A DNA stretch of 64,000 bases. Source: Haliotis rubra. Taxonomy: Eukaryota. The DNA lies in NCBI RefSeq assembly GCF_003918875.1, contig NW_025764892.1, forward strand, positions 2,108,001-2,172,000, read 5' to 3'. Positions 1 through 64,000 of the stretch are shown here, one piece after another. Position numbers and translations under genes: made by a program. Under the pieces are notes generated by a model, which was not told the origin of the DNA, made no database searches, and saw nothing but the letters and a program-made list of their open reading frames with translations. The stretch's first letter is position 1. Each line of letters starts with the position of its first letter.

Positions 1-967
1 CGCCTCCGGTTCGATTTACCCTAACTCGTTAAGAGGTACCAGCTGGGGGACGATTCTCTGTTCTTTGTGCCGGTGGTTGACGAGTGCGTGTTCACTTCGG
101 TCGCCCTCGGGGGAGGCTCGGCTTTTCAGGCGCAGCCCCGGCTGCCAAGCAAGGGCGTTTAGTTCCACCGTTTGCCCTTGCGGGCGCCCCTCTGCACTTA
201 TGAGGAAGTCCACCGGAATGCCATGCAGCAGGTGCGGGTGGTGATCCATCAGGCCTACCTTTCCTCTATTCAAAGGTCGGCTCTGGAGGCGGAAGGGAGC
301 ACTTGGGACGTGTCCCCGCATGTTGTTCTGCTTTGCCAATTGTCCGAAGTGCAGGCCCACCTAGCGCGAGACTCTTTGCGGTCTGCCGCGTCTACGGTGA
401 TGTGCGCAGTCATGGGGATGCTCAAGCTGTGGCTGTCTACATCCCGCTACTTGGCAGCGAAACAGCAGACCTTGCTGGCTCTTCCCTTCCGGCTGGGAGC
501 GACGTTGTTTCTGGGGGCTCAACGGGTCATTCGGGAGGCTGCTGCTGCAGCTACCTCCTTCAAGGACTCTAAGGGGCGCAGCCTACGCCCGAGTCTGCCG
601 GCTGGCTTCGGCTGCTGGGCAGGGGTAGGAGGAGCAGCCGTCCCGCCAAAGGTAAGGGCAAGGAGCAGTCCTCTTCGTTTTCGAGGGCTTCCGGGAGCAT
701 GTTCAGGGCCAGGTGGTTCGTCTTCAGTTGGACAACCTTACGGCCATGACGTACATCCTGAAGCAAGGCGGCACGGTGTCCCTAGAGCTCCTTTGGGAGA
801 CGTGGGAATTTCTCCTTGGGATCCTGGCCCCACATGAGTGGATGCTCCACCGGCAGATATTCGGAGTTATCTCCCAGTTGTACGGATCATTCCAGGTGGA
901 TCTGTTTGCGTCCGGCGGGACGAATCAGATACCTGTGCTCTGCTCTCGAATACCGGACTAGAGGGCG

Positions 968-1981
968 TTGGCTTCAGACGCCTTCCTGCTGGATTGGACA
1001 GGCAAAGTGCTCTGGGCGTTCCCGCCGCTACCACTCATTCCCCGGGTCTTCTCCCAGCTGTCCACCCAGCCAGCTCGGCTACTTGTGCTACTGGCACCGC
1101 TATGGCCATCACAAAGCTGGTTTCCAGTAATTCTCAGGTTTCTCGCTCAGCCTCCTGTTCTATTACCTTTGCGACCAGACATTCTCACTCAGAACGGCGC
1201 GCCATACCCCAATCCAAGGATTCAGTGGGTGGCTTGGCCTCTGTCAGGTCTAGCCTCGAAGCACGCGGAATTCCTGCAGCAGTTGCAGACACAATTCTGG
1301 CTTCGAGGTGGGATTCGACAAACGTTCAATATGAGGATAGGTGGTCCCGCTATGCACGCTGGTGTTCAGATAAGGGGATTGCAGATCCCAGTATTGGAGT
1401 TTTTGCAAGCTCATTTGGAAGAAGGCTTGGCGGCTTCAACCATTCGTGGCTACTCCGCCGCTATTGCCACTTTTCACACCCCCGTCGATGGTGCTCTTCT
1501 GGGGCAGCACCCTCTTCTACAGCGCTTTTTAGCTGGCTTGGATCGGGTTCGACCTGCTGTCAGGCGAAACAGCCCACCTTGGGATTTGTCAATCATGCTA
1601 GATTGGCTGTCCGGTCCTATGTTCTCACGTCTATTGGCTATTTCCATTCAGTTGTTAACATGGAAGGCCGTATTTCTGGTGGCGGTAACATCTGGGCGTA
1701 GGGTCGGCGACTTACATGCTATGTCGGCAGACCCAGCGCTGACTGTGTTCCATCCAGATCGTGTCAGTATTCGCCTCCCGGATACTTACTGTCCGAAGAT
1801 CGATCACGCTTTCCATGTGACAGCTCCTATCGAACTTCCTACTCTGTCTGTTACATTCTTCCTAACGATCGCTATTTATGTGTACTTTGACAGAATTCCC
1901 TCCTCCCTGGCCTCCGGGCTTTGGGAGTCAGAGTTAATGCATATATGTACCCCAAGGACGATCTCTATGAAAAAGAATTAG
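968..1981 (+). pseudogene. Frameshift-fused DIRS methyltransferase / tyrosine recombinase remnant
   Basis: ORF track 968..1981 and 838..1701. The recombinase N-terminus (ILASRWDSTNVQYEDRWSRYARWC) lies in a different frame from its core, and the core is truncated after the first catalytic Arg region. Confidence 0.8.
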
Positions 1982-2312
1982 CTAAACCTGTAGAGGTTTC
2001 CAATTCTTTGAAGAGAGTCGTCCTTGGGGTAGGGACGCCCACCTCCCCACAATTCTGTTTACTGATTTATTCAGCAGAAGGAATGATGATACGGGCCTAG
2101 GTGCTTACCTGGTTGGCTGCGCATGCGTAGCAGGGAGGTAACTCCACGTGGTGGGGGCCGTATAATAGATAAAAAAGATTTTCATTTGTTGTAAAATATT
2201 TTTATTAAAACATTGATACAATTGTCACATGACATTTTCAGCGGCAGAAAATGCATATATGTACCCCAAGGACGACTCTCTCCAAAGAATTGGAAACCTC
2301 TACAGGTTTAGC
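1936..2312 (+). repeat. DIRS internal complementary region and right terminal repeat
   Basis: 1981-2031 is the reverse complement of 2262-2312 (51 bp, 1 mismatch). AATGCATATATGTACCCCAAGGACGA is directly repeated at 1936-1961 and 2250-2275. Confidence 0.85.
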
Positions 2313-2928
2313 CAAATTTCTCCACAATGAGACAACTGGGAAAATTAACTTCTGTTTCAGCTTAACTGGTCCAGTTAATTGAGGAGGCAACAAATAAAGG
2401 CTGCTGCATCCAACAAAAATGTCTTGGGGGTCTGATCACACATAACAGAATCAGGAACATTTTGGATGACACCTGGTACATGTCCAACGAAAATGTGATG
2501 TTAGATACTGACGCCAGGCTTCACATGACATGTCCTACACCAGTAGTCATGTGAGCATGATATGGCTGATAACGTCCTTTCACAATGAAGATGGCTTTCA
2601 TTTCACTTTCTCTGCTGTTTCATTCTCTTAACTTTCTGCACCACACCTTTGCTTCATCTCTTCTGCCAGCTGACTCCTTTTGGTCAACTTCTTGAGATGG
2701 TTTCACCGCCATGTTTTCTGTGGTATCATCAGTCAGCTTGCATACATCTTCCAGCCTCTCGGGCACCTGACCTTGGTATGACCTTGGCATGAGAGACCCC
2801 AGATCTATGTCTGCCAGGAGAAAGCAGGTATGAGTACACTATGACCAGTGAACGTTTGCATCTCCTTTACTGAAAACCTCATGTATCCCAATTATTCAGC
2901 TTTGCGAGTCCTCATGATGTTGCATGTG

Positions 2929-5900
2929 TCATACATTGTGTTTCGTGTTCTTCTGTGTCTGCTCTTGTTCCTCCTGGACATGCTTCCTCTTCCTGAGGTT
3001 CTCCTGATCCACGGACCCCATCTGCCCCTGTTCAGTCTGTGTCACATGTGTCCCAGTTTTGGGAATCTGTTCAAGCAAGTCATCACAGGACATCAACTGT
3101 TTGTCCTTAACTTTGTTGGATGAGGATGTTAAATGTCTGTTAACCAAATCTCCATATCTGTAACACGTTACCACTTCAATTATGGCCTCTTGTAAATTTG
3201 GACTGGTGTTGGTGTTGGTGTTGGAGGAACTGAGTGGATTTCCATCTGGTAGACACATCCTAGAAGAAAACAGACGTTATCACAATATTCAGTTTCAAGG
3301 AGGGGATAAAAATACACGATCACAAACCTATACACTGTCAAGTCCCCATTCTCGTTGAATGTACACAATTGCTATTATTTTAATATAAAAGTATAATTAA
3401 AAAAACAAACCAACTAAAAATGAATTCAAAGCACAATAACCTTTTAAGCAAGCTTAGTACATCCACTACCTGCAGAAGGCACTTTCTTGTCATAGTAATT
3501 TCTAATTCTGACAAGAAATCACTGTCAAGTGTTTTGTTCATGAACAGTTGAAAGATTCCCAGTTGTTGTCAGTGGAAATGTCACATGTCACTTATGTACA
3601 GCACGTTGTATATTTCAATCATATACACATCATATTGTGTCCCCCTCTTTATCACAATTACACAAAATGGACTTGACACACAATTCAAGATGAAATGATT
3701 CAGTCTGAGAAAGATACTACTACTATTGTAAATGTTAAAAATAATATGCTCAATGTAATGGACTAGTCATGTATTATGCACCAATATGTTTTAACTGACT
3801 AAAGACATATGCAGAAAAACATGGCTGAAGTGCTGAAAAAATTATTTCTTCAATAGTCAGGTGATCTATACAACCTTGTGGCTCTATTTTCAGTTTGCCA
3901 AAGTGAACTTCAGTATATTGCATTGACAGCAAAAGGTACTATCCAGGTCATAATTCTAAATGTTTTCAATATGTTGTTTGTATCATATATACATATCAAT
4001 TTTAAAATTGTAACACAATTTCTCAAGATTTGACGTGAGTGAGTAAGTTTTACAACACATAATCCAGCAATATCACTGCAGTGGGCTGAGAAATGGGCTT
4101 TACACATTGTACCCATGATAGGAAACGAATTCCTCATCTTCAGCATGACAAGCAAATGCCTCGACCACTGGACTACCCCAATATCCTTCAAGTGGCTTTA
4201 GCTGTGATATATCGTACCTGGAATTCCCAGGCTGATGTTGAGCCCCATTAGTGACAGTAGCTGCCGTCTGTAGTCCTCTGTGACACTCAACTGAACCCTC
4301 TGAAACAACACACTGTGGAATAGGAGGCATGAAGTCTCTTTCACAAAAAGACTAATGTTATTTGTAACAAACACTGAGCCAATTTGCTTATAAAACAGAG
4401 AGTTAAACTTAGTTTTAGGATCAAATGTTACAAAAGATCTTTCAGATTAATGATCTCTTTCTCACAAGAGATTTTTTAAGATAATGGACAGGTTTTCTGA
4501 CCAAGTTTTCTGGCCCATCATCTGATAGTTAATGGATGACAACCAGATCTCTTGAATAACCCTCAATAAAATGTCAGCATTCCGCATACTAATATCTTGC
4601 TATTTTTAGCAGTTGTTGATTGAAGAAGCTCCGTATTTACTTAGCAACTATGAAATCATTGATTTTTAAAGTTATCAAGCTGTAAGAACAGTTTACTGAA
4701 AATGATGTTTGCTTAATGAGACATGTACAGTAAGCATGCAAGCAGTAACAATAAATTCTGATGGAAACGTACAAGGAGGTCCAGGTTGAGGCAGACACCT
4801 GCAACGAAGTACGAACCATGATTGGTTATTGTGATTTTTTCCAGTAACTTTTTTTCACAGCCAAAATTGTGACTTTTTTCCTTAAACTTTCTTTCCGATC
4901 ACCGCTCAAAAGTTGCTTGATCTGGTTACAACATAAAGGCATGGTATGCATGTTGAGGAAATTACCTAATTTGATGCAGCAGTGACAGAAATTATACCTC
5001 ATACAATATGCTACTTTCAGCGAATTGATGTTCCCATGATTTTTTTCAGGTGAAAAATTGGCTCACCTTTGTATGTGTTTGTGGTGGTTCCACCCATAGA
5101 CCAGGATACGCTCACCTTTATTCCATTTTTGTGAGCTCCTGATACCTTCATTTTTTATATTGATTCATAAAAACATGCTCATGATAAAGTTGAAATTCTA
5201 GCTGAAATTTTTATGATAATGTAAAGGTTTTCTGTGGATGTTATTAAATTGTAAATCTGTGACCTCCGTAACACCTCACCTTGAGGGTGACCTGCATGAT
5301 CTGGGTAATCATCTATTGGTTCCTCCTTGACCTCAACCAGATCAAATTCCTTATCATGAGGCTCTGAAATAAGATCACTTTCCTCACAAGTGTCTGTTGT
5401 TTCTCCATCATATTCGTCCTCCTCATCATCATCGTCATCATCATCATCATCAGGATTGATGATAACCACAAAATCATCTACAGGTTCCTCTTTCACCTCG
5501 AGCTGCTTCTCCACAAGTACCTGATGCTTTCCAGAACCACTCTCCCTTCCAACATGGTGTAGATTCCCCTGAATAACACCACCCTTATCTGGATGGTCAT
5601 GTGGATTATCCCTGGTCAGTGAGGTTCTTTGGCCAGTCTGGACTGAAACAGGATTCTGAACTCTAGAACTGTCCAGGGAACTATTACTTAGCACCTGACA
5701 ACCAATCTCATTGTTCATGTGTTTCGGGGGTACTTCACCTAAAATGTACCCATTCGATACCTGGTTCATAAATGCAGGCTGTTGACTGATCTTCGGATCA
5801 GAGGTTGTAGTTTGTGGTTTGTTTACAAAGGGTGAGTGCTCGAGAACATTTTGTTGATAAGAGTTCACGCTTGGCTGTGAGCCGACAAGGACTGGTATTT

Positions 5901-8900
5901 GTTGCTGATGTTGCTGCTGTTGCTGATGTTGCTGACTGTTACCCGTTCCAGATTTCTGCCTGTCCCTGCCAAGTGTCACATAAACCTGGCCTGGTTCAAA
6001 GAAAAGTTCAAAAGATTTTACTGTCAACTGTATAGCACAGGTGGGTATATTTGAAATGTTAACTATAAACTGTATATTTATATACTTATCTTATCTAACT
6101 TTGTAAACATATTGGTAGCTGGGACACATTGATGGTTTGGTTATTCAAAAGGCATAATATTTTAATTAATAATGCATTGATTACTAATGTGATATACATG
6201 AAGTTAATCAATTTTCCAAAGTTGAAGATTGTGGTCATGTTAAGATTGAGTCTTTCTATTCTATGAATTTTCTTGGAAGATTTCAGGGTGAAGTGGGTGA
6301 ATGAGTACAACTGCTGAAATACCTAGGAACATGAATGAGACGAACTGGGATTTGAACCCATAATCATTGGTTTCTGGTGTGCCCAAGAAATGCAAATCTA
6401 CACAGCTGCTGGATCACACTAAAGAAAGATAAAGGGGGTAAAATCATGGAACCAGGTAATAAACCAAGACAATAGTCTCCTTGTGTTATGGTTTTTAGGC
6501 ACATACGAACATCTATTGTTGTCTCCATTATTGCATGAACAGTTGCAAAACATGTCACTAACTTTATCCAAAACACAAGCCGTCATTCAAGAATTTATAA
6601 TGTCTCTGTGATGCAACACCCCTATAAACTGAGTGATTACTTCCGTTAAAAAATGTATGAGCCAATGATAATATAACGATTATGGGAATAAAACACATAA
6701 AAACGGAAATGACTTGGTTATTTTTATTTGAACCTGGGCCTGAGATACTGAGAAGGTGACTTATACCATCATTTACTTACTTCATTTCTTTGCCACTATA
6801 CAAATTAATAGAGTGCTAGATAAATATTCTGAACTCATGGTAGGCTTACCGTTCTGATTGACAACTTTGATATTTCGGCTACTCAGGGATTCCCTTGAGC
6901 TGACTTCATCCTGACGGGAATCATAATTACTATGCAGATCCTCAACTCTGCTTATTATGCCTGTTTTCAGCTCTCTGAAACATTATTTTTACTAATGTTT
7001 TATGTTTCATCATGAAATGAGAATGACAGTACATTACAAAAAGCATTACTGATCTACATAAAAGTTCAAACCAATTCTTTTCACTCCTGCAAAATAATTA
7101 ATTTCCCAGCATGATACATGCAGATTTACCATGAAATATATGTTTTGTTTTTATGGGATATTTTTCATTGAAGAAATTGAAGTAATTTTCTAACTGCATC
7201 CAAAGAGTTATGTCTTTTCTGCAACATATCGATTCCACGACAACCACAAACCTGCGAACTGGTTAACTTGCTCAAGCCTGATAAACCACTTTCTCCCAGA
7301 AAATGCTCAGATATTATAAATACAATTGTTTTTTTATAAATCTTAAAGTCACTATGTCACACATTTTTGACAATATATTCACCTATATTATATATATTGG
7401 GGCATATGCACTCACTTTAGCTTCCTATTGATGCAATAAAAGACTTATTATCCCTTAAAACTTGCCTGAAATCGATAATTGAAATTTCGAGGCGAACAGC
7501 TTCCATACAGAGAACACTTGCCATATATAGAATGAAAACAATTGCTTCGTACATAAAAAACTGTTGCACACGGTGTTGTTGGTTTCCGATTGTTTTTACT
7601 TATTCAGTTACAGTGTTGGAGGCTACACACGCACACAAACAACCATTTCTGCCAGTAAAATATTCCTATATTCCAAGAACCTGTGTTACGATGAAAGATA
7701 TGAAACATTAGACTTCTATTGATAAGATTGATGTAGAAAATTGAAACTACAAATGCTTGTGTTAGTAATATTTCCATAGAACAGCAAGTGTAATATACGC
7801 TGAATACATCTCACATTTCTGTTATCATGTTTACAGATTTTATGACTGTGTTCAGAAGCTGGAATGATTAGTAGTGGTTGTAACAATAAGTTTGTTAACT
7901 TTGACATAAATATGTGAGAGGGCAACGATGTCTTGTTGCTTAAGAATTTTGTCAATTTTGAGTAATCTGTCACAAGTTCAGGGCTCCAAATCATTATATT
8001 AGAATCTCGTACATTTTCCCTCTCCGTATCCTTACCCTACACAATTGTACCAATACCAAACAAAAAGCAATCTACATTCATTTATTGAGTTTCAGTAGAT
8101 GTAAGAATAAAAACAAAACAAAAATGTATTTGTTTCATGAGAATATTTATTAAGTGACATATTATTGTGAAACAACATAACATGCAATCAACAAAACAAT
8201 TCAGTGTACCAGTAAGGCCATAACAATTATCTTTCTCATCAACATTACATCTAATCATAGAAATTGTTTCACAATCATAAACATTGCCTTAGAATGTTTT
8301 CCTGCAATCCTTGTCAAATTAGAATTGTTCATCAATTTCATCTACGACTGTGTCACATATCTGTTTTACATGTTTGGTAAAGAAACCCTAAAAATTCATG
8401 AAAATGATGTCAGGCAATGTTTATTTACAAAATATACACTAAAAATTATATAGGAAAAAGAAACCCACATTTTCATGGCCATAAATTTGTTTTTTACAGG
8501 AATCAAGTTCATGTTCTGGGGGACAATGAGGGAGGAAGGGGAGAGGTGGGCGTGGGAGAGGTAGGCGTGGGAGAGGTGGGCGTGGCTAGACTCGAAGAGA
8601 GACAGTGGGGCAGACATGACATCCAGCACTAGACTTTCAGGGACTAGTGCTAATTTCAAACTCTGCAAAACATTTCTTATATGGCAAATGAGATATTGTA
8701 ACAGAATAAATAAGTAAATCATTAGAGCCTATATTGAACAAGAACTTTATCTCTTGTATAAACTTGTCAGTGGCTGACAGCCATCGAGAAGAATGAAGAG
8801 GTTGAGGGAGAGATCGTGGCCGAGGGAGGGATGGTTTGCATGAGTATGCTGTACAGCACATCTCAGCCCTGCGAGAACAGAGATTGGACCGAATTTCAAT

Positions 8901-11900
8901 GAGGGTTTACATGAGCTTAAACAAAATATAACATTGCTACAGACAGATTTGCTTGCAGCAAGTGGATCATTTCAACATTGCTATGCAACAAGTATTTGTA
9001 CATTGATCTACATATTTATACAAGTATAGTTACACATAATATACTCATCCAAAAAAGTTAATGACCACCCCAATATTCAATATTTAAGTATTATATGGAT
9101 CATAATATGATCTATTTTAAAAATACTTTAATATTGGAAATTGGGGTGGTCCTTCACTTTTTTTTGTTGAGTATAAGATGTTGTAATAATTTGACCCAGC
9201 AATAGCACATGCTTGCCAGTGTCTTTTACAGAAAATATATGAGATAAACTCTAAGATTCAAAGTTTTAAAACTCAGAATACAAAAGGCTAAAATTCAATT
9301 TAGAAATTTGATTATAGTGAGCAACTAGGGAAAATTATTTATCAACATGAAATTTTTCGTGTGAAACCAAATTGGAAGTGAGAAATACAGGGAGAGGGAA
9401 TCCATCATCATATTGAAAGCATATATAATCCAAGACTGCAAATGAAATAAACACTTGTACCATAACCAAAATCTTTTGAGACAATACGCTTTGTTCAGTC
9501 ACCATATATGCTGTGAGTTTGAGGTGTAATTTGAAAATGACGTCACTTAGTGACCAATTGTCACCATGAATGAGCCAATATAGATAAAACATCTCTTGAG
9601 TTTCTATCAATGAAGATAACCTATTTATATCTGTGCCGAAATATTTAGCAAATTAATATTCATACATACCCATTAAAGTGATCTGTCGATATACTTGACA
9701 CCTCAGACTTTCCTACCTCCATGTCATCAGGTCTCTTTCTCATTGGTGCTGATTGGGAATCGGATGCATTCATTCTCACGAATGCATCATTCCTGTCAAA
9801 AAAGGATATGATAAATTACCTTGAATTTACCTTGACTAATTTGTTCTTCATAATGACATTAAAAATCACAAACAAAAAGATTACAAAGCTTGACTGACTG
9901 AGCTATAACATGTTAGAATATAACTGGGAGTCACATCTGACAGTACTTTGGCAACAAAAGCAAAATAATATATATCTAATTACATAAAAGTAATAAAATA
10001 TAGGATAAGATTTCTTAAAATGCCAAGTATCAGATTCCCCAAAAATGTTACAACATGATGATGCTTTACGATGATAGAGGTAAAAATAACTGGGCCTCTA
10101 TTGGGCCTATATTAAGAACAGCACTATCCCGTTTCAAATGTAGTTCTCATGATCTTCTAACAGAAAAAAAGTAGATATTTAGGGATATCATGGGAAAACC
10201 AATTGTATCAATATTGTACTTATCAGGAGGTAGAATATGAATACCATTTCTTGCTTCTCTGTCCGTTGTATGTGAATATCAGAAAAGAATACATGAACTT
10301 AAGAATATACAACTTACAAGCGAGTCTGGCAATTCTGCGCAGCTGCAATAGCATACTTCCGTATCGAAGGTAAACATCGTCTGCTATCACATTTATGCTG
10401 GAAATCGGGACATTTCTACAAGGGACTGGCTTTTAATCACTAAAGGTAAGTAAATAACAGTAACTGACAGATAAATTTACAGTTTTATGAAAATTCTTTT
10501 TCTTCAGACTCTTAAACCTTTTTCTTCATTATTCATAATTGGATTTAATATGAAACACTCTTCCTTACATTGATGAAGTGATTTTTGAAAATAATTTGGC
10601 CCTAATACGCTTCCATACTTCGGATCTCCAGCTGGATGTTATGCACATCAGTTGCTGCGCAGAATTACCGGACAGCATACAATGTCGTCAGAACGCCGGT
10701 AAGGTCAACCGTATGGCATAATGCAACGTTAGAATCTCATAGCCGTCAATAAAATTTATATTTCTAGGTAAATATGATGCATACTAACATGTTTAGTCAC
10801 GTAAACCACAAAAAATAAGAGACGTTAGTTGCTGTGTTGCGATTGATGTGCTTAGGTGCGCGGAATTACCGGACGGCATTGTATCTATCTGAACCCCCGA
10901 ATAGAATCCCAATATGAAAGTCACAAAATATCTTGCAATGTATATATACCATGCAATGAATATCAGATCCTCTGCATTACAGATGTGATATTATTTACGA
11001 TATATTCATTTCTATTGCACCCTGTGATATGGCCTTTTCAATACTGTAAATAAAGATTAATGGAACAATATTATTAAAAAAAAATGCTTTATTCAACAGA
11101 AATAATTTGCCTCAAAGGTGGAATATTGTAAACTTGATTGGGGAGTACTGCACTTTACCGGGCGCACTTTTTCTGATTACTTAGCGCTGCTGGGGTTCCC
11201 TAGGAAATCATGCTCACCTGTCTAAGAGCAACAAGGCAAACTGCTCGTCTGTCATGGTGCCCCTCTGCTCCTTCCAACGATCCATGGCCGTTTTAATGTA
11301 CACCATCTGTTGCCGACGCCCTTTCTGCGCAGCATTTCTTCTTTCTCTCATATCATTTGGCGAGAATAAAACAGGCCTGCCTCTACCTTGTTTGTAAACA
11401 TTCGCCGCCATTTTGTCTAGGACAAAGGAGTTACAGGATATTTGTAAAGAGCGCTCCAAGGGACGTAACTCTATGGGGGTCGCTTGAAATAATGTTCAGC
11501 CGATATAGAACGCGAGTAGATTCACTCGGAACTTTTTAATTTAATATTGTAATATAAATACGTAATTTGTTTAGGAATAAACTATATGGTAGCTTCCCTG
11601 AGGGCTGATAGTTAGTATTATTGAGAGAAATGCATTATATATTTATTTTAGAGAAGCGTGGTGTGATGCACTTTAAGAAGGTGATCAGCAAATTCAACGT
11701 TGTTATCTTTTCGAATAGCTTTCAGCGCCGACCATTGTTCAAAGCAATTTCCAAGATGGATTCGAGTTTTTTTCTCGTCGCTTAGGTTGTCTGCATGTTT
11801 CATTGCTCGATTGTGCTCATCGGAAACCCTTCTTCCTTTTTTCTTTTAGGGGAGCGTTAACGAATTAACTACATAAAAGATAAAGGATAAAAGACGCAAA

Positions 11901-13260
11901 GTCTACATAGCCCATAATTAGTCATTTCAGGTGAGATAATCTCCCTGAGACAAACACCGGCAAAGTTCGGAAAAGACATACAATAAGGGATAAAACTAAA
12001 ATTAACTTAGGTGATGATTTTGTTTGTTCTTCACGTCCACTGTAACTTACCTTTTATAAGAACATTTTACACCTTAAGTATCTATCATTTTTCAGTTAGA
12101 CTATGCATTCTGTTTATTCTTGAAAAAGTGGAAAATAGCCTTGAAGTTAGTTCCCCTCTTCTATATATTAGCTTCATGGATTCATCTTTGAAAATACACT
12201 GAAATACAGCGGTCTGTTTTCTGAATGTATACACAAAATATGAAAAGTTGATGCCATGCAGAGCTACAGATAACTTTTTTGGGTCATTGAGTTATGTACC
12301 CGCTTGTCTTCATCTCAATTGGGTATCCTAATTTTCCTTTGAGTAACCAAACAAATTGTACTCACCTTACTCAAAATCAATTGGGTATTTTGCCTTTTTC
12401 CATTAATTGTTAAAATATAATAAAGTTTAAATGTTAGTGTTTGTTATTTATATTTGAATTGTAATATGAGAAACGATATGAAAGACTGCTAGTTGAGTGT
12501 TCATGTGCCGAAATAGAACCTCTAAATATACCTGTTCCTTTATCTATCCACTGGTACGCAAGCTAAGATTTGACAGTTTTCTGTGTACGCATGTACAATC
12601 AAATTTATTGAGCATTTACAAAAATACAAGCGTACTTGAACGCAACAGACGTAATAGGAATTGAGTTTTCACATAAATATTTGCGTAATTTACGCAGATA
12701 CGCAGCTTATCTATACCTCTGGCCATGTCTACAATGGTATACATAGATTTGGCGTTTTAATGCAATCTTTAGCTGATCATGACTATGATGTTAAAATGAT
12801 AAATCAAAGCTCAGACAGTCTCCAAACTTGAGGTAGTCTGCCCAGTTGATAATACATCTTCATACAGATAATTCATGGTGTATGATTTGTTCGATCCCGA
12901 CAGCAGTTTGGAACATAACAAATCCAACAAGTGTTTTGACATGTTCCCCGAATGTGTTCTTCTTGTCATTTTACGAGCGCTTTAGTTAACATGACCGCTC
13001 CTTGTGTTGAGTACACAGGAACGTGTTTTCAAACATGTAACAAACACAATGTCAAAAACGCACCTGCACGATTTGCAGTAGTGTTCGTGTACTTTGAGTA
13101 AATGGTCTGCCAGTTCGACGTTGTTATCTTTTCGGAGACTTTTCAGTTCTGCCCATTGCGGGAAGCAAGTTCCAAGATGAATTCTCGTCATTTCTCTTCG
13201 CTTGTTTTCAGCCCGTTTCCGTTCCCGCTTGTGTTCTTCCGACACCCTTCTCCTGCCCAT
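2929..13260 (-). CDS. Uncharacterised nuclear protein with a ZNF692/ZNF653-like N-terminal module, polyQ and acidic VKEEP region; two alternative first exons
   Basis: Exons, all GT-AG and phase-consistent: 13064-13260 (exon 1a) or 11218-11411 (exon 1b), then 9670-9792, 6850-6974, 5280-5990, 4218-4299, 2929-3259. The joined ORF is 1569 or 1566 nt (522 or 521 aa) and stays open across every junction. Confidence 0.75.
4036..4180 (-). mobile_element. tRNA-derived SINE family 1 (diverged)
   Basis: Matches the family consensus GGGGTAGCCTAGTGGTTAAAGCGTTCGCTCGTCACGCCGAAGACCCGGGTTCGATTCCCCACATGGGTAC...GCTGGAATATTGCT...(ACTC)n. Confidence 0.7.
5280..5990 (-). CDS. Large internal exon: polyQ, two VKEEP (SUMO consensus) motifs, poly-Asp tract
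   Basis: ORF 5179..6027, acceptor TTTGAACCAG|G, donor CAAG|GTGAGG, phase 1-1. Confidence 0.8.
8539..8585. repeat. 15-bp tandem repeat (GGGAGAGGTRGGCGT)x3
   Basis: Direct reading of the sequence. Confidence 0.8.
9042..9173. mobile_element. Tc1/mariner-type MITE
   Basis: Imperfect TIRs TACTCATCCAAAAAAGTTAATGACCACCCC / GGGGTGGTCCTTCACTTTTTTTTGTTGAGTA, flanked by TA. Confidence 0.7.
10110..10320 (+). mobile_element. Decayed 3' fragment of a CR1/L2-like LINE ORF2
   Basis: Translates to RTALSRFKCSSHDLL...ENQLYQYCTYQEVEYEYHFLLLCPLYVNIRKEY, the typical C-terminal Cys/His motif. Confidence 0.65.
11218..11411 (-). CDS. Candidate first exon 1b (MAANVYKQGRGRP...VYIKTAMDRWKEQRGTMTDEQFALLLLDR)
   Basis: ATG in CAAAATGGCGGC context (Kozak/YY1-like), donor AG|GTGAG in phase 2, AT-hook-like GRGRP, same domain pattern as exon 1a. 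Confidence 0.7.
12259..12721 (+). mobile_element. MITE with CAG...CTG termini (hAT-like), copy 1
   Basis: TIR CAGAGCTACAGATAA / TTATCTATACCTCTG, flanked by GCCATG on both sides. A second copy is at 14538-14977. Confidence 0.65.
13064..13260 (-). CDS. Candidate first exon 1a (MGRRRVSEEHKRERKRAENKRREMTRIHLGTCFPQWAELK...LADHLL)
   Basis: ATG at 13260, donor AG|GTGCG in phase 2. The peptide matches the pattern R-rich / RI.LG....W..LK....LA.hLL that I recall from ZNF692/ZNF653 N-termini. Confidence 0.65.
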
Positions 13261-13762
13261 CGTTACGTAGTTAAGTATCCGTAACCTAATTGATGAGCAG
13301 TCACGCTCGGAAAGAAAACACAGGACAAATTCCGGACAAAAGACAATTACTCCGCCAGTTAATTAGACGCCGAAGGGAAGTAACCGTGTAATGACAAATG
13401 TTTGTGTCACCTCCGGAAAATAGGTGTATAACTGGGAGTTCGAACCCAACCTTTGCTATTTTTTGGGCCATAACGATCTTCACATCTCGGGAGCATTGAT
13501 TAGTTTTATTTATGTAAAATTAAACTCGCAATACTTTCGAAAATACATAAAAGTAACAAATTTTGCGCATTACACATTAGAACTTTACAATACAAGCAAT
13601 AATTCTGTTCGGAGGAATTCTAATTATGAAATGGCCTGCATAAGTCTTGCATTCCACAAGGTTAAATTAAAACAACATGGTTTATGTAATAACCTGTAGC
13701 CGGAAAATATGAACATTCTCTTCGGAAAGCTGCAAAATAATGACAGAAAAGGGAGGTGTGCC

Positions 13763-13925
13763 TTAGGGACCGCTCATAATTTATGGCTGGGGTGTGTGAT
13801 GATGATTTGTAAGGAGAAGCATGTACAATGTGAATGACCCCCCCTTAAGATTTATGTACAAAAGAAGTAAACCCCACCAACCCACCCCAAATGTCATGTA
13901 CAAAATCAATGATTACAACACCTGA
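13763..13925 (+). repeat. Interspersed repeat (TTAGGGACCGYTCATAATTT terminus, possibly Crypton-like non-autonomous)
   Basis: Homologous to the reverse complement of about 57045-57316. Family assignment is uncertain. Confidence 0.5.
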
Positions 13926-14537
13926 AAACTCTGGTGGCTAAGCTGGTCTGACATCAGTCAACATATGGAGGGCAACAAATTCTATAAGTAACCTGTACAA
14001 TATGTGCAGTATATGTCTCTCGAAAATTATGTATCTGTATGCATAAAAAAGCAGTCAAATACACTGCTGAGTCTCCTCCATATCATTCATGACAGCTTGA
14101 ATGGTTTTGTAAAATAAAAGAAGACAACAACAGTATTTACTTGTTTACAACACACATATTTCTTGTTCAGAGTAAACAATTAACTGTTCAATGTGTCAAG
14201 GAAAAGAATCTTGAATCATTTGTTCAACTGTTATTCTTTGGGAATATAACAATATCATAACAAAGCTCCAACAGGTTTCAGCAACAACAAATAACATTTA
14301 AAACATTGTCAATAAATTACTTTATTTGCAAATATCACATGATGCACATCAATCAAGATTATGGGTCCAAATAATTTTCAGTTTGACAACCAAAGCTATG
14401 GTTGAAATATTTTGGAAGTGATGGAAAAAATACATTCAATACCTGAACTGGGATATATCCATAGGGTGGGTTGTTAGACTTCTCCCTGTGTACATGACTG
14501 CTCTTTGCCCTGTTAGCCTGATTTATGCCTCAGCTTG

Positions 14538-14977
14538 CAGAGCTACAGATAACTTTTTGGGTCATTGAGTTATGTACTCCCTTGTGCTCATCTCAATTGT
14601 GTATCCTAATTTTCCTCTCAGTAACCAAAACAAATTGTACCAACCTCACTCAAACTCAATTGGTCATTTTGTCATTGTAAAAATATAATAAAGTTTAAAT
14701 TTTATTTATGTTGGATCTGTAATATGAGAAATGATAAGAAAGACTGCAAGTTGCCTGGTTCATGTGTTGAAACAGAAACTCTCAATATACCTAAGTTATT
14801 TTTATCTATGCACCAGGCAAGCTAAGATTTGACATTTTTGTGTGTACACATGATCAAACATATTGAGTATTTACAAAAATTTCATGAAAAATTGTACGCA
14901 ACAGACTATATGAGAATTGAGTTTTCACATAACTATTTGCGTAATTTACGCAGATACGCAGCTTATCTGTACATCTG
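14538..14977 (+). mobile_element. MITE with CAG...CTG termini, copy 2
   Basis: Colinear with 12259-12721 over about 440 bp, with the same TIRs. Confidence 0.65.
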
Positions 14978-15091
14978 GCTTTTTAACAACAGTCTAATTT
15001 ATGCTATTTAATGGCTTGCTGAAAATCATTTTGTCATTATTCGTTCCTAAGTTTTCTTTCAAACGTTTCCATCGTATGGCTGCATCATTGC

Positions 15092-15252
15092 CTTCTTTGA
15101 GTGGCATTTTAGAAGCGGAAGCACACAAGTACAGATTCTTTTACCGTTGTCAAGCAGGAATTCCAGATTGACAACGGTACAAGAATCTGTATCGAAACAT
15201 CGCACTCACGAAATAAAGAAGATGTTATCCATCAAGGTAGTCTATATTCATA
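15092..15252 (-). mobile_element. Fold-back element copy E (partly deleted)
   Basis: Hairpin at about 15130-15190, CGAAAC..AATAAAGAAG core, and the tail GCTTCTAAAATGCCACTCAAAG on the minus strand. Confidence 0.55.
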
Positions 15253-15704
15253 TTGCATTATTTCCCAGGAACACCTGCCGACCGTCGCTGTTTGTAATTA
15301 TGCTCCTCGGGTTCATCTTTAGCGAATCCTTTCACTCCGGCTCTGGCTCTAGGGTTGTGGACTGTATATTCAATTTACTTTTTGTTCTGATAGAATACAC
15401 TTCGTTTGAGCCTGGTTGTGTGTTAGTCATCTTGGAAACTACTCTTTTACCCTCGACCACTTGTTTACATTTGTTGGAGTAGAATTAGAGTGATCTCCTC
15501 TTGGGAAAAGCGACCACATGATGTGAAGGGGGCATGTCAAAACGTTCGTAGTTGTATTCCTCACAGTCTTCCATTTGAAAAGACATCACACAGTTTGATG
15601 CTCATTTCTAATGTGGAGATGCGGCGTAAAGCAATATTCATTCATTCATTCATTCATTCATTCTAATGTGGACCTTGATGTTGTAGATGGCATCAATTGT
15701 GAAG

Positions 15705-15870
15705 ACTGACTGACTGAGTTTGGTTTTACGCCGCTTTTAGCAATATTTCAGCAACATCACGGCGGGGGACACCAGAAATGGGCTTCACACATTGTACCCA
15801 TGTGGGGATTCGAACCCGGGTCTTCGGCGTGGCGAGCCAACGCTTTAACCACTAGGCTACTCCACCGCCC
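15705..15870 (-). mobile_element. SINE family 1
   Basis: Full length. TSD TCAAT(T/A)GTGAAGA. Confidence 0.9.
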
Positions 15871-15967
15871 TCAATAGTGAAGAAGACTAACTTGCTGAAA
15901 TGCAGTTTTTTAAATGAACATCAGCTCCAAATATAGTGATTGTCTGCATGGTGTTGGACGAAAGAGA

Positions 15968-16173
15968 TTGAGTGAGTTTAGATTTACGCTGCACTCAGCA
16001 ATATTCCAGCTATATGACGGCGGTTTGTAAATAACCGAATCTGGACCAGACAATCCAGAGATCAACAACATGAGCATCGATCAGTGCAATTGGGAACCGA
16101 TCCCGTTAATCCACCCCTCTTACGACAAGCGTGGGTTACTGAAGACCTGTTTTAACCCGGATCTTCATGGGTA
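15968..16173 (-). mobile_element. SINE-like family 2 (internal deletion)
   Basis: Matches ACCCGTGAAG...CTTGTCGTAAGAGGCGACTAACGGG...GCTGGAATATTGCTGAGTGCGGCGTAAA. Confidence 0.8.
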
Positions 16174-19005
16174 ACACCCACCTAAGAGGGACAGAATCAA
16201 GGGAAAAACCTGAGGAGACAGGGTCAATGGTGGATATATGAGGACAAAGGAGGACATTCCACTTGTATGAAATGGACAAAGGAAATATTTCTTGGTAGAC
16301 ATGGTCAATTGGTCAATTATTGGATGACATTGACAGCGAGCCTGACCACCAGATCCCTGTTGGACAAAAGACTGAAATGATGTATGTCATATCAGTTGAG
16401 TCTCACCAGTACACGACTTTACCTCTGAAAAACCTGAATCATCAATGAGAGGGAACTTTAATTCCAACCCAGTAGGGCATATGGACAAGACAAAACTACA
16501 GGTACACTTAATGTGATAGATTTATAAGTTTTTTCTGTGTCTCAAGAGAAATATTGTTTACAAAATACATCATCCAAGTAATCTGACCATTTGAAATGAA
16601 ATCTGACCTGTTGACTAAATGATAATGAGAAACCATAAAACACTAAAACATTTTTGTCAAAAATTTATTAATGAAGCTGTACTATTTCTGCATGAAAACA
16701 AACCATGTAACATAACAAAAGCAACATTGTGCCCATAAACATAAATGCTAGGCTTCATCATGTAATAATGTCAGCATGACTAGGTGAATAAAATCATGTT
16801 AGAAGTTTTCTTTGAAGTCCATTTTATTCTGGGACAAAAGAATTTGGATAGTACAATTTGTTTGTGGTCTGGTATGTGAAACAATGATAAATTTCTTGAA
16901 AACAATCAGTGAATGTAAAGGATTGTGAAACAGATATGCCTTACATTGTGGGGAAATATCATCTTCCCAAGGCAATGGTGGTAACTGATTGTGAAAGCCA
17001 GGTTCCAACACTGACAAAATGGGCTGGAATTTTGTGGGTTGATCGTAGAGCCACCAATGGCTATTCTAAGTTATGTCTCTCCTATTGACAAATCAGATTC
17101 CACCTTTCACATTGCTAGTATTTCCCTTAAACAAAATGGCAGAGCCCATTCAAAACTATGTGATTGCTGATCAAGATCTTGGAGAGCACTGTGACAATCA
17201 ACATGCTTGGCAAATCCTGCAATTTAAGGCACGGCAGTTGCCAAGTTGTTAAGGAATCAAATGTTGATTTCATTTAGCAACTTTGACTGGACTATGCAGA
17301 GACTCATTAGACCAGCCAAAACATAACTCCATAATTCCAGCGAAGTTCAGCTTTTATAGTCAGTTAGCTCCCTTACCTAGGGAAAATGGGGAAAGGTATG
17401 ACACAGGCCAAATCGACAAGCACACGCACCCACGTACACAATATGACTATATTTCAAAGTACCTTTTCATTCATGCATGTGATACATCATCATAACATGA
17501 GAAGGAGAATATTCTTTGGACACAAGTGTATTGCAAAATTTTACCAGTACTGGAAAAAGCTTATTAAAATATGTCTTAAATCAATTTTTATTTGAGAGGC
17601 TTTTTCGCAAAATTGACAGTATACATATGTATTGAAGATTAATACATTGTACACAATTCGCAGCATACAATTGAGCAAAAGCATTGATTTATCCCATATG
17701 CCTGGGTTCAAAATTAAAGAAAATGATTTTATGCCAGTTTTAGCAATATTCAAGCAGGGTAAACCCAAAATGTACTTCACACATCATACCAATGAGGGGA
17801 ATCCAACCCAAACTTTAAGGCACAACAAGCAAAAGCTTCAACTATCAGGCAACTAAATTACCCCTTACCCCTCTGAGCAAAACATTCTTAATCCATGTCA
17901 TGATGGTTTTAGAACATGTCAAACCTGATCATGGTTAAACACTGAATTCATCAAAATCATTTCCTTAGATGTAGCAGTTCTATTGCTGGAATACTGCTGA
18001 ATGGGCAAATTATTATTATTGTGTAAGTTATCCTCTTTATAAAAACTGGCAAGCTGAAGGCAATAATTGTAAATGTAAGGAATTTGACCAAATTGCATCA
18101 TTATCATCTTCCCATGTAAACAGAATTTCTTCAAGGTAGTAGTACTGGAATGGAAATTGTTTAAAACTCTGTGTACCAATTGGTTAATGTCTATGAACCT
18201 AAATGAGGAGTAACAGACACATGGGTGTGATACATGTGACTCATGTAAATAAGTACAACTCCAATCAAACATGAACATAACTAGTATATAATCTCTATAA
18301 CAACCGACATGTCAATACACGACCATGCACATCAATTATATATTTAATATGACCAGTACAACACTCAGGAGATTCAGACATTTCAGTTCAAAATTATTTA
18401 ATGCAGGGGTAACAGAACACAGGGTTTATTATTATCTGTTTATTGTTGACTCCAAAAACCAGGCTGCGAACCACCTGGATTATGAAAATAACATCCCAAA
18501 CTGTGAGCCAAATTTCTCATAACACTTGTGCAACAATATTCTTTGTATCTTGATCAGAGTTTGCAGAAAACATGTTATATAAATGCAATCAACCTGGTAT
18601 TTCTAGCTATGATAACATGATATATGTGTATGTATTAATGAGAAAGCTGATAACAATAAGTGACCTATACTACTCAAATAAATGTAAGGGCCACCTGATT
18701 CTTTCCAGTCACATAGTCAATCTGTCATGCCATGGACTCTTGTAATATGAAAGAAATGGCTGTTCCTTTACCTTTTTTGAGTAGTAAATTCACTTCATGT
18801 AATGTCACAAAATATCCGCAACAAAAGAAATTCAACCAAACACATGCAACCTACAGTACGAGTATGCTACTCTACATACAAATGATGCATCATATAGACC
18901 AAAGTACAATATCTTGTAAGCCATAGTAATTGGAAGCTTTCATACCAGTCACCACAATCTGATTTATTGGAGTATTCATAGTGTTCTACTACATGTTTTC
19001 AGCTC

Positions 19006-22000
19006 CTAGTCAACAGATGGTTTCCTGGCTCCTTCATTTGCAAGTTTGTCTGCAGCCTCATTTCCAGGGATACCTTGGTGCCCACGAACATGCATCTGTT
19101 ACAAAGTACATACGTTTATAGCCTTGATATATTCACTGAAAAACATCTCATCTCACAATACACTTTTATAGCAGAGGGTCTTTGAACATTTTAGAAAAGA
19201 ACCCTCAATAACTGCATTTAAATCCATTGTTCTTTTCTTAAGTATTTTCTCTTTCATTCAGTAAAAATGGAATGATATGTCAGTTACTAAGAACTCAAGT
19301 ACTTAAGTTAAACCGAATGACAATACAAACAGGACTGCAAATTAATCCTCCAAATCTGTTATGTTCAAAGAACATCTGTTTTTCAAGACACAATAGATTA
19401 TGTTTGGTGATAGTCATCTACTCATCATATCCAACTCCTTTATATGACTCAATCAATTCTGCTTAACTATCGATTAACAACTTTTATGGTAGAAAATAAT
19501 TGCATTCAAAGCAGTTTTTGCTCTACCATTCTAATTACACCCATAATCATGCTTGTGGTGAAGATTTCATTTAGATGATCTGAATGAGTTGCCTTGATGC
19601 TCACCCATTTGACATTGATGCCTTGCAGGACCTCGTCCAGTTCCTGGATATCCTCCTTGTTGGCTACCTCCGTCCCAGCGGCAGTCTTCCACCCCTTCTT
19701 CTTCCACCCCTTCACCCACTTGGTGATACCTGCACACAAACATGCTCACAAAAGTTCCACTACACATAGCTCTCATCTTTGCCCATCATGAGCAAGTGAG
19801 AATATTTTTTAAATGTTAGACTTCATTGGATGATTGGGTACCACATTGCAATATATACTGAATCTAATAATAGAAACATTGTGGACATGTAGTATATCTG
19901 TATACATGTAACATGAAATCCAGTCATTGAAAACTAAAAATACCACAGCCTCCAGATGGGGCTCCCAAATAATAATACAAATAGAGATCAATTAATATTT
20001 CAACATTTACTTTCAGAATATATTTTCTTATTGGGATTCTCTAGTAACTGATGACCCTTAATTAAAGTCTATATTTAGTTGGAATGTCCTGAAGTTCAAA
20101 ACTAATAAAATCCTAAATCCTAAAATTAAATCAATGACTTCTTGTACTATTAAATAACATGCTAATAAACTGTACAGTAACTCACAGTTGATAAGAAATT
20201 CACTGTCAGTATTGATCACCAGGTTCTTGAGACCCTTGGACTTGGCCTGCCGCACTGCCTTGGCTGCTGCCTGAACACAACATTTCAGTCAGTTACATAG
20301 TGTTTCCATCCTATGAAGAATGTCAGTTAGGAGATACTCTATACATAACTTTATTTTTTCTTTTCAAAGAGTGTGCCATTTCCACAGGGTATTATATGTT
20401 ATCTGCAGAGTGAGTGTGTGAGTTTGATTTTACAATGCTTTTAGCAATATCATGGCGGGGTACACCAGAAATGGGCTTCACACATTGTACCCACAAGGGG
20501 AATCAAACCCGGGGCTTCTGCGTGACGAGTGAATACTTTAACCACTAGGCTACCCCACTGCCCCCTGTTATCTAGGCTTGCTGTTTATACTCACATGTAT
20601 CTCAGCTCTGTTGTTTGTTGGTCTGCCACCCAGCCTTTCTGAACAATTGCTGGAAACAAACCCCATATATATATATATGTAAATATGCCATCATAACAAA
20701 CCATATTTAATAGACATCTTAGTATATAAGTTTCCTTTGCATTCTCAAATTATTGTTTTTTAAGTTGTTGAATTTCTGTCAAAATATTTCCATATATTTC
20801 TTAAAAATAATTCATTTTCAGCTCGTTAAGTGTTACCAGTCAGCAATTACACAGTATATCTGTACCTCCCTGTTACTCACTAATTGTCCTATGCCAAGAA
20901 GCTGTCGACCAACACCTATTGTTAAACTGTTTGCTTTGTATAATCTAGAGAGAATAAACCATGTATATAGACCAGTAAACAATCCAAAACACAGTATTAC
21001 TGTAAGAGTGGCAGTTTAGATGACTTTCAGGGGTGTTGTTAGTATCCAAAAATACGAGAAAGATTTCACACCCAGTATCAAGTGTTTGTTGACTATGTTC
21101 CAACCCAAGAATTACTACACTACTACAACAGCAATCACAGTCATTTTGGTAGCTTATGAGCTTACGTAAGTTACACCATCTATTCTGCACCACAAACCAA
21201 AATAAAGAGTGCTCACCATGGAATATCTTTGACATCTCTCTGTCTATAACTATTAGTAAATACTCAAGAAAAACTACTTAGTGTTTTCAGTGATATATTT
21301 GGGACTACACTTTCTTAGTAAAGTACAAATTCTAGTACTTGGAAGCTGCAGTGGCTGACTGGGTTAGATCTCTGACTTTGTGTGTTGGTGATTAGGTGCC
21401 TGACTCTGACAGTGTGGGTTCTAATCCTGCATGGGACTCAACCGAATAAAAGTACAAAAATNNNNNNNNNNNNNNNNNNNNNNNNNNNNNNNNNNNNNNN
21501 NNNNNNNNNNNNNNNNNNNNNNNNNNNNNNNNNNNNNNNNNNNNNNNNNNNNNNNNNNNNNNNNNNNNNNNNNNNNNNNNNNNNNNNNNNNNNNNNNACA
21601 CTCAACAATATTCCATCTATATGGCGGTGGTCTGTAAATAATCGAGTCTGGACCAGACAATCCAGTGATCAACAGCATGAGCATCAATCTATGCAACTGG
21701 GAACCGATGACATGTGTCAACCAAGCCAGCGAGCCTGACCACCCGATCCTGTTAGTCGCCTCTTACGACAAGCATGGGTTACTGAAGACCAATTCTAACC
21801 CTGACCTTCACGGGTAACTAAGAAAATGTTATCCCAAATATAACATGTTACATAAACCACTTTCTAAAAGGCATTGTGTATTCATTCTTGTTTTCAGGAT
21901 TGTATGAGAAACATCAACACATTTCCAAGATATTTTATGGATTTAAGCTTCTGTAATGATCCCGAAACGTTATGTGGGAAAGAATAAAGAAGCTTAAATC

Positions 22001-25000
22001 CATATAATATCTTGGACATCTATAACAACTTCTAAATGCCGCTAAAACACATCAACACATTTGCCAGTTTTGTGGGCTTACTTCTTATGTCCAGGGCCCC
22101 AGAAGACCCCTATCCCTGCCACTGCTCCTTTCTTGCCGTTGTTGAAACACGCCCCGTCAGTGTAGACTGAGGGAGCACTGGGGTCAGTGAATGGAGTACC
22201 TGTGTATGGAGAAACCTATGCTCAGAAATAATCACTGAATTAACTTTTAGGACATTTAGTTTCAGATCAAAAGTTCTGATAAATGAGCCTTCAATTTACA
22301 CAGTCTAAGTAAACTTAGACTCAGTATTATTCGTTACACTGCTATACTGAGTCTAACAAAACCTAGTAGAAGGTCGCGTCAGCTAACCTTTCCAATTGAC
22401 CAATCAGAACACAGCTTAACAAATCGCAAAAGTGGACATTTGCACATACCTTTTGAACTTTTACCTCGAAAAATTTGTACCTGAACGATTCACAGCAGTG
22501 AGTAAACATTCGCTGAAAATAGTGTTTTGTCAGTATTCAAGCATGTCAACTTGAGGAAATATTAGCTAATAATAACCATGGCAACAGGAACCCCAAAGCG
22601 TATATACTGCAGGTCAAATATCTGTGTTTTATGCGGATTTGCGTTTGCTGGGAGATCAGTGTTGGCGACCGGGACCGAGAAAATCCATTTTGTAAGTCCC
22701 ACCGAACCCTAAATAGTAGCCATTGTGTGATTGGTTAAATTCGTTCTGCTGTCTCGCCTTTGATTGGACGGTCATAGGTCGCTCAAAGGTTACCTGACAC
22801 GACCTTCCACAAGGTTTTGTTAGACTCAGTATAGCAGTGTAACGAATAATACTGAGTCTAAGTTTACTTAGACTGCAAATTACAAGACAAGAAATCTTTT
22901 CTATAAAAGTGTCATATGCATATAGGTGTCAAGTAAAATAACTGAAATGATAGTACCGTAAAATATTGCTTTACTTTAGAACTACTACTCACCCCAGTTA
23001 AACAGTGTCAGAAATTAGAAGGCTCCTGGAATCTCTGATGATCTAAGTCAGAGTATCTGAGGCTAAGGACCCACTAATGTGATCCTTCTAAACATTGACA
23101 CTATGACGAGGACACCTTGACTTTCTCCCTCAAGACCAAACACTGTATGGACACAATCTCTGCCCAACACTTCTGAGTCAACGAGGCTGAACTTCAATCA
23201 TTTATGGTCAATTTCAGTTTGACTTTTATCATTTGATCTTATTACACTAACTAAGGCTTTACTGGACTCAGTGTCAAAGTGATAAAGATAGAAACAAAAA
23301 ATTACATGCATAAAGTTAAGAGGGAGGGAGTTTAGTTTTATGCCCCTTTTAGCAATATTCCAGCAATATCATTGTGGGGAACACCAAAAATGGGCTTCAT
23401 ACATATGGGGAATCTAACCCAAGTCATCGACATGACGAGCGAAGGCCTCGACCACTAAGCTACCCCACTGTATAACGTTAAGATACAAATTCAGTTTTAT
23501 ATTTACAAAAAAATTGAAGTGCACCCACCAGACCAGCCTGAAGCATCAGAGGAGTCTTCAGTTTTAAGTTTCTTGCTTCCCTTGTCCGATGATCCCTCAG
23601 AGCTGGATCTCTTTAGACTGGACCCTGCTGCTGCTTCTTCTAAAGTATCAATCTGTTCACACAGAGTGGAATAGGTTGATGACATCAGTTCCAGCTGGCC
23701 CTGTATTTTATTGGCTGTTTTACGTACTGAGTTCAAGGCTGCTGTTGCTTTTGAGTCTGCCATACTTGGTATAGAACAAAAGTGATTGGAAAAGGCACTT
23801 TCACCTGGGGAAAAATGGAAAAATGAAGTAGTAACATTAACTTTGCTTGGATGATTTTACAAAAAATGCCTGATGTAAAAGCTAAAACAAAAAACATGTC
23901 ATGATTTGGAAACTGTCCAGTTTATACCAACATATACACACATCAGTGTTTCATATTGGTTCATTAGTCCAGGGCAATGACTGATTGTAATCCATTACAT
24001 GTACATAAATATGGTAATGATATCAAATATATCCTGTCAAAAGTAAGTATCCTGAAAATGTCCTTATGTCATTTATCTAGCAAAATCATCTAAAATGTAT
24101 ATAACAGATTCAAACATCCTTTTACAGACAAACTGTACAAGAATGCATGCACAAATGGCTGCAACTTGGATGCAAACACAATATTATGAAAACCTGCTGG
24201 TTTAAGCTTCAGTGGTCAAAGGTTTGAGTGAAAGCTGAGAAGATCAAAACGTCCTTGCAGGTACATGGTACTAGTGCCTCTATCAAATAAAAGATAGCTT
24301 GTCCAGCTACGACTGTATGTACATATGCAGGGTGTGGTATGTATACACTTGATTACCATAGGGCATGATTCTGGGTATGTACAAATAAGCCTCCCTTTGT
24401 AGATATTCAGAAACCACAGTCCTATTGTAATTTTAAAATGCATGAACATCCCATCCTGTAAATACACCTTGAAGGTGGACAATGTCTGAGAAAGTGCCCA
24501 TATAATCTACACAAAATAGCTTATACAATGTAAACAAAGAAACTGCTATATCCACACCACTATTTCTTACTGCCTATATAATCTTCTATAATGTTACTTT
24601 AGTATGGACATGTATTCCTAATAATTTATTCCTTTTGGCTATGCTCACAAAAAATCAGTACATCTTCATTCTGTCAACGCATGTGGTGTCCAAAATCTGC
24701 ATTATAGATGGACAGATATACTACACACTGAACTAACAGATATTCATGGATATTGTTAAACTATGTGTATTTGTGCGTTGTGATATTGTTATTAATTCAC
24801 AGGATTTCATATCGGAAAATGATGTACAGACATACAGGATACTATGAACTACCATCAGGTCCTAACCATGACAGACATTCATGGACTTTGATAAAATAAG
24901 TGTATCTGTGCATAGTGTAACAGTGTATTGTGTGTTGCTAAATTCATAGGATTTATATTGGATTATAGGACACAACCATGCACTGTGAGTATTGATTTTT

Positions 25001-28000
25001 ATTTCTGTATTATTTCCGTCAAAACAACCAAATTAGCTGCCAAATGACTGGATACCCACAACTTCTTATAATTCTAGGTTGGATTCTATATTTGACTTTT
25101 GCACGATTGTTTTCGACTTGTTGAGGGTAAACATATTTGATCCATTTTTCTATATAGAACCCCAGCAACATGAATGGATAAATAGGTGCACTTATGCAGC
25201 GAATATTATGTATTGCTAAATTCATGCACTGTGAGTATTGAGAGGATTAGAAGCTCTATTTGATTTTGCTTGATTGTCTATTTAGTTAAAGGTAAAAATA
25301 TTTGTTCCTAAATAGTAAATTTACCTTTATATTTAACTTTATGGATAACCCTACAGAGCAGGAGATTATACATAACTGTTTTAATAACGTGGGTTGGGGA
25401 TGGTAGCACTGAGCCGTAGGGTTACATGACGGAAGTCACAGCTTTCATCCTTGGTTTAATCTTTCAGTTATGTTTTTCAATAAGATATTCACTTTCATAT
25501 CGCACAGGGAAGCACTACATTATAACATTGGTACAGTTGGCTGTTTGCTCAACAAGTGAAACAATAACTCTGGTTGCTAGCACAAAACATTCACATGATG
25601 GCACAAAAACTAAATATTTTCTCTACAAATTGCCAAGGAATAAATAATGAAAAGAAAAGAATTGATGTTTTTGAAAACTTAAAGAAAAGAAATGGAAATA
25701 TTTACTGTTTACAAGATACACACTTTACTAAGGATATAGAGCAGAAAGTTAAACTAGAATGGGGATCATCTGAAGTACGCTGTTGTTCATTTACAAGTCA
25801 GTCTAGAGGTGTAGCCATTCTATTTCAAGATAATTTTGAATTTGAAATACTACAAGAAATAAGATATGAAAATAATGGAAACTATATAATACTTAAGGTT
25901 AAACTAGAAAACGAACTGGTTTCAATATCGTATTGTCCACAGAATTCTCACAACCAATAAAGACCTATACAACTATAATATATTAGAATCACCACTATGT
26001 ACATTTTGCAAGGCTGAAAAAGAAACCATTGTTCATTTGATGTTTGAATGCAGATACATAAATAGGCTGTGGCAAGACCTTTTAAATTGGATTGAAGATA
26101 AAACAGACACTACTATAAACCTGGATCCGAAAACAATCCTTTTGGGCTTTCATGAAAAACGTATCGATGTTCTGAACTTGATATTTATCATAACAAAGGA
26201 ATATATATATTCCAGAAAACTAGCAAATATACGTCCAACCCTTGAAAGTCTCAAAGCCAAATTAAACCACAGTTACAATCTCCATAAATATAATGCATAC
26301 TCTGTATGCAAATATAGCAAGTTCACGACTTTCTGGTCATCATGCCACAACTTATTTACATAACCTACTCGATCTCACTTATGCTTGTTACTTAATTGTG
26401 CTGTGTATTTGAAATAATGTTGTGTATGAATGATAAAACTGTACCAATGCGAAAAAAAGAAATAAAGTGAAAAAAAAAAAAAATCAGTACATTTATCCAG
26501 CTACTTATGAGCTGATAGGCATCATTATGCAAACATGGTCTTCACTGAAAACAATACTGAGTGTCATAAGTCAATATCCTAGAAAATGAACCAATATGTA
26601 ACTCCATGCTATTAATGGACTTCTATTATATTTTCAGCACAAGTTTCCACACCTGAAAAGAATGACTGACAAACCAATGGAATTTCTGTTCTGCATAAAG
26701 TAACACTGAAAAGTAAAACTACTCATTCAACAAAATATTTGCATTGGATCTATGAAGCAATTCAATATGTTACATTTGACCACTTTCTAAAATGGCTTTG
26801 TGTATTTCAATTCAATTACCAGTTTTGCTCACCTGAATCAACAAACTCTAGGGCTAGATCTTCAGTAGCAAATTTTTTGTACCTTGCACTGGGAAATTCA
26901 GATACCTGTGCCTTACACGCCAGCCTGAAACATTAAAGATCAGTGGTACCCAAAGAGAGCTTTGTCCACTCAGTGACCATGAAGATAACTGGTAAAATAA
27001 TAAGAATCACTTGGCTTTCAATCTTTCTTTATGCAATCTGTGTGCCTGACTGTATGACAGCTGCTGTATGATGACAGTATGTACCAGGCAGTGGCCCAGT
27101 ATCTGTATATCATCTGTACATTCCCAATTATAGGTATTACTCTGTATTTATTCTAAACTATTCTTTGATTGTTTTCCATTTAAATGGGTTTGTGATGTCT
27201 CAAAACTATAATTTCATTTCAGTCTTGAGTACATGTATGTATAAAATGGATGCAGAAAAGAATATATAAGGCATCCCATGAGATGAACAATATTATTCAG
27301 GGTACCCACATCGTGAGAAGAATTATATAAGGCCTAAAAAATATAGAGATTATATGATCTACCAGTACTGTATGCTCGTTCCATGTCATTACTTCAAAGG
27401 ATATTCATATTCCTGTAAAGCATGAGTGAATATGTTTTAAGGCTCCTGCAAAGACCCTTGACATTGAATATATAGATGTTACCTTGGAACCCTAGATTTT
27501 GTCTGGGAAAAACCCTGCGTTTAAGAATATAACATGATAAATGCCTTTTATGGCTATCACTAAAATGTCTCATATATATATAAATTTACCAGGACTGCAT
27601 GACACACACAATTCTTAAAAAATACAATGCAAGGGTTTTGTAAATAAAATTCATAACAATAAATCTTGAAATAATTACAATATTCTGATAGATATCAGTA
27701 AATGCACAAAACACATCTGCTTGTGTCCAAACTGAAAAACCACACCCAAACACATGTGGCGTCATTAACAATATAATCGATCTTATCTAACGTCTTACTT
27801 TGTTTTATATATATCTCCCTAGACCACATTTCACGGGTTGACACCCGCAATCTTAATGCGCATGAAATTGTTACAGACTATATCTATGAGCAAAAATACT
27901 AACAATACACACTAAATGTACGTAGGCCGAGTGCAGTTCCTTTCGCTCCCTCTGTCCTTTGGCGCGAAGAAGCGTGTATCACGTTCCCCACTTCCAGTCC

Positions 28001-28417
28001 ACGCTGACCTATGCTTTATTTAGCTGACGCCTACGCTACACACTTCAAAGTTTGTACAGGTTAGATTTGCATACTATTCTGAAAGAGTCACAATATGACG
28101 TTTGATTGAGGGAACGAAAGTTACTGTTACCAGTATTTTATCTTGAAGAATCTTCTCGTTCTGAACCAAAGTATGACGCATAAACCGATCGACTTTCGGT
28201 ATTGCCCAAAATATTTCCTTAGTTTCGATATAATGCCCGAATTGAAACGGAGACTTCAGAGTCAGTGAACCATGTCACAACACGCCTATTACCATGATTT
28301 GTATATTCCTGGATTTCTTCCAACTCTGACAGCATAAAACATATTATACCTAAAGAAATGGTAACTTTCAGTCGCGATTTTTATACCCACAACGAATGAT
28401 CGTGTCCACGAGGACAT
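19006..28417 (-). CDS. RNASEH1: Ribonuclease H1 (8 coding exons, 321 aa)
   Basis: Exons 28293-28417, 26833-26924, 23529-23804, 22082-22199, 20595-20649, 20186-20270, 19605-19729, 19006-19095. Hybrid-binding domain [31 protein letters not shown]. Catalytic motifs [39 protein letters not shown]. Confidence 0.95.
20408..20565 (-). mobile_element. SINE family 1
   Basis: Consensus match. Confidence 0.85.
21340..21461 (+). mobile_element. tRNA-derived SINE family 3, copy truncated by the gap
   Basis: Colinear with 55941 onward. Confidence 0.55.
21462..21597. other. Assembly gap (N run)
   Basis: Run of N between two SINE copies. Confidence 1.
21598..21815 (-). mobile_element. SINE-like family 2
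   Basis: Consensus match; the 3' end runs into the gap. Confidence 0.9.
21925..22048 (+). mobile_element. Fold-back element copy A
   Basis: Exact 14-bp TSD ACATCAACACATTT (21911-21924 / 22049-22062), inverted arms, tail CAACTTCTAAATGCC. Confidence 0.75.
22301..22875. mobile_element. Non-autonomous DNA transposon with about 90-bp TIRs and a 9-bp TSD (MULE-like by TSD length)
   Basis: CAGTCTAAGTAAACTTAGACTCAGTATTATTCG... is mirrored at the right end. TSD CAATTTACA / CAAATTACA. Confidence 0.8.
23321..23470 (-). mobile_element. SINE family 1 (diverged)
   Basis: Consensus match. Confidence 0.8.
24664..26477 (+). mobile_element. L1/Tx1-clade LINE, internally deleted (endonuclease start joined to the C-terminal zinc finger, RT missing), in RNASEH1 intron 2
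   Basis: APE endonuclease start ([26 protein letters not shown]), then at about 25916 [38 protein letters not shown] at 26461, polyA tail, 15-bp TSD AAAAAATCAGTACAT (24649-24663 / 26478-26492). Confidence 0.85.
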
Positions 28418-28863
28418 TCGTAGCAGACAGCTTCTGCACCGTACTACTAGCTTAACAACTGACTTACTTCGCTACGAACTTCTTTTTTATTATGTACATA
28501 TTAGATGCCCACAACAATTTTCAGTGATTTTTAAAAAAAAAAATAACACACTTAGAACTTTGGAATGACAATTTTGTTCCACGACCAGATAATTAATTTG
28601 TAAATCAAAAAAGGTTTTATTTACAGGTGTATGAAAGTAATTTGTTATGGAAATAGTATTTGCGTTTATGCGGCATGAAGAAATATTTTTTGAAACAAAT
28701 AATGACGGCCAAAATTAATTGATTATATTTGTACAATTATGAAACGTGTGAAATTAAAATAAACTTAATATTACTGCTACATTAGAAATCCTCGTCAACC
28801 GGAACTCCCATTCACTGCGCACCTATCTAAGTCGGTCCTTTTCCGTCGTCGCCATTGCCGAGG
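28418..28863. promoter_or_regulatory. Bidirectional RNASEH1/RPS7 promoter with TCT/5'TOP start and non-coding RPS7 exon 1
   Basis: CCTTTTCC pyrimidine tract at 28837, followed by a short exon ending GAGG|GTTAGT (28863), about 420 bp from the divergent RNASEH1 ATG. Confidence 0.7.
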
Positions 28864-30068
28864 GTTAGTGCATATCGTTGGCACCAAGATATATTATCAA
28901 AATAAACCACAAACACAGAGATCCTTTTTAACAATATTGTCCAGTCATGTACAGCAGTTCAAGTCCAAACCATCATATATATATTGTGACGTAGATGCTT
29001 AGTTATGAGAGAGATATGCCGTGGATTAGGCCGGACTCTTCATTCCTTTGCACATGTTTATCAAAGTAAAACGAACAACATGTGTTAAAAGCATTACATT
29101 CCGTGTTCTCAAGATGGTCACGGGTAGCTTGAATAGAACTGATACACAGAAAATAATCATTGCTTGACCATCATTTACAAAATAAAGTTGGAATCTTGTC
29201 AATGATGGATCATTGGATAATCTCTGAAGAGAACGAGTTGGTCATCAGTTGTCGTTAATATATTTGTGGTGGGAGCAAGTAAATACTGCCAAACATCAGG
29301 ACGTGCATTTCAATCAGGTGAAACAATATCAAAACTATCCACCCAAATAAAGGCCTGTCTTTAATGTATAAATTGAATTATTGTTTAAATGTTAGGATTG
29401 AACAGAAACTTCAATAATGTGAAATTATGCCATAATGAAAGTGTTAGTGTGATTTACATATCCTTATTCAGTGCATTGAAGATATGCCATCAACACACAT
29501 TCACTACACATACAGGATAGCAGTTCACACTTCCATAGCACAACTTAAGTTATCCAATACTAAAAAGCGCCTTGAGCATCCATGTACATGGGATGGACTA
29601 TAGCACTATATAAATTACCCATATACAAGGTCTTCAGCAGCTTATGCCGTGTCGTATAAAGCATTTAACAGGATTGATTGGTCAGACTGTGACAAGTTTC
29701 TTCATTGAGTGGCATTTACAAGTTGGTGTCATGAACAACAGGAGGAGTTCTATGGATATACAATTTCTTTATTATTGATATGAGCAATGTTTCAGTGTAG
29801 CTACTAACACCATTATCAAGTATCACTTGCTTGATAATGTTGTTAGTAGCTACACCAAAACTGTTGCTGTACATATTAATAACTGAATACACTATAACAC
29901 TCGCATACTTATTCAGTTTTCACCAAATTATAACTTTAGATTGTTTCGAATTAATGATTAAAGTTAAAAAGAGGGTCCCTCAATTCAGATTTTGGTATTT
30001 TCAATTACACTAATAGGTCCTACTTTGAATAGTATGCAAGTTATTGATTTGTTTTTGTTGGATTTCAG

Positions 30069-33000
30069 ATGTATTCGGCTAGCGCTAAAATCATCAAACC
30101 CCAAGGGGAGAAACCCGATGACTTTGAGTCATCAATCTCTCAGGTATGTTTCAAATTTCACTTTTATTTAATCAAATTTTCACATTGCTGACTGAAGGTT
30201 TATGTACAGTTATAATTTGAGTTAGGCAAGTTTTCATCACTGGTAGTTTACCAGGATCCATTTGTTAATAATAATATTCCTTGGTAAGACTTCTGCCCGT
30301 ATGCCCCTAAATTTTAATGATTAAAAATTTCTTTGAGTGACATTTTTTAAGTTGGATATGTCTTGTTAGAAATAAGACTTCCCGCCCGTTGCCCGATTAT
30401 TAAAATTTCTTTAAGTGAGACATTTTTAGAAGTTAGATATTCTTTTGGTATGATAAAATTAAAGAAACATGTTAAAATTCATCCTTATCAGATGAGAAAT
30501 AAATATTCTGGTGATACGATTTGTCTAGAATGAAATTTAGGGGGGATACTGGCGGAAGTCTTTCCTAATCCTTTAGTTCCATAGATTAATGCATAAAAAT
30601 CCATTCAAAACATTCATATATACATAAGGCCAGACCAATTTTATTTCTTGTTTTTTCTTATCCGCCAGTCCTTTTTTTTCAAGAATAAGAAAAAAAAAAA
30701 CTTCATAAATTGCCAAAAATAAAATACTTTTAGTATATAATAGGAAAGTTATTTTGACTAGTGATTTTTATTTTTTGTTTTATTCCCTCCTGCCTTTAGG
30801 TTTTCTGAGGACAAAAATCCGTAAAACAAGAAATAAAATTGTTCTAATATTCTTTCTACAGTTTTTGATTTATCATGACTTTATGTTCTTTAAATTGATA
30901 TAATGATCTGACTTCAGGACATAATTTCATTAATGTTCCTTTGTTTTCTGGTTTGCTTTAATGTTTATGTGAACGGTGTGTAATAGTCTCTTTCATTGTT
31001 AATTCTTAGTTTTAGAAACTGATTTTCTTCACCATCATTTTGTCAGTGTCAGCATGGTCAGTTCTTTTTGTTTTTTGTATAACAGGCTCTGCTTGAGCTG
31101 GAGATGAACAGTGACCTGAAGGCTCAACTTAGGGAACTCTTCATCACTGGAGCCAAGGTAAAGTCCTTCAACATCATGTCATGTCATTAATCATTTCTTC
31201 AGGGATTTTCCTTGAGTCCTGTATTTGAGGGTCCCTGGGACTCATGCTCTTAATCTTCAGGGGTCCTGCACTATACAACAGGGTTCCCAGACACTTAAAA
31301 ATTATTATTAATACTATGTTGTAATATTGTTGTAATTCAGTTACTGTTATTGTATTGTGTATCATGAGAATCACATTTTACAGTAATTAGACTGCAAATG
31401 ATACCATAAACAGGGATGAGAATATTCCGTTGAATTCCGAGAATTTCATAAGGCCAAGGGTAATTTTTGTGAATCGTCTAAATCCGTTGACAATTGTATG
31501 AATGTGCTTCAGCAGATTTAAAGTTTTTTAATGGTTGCTGTGTTCATATTGTCATTTCTGAGCCAGTTTTAAAGGTCTAAAATGAGTAAATATCAGGAGC
31601 TTTCCGCTAGTTTTCAGAGTTTTTATCAAAACTTCATTCTCATCCCTGCATAACCCAGCTAGTACCAAACTCGGTGATAACTTATTGTTACTTGATTGAA
31701 ATTTTACAAAAAGTATTTGGACTTTTTCTGTGTCCCCGTGGATGCGCTTATTAAATTTTGTTGCATCCGTTGTCAATTTTTATGTGTATAGGACGCAGGA
31801 ATTCACATCCTGTAAATCCCTGTTCCTTAACACATGTTAACAGTCTTCGCTAAACTCATTTTGGAAATTCAGTTCTGGACAACAATAAAAACGTTTTTGG
31901 TAAGCCTTCATTATTTACATCCCATTATTTACTAAACCAGTGTGTTTCTCTTTCCATGAATAACTATATAGTGGTATGACAGGTGAAAATGACTAGTGTA
32001 GAAAAGCTTGTTAGCACACACAATCTGCTCATGGTACATTATCCTAATCTTTAACTGTGAGGTAGTTCTATCTTACTGTTGACCCATACACTGTCTGCAT
32101 TTGCTTGTATGTGTGTTATGATTGTGTTGAATGTACAGGGGGCTGTGGGGTAGCCTAGTGGTTAAAGCGTTGGCTCGTCACGCCGAAGACCCGGGTTCGA
32201 TTCCCCACATGGGCACAATGTGTTAAGCCCATTTCTGGTGTCCCCCGCCGTGATATTGCTGGAATATTGCTAAAAGCGGCGTAAAACTAAACTCAGTCAG
32301 TTGAATGTACTTTAAGATTAACAGTTATTTAGATGTATTAGTTTGATGTTGGTTCATCCAGGAAATAGATGTCCAGGGCAAGAAGGCTATCATCATCTTT
32401 GTGCCAGTGCCACAGCTGAGACAGTACCAGAAGATCCAGACCCGTCTTGTCAGAGAGCTGGAGAAGAAATTCAGTGGCAAACATGTCGTTTTCATTGCCC
32501 AGGTTTGTTTTCACTCTTTCAGCATACTTGCAGAAAGATTTTTGTTTCTTTGAAGATTTACCTTTTGGTGTTTTTGTGCTACTGGCCATTGGAGATCATG
32601 TTGCAAGAACAAAAGAATTCTGTGTTTACAATATGTGACCTCCCAGTTGAATGTTAATCTGGAATGTGACTGACTACCCAAGTGTTTGTTCTTTGCACAA
32701 AATTAAATCTTTCAGATGTTTCATGTTACTCTGAGTCTTCAAACTTTGACACTTTGGAATTTCTTCAGACAGTAAACTGATATTCTGTGATTTGACCCAA
32801 GTGATAGGCACTGCAGTTTAACTGAAGCTTTGCCTCAATTTATGTGAGTTTATATAGCCTTCTAAGGCAATACATTTTCCTATGCTTAGGCCATCTCTTG
32901 GGCATGCCAGAAAAATGTTTGTGGGTTTGAATCCCAGGTATTTTTCTAGCATTGTTAGCATCATACCTGTGCTCATGGATTTCACCAAAGTAGAAAATGT

Positions 33001-35217
33001 CCGAGAACTGTATTACTTTGGACATTCCTCCAGTATTAACCTGACACCATGAGATATTAAAGGAATACTGTTTAAAGTTGTTTAAACCCAATCAAAAAGC
33101 TAACACATGTAATCTTGTTTCAGAGGAGGATATTGCCGAAACCTACGAGAAAGAATAAGGGAAAGCTGAAGCAGAAGCGACCAAGGAGGTAAGATGCTTT
33201 TAGATTCATCAAGCCTTTTTTTGAGATGACATAGTTGAAGGTTTTGCAGCATTTTTACCACCATGATGACACACCCAGAGCAAGTTTTCCATCCATTGCT
33301 TTTATTAAATTTTGTCAGTCTAATAGTTCCCTGAAGTTTTTTCAGTTTCAAATGAGTGATATTTGGAATTAAATATGGAACAAGCGTAGGGATTTAGCAC
33401 ATACTTACAAACTATTTCGCGCACCCAAACTCAACACCTAGACTGAAAGGGGAACTTGTCCATGCAGAGTGCTTCTAATTTGATAAAAATGATGCAAATT
33501 TTACACTGTTGACTAAGTATACACTATTGTCTTATAAGTGTCCCTGTTTTGAGAGATTTGAGCTCCAAAACTGCCCAAGTGGTATATAAATATTTAATCC
33601 AGGTCTTTGACATAATACCGCTTAGTGTATTGCCTGTTGGTATCCATACACTTTATGTGATAAATAAGTATTGGCCTTGCTATTTAGTTGCTATTGTCTG
33701 TATGAACTGCTTCCTGTATGCTTTATGTGGTTGTTTGATTATCTCCCTTGGTATTCAGCCGTACCCTGACAGCAGTACACGACAGTATCTTGGAGGATCT
33801 CTGCTTCCCTGCTGAGATTGTCGGCAAGAGGATCCGGATCAAGCTGGATGGAAGTAGACTCATCAAGGTTCACCTTGACAAAAACCAGCAGACAAACATT
33901 GAACACAAGGTAAACATCACTTACCTCATTCTCCCAGATTTGGAGGCAGAAGTCTTTAGAACAATGATATGACAGATTGTGTTTGTTCACATTTACAAGG
34001 GGCGGTGGGGTAGTCTAGTGGTTAAAGCGTTGGCTCGTCAAGCCGAAGACCTGGGTTCCAATCCCCACATGGGTACAATGAGTGAAGCCCATTTCTGGTG
34101 TCCCCCGCCGAGATATTGCTGGAATATTGCTAAAAGCGGAGTAAAACCAAACTCAGTCAGTCAGTCACTTTTACAAGGTTGATCATTCTTCGTGCCATCA
34201 AAAACTGTCTTTAGTTTGTGTTGTCCGGACCACTGTGGTATAGCTGGAATAATGCTGACTGGTCTGAACAACAATCAATCGTCCTGTTTACCTGTGAAGA
34301 TCGTTTGAAATTGGTCTTCTGCAACCCATGCTTTTCCAAAGAGGTTGGTGATGGGATCGGTGGTCGGACTTGCTGACATTGATTGACACATGGCATCGTA
34401 TCCAATTTGCGGAGATGGATGCTCATCATGTCAATCACTGGATTGTCTGATCCAGACTTGATTATTTACAGATCGCTGTCATACAGCTGGAATATTGAGT
34501 TAAACAATAAATAAAGACCCATCTGTTCACTTATTAGAAAGGCACACAGAGGAATTTTTCAAAGATGTATGATATTTGATCTACATACACCTTTCAAAGA
34601 AATCTGAAAGTAGATGGTAGGGCTACCAATATTTTAGGCTAACATTTCATCAGTTGAGAATGCATGTTGTGGCTGTGATTGTTCTTAAATTTCTAAATCT
34701 TGATTGTTTGACAACATAAGTATCAAACAGTTGGACAGCATTTGGATTAATCTTCTCTTATCCTTGATGTCTCGGTCAGGTCACTTGGCTGTAGCGTTAA
34801 TCTCTTTTCCTTCTTTCCTATAATACATCGGGTGCGGTTGGGTAGCCCAGTGGTTAAAGCGTCCGCTCGTCATGCTGAAGACCCAGGTTTGAGATCACCA
34901 CATTGGCACAATGTGTGAAGCTCATTTCTAGCGTCCCCCTGCAGTGATACCGCTGGAATTTTGCTGGAAACAGCGTAAAATCTACTCACTCGCTCACTAT
35001 AATACATGGACCTTGTTTCACAAAGTGATGGTAGCACTTCAACTTTGAAAGCCCGTTGGCAAATGTTTGAGGCTGTTAAGCTGTTTTCCAAGGGTGTATT
35101 ATATGTATGTTTGACCCAACGTGTATCTTCCTGTTGCAGATGGAGACTTTCACAGCAGTTTACAAGAAGTTGACAGGCAAAGATGTGAACTTTGAATTCC
35201 CAGAATATGTGCTGTGA
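30069..35217 (+). CDS. RPS7: 40S ribosomal protein S7 (eS7), 193 aa
   Basis: Exons 30069-30143, 31086-31157, 32362-32502, 33124-33188, 33759-33909, 35140-35217. [81 protein letters not shown]. Confidence 0.97.
30626..30846. mobile_element. Small MITE-like inverted-repeat element
   Basis: AGACCAATTTTATTTCTTGTTTT / AAAACAAGAAATAAAATTGTTCT inverted pair. Confidence 0.5.
31411..31648. mobile_element. hAT-like MITE
   Basis: TIR CAGGGATGAGAAT / ATTCTCATCCCTG. Confidence 0.6.
32138..32301 (+). mobile_element. SINE family 1 (tRNA-Asp-like head)
   Basis: A box TAGCCTAGTGG, B box GGTTCGATTCC, GTC in the anticodon-like loop. TSD GTTGAATGTAC. Confidence 0.9.
33999..34168 (+). mobile_element. SINE family 1
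   Basis: Consensus match. TSD-like TCAC(A/T)TTTACAAGG. Confidence 0.9.
34290..34505 (+). mobile_element. SINE-like family 2 (diverged)
   Basis: Consensus match. Confidence 0.8.
34831..34998 (+). mobile_element. SINE family 1 (diverged)
   Basis: Consensus match. TSD CTATAATACAT. Confidence 0.8.
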
Positions 35218-35617
35218 AGAAAATAATGTATAAACTTGGGAAGTAAAGCCTACTGTTTTTGGTTTTTGTTGATGTTGTATTAGTTCATCAGACTGGAATT
35301 CCTTCTTTTGATTTTACTGATTTTAACTCCAAAAATCAGGTTGGTAGTTGTAATTGATGATATTATGTTATGGAAAAGTTACAAATACACAATTAGCCAC
35401 ATTATTTGAATTTATTAACCAGCCCTGGATGTTCTTGCAAATTCATGATTATGATACACACGGATTGAATTGGATAAACAGACTACCATGGTTGCTAAAC
35501 CTGACTTGAAAACTGACATCCTAACACAATTTGAGGCATGACATACAAACCCAATGTCCGTTATACTGATAACCAGTCTTCAGTTTTATACTGATAACCA
35601 GTCTTCAGTTTGTTTGC

Positions 35618-35780
35618 GGGGCGACGGGGGTAGTCTAGTGGTTAAAGCGTTGGCTCGTCACGCCGAAGACCCGGGTTCGAATCCCCATATGGGTACAACC
35701 TGTGAAGCCCATTTCTGGTGTCCCCGGCCGTGATGTTGCTGGAATATTGCTAAAAGCGGTGTAAAACCAAACTCACTCAG
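35618..35780 (+). mobile_element. SINE family 1
   Basis: Consensus match. Confidence 0.9.
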
Positions 35781-36741
35781 TTAGTCTGTTTGTTTGTCGT
35801 ATCTGCCAGGCATATCTCTGTACCCATTTACATATTCTGAAGTGATTGAACATTGCACAGATCTACACTGTTTACTCGTGTTAGAGTTGATCAGTTGTAT
35901 GTCCCATAGCTTATCAGTATCAGGAACCGGGCCATTTAGAAACCCAGGATAAATTTGTGGATACTTCTGCCATTGGTGATGTGTGGGGTTTCATAATTGA
36001 CTCGTAGCTGCATTGAGATGAGAGAATGATAGTGATAGACCACTAAGATACCATGCTTAACATGAATACACCTCCCGGATATTTTTTAGAACGCGGCCAC
36101 GCTACCCACTAGATATGTGACTATGTCACATCGTGTCTGCCAATACTAAATACGGGCGGAGAACCAAGACTATGAACAGGCAACAATGATTTAATACTAG
36201 CAGACAGCTAATTAGATGACCGTTGAATGGTGAAGTAGAAGCTGTCATGTTTAGATATCTTCGCCATCTGTTTACCACAGGTGATGAACAGAACCCAATC
36301 AATGACGCCCAGCTTCTTACTGATGCGGCTAAAGTTAATGTCGTATTTGTCATTATTAAGCATTTAGATTACAAATATATTATAAATGTTGAAAAGGTTT
36401 GGTAATATTGGACAGTGGGTTGTTCCTCAAGTGAAGCATGTTTCACCTTCTGTTTCATTCCTTGATCTGATTTTAGTGAGTCAGCTTGAAACCACACTCA
36501 CTTGATCCTTCCTGTTTAGTATAAAAGACCGACAGAAAATAAACAATATGCAAATTAAAAGACGCACCCAACACGCATTTTTGAACACCTGTTAGCTAAA
36601 AGGGCATTTTGTGCTGTAGATATGACTCCCAAAAACGTGTGAGCTTGATGCTCACAACAAACGCGCAAACATCCAAATGCATTGACACGCACTTTCAAAT
36701 TGTGAATCACGACATAAGGTGCATCATTCATATTTTTAATA

Positions 36742-37058
36742 GGGGGCGTTGGGGTGGTGAAGTGGTTAAAGCGTCTGCTCTTCACGCCGAAGACCCGGTT
36801 CGATTCCCCACATGGGTACCATAGGGGCGTGTCACGCTTAGAAACAGCGTTAGAAAGACATATAGGTATATAGACCCTACCCTAGTACTATAAGAGGACT
36901 AGGGTAGGGTCTATATACCTATATGTCTTTCTAACGCTGTTTGTAAGCGTGACACGCCCCTGTGATGGGTACAATGTGTGAAGCCCCTTTCTGGTGTCCC
37001 CCTGCCGTGATATTGCTCGAATATTGTGCTAAAAGCTTGAAACCATACACGCTCACTC
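36742..37058 (+). mobile_element. SINE family 1 interrupted by a palindromic MITE
   Basis: The two halves are colinear with the consensus around the insertion. Confidence 0.85.
36820..36964. mobile_element. 145-bp near-perfect palindromic MITE (CA...TG ends, 8-bp TSD; P- or hAT-type) inserted into a SINE
   Basis: TSD ATGGGTAC (36812-36819 / 36965-36972). Arms of about 67 bp with few mismatches. It splits a SINE exactly at CATGGGTAC^AATG. Confidence 0.85.
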
Positions 37059-37661
37059 ATATTTGTTATAAGATATTTTTCTTGAACATTATGTAAGTTC
37101 AGTTATTTCTTTCCATCTGAGTTAACATTTGTTTTTAAATATTTGTCTTTGACAAAAGATGGCATGAACTGACAACCTTACAGATTTTGGCAGTCACCTG
37201 GTGCTATACTATTATTAACTGTCAATTGGACAAATAGCCCCACCAACTGTGTGCTGAAATAGAGCTGATCAAGTGAATATCCTGCAGATGGAAGTGAATT
37301 TCGCATACGAAATATGGTCTCGTCATATGGGCTTATGTAATCTTTTCCTTACTGCGTCTTTACTGCGGCGTTAAACGGCAAACAAACAAATCACAGACGC
37401 ACGCACGCACACCACCCGATCAGAAAGGATCAAGACATACGGCCCCCAACCTGCTAACGAATGAGTGCAATACTGTAGTAGCAGCTTCTACTCTAGCATA
37501 AATGTGCTTGCGTCAGTGCCGTCAGCCCCATCAGCTAGTAACACATGGAGAAACCCTGTACATGTGATTCAGTTCGTGACATTTCCGACAGCAGCTGAAA
37601 CAAAACGTACAATAAATGACAGAGTGTACCCGGCGATATCCGGGTGTTGTAGCTTGATAAG

Positions 37662-38487
37662 CGGTGGGGGACCGTAGTCATGTGGTTATTTAAAGCGTTT
37701 GCTCATCACGCCGATGGAAGGGGTTCCATTCAACACATGGGTGCAGTGTATGAAGTCCATTTCTGATGTCCCCTGCCCTAATATTGCTGGGATATTGCTA
37801 AAGTTGGCGTAGAGCCCCACACATAGTCACTGTTGCAACTTGAATGACGGAACAATGAGTTCAGCTCTAATCAGCCGCCATAATTATACGTGTTAACGTC
37901 GAAAGACGTTCATACACCCTTGCCAACTTTAGGTGCGGTGAGGGCGATGGGGCTAGTCTAGTGGTTAAAGCGTTCGCTCGTCACGCCGATGACCCGGGTT
38001 CGACTCCCCACATGGGTACAATGTGTGAAGCCCATTTCTGGTTTCCCCCGCCCTGATATTGCTGAAATATTGCCAAAAGCGGCGTAAAACTGAACTCACT
38101 CAATTCCTGTTGACGTGCATTCCTCCTTTTGTATTTAGTGTGCATTGGAACATTAGTCCCATGTCCTGATGAACGGTCCTGTTTATAATTACTTGTAGTC
38201 TGTCATACAGACCCTGAAGCAAATATATCCAAGAAAGCCCACGCAAGTCTAGAAAATGTGGCAAGTCTAGATTTCCACAGCTTCAGGAAAATGAAGAAAG
38301 TCTCAGGGCTCCTTTTCATTAGGGCGGTGGGGTAGCCTAGTGGTTAAAGCGTTCGCTCGTCACGCCGAAGGCCCGGGTTCGATTCCCCACATGGGTACAA
38401 CTTGTGAAGCCCCTTTCTGGTGTCCCCTGCCGTGATATTGCTGGAATATTGCTAAAAACGGCGTAAAACCATACTCAGCCAGTCAGT
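37662..38487 (+). mobile_element. Cluster of three SINE family 1 copies (37662-37830, 37942-38101, 38322-38487)
   Basis: Consensus matches. Confidence 0.85.
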
Positions 38488-38823
38488 AGCCTTTTCATTA
38501 TATATATATTTTTTTATTATGAGCTTTTTCTCTGTAAAATATTTTCATTTCAGAGACTAGTTGTTAGCCTAGTTTACTTGCTATTTCAATAGTTCATGTA
38601 ACAAATATCCAAAGTCAGAGAAAGTAAAGTTTTAATGTCACGTGAATATCTAGTTCAAATTCCATGGACGCGTATTAGTGTCATAAAACGATTATCATCT
38701 ACGTATAGCTGACACTTTCATCAATATTCAACAACGACGGACCTGTTTTATCACGGATGTGATGATGGTTCATGCATGTGTACAAGGTTGTATATTGCCA
38801 TCAACTACAGTCTGTCACAATCT

Positions 38824-39065
38824 ACCCGTGAAGGTCAGGGTTAGACTTGGTCTTCAGTAACCCATGCTTGTCGTAAGATGCGACTAACGGGATCGGGTGG
38901 TCAGGCTCGCTGGCTTGGTTGACACATGTCATCGGTTCCTAATTGCGCAGATCGATGCTCATGCTGTTGATCACTGGCTTTTTGGTCCAGACTCAATTAT
39001 TTACAGACCGCCGCCATATAACTGGAATATTGCTGAGTGCGGCGTAAAACTCAACTCACTCACTT
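38824..39065 (+). mobile_element. SINE-like family 2, full length
   Basis: Consensus match with (ACTC)n tail. Confidence 0.9.
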
Positions 39066-39554
39066 ACTTGTAATCCAAAGTACAGGAGGGAGGTAGGTGA
39101 TAGCAGAGGAAGACGTAGAAACCTCGTCAGGATGTTACATAAGACACGCGATAATGACATTAAAGAGTGTAAGATTCGTTTGCATTATTTCTTACGCGGC
39201 ACATTCTGCTTCATTCGGAGATTGTTTCACACGTCATGTGCAATTGTGGTCATTATCCACTCAATTGATTTTCCTGGTTATCCAACAGGACAAACGACCA
39301 AGTCCGTCAAACAACTGATTCCTTGGTTTCGCAGCTTTACCTCCAGTCGTTTCTTTCTCCGCCTGTGGTGCCAGTACTTGCATGATAAGGGAATACGGAT
39401 ACCTTTTTGCCTGTTTTAAGGCTCTCCCCTGCCTGAGTGAAGTCCATAAGGATACACGAAACTTAAATGCATTTAGTTATGGTCCGCGCAGTTTTCTCAA
39501 TAATCAAACCTTGTATTTGTAATCGAGCCTTTCAAAGTAAATCAGAAATTGTAA

Positions 39555-39768
39555 TAAGCAAGGTAAGCTACTTCATGGATGGCAACTTCTGTAGTATATT
39601 ATGATGCGACGTTTCGGAATAGGTTCTTATACGGTTGTTAAGCACTCGTTGTCAAGCAAGTGTGTTTTTTACGTCAATAAGTGTCGCATCATAACTTAAA
39701 GAAGTCGCCATTCATAAAATATCTTACCTTTCTATCATTTATCAACTTCTAAAATGCCAATCAAACAG
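39555..39768 (+). mobile_element. Fold-back element copy B
   Basis: 14-bp TSD ATCAGAAATT(G/C)TAA (39541-39554 / 39769-39782), inverted arms, tail CAACTTCTAAAATGCC. Confidence 0.75.
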
Positions 39769-40124
39769 ATCAGAAATTCTAAGTTTATGAAATATTTATT
39801 ATTGTTATGTATTTTCTTTACTTGTTGTATCCTGTATTGAGTGAGTGAGTGACTGACTGGTACTGCGATATCCTGCAACGTCCTGAGACCTGGCATCCCT
39901 ACCACAAAGCGATCGTGGCGCCAAGGTGATCGTAACTCCAATGGACTTACGATAGTGTCAGCGCTGGCATCGCTTTGTGGAACGGGGCACTCAATCTGAC
40001 AAATCACCTTATGTGAAGGCCGTTATTTAAAGAGATCTTAGGTGATCGAAACTTCCATACCATAGACTTACGACAGTCGGCGCTACGATTGTTTTGTAGA
40101 AAGGCACCCTGTACAGTGTGAGCG

Positions 40125-40470
40125 AGCTGACTGACTGACTGACTGAGTTTGGTTTTACGCCGCTTTTAGCAATATTCCAGCAACCGTGAGCGAGCTGAGT
40201 ACTTTGAGCGGCATGTAACATTATTCCAGTAACATTTGGGCATTTCAGTTGAACTGATTGCTTGATAACCTGATAGTTGTTTAACGCCGCATTCAGCAAT
40301 ATTCCATCTATATGGCGGCGGTCTGTAAATAATCGAGTCTGGACCAGACAATCCAGTGATCAACAGTATGAACATCGACCTACGCAATTGGGATACGATG
40401 ACGACTCAACCAAGACAGCGAGCCTGAACACACGATCAAGTTAGTCGACTTTTACGACAAATATGGGTTA
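40125..40470 (-). mobile_element. SINE tail fragment (40125-40185) and a partial family 2 copy (40280-40470)
   Basis: Consensus matches. Confidence 0.75.
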
Positions 40471-40779
40471 CGTGGTGAGGTGAAAGAACATTTCGCTCAT
40501 ATGACTACGTACATGCGTGTTTGTGTGGCTGCTTGTACTAGCGCATACTTAAGCTGGTTTTATAGTGCTAGCTCACCGAGATATAGTATGACCAGAAATT
40601 ATTGAGAATTTTAGGAATATGTTTAATTGGATTTCTAGTATAAACAACCTTGACCAGCTATCAAGTGCTTGGTTTCATTCAAGAGAGACAACTCCGTTAA
40701 TCCTTTTTCATTAAATTGTGAAGAGTTATCCCCCTTTGTTTACTTGCTCGCAGACGACATTTTCATTGATCCTCAGTAT

Positions 40780-41714
40780 GGATGATTTAGAGAGAAGATG
40801 AAGTTGAATTTAGAGTATTATAACAAGGACATCAGATCAGCTTAAGTGATTTCATGTAGAACAGGCATCCCTTTGTCCATTGTTTATCGTATTTGAAAAA
40901 TATTGCAAATGGATATGGCATTGAGCACCAGGGAGGCGCAGGTAGGCCTCAGAAAATTGACTGTCGGTGACAGGAGACGGCTTGGTATTCTTGTTTCTAA
41001 AAACAAACGAAGGAGTTTAGAAAACTAAAGGCTGGATATGATTGATAGAGGAACTGTGACTGTCTGTAAGGAGACAATTAGAACTGAGCTGCATGCAATG
41101 GGTTGGCAGAAAAGTCGAGGAATTCCATCACCGATCATGAAACCTGAACAAAAGGAGCGAAGGTTGAACTGGTGCTTACAGCATAGAAATTTTAACTGGG
41201 ACAATGTGATTTTCTCAGATGAAAGTTCTATGTGGCTGTTTCCTAATACACTGAAATTCTGGACCAAACAAACTGAAAAACTTTTGTATCAACGCCTAAA
41301 GTGCAGTCCGAAATTGCACGTGTGGGGTGGCATATCTGTGTTAGGGGCAACGCCCCTCTGTGTACTTTAAGGGAATATGAACAGTGAGCGGTACACAGAT
41401 ATTCTCGAGGGACATTAACTTCCATCTGCTCACGTGTTCTATGGAAATTTTTTGATTTTCCAGCAGGACAACGACCCATAACATCGTTCAAGGCATTCAC
41501 AGGCCTGGTTTCGGACCCAAATATGACATTATTAGATTGGCCAAGCTATAGCCCTGACCTAAATCCAATAGAATATGTTTGGGGATTTATGAAGGAAAGT
41601 GTCAATAAGAAAAATATTGCTGAAATGAAAGAAGAGGTGGTCCGATATTGGGACAGAGTAATAGTTTCAATAATCAAAAGGTGTATTTGTAATCGTACCA
41701 TATTTTACTTCTAA
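40780..41714 (+). pseudogene. Degenerate Tc1-family DDE transposase
   Basis: WDNVIFSDESS, LHVWGGIS, FQQDND, WPSYSPDLNPIEYVWG, with in-frame stops and frameshifts. Confidence 0.9.
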
Positions 41715-42259
41715 AGCATCTTGCTACTATAGTATTTTTTATTTCCTCAACAGTCAAAGACGTAATTAATTTTTCAAACATTTTCCGGGATATTTCTTTA
41801 CTTCTCATAAAATCCCACACACTTCATTATAACGCAGCCAAAGTTTATAGCACATGACAAGCATTGATGATACAGTGATATATCAGTCAATGTTTATTAG
41901 ATACTCATGTTGAAGAAAAACATATGTTCCTCTCCAAAATTATTGTTCAGCGTCACAAGTAAAAAATTAAATAAAGTAAAACACACAGCACATGATTTGA
42001 TTACTATATTTTAAATAAAATGTCACTGTAGATCAATAGGCAAAAAATGAGGTGTGTCAGAGCAGACATATCTGATCAGTAAATGAAATCAAGGTAACAG
42101 CTGTTTCATCATTTTAATGAAAATTCCACAGAATCAGATTCACAATAAAATGTGTCACATCTCCAAACACTGTCATCAGCTGGATATTTTAACAGCCTGT
42201 CAGTGAGCAGATGAGGAATTAACGTTTCAAAACAACACCATTTCATGTATCAAAAATGG

Positions 42260-42500
42260 GTAAGTGAGTTTAGTTTTACGCTGCACTCAGCAATATTCCA
42301 GCTATATGGCGGCAGTCTGTAAATAATTGAGTCTGGACCAGACAATCCAGTGATCAACAGCATGAGCATTGATCTGCGCAATTGGAAACTGATGACATGT
42401 GTCAACCAAGCAAGCAAGCCTGACCACCCGATCCCGTTAGTCGCCTCTTATGACAAGCATGGGTTATTGAAGGTTAATTCTAACCCGGATCTTCACGGGT
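42260..42500 (-). mobile_element. SINE-like family 2, full length
   Basis: 12-bp TSD GTATCAAAAATG. Confidence 0.9.
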
Positions 42501-43196
42501 GGTATCAAAAATGAATAAATAGAGTCCTTGATCTAACATATAGAGTTTTTATTTCCTGAAAAATGAGTTGATCTATAACATCTTATACAATGATAAAATC
42601 ATAATTGTTTTTAAACAGCTACCTTGCTCAGACCCATGTACAATTCTTGGTGATTGATGTACATACAGATTTTACACATCTCACTTCCACACACACCTGA
42701 TAACATCTCCAACAAACCATACCTCATGTTTTTGGTGGATGTTCCTCCTGTTCCTCCTTAACCGACACCCCTACCCACCGAAATAAATATACACAAACAA
42801 ACACTAAACTCCCAAAACGCTTTCAGTAGAAGCAAAAATTAGGTAAGGTAGGATTCTTATTTTGTGTTGATGTTTTATAAGGACCGTAATTTTCAGTATG
42901 CAGGTATGTCTGTTTTCAGAAGCACATAATGATTTGTTAACTAGGGTGACACTCAACACATTATTTTAGTAGTATGAAGTCAACAATACTGGGGTGGTAT
43001 TGTTGTAAACCCATAAAAAATAGCAAAAATGATAACGAGCCAGTAGGAAACAAGAAAAATATTTTCAGGTTCATTTTAATGTCATTACTGAGTGCTTACT
43101 GCACAGCATCACAGATTAGGCAAACATACTTTTCTAAAAGTGCTTGTTGACTGTTATCTTAAAACTGCCACATAATATAGTCATGCCTAGCCAAAC

Positions 43197-43360
43197 CTGA
43201 CTGACTGAGTTTGGATTTATGCCGTTTTTAGTAATATTCCAGCAACATCATGGCGGGGAACACCAGAAATGGGCTTCACAAGTTGTACCCATGTGGGGAA
43301 TCGAACCCGGGTCTTCCGGTGAAGAGCGAACGCTATAACCACTAGGCTACCCCACCGCCA
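43197..43360 (-). mobile_element. SINE family 1
   Basis: Consensus match. Confidence 0.9.
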
Positions 43361-45329
43361 CTGTAACTGAAGGATTTAGATGTGATCCACACAACTGGTG
43401 CATGATGAAACACAGCAAGACACTGAGAATGTCCACATGAAGGATCCATTTGTACATCAAAGTTACATCAATTTTACCTCAGAATTGCATTGAAACAGTA
43501 TATTATATAATTGCATACGTCAAATTAGTCTCAATACAAAAGGGAAAATGTGATATATCAAACATATTTTTTTATTTATATGCAACACAAGATGGCACAT
43601 GATTTATCCAACACAATTTTAATATACATGCAGCCTGTGTACTGGATAGCAAATTGAATCAGTGTCTGGAGTAGATGTTGTTGACCTGAATAGTGAAACA
43701 CTTTTGATACCAACATATCTATACAGATAGGAAAGTATACCTGTAGAAACAATTGTACATGATTAGTTTGTGCATAAAACCCAGATTACTGCTTCAAAAT
43801 GCTCCGGATGATCAAAATGATCTATAGAAATTGAGACCCCAGGTTCTGTAGCTCACTTGACTTATGACAAACATTCTGGTACACATATCAGCATCAAGTT
43901 ACAATACCCTGAAAGATTCAGGTAAAATGAAACAAAAGGTTTTTGTGCATTACACGTTAGAAAAATGATACCATGAATACAATTGGATCTTCTACACAAA
44001 GTTTGAGACCTGCGCGCAAAGTAATCCTGAAGATCAAAATTTCAACTTTTTTTAGTTTCATTTGATTTTTCAAATATTAAGAAAGCAATACAGTCAGTGT
44101 CAAGGTTATCAAGAGTAGAGGCTGGAAAGGCCATTCTTTGAGATACTGCGGGACAATAGCCCATGCCTCCACAACTGAAGCAATGGCTGTTTCGGCTATG
44201 ACAAGCCCTGGGGTAACCAACACACCAGTAAATCTGGCAAAATTGCTGACCAGCTATCTGTGAACACATTGTGCCTGCTTGAGCTTGCTTCACTATTTCC
44301 TGCTATATATATATACTATTGAAGGATTATCATATGTGTCTGGACCATCCGATTGATACTTCAAGCCTCTTCCAATGTTCAATATCTGATGATTATTATT
44401 CAGACATCATGCAGAAACCTACTTTTTGCCATTGCTCCCCAATATATGCAGATAACATGATGGTACTCATTGGTAGGCAAGTGCATGGTTGGGGTTAAAG
44501 ATAAGGTTTCCAAATGTCGTACAACAGCATTTTCACTTCGGTGACACAGGCTATTACGCTTTAAAGGATGAATCTGGATCAAAATTCATATACAGGGAAC
44601 ATGTATGTTTTGCCTAACTAGACACACCAAATTTAACACCTATTTGAAAAAGGATGGCTGACTCATAGTCTATAGTGGCCATGGTGGCCATATTACATCA
44701 GAATCAAATGAGAAAATATGCAGATATTCCATATCTGGAATCATTCGTACAAAGTTTCCTCTTGCCTTTGTAGTATAAGGTAAGACAAATGTCAGACTAC
44801 AAAACTTGGCGCGTGAAAGTTAAATGCTGTTAGGTAATTAGGAAAATCAAACTATGACAAAAAATCTTATATGTTTTTTTTCAAGCAGAAAAGGCTGAGA
44901 GATGGCCAGAAATGACATTTTCTCTGAGGCCATCATGCACTTTGTATCAACATCATAGCTGTTATTTCTTAAAGTTTTAGCTCATGAGGTCTTGTATTTT
45001 TCACAGCAGAAAGTTAAAAATGGGCAGACATAGATAACACAAACTCACCTGACTTTAATCCAGGTGAGCATAAAATGTTACTGAAGTCATATGAAGACAG
45101 CCAACATGACACAGCTAAAGTTTCCAGCAAATAAGCAAAAAGTGAGAAACAAATTTGTCGTATATGCATGGTGATAAACTGAAAAGCCCTCCATTTTGTT
45201 TTAATAAGAAATAACAAGTACTTACCAAGGATTATTATTAATATGTACAAAGTAATAATTGACAACATTAAGAAATCTCACAGATTCGCGCATGTACAAA
45301 TAAAATCACAAACAATCCATTACCGACCC

Positions 45330-48300
45330 TCACGTTGACTTGCCAGCACAGCAGTCCTTTGTAGGCACAGTCTGAGACACAGAAGGACACTCAGGGTCAT
45401 TGTCCTGGGAAGCACATTTGTCTAAAATGTCAGATGCATCCAGCTCTGCAGATGTCCCCTCATTGAAGACAGTGTCAAGGTCACTTTCAGGCACAGAGTT
45501 CATGGTTGTGGAGCTTGGGGTGGGCTCAGTGAGAGAGAAAGAACTTTGTGATGGGGTGATGGTGGCTGCTGGGGCTGGAACGCCCTCGGGAGACGGAGTC
45601 TGGTATTTCTTTCCTCTTCTCTTTCCCAGCACTTTCAAATAGTTTGCTGGCAACAGCCCTGTATTGCTTCCATCCACAGATCCAAGTAGCCACCCTCGTA
45701 CCTTGGGCTGCATCTCTGCAAAACACAAACACAACAAGGTTGCATGTGAGGCCTGCAAAGATGATCATATGTGCCGACTCAGAGTATTCAAATGCTATAA
45801 TTAGTTGAACTAAACTAATATATCTGTTAATTACTGACAGTAAAAATCATAATAAAAGTCACAAGAAACTTTGAAGTTTGTGTGAAGTTGTCTGACCAAA
45901 ACTTCATTACCTGATCCTATGTGTATCCAAGAAAACAGCAATAATGGTGAAAGCACAACTAAAATTCAATACTTAGCCCACAACATTATGACATGATTTT
46001 ATCAGTTTTATGCAAACATGATTAGCAGGCCAATTAAGCATTACAAACAAGCAGACACTGCAACAGTTGTACAAGTTTAAAATCCCCATTTTCAACTTAT
46101 TTTCCCCATTATCAATTCATATTTCGCCATGTTGAAGGCATTCCCACCATAATGCCTTTTATTCATCAACAAACCAAGCTATCAGTGCTGACAGGAAATG
46201 TCCATCATCTTACTGAATCACTTGGGCTTTATTCACTAAGAAAAAAAGGGTTCTTCTCATTTTGTTTTACACTCAAATTGTCTGGGTTTTTCAATAATCT
46301 AACCCTTTCTGGTATTAATCATACACTATGTCAACAGGCCATAAACCATACTCTTTAGCAACATTTCTAGAAGAGTTGGGAGAAATTACTGAAAACATTG
46401 TTTGAACAATGAAATTTAGAATGGTTAATAAGAAGCATTATGAACTGTCTGAGGCATTAGAAAATGCTGAAGAAAAAACTGGTTACAGATTAAAATGTTT
46501 ATGTTAACCTAACTATGCCGATGGATGCACACAAACCTTTAGGAGCAATGTTGATCATCTGTCCGGCAGTGAAGGATAGTTCATTGTTGTTGCTTGCACG
46601 GAAGTCATACTCAGCTCGGGCAACAAAGTGATCCTCGTCCCCGTTTGCCCAGCTGTTGGTCTCATCTGGATATAACAGAGTATCAATGGTGGACAGTTAT
46701 ATAATAAGTATGGGTAATGATCTATAGTACTTCTGTACATGGCTATTGATTTCATATATAGAAATGAAACCATTTCAAAGAAAATGTTTGTCTAAGTGTT
46801 AAGTAATTTCATGATTTTAATCAATAATTTTTCCAAGGATACTGACAAAATCTTCAAAGGTAAGGCAGTTTCTGTTCCCAATTTCATTTGGCTGATTACA
46901 TATTGTTGCCAAAGCTTTTGTCACTATTTTACCCTTGTCAGCATGGTAAGATTATATTATTACTGATACATCTACTTGTACTGTTTACAGTAAACAGTGA
47001 TGCATTGTCAGTATTACTGACTGTGATGTCAAACAATTTTCACTCTCTATTCCCATTATTCATGTATAAAAGTTACGTTTAATGATTTCATAAACCAGTA
47101 ATCACCTTCAAACCATGTATATCACAACACAACCATGACAATGTTAACAGCAATGCACTGACAAGTATGATGAAGCATAATGAAATATACGCACCAATGC
47201 CAGTTGAGAAGGACCTGAGGATTTTCCAGATAAGCCAGGGACCTCCAAGGATGATGCCAAAGAACATGAAAATGGGCCAGGCACTGTTCTTGGGTGTGGG
47301 TTCCCCAGGGGCCAGTTTGGCTGCAGCCTGGGAGACAGCATCATTCCAGGCCTGGGCTGCATGACCTGGTGGTCGCAATCGCAGCAGTTCCAAGAAGCGC
47401 CTGTAGATGTATTTAAGGGTCCGAATGAAAGCTAAAGCAGATATCACAGAAACAAGCTGACTCCTCAGTCTGGACATGTTGTCAGCCACACCGATCACAG
47501 CCCGGAATGAATTATACACTGCCTGGAAGGTCGAGTCCATCATCATTCCTACAGAAGTCACTGCACTCACAACATTCTCAATAGCCTGGAAGGCTGGCCG
47601 AGAATTCTCCTCTGCTTGGCGGGCAAATGTTCCCATTGAATCCTGGTTTCCACCGAATCTATTGTATCCTCCTCCATAACCACCATACCCATAGCTGCCA
47701 TAGGAGCTATAAGGGCTGTTATACATACCACCACCATAGGAGGAATAAGGGCTGTAACCTAGTGAACTTCCCATACCATACCCTCCTGCATATGGACGGG
47801 CTCCAAATGTATTCTGAGAAGGACGAGTTGGAACTGGTGGTGGTGCACTGGTTGTGCCCTGAACACAGCATGGTGCAGGTGTACCCCTAAAAACAACAAA
47901 GTTATAAGTGAGTGAGTCATATAAGTCACATTGCAGTATTTCAGCCATATTGTGACTATGTCAAGTTATATATTGATAATAATCATAGGTAAATCATAAA
48001 AACCTGTCAACAAAGGACAGTAAAACAATTAGTTTATCACAGATAAACATTCAAAAACCAGTAAGTAAATTTAAAACATTTTAACTATACAAGACGATAC
48101 AATATAAAAACAGGCTATAGATTGCCAACAACTAAAGGTAGATCACAACAAAGTTACAAAATCAAAAAGATATGCTTATTCATGAAAGTAGTATCATTCT
48201 GAAACATTTACATGTTCAGGGATAAATCTCTGCCTTTTGCTAGGCAAACATCTGATCTGATTGACCTGCATGGTGGCACATAAGTCTGTGCAGGCATTAA

Positions 48301-50142
48301 TAAACTGAATGTCACTTCCGACAGCAATTGGTAAAATGTGATTGATAGAAGCATTTTACATGTCATTGCCAACGGTGGGATACTGCTGTCATAACATCCT
48401 TAACATGGCTTGAAGAACAATACACATGACTGCCATGTTGTTTACAATAGCTCTGTTACTTCAATGTAAAATCATTGGGATTACAATTTGGATTCATTTT
48501 TATTCCTAAAATAGCCTGCGATTTATAGTAATTAGTATCTAAGTACTGTTTATCCACTAATCTTAATTATTGTATAATTGCTCTTGCAGCTTACAGTTGA
48601 CTGAGCACAGATGCTATTATTTATCTTCATTAAGCAAGAGACTATTTGCACTGATTAAGCACGTTCATCATGCTCATGATAATCAGATATCCAATGGAAA
48701 CACAAGTAGACACAGGTGACAGATATATTTATTTCTGCAATAAAAGCCAGGTATTTCTTATGCTTGTAATTCTCCTCTGTATTTTCTACGTGAGAAAAAG
48801 CCATAGGTAAACAGGGTTGGAAATAACTTTAAAATTGCTAGTGTACTCCGGCACATGTAAAATCTCTTGCCCTGATAATTTTTCCACTATACCGGCCAAT
48901 TTTATTGTTGATTTTTTAAATAAACAACATACATGTAATTAACATTGGAAAGTCAACTGGACACCGGTACAGCGTACTACAGCGTGATATAGAAATTTGC
49001 AAGCCTGACAGAAAAAAACACTGGACTGGGACGTCGGGCAATGGGTTATTTCCACCCCTGGGTAAAGAGTATATGAGGGAAATATATGATATAGGCGTTG
49101 AATTGAGGAAATATGACAAATGGGGCAGTTTATGACTGTGAATTTTTCAAATGTACCAAGATTTAAAAAATGAAATTTTGCAGTAACTTTCATGAAAGGA
49201 TAGCTATACAGAGTTTTACACCCGGCATGAGATAAGTTCTGAGTCTGATGTCACACATAACCAATTCAGTTCTCAAACCAATGCAAAATAATTCCTCAAA
49301 CAGAAAAGCAGACATCACAGGGTAAGTTGTCTTATTCATAACATTGTCATGCACATATAATGATGCAAAACAATATGTAAAGAGAATTGAAATGTTTGCA
49401 CCTGTTTTTGTTTTTTTTCGGAATAAGTGTGTATATTTACAAACAAGAGAAAAGTCTGTTCATATGATAAGCCTACATTCACAGTGCAGTCACTGGAGCA
49501 GAAACTGTTTTTGCAGGTTATCACAAATTTAAGCTCACCTGTTATCAGTTTTGTTTACAAAAAATGTTTCAGAAAGGTTGATGTATGTGTGATAAGAGTT
49601 TGAGATAATAGATTTATTCTGGTTTAAATCAGGTCACCAGTTTCCATTTCTGTCACGTCCTACACATATGGTAGCTTGTATTGATTCAGTTCAGGACAGA
49701 GTAAATGTGTGAATACTGAATATATTATAACAAAATAAGGCTAACACCAGATTACAATTGCGGAAAGGGTCCAGTCAAATACATTCTTACCAAAATGCGA
49801 GTCTACAAGAAACGATTCTAGTGCCACATTCAGTCCCTCATCGCGAAACTATAATCATCGCTGGTAAACTGCACTGCAACATGGCAAGTCTGTAAGGTAT
49901 TTGTCTGTTCGACAGTGATGGTAAAAAGAAACTAAGGGTCGTGAAGAACCATCGTCATGGGCAAAGTCCACTGTGGTATTCTACTCATCATTGAGGCAAC
50001 ACATCCCGTGTCAACCCGTACTTCTGACGCAGTGACAAATATTTGTTATTGCTACCTACCCAGACATGCTGTTGACGGGAGCGGGGCCTGGATTTTGACT
50101 GTTAACACCAGCTCTCTCCCACGGCTTCAAGGGTGCAGCCAT
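45330..50142 (-). CDS. PEX13: Peroxisomal membrane protein PEX13 (4 exons, 429 aa)
   Basis: Exons 50060-50142 (MAAPLKPWE), 47195-47886 (YG-rich region, AEENSRPAFQAIE, FQAVYNSFRAVIGVA, TM WPIFMFFGIILGGPWLIWK), 46537-46665 (SH3 ARAEYDF..ELSF), 45330-45715 (VRGWLLGSVDG..GLLPANY). Phases are consistent. Confidence 0.95.
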
Positions 50143-51354
50143 ATTGGGTGACACTGACACCTGGTGATAACACAAGGTAACTCTCAGTGCAAAACGAAGG
50201 TTCTAACTGGGCTCCTGTCTACCTCAACTTGTATAAGCGCTAAGCTTGCGCCGCATACAAACAATGGATCCAGTTTAAGGTTTTGATCAGTCAGGACGTG
50301 AGGAAAATTTGGTATTTTTTGGCGATTATGATTCACTGAAATCTCAGTTATTTCTCATTTGAACTTTCGTTGATCTGGTGTGTTTTTCTTTTACTGACCT
50401 TGTGTAGACATATTTGGTTAAGAAGTACAATATGCACGTCTTACTGGTTTTACGAATCGACAGAACGTTTAAGGATAGTAAAACATGAATTCTTTTACGA
50501 GCTTGAGAACGACTGATATACTTGTAAGTGTAATGATTTATTCAGATAATCCGACTTTTTATGATTATTTTCTGTTACTAACAGTGTATGAATTAATTTT
50601 GAAAAGTCACTGGCCAGCCAAAATGGTGCTAGCCCACATCATACTTTACTGGCCCTGCAAAATATCAATATCAAAATGCACATAGGTCAGAATTCGTGTG
50701 ATGTTTGGTAATTGAAGATGGTAAGTTACTGTCGCCCATTGGAAACAAAAATCAAACAAACAGAAAAACTAAGATTTCATTCTTTATTCCTTAAACACAT
50801 GTTGTCCAGAGAAATCACTGTTCCAATGTGCAGCTCACGTCTAGTGCAAAAGATATGCTAGCAACCTTCATTATACTCATGTACACGTATATTAAATAAA
50901 GAACAAATTATCTGAGATTTTCAGCTCGCCAGTCGCTGTAGCTTTAACAATATATTACTGGCCCGATTCACAATCAGCTAGCATTTGGCTAGCGGACCAG
51001 TAGCTATTTCGAACAGTACATTTGACATATTTGTATCGTCACAAGGTATCCATAAGAGAGATGTCTTGCTGTCTATATCTACGGTACATACAGCTGTATT
51101 TCTTCCTCACACCATCTCTTGAAAACAATAATGCAATGAAGCCCCTTGTACTAAGTATTCGAAACACCTTATTTGAAACTTTGCGTCAATGCCGAATATG
51201 TAAATGTGTGGGGTGAAAATTTGAATGGATGAATGGATGATGTCTTGGACTGTTCGGGATTTGCTGAAAACCACGTGCACGGATAAGGTGCAAACACAAC
51301 CTGTTTCTGGCACGAGTAAGCGGCGCAGCGATGCATATTTTTGGGTCAGGGATC

Positions 51355-51492
51355 AAGTGATCAACAGCATAAGCATCGATCTACGAAATTGGGATACGAT
51401 GACTTGTGGGTCTGACCACCCGATCCCGTTAGTCGCCTCTTTGAGACAAGCATTGGTTCCTGAAGACCAATTATAACCCGGATCTTTATGGT
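51355..51492 (-). mobile_element. SINE-like family 2, partial
   Basis: Consensus match. Confidence 0.75.
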
Positions 51493-51844
51493 TCCGCGCA
51501 GCACTACAAAGTGAAGTGCCTTAGCATCTGGCTCGCCCATTCTAATCATTTTGCGTTGACTTCTGGTATGATCAGCTTCCACCATTTGCGCAGTGATCTC
51601 CCCAGTGTCTTCACTACTCCTTGGTAATGGTGGCCCCACTGTTTTCACTGAGTGACCCACTCTGCTACCATCCACCAATTGTGTTGGAAAAGAATTCAAT
51701 TTATATAGCACTGTAGATTTTGATAAAAGAAAAGTTCAGGAAAGTAATCTTTGAAAAATACTTTATAACATAGAAAATAACAAATAGTAATATGAGTACA
51801 ATTGGCATTTGACTGCATCACAGTTCATTGTGTAGTTCTTTGTT

Positions 51845-53763
51845 TCACCTGGTGATCTTCCTAATGGCTTTTCTCAGCTGTTTCAGGACAGATTTCTTCT
51901 TTGCAGTTTTAGGCTCCATACAGTCCTTAACAGAAGTCATGTCAGTACAAAATACACTTTTCCCATCCACATGGAACTTTTTGTCATGTGAAACAGCAAT
52001 TTTCTTGCAATTACTAGCAACAGTCGTTTGAGGGAATTGTCTAGTCTCAGTGAGTTCCTCCCGCTTTCTGTCACTCCGTCTTGCATCTTGCATCATCTTC
52101 AGTTCTACTTTCAGCCATTCACTCTCCTTTTTAATATCATCAGCATTCTGTTGGAGGTTAGCATTCTCTGTCTTCATCAGCTGAAGTTTTGTCTTGAGGT
52201 GTTTGTTCTTCAGCTCCAGACACTGGGCATTGAGTCTGGCGTCTTTGAGGTCGTCACGGACACTGTCCAGTTCGGCCTGAGTAGTGGTAAGTCTCTGCAG
52301 CAGATCCGACACCTCCGTCTCGACAGGGTCACTGTTAAAAAATTGAAAAAAAAAAGATAAAATTGTAGTTAGACGGATGTATCACGTCAGTGGGTATTAT
52401 TTTACCTCAGTTCAGTAAGCAATATTTCAGTTATATCACAGTAGCCTGTAGTAACTGGAGTAGTGACGAAACGAACGAGTGGTTGAAACGTTCCATACCG
52501 ATTGTAACGATGGTCCCATTTAAGCCCCATTCTAACCGGCACCAAAGGCTAGGACATCTATATACGACATTTACATAGGAGTGTTACATATTCATCTCTT
52601 TTGTTAACTTCATTTCAAGCATAACTAAATGTTTAGAAAAATGAATTTCAGGTTTTACTCCCAAAGTGAATGCATGACACTTTTTATGGAATGCGATGAG
52701 CACTATTAAGAATAAAAAGAAGTTGTTATCCATAAAAGTGTCATGTATTCATGTTCGTCCAACTTCTAAATGCCTTTCAAAAACTTTACTCCAAAAAGTA
52801 TTGGAAGGACAAATAATAAATATTCGTCTTTAAGAAGTCAGCCTCAAGCATTCCGTTTATTACTAAAGCGCTTGCCTGTTGCAGTGAAGGGGTCCTTGCA
52901 GATTTGGTCGAACGTCCTTGACATTCAGAGGTTGCTGTGTGGGTTGAGTTTCTTCCGAAGGACTGGATACTTGGGCAGCTATGAGTAAAAATAAGCCATT
53001 ATTAGTTTCGTATATTCAAGAAGTAGTAATTTCGCACAATTACTTTGATATGTGTTCTTGTTGTAAAGAGTACTGCGTGACTGGTGAATGAAGTGAGTGA
53101 GTGAGAATGGTTTTACGTCGCTTTTAGCAATATTCCAGCAACATCACGGCGGGGGACACCAGAAATGGGCTTCACACTGGTGAATGAAAATATCAACTGA
53201 ATAAATAGGTGAGAATCGTGCAAGAATCAACTAACCAATGTCAGCGGTTCTAGACACTGGGATAAATGCTGAAATCCGTTTTGGTTGTGTTTGAAGCGTA
53301 TGTGTAGCATCGAATTCGATACCACAATCCCAAGGGAATGGCGGTTCAAGGCGTACTGGAATTGGTCTGATCAAACCCATCTGAGGTGGCGAACTGGTGA
53401 ATTCTGAAAAAAGACAATGATAATTACATCATTGTGTATGAATGTGAGAAGATATTGTCTGCATATCAGTTTATAGCAACAATTGAAAAGTACTGTCAAG
53501 TTGGAAGTTCTTTATATTGACACTTGATGAGAATTACAATAGCTTGTGCAAACGAGTAAACAAGTACCTCCTCATTGTACCGTGTCAATAAGGCTGCAAT
53601 TAAGCATTGATTGATTGATCGGATTTTGAGGGATTCTACGAGCGCTTCCAGCTATGCTCACTCGAAGTCCCTTTTTTTATGGTTGTATACCTTTCACGTC
53701 ATCGTCGTCACGGAAACAGCTCCACACTTCTGCATCAAAATCGTCGAACTGAGTAGATTCCAT
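51845..53763 (-). CDS. Tentative 3-exon coiled-coil orphan protein (about 220 aa)
   Basis: Exons 53691-53763, 52876-52978 (needs a GC donor, AG|GCAAG) and 51845-52331. The last exon is a heptad-rich ORF. The upstream joins are phase-consistent but unverified. Confidence 0.45.
52666..52784 (+). mobile_element. Fold-back element copy C (centre deleted)
   Basis: About 12-bp TSD TTTACTCC(C/A)AAA, arms TGAATGCATGACACTTTTTATGGA / TCCATAAAAGTGTCATGTATTCA, same tail. Confidence 0.7.
53094..53177 (-). mobile_element. SINE family 1, 5'-truncated
   Basis: 3' half only. TSD ACTGGTGAATGAA. Confidence 0.85.
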
Positions 53764-55940
53764 CACAGGATATCCTCAGACCCTGCGTGATGGAGTAAAT
53801 ACATGAACGACACAACATTCACCAAACCTTCATATGGACTCATTTACATGTTACAATCAAGCTGTCTGAATAGATTTATCCTAAAAGCACTATTACACCA
53901 AAAGTACAAACAAAAAACCATAAGTGTGAGAGAATGTAAAACCCTCGTATTATAAGTCGTATAGGAGGTTCCCATAGTTTGTATTTTGTCGCGACTAAGT
54001 CACATTCCGTCGTTAAAATATCAAGTCTTTACTTACCTTAACTCTTTACCAAATGTGACTTCCACTTTACGCCGAACAGATCCGCATGAGAACCGTATCG
54101 TGGGACAGTCGAGACAAGACAGCTGATATGGAAGTGTCTGCTAATGATGACACAGTCGCGTTCGGACATCGATCCTTTCCATGTGGTTATCGCCCTTCCT
54201 TCTTGAGAAGGTTCAAAATGTCGAGCCACAAATTTGATATGAGCGTTTGAGAGAACAAGTCTGAAGATCATAAAGTGAACAGTGGTTGAGGCTGACTACC
54301 TTCCGTTTTATCAGATCCGAAATTCTCACTGCTTGATATTGACGCTGGAGCAGTCCTTCAAAATGACGGGGTGACACTGTGAGCGAGCAGACGTCGTGCA
54401 AATGAAGAGGCAATGACAGGGGTGACTCTGTCACTGACCATACATGTCACACAAATGAAGAGATACTGAGTTCATTTTACCTGAATATTTTGATTGGGAC
54501 TTCTCAATTACTTACTGCCACAACATATTTATCTCTGCAGCAGTGACATCACTCACAGGCCATTCGGATGACATAACACCGAGCCCTCACACCTCACTGA
54601 GCTTTGTTTACATAACACGTAAACGCCAAGGTGTTAAGATGGGCAGACCATTGACGTTTTGTGTCATTAAGGAAAACACGAAAATCTTATGCACGAAAAG
54701 TCAAATGGCAATAAAAACAACCGATTGACGTAAGATGAAATCCTTATGTACCACAAACAGCGTATGATTGGGAAGTGTTTCCGACAGCGAGAGATATGTT
54801 TAAGAGAAATTGTTTGCGATGGAATGCTGATTGACTGCAACTTATAATGTCCCGGAAAAGTTGATCATTGTGTAATTGACTAGGATTGTGGCTATACGGC
54901 ATATCTCGATAGTTAGGTCAGGATAGGATAACGCACTCTCTTCACTTACACACACACACATATATATATATTAATGAATATAACATAACTATCATTTATC
55001 AGATCTGAGTAGAAAAGACGTCCACTGACCTCTTGATCTCAGAATAGTATGTTACGATTACCTTTTAATGCCACACTTGTATATGTTTTTACCCATAAAA
55101 TATATCATTTTAGTTCATTTGTTGTTTTACGCCGCAGACATTAAGAGACCTGTAAATAGAGAAACCATTGGTCGATAGAATGTACGGGATCCAGTCATTC
55201 CCCCACCAATTTTTTTGTTATTTCAAGGTGGGGAAATGGCAGCTGGGGTAATTACCTGGTGGGGAATTGCCCTTCACCCAGAAGATACAGGGCCTTGACG
55301 AGTGACGACAGGCAATCAGCCCTTTTAAACAAATACCCACATTCATCGGCATTCAACTGCGTGCAGGTCAGGACACAGATTTTCAGATGTGCTGTCAACC
55401 TGACACTTCTGTTAAGTAGACTTCTTCCTTGGGCGTTATATATCAGTTTCTGTTTTTAATATTTGAAATATCGCTTTATCTTAGAAAGAAAATAAATACC
55501 TACATAGATTACGTATGGCGTCACAGGACACGCACTGCACTGGATTCAAACAACGGAGTAAGCTTGCAATAATGTTTCTGTTTTGTTTCAGTCTACCTAT
55601 TATAATTAACACAAGTGACACAGATTTGGGACGTGGTACTCAAACCACGCGACCTCTGCACGCAACTCTCGCGGTGTCTTAGTGGCGCTTTTGTGATGTC
55701 AAACAAAGGTCATACCACGAGGTTCAAGTTTCGCCGTGATGAAAAAAACCCCAAACACACTGTTCAACTTTCATAACAACTGACACCGACACATAATAAC
55801 CACTTTATTTGAATATTTTCCAAATTATTTCCCCTGTGTAAATATATCATCATATTAACTGGTGAATGTGTAATGCTAAGGAAATGTTCATTAAAGGAAA
55901 ACAGCAGTTTGTTTAGCGATACCTATAAAACCCGCTCCTT

Positions 55941-56100
55941 GTGGAACCTGCGATGGCTGAGCGGGTTAGACGGCTGACTTTAGTGCTGGCGATTAGGTAC
56001 CTGACTCTGAGAGTGTGGGTTCGAATCCTGGATGGGACTAAACGCAACAAACTTACTAGAATCTGTACTGTACTGATAAAGTGTAATCCCACATATATCA
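55941..56100 (+). mobile_element. tRNA-derived SINE family 3
   Basis: A-box-like TGGCTGAGCGGG and B-box GGTTCGAATCC, separated by an over-long spacer. A homologous copy is at 21340-21461. Confidence 0.6.
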
Positions 56101-56378
56101 TATGTTACGTTTCACGGCATATCATTAAGATGAAAAGAACTCAAACCGTACAGTGCAGTTTCCATTCTATGAATATATCCAAGTCATATTATGGTCTGTC
56201 ATTATTTTCTTACAAAACAAACCGACGTATAGTACAGTTTCCATTTATGAATAAATCTAAATAATATTCCGGTCTATCATAATTTTGACATGTCAATAAA
56301 TGGAAATAAAACAACCCCAAATCAACGTACAGTACAGTTTCCATTTTATGAATACACCAATATATACAAAGAACTTAA

Positions 56379-56559
56379 GAAAAGCAAGATTTATGGATAT
56401 CAGCTTCTTTATTGTAGATAACACGACGTTTCGTAGTGTATGCTTGCTCGTTCATCAGCATACATTCCGAAACGTCGTGTTATTCACATTAAAGAATTAG
56501 ACATCCATAAATCTTGCTTTCCTTATGCATTCTACTTCTAAATGCCCTTCAAAGATTTG
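56379..56559 (+). mobile_element. Fold-back element copy D
   Basis: Exact 13-bp TSD ACAAAGAACTTAA (56366-56378 / 56560-56572), about 145-nt hairpin, tail ACTTCTAAATGCC. Confidence 0.75.
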
Positions 56560-56568
56560 ACAAAGAAC

Positions 56569-56778
56569 TTAATTAAGCACCGAGTGTAACCTCCATGTGA
56601 CTGTATGAGTCAGCCCCTCCTCCTCATACCTCCTGATCCTCTCAAGGGGCAGTCTACGCAATTCCTCGTGTAAAGCAGCTTCCAGTTGGGCCAGGTTCTG
56701 TACAGGAGGATCCCTTTGTTGCACACGACAACCAATCATGTCCCAGATATGCTCCAAAGGGTTAAGATAACGGCACAT
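56569..56778 (-). pseudogene. Tc1 transposase C-terminal fragment
   Basis: LNPLEHIWDMIG...LAQLEAALHEE, plus a GGYTR-like end in another frame. Confidence 0.75.
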
Positions 56779-57044
56779 TCAATCGTGAGATATGTGAGAG
56801 GGTGCGTAACCAAGTTCTTTAAGTATATTATGGTCTATCTATCCTTCCAAGTATGTTAATACTGTATATGGTTATTTCTGATGAGATTTACTATTCTGTA
56901 GAAAAAAAGTATTTTAGAATTTCAGTCCCTTTGTTGTGCTACATTACATCAACATTTTACACATCCAGATCTTGTATTTTTCTGAGAAGTTATTAAAGAT
57001 TAGATTCAACACAATTTTTCTTTTCTCATTTTCCACCTTGGGGG

Positions 57045-57316
57045 GTTGGGGTGTGGGGTGTGATGATGATTTTAAGGGGGGTCACCCATTTTGTTCTGGA
57101 GAGGTAGGGGGTGTCACCAATTTTGTACACAAAAAAATAAAATAAAAATGATTCTAACTTTCGGGAAGGGGGGGGTCGCATTGATTTTGTACATGACATG
57201 CATTGGGGGTCACATATTTTGTACATAACTTTTAGGGGTGTCATTCACATTGTACATGCCTTTCCATGAAAATCATCATCACCACCCCCTAGCCAAAAAT
57301 TATGAACGGTCCCTTA
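57045..57316 (-). repeat. Second copy of the TAAGGGACCGTTCATAATT-terminated repeat, with internal G-rich subrepeats
   Basis: Reverse complement matches 13763 onward. Confidence 0.5.
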
Positions 57317-57816
57317 GCATTATTAGTTTAACAGTGGTCATTGGTCATATCCAAATTGAACATATCTGTTTTTGTACTAGAGGTTCAACAAAATGGCAAT
57401 ATCATGTGAGAAAATGATTAGTTACTGTAGATTAATAATATTTGGGATTAACAGTCTTTGTCAGTGCCTAAGTTCATCAACCTAAACTGACTCCCTGTCA
57501 ACAGTATCAATATATGACAAGTTAAAAGTGAAAGGTGGGATAAAATGGGGTTTGACATGTTGGAGGTGACTGCACATGCACATACCTGTGTGTGTTTGAA
57601 CTACTCTGGACTAATGCTGGCTGTTTAGTGCTAGTACACTGAGATACCAGGCTACAGTTTAACATGGATACCTCCACCAGCTATCCAGTCCTTGTTTTAT
57701 TCTGTTAATGCAGACCTGGCACTTTGTGTCATCTTTTCATATCTATTGGTGTGCTGCTGCTATGAATTTGAATCACCAACCTGCACCCTTGGGGAACACT
57801 CTCTCCACTAAAGAAA

Positions 57817-58055
57817 GAGTGAGTGAGTTTAGTTTTACACCATACTCAGCAATATTCCAGTTATACGGTGATGGTCTGTAAATAAATGAGTCTGGACCAG
57901 ACAATCCAGTGATCAACAGCATTAGCATTGATCTACACAACTGGGATACAATAACATATGTCAACCAAGTCAGCGAGCTTGACCACCCAATCCTGTTAGT
58001 CGCCTCCTATGACAAGCATGGGTTGCTGAAAATCAGTTGTACCCCAGATCTTCAC
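57817..58055 (-). mobile_element. SINE-like family 2
   Basis: Consensus match. Confidence 0.85.
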
Positions 58056-58216
58056 TACAGTTTTGCCAAAATGAAATTTCTCAAAATGATTAAGTAAATT
58101 GAACCTGGCAGGTTTCAGAGTAAATCTACATATGCATTAACTGCAACAGATAATAATGCACTTATAAGTATTCTAAGAAAGATGGCACAAGAAAATCCTT
58201 ATGCTATGTCCTTCCT

Positions 58217-58437
58217 CTAACTTTCCAACTCAGCTTGAGGCCTCCAGCAAATTTGTAAGTATAGCATATTCGTAACATGGTCCTGTGGATGAAGTGAAAT
58301 GGGATTTAACATGCCAATATGAGGAGACCTAATACAGAGATCATGTATGTTTTATAAATCTATTCTGTCAAAAATAGTGAACATGACTTTCAATGTAAAC
58401 CTTTGGAGGTGAGGACTTTATATGCTCTACTTCTGAT
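58217..58437 (+). repeat. Direct repeat unit 1 flanking the ASB-like CDS
   Basis: Highly similar to 60906-61093 (which lacks about 36 bp). Confidence 0.85.
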
Positions 58438-59242
58438 GTCATTCCTCCCTCAACGAACCATGGCTCCTATATAAATATACAACTCTGCTCGATATGCTTC
58501 TTTTCTATGTTTGATAGACCACGATTGAGTGAGTTAAACCATGACTCCATGAGTTAAAATTTAACGTTGCATCAGCTATATTTCAGCCATTTTGCAACTA
58601 GACCATCATTGGGAATCTAGGGTACAAAAGGATAAAATTTAATATTATTATGCTTATGTCTTGTATAAGAACATGAATCATGCCATTTACAAATTATATT
58701 GGTCTGGAATTTTGATGGTATCTTCCAATCTGACAGTGCCATTATCATGATTAATGCATTTACGACACCATTACATTCTCTATTTATAATGTGTCTCACT
58801 GAAACATATGATTTTCACATCCACCCACCCCATATTGTAACACCGTATCTCCCAAAAAAGAAAATCTAGGTTTTCCACAGGTTCAGCATGTTCAGGATCT
58901 CCCAGCTCACTGGGGATACTTTCCAACCGAAAAGAAATTGTTCCTATCAAAATTATATCTCATATACTTCAATGATTCATTTAATAGATTTTACATTTAG
59001 AGTGGTTTTGACTGGAAACATATACATTCTAAAAACATTTTATCTTTTTTAAAATGTTTTTTTTTACAGGACATTCTCCTGTTCTGGCATATTTTATTTT
59101 AAAAGAATTCACAGCAGAACCTTGCTGATAACCTTTCTGTAATAGTTACAGCTGCCTGACCACACCCATAAAAGCACTGAGTTAACACAAGTGAACAGTA
59201 GGTGAGGTAAAAGAAACAACTCCATGAAGTACATTTAATGAA

Positions 59243-60454
59243 TCAATGATCTATGTAATAATGCAATGCAAGGTCATCTTTCACAGTCTCTGGTAAAGGA
59301 AGAGTCTTAATAGCTGTTTTGATGTCCCTACCAAACATACTCCTAACTTTGAATCTACACAAGTGCTGAAGCGTCCTAGCATTTCGTCCAATATGCCTGC
59401 AGTCCTTCACCACTGCGTACCAGATTGGATGTTCCTTATCCCCTGGATCATCCTCATACACTATATCTTCTTTGCCTGGGTCAGCCCCTGCCTGTATTAG
59501 GAGTTCCACCAGTTCAGCATTTCTTTGAAAAAATGCCATATAGAAAGCAGTCCTGCCTAAATTGTCCAGCACGTCCAACTTAACATTAAGGTGTCCAATG
59601 AGATACTCGGCTATCTTATTATGATCTCTGTCCACAGCATGATGCAAAGCTGTGCGCCCTTCCTTGTCCTGAATATCAGCACAGGCTCCACTAGAGCCTA
59701 ACAGTTCAACAGTGTTCCTGTAGCTCCTCTTGCTGGCTAGTATAAGAGGGGTGTCACCTTGACTGTTGATGTGGTTTATGTCTGCCCCAGCATCGATCAG
59801 AACACGAGCGGTGTTCACACATCTTACAGACAGACAAAGAGGAGTGTTTCCACAGTCTCCAGTGTCATTAACATTTGCACCATTTTCCATGAGGTATTCA
59901 CACATTAATGAATTTATCATAAATGCTGCAAAGAGTAGGGGTGTCATGGTGTCGTGAAATGTGCTGTTTACATCAGCACCTGCATCTACCAGCAGTCTCA
60001 ACATGTCCATATTTTCTGTCAATATTGCCCAGAACATGGGTGTTGAGTCACCAGAGTCTCTTGAATCAACAGAAACACCATAATCTTCAATCAAAGATTT
60101 CACCACTGCTATCTGGTTTGCAGCACATGCAAGATGAACTGGGTACTCATTCTTCCCAGTAAGGTTTCTGCTTGTTTCCTCTGGGCTGAACCCATGAGCG
60201 ATAAGGGCCTTCATGATGTCAAGTTGTCCAGTACGGGCGGCTGTGGCCACAGGAGAATATCTCAGTTGTGAATAATAGCGATCTTGGACAAGTGATGTGT
60301 ATGTTTCCGGTGTGATATGGTTGTGATCTAAGTACTCAATGACCGTTTTGGCATCACCACTGGAGATCAGGCTGTACAGCTGCTCAAAAGACTTCACTGT
60401 TGCAATCGTCTTTGGTTCTGGCGGTGTCTCTGGTTGCTCTTGGTGTTCAGCCAT
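59243..60454 (-). CDS. Ankyrin repeat and SOCS box protein (ASB-like), single coding exon, 403 aa
   Basis: About 8 ankyrin repeats (TPLILA, TALHHA, GADVN) and a C-terminal SOCS box ARTLQHLCRFKVR..IKTLPLPETVKDDL. A splice acceptor about 26 nt upstream of the ATG implies a 5' UTR intron. Confidence 0.9.
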   Translation of the reverse strand: MAEHQEQPETPPEPKTIATVKSFEQLYSLISSGDAKTVIEYLDHNHITPETYTSLVQDRYYSQLRYSPVATAARTGQLDIMKALIAHGFSPEETSRNLTGKNEYPVHLACAANQIAVVKSLIEDYGVSVDSRDSGDSTPMFWAILTENMDMLRLLVDAGADVNSTFHDTMTPLLFAAFMINSLMCEYLMENGANVNDTGDCGNTPLCLSVRCVNTARVLIDAGADINHINSQGDTPLILASKRSYRNTVELLGSSGACADIQDKEGRTALHHAVDRDHNKIAEYLIGHLNVKLDVLDNLGRTAFYMAFFQRNAELVELLIQAGADPGKEDIVYEDDPGDKEHPIWYAVVKDCRHIGRNARTLQHLCRFKVRSMFGRDIKTAIKTLPLPETVKDDLALHYYIDH

Positions 60455-60905
60455 TGTCTACCAATAACTCAAAGGGAAATCTGAAATTACAGGCATCATG
60501 CTTTAGCTGTGTTAATGAGTCATTATAAGCATGAAAAGATAAAAATCTGTGGTTAGTTGCAAGCAATGTTTTAGCATCCAAACAAAACATACCTGGGGGT
60601 AAATGTTTTATGTTTCACAATACTGTAAGCATGATGTTTATGTAAACAAGTTTGGGTAAACAAAAGGCTCTGAAGCAACTATGAGCTCAACATGAGTTGT
60701 CTCCCTTTAAAAAGTCACCATGAAAATGACATTGCATTTGCTACAGGCTGGTTACAAATTAGCCAAACTAAGAAACCACTATATTGAACTGCCTTGATAA
60801 TAATAATGCCTTGTTTTAATAATTATGTTTGATGCTCTCTTGAAAGCATGCAGAATGTTGTATGTGACATAAGTGTGTGTAGTCTCAATTCTCATATGAT
60901 TCTTT

Positions 60906-61093
60906 CTAACTTTCCAACTCAGCTTTAGACCTCCTGCGAGTTTGTTAGTATAGCATATTCGTAGCATGGTCCTGTAGATGAAGTGAAATGGGCTTTAACA
61001 TGCCAATATGAGGAGACCTAATACAGAGATCATGTATGTTTTATAAATCTATTCTGTCAAAAATAGTGAACTTTACATGCTCTACTTCTGATG
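60906..61093 (+). repeat. Direct repeat unit 2 flanking the ASB-like CDS
   Basis: Highly similar to 58217-58437. Confidence 0.85.
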
Positions 61094-61101
61094 ACTGCTG
61101 C

Positions 61102-61272
61102 ACTGACTGACTGACTGAGTTTGGTTTTACGCCGCTTTTAGCAATATTCCAGCAACATCACGGCGGGGGACACCTGAAATGGGCTTCACACAATGTACCC
61201 ATGTGGGGATTCGAACCCGGGTCTTCGGCATGACAAGCCAACGCTTTAACCACTAGGCTACTCCACCACCCC
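61102..61272 (-). mobile_element. SINE family 1
   Basis: Consensus match. TSD GATGACTGCTGCA. Confidence 0.9.
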
Positions 61273-62999
61273 GATGACTGCTGCAACAAGCTAACACAAA
61301 CATTTAGCTTAACAAGTCTGCATGAGGATAGAATACCTTTCAAAACTTGGGTAGGGTATAGGAGAGGTTGGGGATCTGTGTACACTTATTATTCAAATAA
61401 TTTATCAGCTGTAATATAAAATCTATTAACTCAGTTGCTATTACTTCTGCCAATTTTAATGTAAAGTAAGTCAAATAAATACTTGTTAGTTTTTTTGTTT
61501 GTATTATCATGTTTATGAATTGGATTGCTTTCACAATGGAATTATTACACAGGACCATGATACTTATATTTCACATTAAAAAGGCCATTAATGAGACAAC
61601 ATGCAGGCTTTATCTGCAAGTGGAATAGGCCTTAGTATAGAATAGTTACATGGTGATGACATTACAACTGGAAATTTAAATGCATTTTCCAGATACATTT
61701 GTCCTTTAAAGTTTAAACTGGATATGATTTGTTTATGCACCAAACATGTATTGTCTAGTTGATGTTTCTTTAGCATTTGCTGGTGATAAATTTAATAATG
61801 CCATGCTCAGCAATGAAGCACCTTTTCCCGTGGTCACAGATTAATATTATCACGAAAATTTGACAATGATAACCTAATGACGGTTTCATAAATTCAACAC
61901 ATAAGCACCATCAGACAACACCTCAGTGATATGTCTATGGTCACTCGATGTTATTTATCTGGTGTACATGCATTCAGAATTAAGAAACTTCAAAATTCAC
62001 CATATTTGTGCACACAAACCTGGATTAAAGACATGTTTACAAAAGTTATGATCCCCAGCTGAAGTGGACTATAGTGTATTTCAACAAACCTGTCTCAGTT
62101 TTCTGAATGGGAATCGAGTTATTTTCCCACTTATAACTTGCACCGTCTAAATTGCAGTCAAGCACAAGGGAATGCATTGGATGGTGTCATGATGATAAAT
62201 ATACGAATTTACAAAAACCGCCAGTCAAAAGCATAACATGTTTCTTTGACTGTTATTCACAATATGGTTTCTTCGTCACGTCTTAGGATAGCCAGGAGCG
62301 TCCATATTTCAAGGGAGGTAATCCAGTATTTACTCGACTTATCGACTTAATCTACTGCTACACTACTTTGATAAATTACAGAATAAGTGTTCGAATCCCA
62401 ATTATTACAATTGAGGTTTTTATTTTCTTTGAATTAAATTACGATATTCATCGTTGAACCATAAATTGATACAAATATGTGCTAACAAGGCAAAAAGGGC
62501 TCACTGACATCCTCGACCTCGACACGATGTGTCAAAAAGCACTGAGAACTTCTAAGTTCAAAACATGAAAAAAACATATCAAAACCAATCTGTATCTTTC
62601 TATATAAGTATGTAAACTATTCGGTAAATAAAAAAGTGTTAAAGTTATAGGTCGCACCAGGGATACTCTACAACATTATATAGTCTCCCTGGTCGAACAA
62701 ATGTTTAAGTAAAACTCTCAAAGTTAAAAAAACCCTGCAAAATATCTATGTGTTTAAGAAAATCCAAGTACTGAAATTAAACTTAGCTGGTATAGAAACT
62801 ATTCACAAAGTTTGAAAAGAATCTAAGCTCTTGTTTTCAAGTTATATGTCGCACAAAAATGTCCCCGGAAAGAAGGACGGACTATCGGAATTCGTTGGTA
62901 TAACAATATAACCCGAGTCCTTTTAGATCGAGGGGATAATATACTTCAATAAGGTTATCAATAAGGTTTTCCTTCTCACACTTTTCTAAAAAGGGTTCA

Positions 63000-63330
63000 C
63001 TAGTCAGGCCGAAGACCCTGGTTCGATTCCCCGCATGGGTACAATGTGTGAATCCCATTCTGGTGTCCCCCGCCGTGATATTGCTGGAATAAACCTAAAC
63101 TCACTCCGACAGCAACTGAAAATAAACATATCAGGTATATGACAGAGTGTACTCGGCGATATCCGGATGTAGTTGAATAGGCGGCGGGGTAGCCTAGTGG
63201 TTAGAGCGTTCGCTAATCACGACGATGGCACTGGTTCGATTCAACAAATGGGTACAATGTGTGAAGCCCATTTATGCTGTCCCCGCCGTGACATTGCTGG
63301 AATATTGCTGAAAGCGGCGAAACCCAACCC
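63000..63330 (+). mobile_element. Two SINE family 1 copies (63000-63105 partial, 63180-63330)
   Basis: Consensus matches. Confidence 0.8.
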
Positions 63331-63378
63331 ATTATGAGAACCTTATTGTTTGATCAACGTATATTCCTCTGTTAGTTT

Positions 63379-63808
63379 ACCCGTGAAGGTCCGGGTTAGA
63401 ATATTGATCTTCAGTAACCTATGCTTGTCGTAAGAGGCGACTAACGGGATCGGGTGGTCAGGCTCGCTGACCTGGTTGACACATGTCATCGGTTCCCAAT
63501 TGCGCAGATCGATGCTCATGTCTTTGATCACTGGATTTTCTGGTGAGTGAGTGAGTGAGTTTTAGTTTTACGCCGCTTTTAGCAATATTCCAGCAATATC
63601 ACGGCGGGGGACACCAGAAATGGACTTCACACATTGTACCCATGTGGGGAATCGAACCCGGGTCTTCGGCGTGACGAGCGAACGCTTTAACCACTAGGCT
63701 ATCCCACCGCCCCTGGATTGTCTGGTCCAGACTCGATTATTTGCAGACCGCCGCCATATAGCTGGAATATAGTTGAGTGCGGCGTAAAACTAAACTCACC
63801 CACTCACA
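63379..63808 (+). mobile_element. SINE-like family 2 interrupted by a family 1 SINE
   Basis: Consensus match. TSD-like CTGTTAGT. Confidence 0.9.
63543..63712 (-). mobile_element. SINE family 1 nested inside a family 2 copy
   Basis: TSD CTGGATT(T/G)TCTGG. Confidence 0.9.
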
Positions 63809-64000
63809 CTGTTAGTATTTACTATGCATTGGAACACGAATTCAATCTATTTGTTACTGCATTGTCCTGTTCATAATAGTCCTTGTTATTTTAGTAGTTC
63901 ATGGAACAAAGAAACAAAAACAATAATTACACCCAGGTCATTATTTACGGACAACAAAGTACAGGCAAAGAGACAATGACTTTGCCACCAGGATAAGGGG

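Follow-up and report, generated by a model that had tools for sequence, protein, structure and literature searches.

Tandemly duplicated first exons as a probable source of alternative basic helical heads for one abalone gene

A single-copy gene of Haliotis probably carries at its 5' end a tandem array of duplicated first exons, each encoding one basic helical head of about 60 amino acids. We put the probability of this reading at roughly 0.7. The gene was studied in the window, by which we mean the whole 64,000-nucleotide stretch of Haliotis rubra DNA that was analyzed. Two first exons are intact in this species. Exon 1a is most likely spliced to exon 3, and exon 1b is joined to exon 2 and then to exon 3 (521 aa). 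Each head would consist of a basic helix, a short [T/S]R[V/I]x[I/L]G segment and a hairpin of two helices in which a Trp and LL are invariant, and the choice of first exon would most likely equip one regulatory body with different targeting heads. The function of the heads is argued by analogy: they may send the body to the nucleus or nucleolus, or they may contact nucleic acid or a partner.

Features of the gene are listed in Table 1. An earlier note on this DNA had proposed that exons 1a and 1b are paralogues that both serve as first exons and begin at separate ATGs, and its coordinates, lengths and phase-2 GT donors all agree with the sequence. The two ATGs lie at 13260 (1a) and 11411 (1b), each flanked by A at -3 and G at +4. 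The same note's open reading frame of 521-522 aa over five more exons was reproduced exactly: with exons 2 to 6, all of which have GT-AG boundaries, the frame is 522 aa from 1a and 521 aa from 1b, and with exon 2 left out it is 481 aa and 480 aa, respectively. The acceptor of exon 2 is ttttttgacag before 9792. The number of first exons had been underestimated, because 1a and 1b are the two intact members of an array of at least four copies, in which 1a' and 1c had been overlooked.

Table 1. Exons, exon relics and an adjacent repeat in the H. rubra window
Feature	Position	Strand	Remarks
Exon 1a	13064..13364	-	CDS 13260-13064 (197 nt; 65 aa + 2 nt); 5' leader to at least 13364; donor AG/GTGCGT, phase 2
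Exon 1b CDS	11218..11411	-	194 nt; 64 aa + 2 nt; donor AG/GTGAGC, phase 2
Exon 2	9670..9792	-	123 nt, 41-aa linker; seen behind 1b only
Exon 3	6850..6974	-	GT-AG sites and frame; direct partner of 1a-type exons in RefSeq proteins of three species
Exon 4	5280..5990	-	Q-rich, acidic; two VKEEP motifs and FVVIINPDDDD
Exon 5	4218..4299	-	GT-AG sites and tblastn with H. asinina isoforms
Exon 6, including stop codon	2929..3259	-	Frame and tblastn with H. asinina isoforms
Dead copy of exon 1a (1a')	11651..11836	-	Frameshifted N-terminal part; terminal stop; no usable donor
Broken fourth first-exon relic (1c)	~15020..15254	-	Divided by an insertion
High-copy repeat	11435..11644	.	24 nt upstream of the 1b ATG; outside the coding unit

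Exons 3 to 6 encode about 415 aa of glutamine-rich, strongly acidic protein that looks disordered. The two VKEEP motifs of exon 4 are putative motifs of the SUMO consensus type, and one hydrophobic-acidic stretch of the body resembles a SUMO-interaction motif; the VKEEP motifs and FVVIINPDDDD are kept in three orthologue proteins (P0001, P0028 and P0029). No Pfam family was found for exon 6, and a C2H2 pattern is absent from every frame of the whole 64-kb window. Zinc fingers are also missing at the ends of the RefSeq orthologues of three species. We therefore rejected the idea that the gene as a whole is an orthologue of ZNF692 or ZNF653, as there is no zinc finger anywhere in it.

Evidence for transcription comes from assembled contigs of sequencing runs that are presumed to be RNA, with a depth of 2-3 on exons 1a and 1b. 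The predicted junction 11218>9792, between exons 1b and 2, is present directly in one of these RNA-like contigs (X3 record 17), which reads 11379..11217 and then 9791..9670. A second RNA-like contig lies on 1b (X2 record 13). RNA-like contigs of two samples contain the exon 1b joint, and contigs on 1a likewise come from two samples. Exon 1a is covered by contigs at 13364..13176 and 13225..13064, the latter of which stops at the predicted donor and shows no partner exon; at the depth of 2-3, no RNA-like contig crosses this donor to a splice partner in H. rubra. Of the proposed 13064>9792 splice, then, the transcription of 1a was found and the joint was absent from the RNA-like contigs.

Sister species indicate a different partner for exon 1a. 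In RefSeq proteins of three of them, 1a-type exons are joined to exon 3. In H. asinina, isoform X1 (XP_067679510.1) starts with 1b and contains exon 2, whereas isoform X2 (XP_067679511.1) starts with 1a and skips it. The H. rubra 1a and 1b peptides are 97% and 91% identical to the starts of XP_067679511.1 and XP_067679510.1, respectively. Because in H. asinina the splice from 1a goes straight to exon 3 (window 6974), past exon 2, the constant body probably begins at exon 3. The proposal of a shared body from the exon at 9792 onward is thus probably wrong, since exon 2 accompanies 1b alone, and in H. rubra 1a is most likely joined directly to exon 3, giving a protein of 481 aa. The broader proposal, that two same-phase paralogous first exons serve one gene body, is supported: both exons are transcribed, and both correspond to H. 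asinina RefSeq isoforms.

The loci are syntenic and their exons collinear in four Haliotis genomes, and four first-exon copies are found across Haliotis. In H. rufescens, RefSeq isoform X1 starts with 1a and X2 with 1a', and the H. cracherodii RefSeq protein starts with 1a. Exons 1a' and 1c are intact in these red and black abalones and dead in H. rubra; 1a' has decayed in H. asinina too. Neither exon 1b nor exon 2 is present at the locus in H. rufescens or H. cracherodii. In H. rubra, 1a' was recognized by 74% DNA identity to 1a over 106 nt (tblastn E 4e-22), and the 1c relic by a tblastn match with the intact H. cracherodii 1c peptide (E 0.004 at 15092-15024) and by collinear DNA at 15614-15254. 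The American species retain the two copies that are dead in H. rubra but have lost 1b and exon 2, from which we conclude that the first-exon array evolves by birth and death.

As judged by sequence comparison, exons 1a and 1b are truly paralogous. Their peptides give a Smith-Waterman score of 57, versus 23.2 +/- 4.4 for shuffled sequences, and 0 of 5000 shuffles reach 57; with the non-basic halves alone, the observed score is reached by 27 of 5000. Profile similarity between the two peptides, which the earlier note had named as a check, was detected when hhalign aligned the 1a family with 1b/1c (83.7% probability, E 8e-6). The order of elements in the module is a basic stretch, [T/S]R[V/I]x[I/L]G, ..F..W..L[K/R], a turn with D, and E[V/L]A..LL[D/K]. 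This motif is complete in 1a, 1a' and 1c. Exon 1b retains W, D, A and LLD, but the otherwise invariant Gly is replaced by K and the TR dipeptide is lacking. Exon 1b reads GRGRP, then the basic stretch, then the module; an AT-hook-like RGRP core occurs in the 1b and 1c types, and 1c combines an RGRP head as in 1b with an H..C..C tail as in 1a.

The same module was found by profile in small teleost proteins with the pattern RVNIG..F.RW.EL...GL.SDAEVALFLLD (for example, Pampus KAM7368748.1 and Epinephelus LOC144464117). The hhalign comparison of the fish profile gave 95.4% (E 1.9e-8) with 1a and 96.4% (E 1.2e-9) with 1b/1c; this profile comparison with vertebrates concerns the fish family, and human ZNF692 and ZNF653 stand outside it. 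The exon of the teleost family ends after LLD + 2 nt, as in abalone, and the intron has the same site and phase in abalone 1b and four fish species. In Coryphaenoides the first exons are tandemly duplicated, also as in abalone. Unlike in abalone, the module makes up nearly the entire annotated protein (95-116 aa) in several fish, and the members are unnamed. One fish locus (L007) has two tandem module exons in frame with one downstream exon, and six C2H2 fingers in its last exon; the module thus precedes six fingers in a teleost, whereas the abalone gene has none. Searches of Pfam and of PDB sequences with the head returned nothing, and the family has no Pfam entry.

An alignment-based AlphaFold model of the head consists of three helices (pLDDT 79). 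For the alignment-based model of 1a, the best four ESM Atlas rows were ZNF653 (three) and ZN692, matched over 36-38 residues with TM by query of 0.46-0.52 and rmsd of 1.0-2.0 A, although a 36-residue helical hairpin is a common shape. With a single-sequence model, ZNF653 and ZN692 were not among the Atlas matches, and Foldseek against the PDB found nothing for the head. By predicted shape, the head may match the start of vertebrate ZNF653 and ZNF692. Like those N-termini (ZNF653 is also called Zip67), the abalone head would place a short helical hairpin after a basic stretch, and in both cases a head is followed by an acidic, apparently disordered middle. A likeness to these two proteins had been suggested before, and it presumably includes motifs of the human N-termini. 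It gains some independent support from the Atlas rows and from the teleost six-finger gene, and the unmatched single-sequence model speaks against it.

Each first exon would have a promoter of its own. An unlikely alternative is that there is one promoter, and that 1b is an internal exon reached from an upstream noncoding leader, such as that of 1a, so that the choice is made by splicing. RNA-like contigs on 1b do not extend upstream of 11396, there is an AG acceptor 6 nt ahead of the 1b ATG, and the DNA 24 nt upstream of that ATG is a high-copy repeat instead of unique promoter-like DNA. The position of this repeat bears on where the 1b transcript starts; its depth is in the tens of thousands, versus about 50 for the exons (DNA run X5), and it is also present in H. 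asinina. However, contigs break at repeats, so the missing 1b leader proves nothing; joining coding 1a to the 1b acceptor leads to a stop after 11 codons, and in H. asinina RefSeq the 1b form starts at an ATG of its own. It is very unlikely that one head alone is functional and that the second first exon is a decaying duplicate or transcriptional noise, like 1a' and 1c. H. rubra does have two dead copies among the four, depth on both live exons is very low, and the American species manage without 1b. Against this, ATG, frame and donor are kept for 1a and 1b in two species, contigs of two samples were found for each exon, and RefSeq models both heads. Moreover, both first exons are under stronger constraint than the body, with dN of 0.013 for 1a, 0.054 for 1b and 0.098 for the body, and omega (dN/dS) of 0.04, 0.31 and 0.52, respectively. 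Between the two American species, the three first exons differ at 1.5-2.2% of bases, versus 6.3% for nearby noncoding DNA. We give hardly any credence to the idea that TTAA-type (Kolobok-like) DNA transposons supplied the first exons through capture of their 5' ends, an origin that the multi-copy state of the fish family in cyprinids and the crowding of the introns with repeats might suggest. Exons 1a, 1a' and 1b are single-copy at 90% likeness (DNA run, depth about 50), no terminal inverted repeats surround the first exons, and neither the window region nor the fish loci examined contain a transposase. The collinearity of the first exons in four Haliotis genomes also argues against capture, and an intron site and phase common to the fish genes fits an old host exon.

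Two further readings concern the head itself. We regard it as possible, though doubtful, that the head is a mere basic nuclear or nucleolar localization peptide whose versions are interchangeable and share one target. Both heads are rich in R and K, and the N-terminal region of ZNF692 (aa 1-97) contains an R-rich nucleolar localization signal and is required for NPM1 binding (PMC10956046). Yet conservation between fish and abalone is highest at G, W, A, LL and D of the helical hairpin and not at the basic residues, and a plain localization signal neither needs a folded part of 40 residues nor would keep paralogues at 27% identity under selection. A more speculative reading, which we consider rather improbable, is that the head is an unrecognized bilaterian DNA-binding and dimerizing domain of the ribbon-helix-helix (RHH) type, and that first-exon swapping is an old habit of a ZNF653/ZNF692-related family, because the two-exon design is common to abalone and the teleost six-finger gene. 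The head is like RHH domains (NikR, CopG/Arc/MetJ type) in the size and order of its elements, with an alternating-hydrophobic [V/I]x[I/L]G, a helix A, a G-x-x-[S/N/T]-D turn and a helix B. NikR (1q5v), MazE6 (7wj0) and Rv0298 (8u12) align to model residues 25-65 with Z of 3.4-3.5, which is below the tool's meaningful level. In the AlphaFold monomer model, residues 26-28 are the only non-helical ones where the RHH strand is expected, and the candidate exposed strand residue varies among paralogues, being H (1a and 1a'), Y (1b) or F (1c), with N, H, T or Y at this place in fish. Pfam hits collected for 26 members, with E values up to 10, included no RHH family, and RHH matches were absent from PDB sequence searches and from tblastn searches of plasmids.

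We thus prefer the reading of an array of duplicated first exons that supply different heads to one body. Genes with alternative first exons are numerous, and RefSeq already contains both isoforms for a sister species, so the design of the gene is unsurprising. What is new is that the swapped heads are paralogues of one conserved module without a Pfam entry, that this module connects mollusc genes with a family of unnamed fish proteins and may, judging from predicted shape, extend to the N-termini of human ZNF653 and ZNF692, and that heads were gained and lost in the array between abalone species. The module is a small, defined and testable domain, and one body with different heads would offer a natural experiment on what the ZNF692/ZNF653 N-terminus does beyond nucleolar targeting.

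The arrangement resembles the variable-first-exon clusters of the clustered protocadherins and UGT1A, in which first exons that are tandem paralogues start at their own ATGs, end in donors of one phase and share downstream exons. Gain and loss of copies between species is a further likeness to those clusters. In comparison with them, the abalone array is tiny, with two of its four exons live, and what varies in it is a 65-aa head, not an entire ectodomain or catalytic domain. Only in abalone does one head, that of 1b, bring with it a private extra exon, exon 2.

Encoded on the minus strand, the gene has two live first exons, 1a and 1b, each of which places its own head, a module of about 60 amino acids, on one shared body (Table). 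In each case, two bases are left over at the donor, so that both exons end in phase 2, and each start codon is flanked by A at -3 and G at +4. The earlier note had described these two exons with their own start codons and phase-2 donors, and its coordinates and lengths all match the sequence. Its ORF of 521 to 522 amino acids is also reproduced, since a six-exon model with GT-AG introns gives exactly 522 amino acids with 1a and 521 with 1b. If exon 2 is omitted, the products have 481 and 480 amino acids, respectively. The four exons beyond the one at 9792 were placed with the help of the Haliotis asinina proteins described below. Read-through to a stop at 5179 (417 to 418 amino acids) was considered as the 3' end and dropped.

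Table. Exons of the gene and further copies of its first exon. L005 and L006 are the loci of H. cracherodii and H. rufescens; other positions are those of the window.
Feature	Position	Strand	Description	Basis
Exon 1a	13260-13064	minus	ATG at start; 197 nt, then GTGCGT	sequence
Exon 1b	11411-11218	minus	ATG at start; 194 nt, then GTGAGC	sequence
Exon 2	9792-9670	minus	123 nt, behind ttttttgacag, before GTATGT	sequence
Exon 3	6974-6850	minus		GT-AG, H. asinina proteins
Exon 4	5990-5280	minus		GT-AG, H. asinina proteins
Exon 5	4299-4218	minus		GT-AG, H. asinina proteins
Exon 6	3259-2929	minus		GT-AG, H. asinina proteins
1a' (dead copy of 1a)	11836-11651	minus	between 1a and 1b	74% DNA identity to 1a over 106 nt
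1a' (intact)	L005 11027-11224
1a' (intact)	L006 11150-11347
1c (intact, unannotated)	L005 5790-6020; L006 5772-6002		about 4 kb upstream of 1a and of the annotated gene start
1c (broken relic)	about 15254-15020

The two head peptides were also claimed to be paralogous despite their divergence, and this is borne out. They align ungapped over 44 residues with 27% identity, and their local alignment score of 57 compares with 23.2 ± 4.4 in shuffled sequences, none of 5,000 of which reach it. When the basic stretches are removed, 27 of 5,000 shuffles reach the observed score. Comparison of a 1a family profile (n = 5) with a 1b/1c profile (n = 4) gives a probability of 83.7% and an E-value of 8e-6. 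The heads are better conserved than the rest of the gene. In the comparison of the window with H. asinina, dN, dS and omega are 0.013, 0.33 and 0.04 for exon 1a, 0.054, 0.17 and 0.31 for exon 1b, and 0.098, 0.19 and 0.52 for the body (445 codons). Between H. rufescens and H. cracherodii, 1.5 to 2.2% of bases differ in 1c, 1a and 1a', compared with 6.3% in neighboring non-coding DNA.

With the 1a peptide as query, an exhaustive HMMER search identified the H. asinina protein XP_067679511.1 (isoform X2, 477 amino acids), whose 1a peptide is 97% identical to that of the window and is followed immediately by the peptide of exon 3. Its cluster mate XP_067679510.1 (isoform X1, 514 amino acids) begins with the 1b peptide, followed by that of exon 2. 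In H. rufescens, a 1a-type first exon in isoform X1 and another first exon in isoform X2 are both joined to exon 3, as is the 1a-type first exon of the H. cracherodii protein. Because RefSeq isoforms of H. asinina and H. rufescens carry different heads, the alternative-head design is already annotated in sister species. The RefSeq name of the H. rufescens orthologue (XP_046326623.2 / XP_048255519.1), "eisosome protein SEG2-like", most likely reflects only an acidic low-complexity run. Three other HMMER matches with six or seven "stretches" (P0002 to P0004) were rejected as module arrays, since they turned out to be TPR/CHAT repeat proteins and a junk tandem repeat in which only "TRMNLGNC" matches.

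Transcript data consist of assembled contigs of public runs only, whose RNA label is a guess. Contigs of runs X1 to X3 cover exons and repeats and not unique intron, whereas DNA run X5 covers the whole region at about 50-fold; thus, runs X1 to X3 behave as transcriptomes. Record 17 of run X3 (314 nt) extends from 11379 to 11217, continues from 9791 to 9670 and ends in 29 further letters, and therefore represents the joint of 1b with exon 2, with a one-G ambiguity. In run X2, record 13 covers 11396-11217 on the 1b side plus 55 more letters, and record 16 covers 13364-13176 on the 1a side, which puts the length of the 1a leader at 104 nt or more. Record 8 of run X1 (13225-13064) ends at most one letter from the predicted 1a donor. 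Contig depth on the first exons is 2 to 3, which is too shallow for expression levels. The earlier note had both heads spliced in frame to 9792. Both are indeed in frame, and the 1b joint is present in a contig, but 1a-type heads skip exon 2 in every sister-species model available. The joint of 1a with 9792 is thus possible, because both routes are in frame, but unsupported. The predicted main forms are 1a joined to exon 3 (13064 to 6974) and 1b joined to exon 2 (11218 to 9792).

Two rival accounts of the locus can be weighed against these data. A single shared promoter, with 1b as an internal exon, is less likely but plausible; splicing of coding 1a to the acceptor ahead of the 1b ATG would lead to a stop after 11 codons. 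That only one head is functional is unlikely, given the selection on the heads, the contigs and the RefSeq models of both.

The earlier note had suggested a search for further variable exons, and two more copies of the head exon are present, 1a' and 1c. In the window, the N-terminal part of 1a' is frameshifted, a stop occurs at its end, and no usable donor is present. Its intact orthologue in H. rufescens is the head of isoform X2, and only the ends survive in H. asinina. In H. cracherodii and H. rufescens, exon 1c carries an ATG of its own, an RGRP motif and the module, with a phase-2 consensus donor (TT/GTAAGT). Because it combines an RGRP head as in 1b with an H..C..C tail as in 1a, 1c links the two types. 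The loci of these two American species have no counterpart of window 11663-7122, and so lack 1b and exon 2. All four Haliotis loci are collinear, and an upstream RNase H gene is common to the three sister-species loci. The distribution of copies over the four loci therefore indicates an ancestral array in the order 1c, 1a, 1a', then 1b with exon 2, of which different lineages kept different subsets.

Pfam has no family for the heads, the large exon, the last exon or 26 family members, and the head likewise has no match when its family profile is run against PDB sequences or its model is run in Foldseek against PDB; a word search with the 65-residue 1a peptide gave no candidates. VIA-align against PDB reached Z values of at most 5.2, with mixed unrelated helical proteins. 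HMMER and a profile word search found an unnamed teleost family of 50 to 120 amino acids with the core "RTRVNIG.AF.RW.ELKE..GL.SDAEVALFLLD". In hhalign, the fish profile matches 1a with 95.4% probability (E = 1.9e-8) and 1b/1c with 96.4% (E = 1.2e-9). The W, A and LL of the module are invariant, and a G and a D nearly so. The exon ends in LLD plus two bases before GT in Pampus, Leuciscus, Epinephelus, Coryphaenoides and abalone 1b; exons 1a, 1a' and 1c end nine codons further on, with phase unchanged. This intron site, common to fish and abalone, argues for an old host exon. The 1a (13064-13090), 1a' and 1c (L005, about 5990-6017) heads end in H-x-H-x-x-C-x-x-C or H-x-x-x-C-x-C, which could form a small metal-binding knuckle, and several fish relatives have a Cys shortly after LLD.

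The data do not support capture of the first exons from a transposon: their depth is that of single-copy DNA, flanking inverted repeats were not found, and both the collinearity of the Haliotis loci and the intron site common to fish oppose it. Three intron stretches (10291-11195, 11435-11644 and 12259-12721) are members of repeat families of very high copy number, with depths of tens to hundreds of thousands in the 50-fold DNA run, and transcript contigs from other loci contain them as well; one of them stops 24 nt short of the 1b ATG and is also present in H. asinina. Elsewhere in the window, positions 1-2000 form a GC-rich block (55.7%, versus about 37% elsewhere) with long, overlapping plus-strand ORFs of up to 337 amino acids and no Pfam match at E 0.01, and resemble an element of foreign or repeat origin at the edge of the window. 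On the minus strand, 45330-47948 encodes the N-terminal region of peroxin-13 (E = 2.8e-42) together with a weak SH3 exon, and 59243-60454 an ankyrin-repeat SOCS-box protein.

Predicted structure and fish data suggest a tie of the head to ZNF653 and ZNF692. AlphaFold, given a 26-sequence alignment, predicts three helices (residues 3-25, 29-42 and 47-64; pLDDT 79). A shape search of the ESM Atlas with this model returned, in rows 1 to 4, three clusters of ZNF653 and one labeled "ZN692 fragment", with rmsd 1.0-2.0 Å over 36 to 38 residues, the matched part being a short hairpin. The earlier note had already named both proteins, so this match is independent support for their likeness to the heads; however, it extends only to the hairpin, and a single-sequence AlphaFold model gave no ZNF653/692 rows. 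In the fish Coryphaenoides rupestris (locus L007, 9938-11264), two module exons lie 1 kb apart. Each has a separate ATG and a phase-2 donor, and either can be read in frame into one common next exon; the last exon encodes six C2H2 fingers as well as an acidic run and GRP motifs. Thus, a ZNF653/692-like body carries the module in a vertebrate, and the design of tandem first exons recurs in it. In the deposited model, both module exons are strung together in a single protein; this may be a misannotation that masks alternative heads. Naming this zinc-finger exon ZNF653 or ZNF692 was abandoned, as a PDB search gave generic C2H2 matches only. At the Leuciscus locus, no recognizable domain was found downstream of the module. 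No C2H2 finger occurs in any frame of the 64-kb window, and therefore what the abalone gene probably has in common with ZNF653/692 is the module, not the gene. The head is an unnamed conserved module with a likely tie to these proteins.

The body is Q-rich and acidic, with two VKEEP motifs and FVVIINPDDDD, all kept in the four Haliotis species. VKEEP fits the psi-K-x-E SUMO consensus, and FVVIINPDDDD looks like a candidate SUMO-interaction motif; with these features, the body resembles a nuclear regulatory scaffold. The RGRP core of 1b and 1c presumably fits an AT-hook. A more daring reading of the head is a ribbon-helix-helix (RHH)-like domain: the [V/I]x[I/L]G segment has a strand-like alternation, its middle residue differs between paralogues, and three RHH proteins align to residues 25-65, with Z of only 3.4-3.5. 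Pfam, the PDB sequence search and tblastn of the fish module against plasmids gave no support by sequence, and a literature search found nothing on the N-terminus of ZNF653 or on RHH domains among proteins of this kind. Human ZNF692 has an R-rich nucleolar localization signal in its N-terminal 97 residues that is needed for NPM1 binding (PMC10956046). By analogy, and given the look of the body, the head is probably a targeting unit, for localization and for nucleic-acid or partner binding, and head choice would change the target of the body. That it is a plain localization signal only, in two interchangeable versions, is doubtful, since this leaves unexplained why the conserved core is the hairpin and not the basic part.

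RefSeq already contains the isoforms, and genes built with variable first exons are known. New here is that a conserved, unnamed head module is recognized, together with its likely link to ZNF653/ZNF692 and with an abalone array of such heads that evolves by birth and death.
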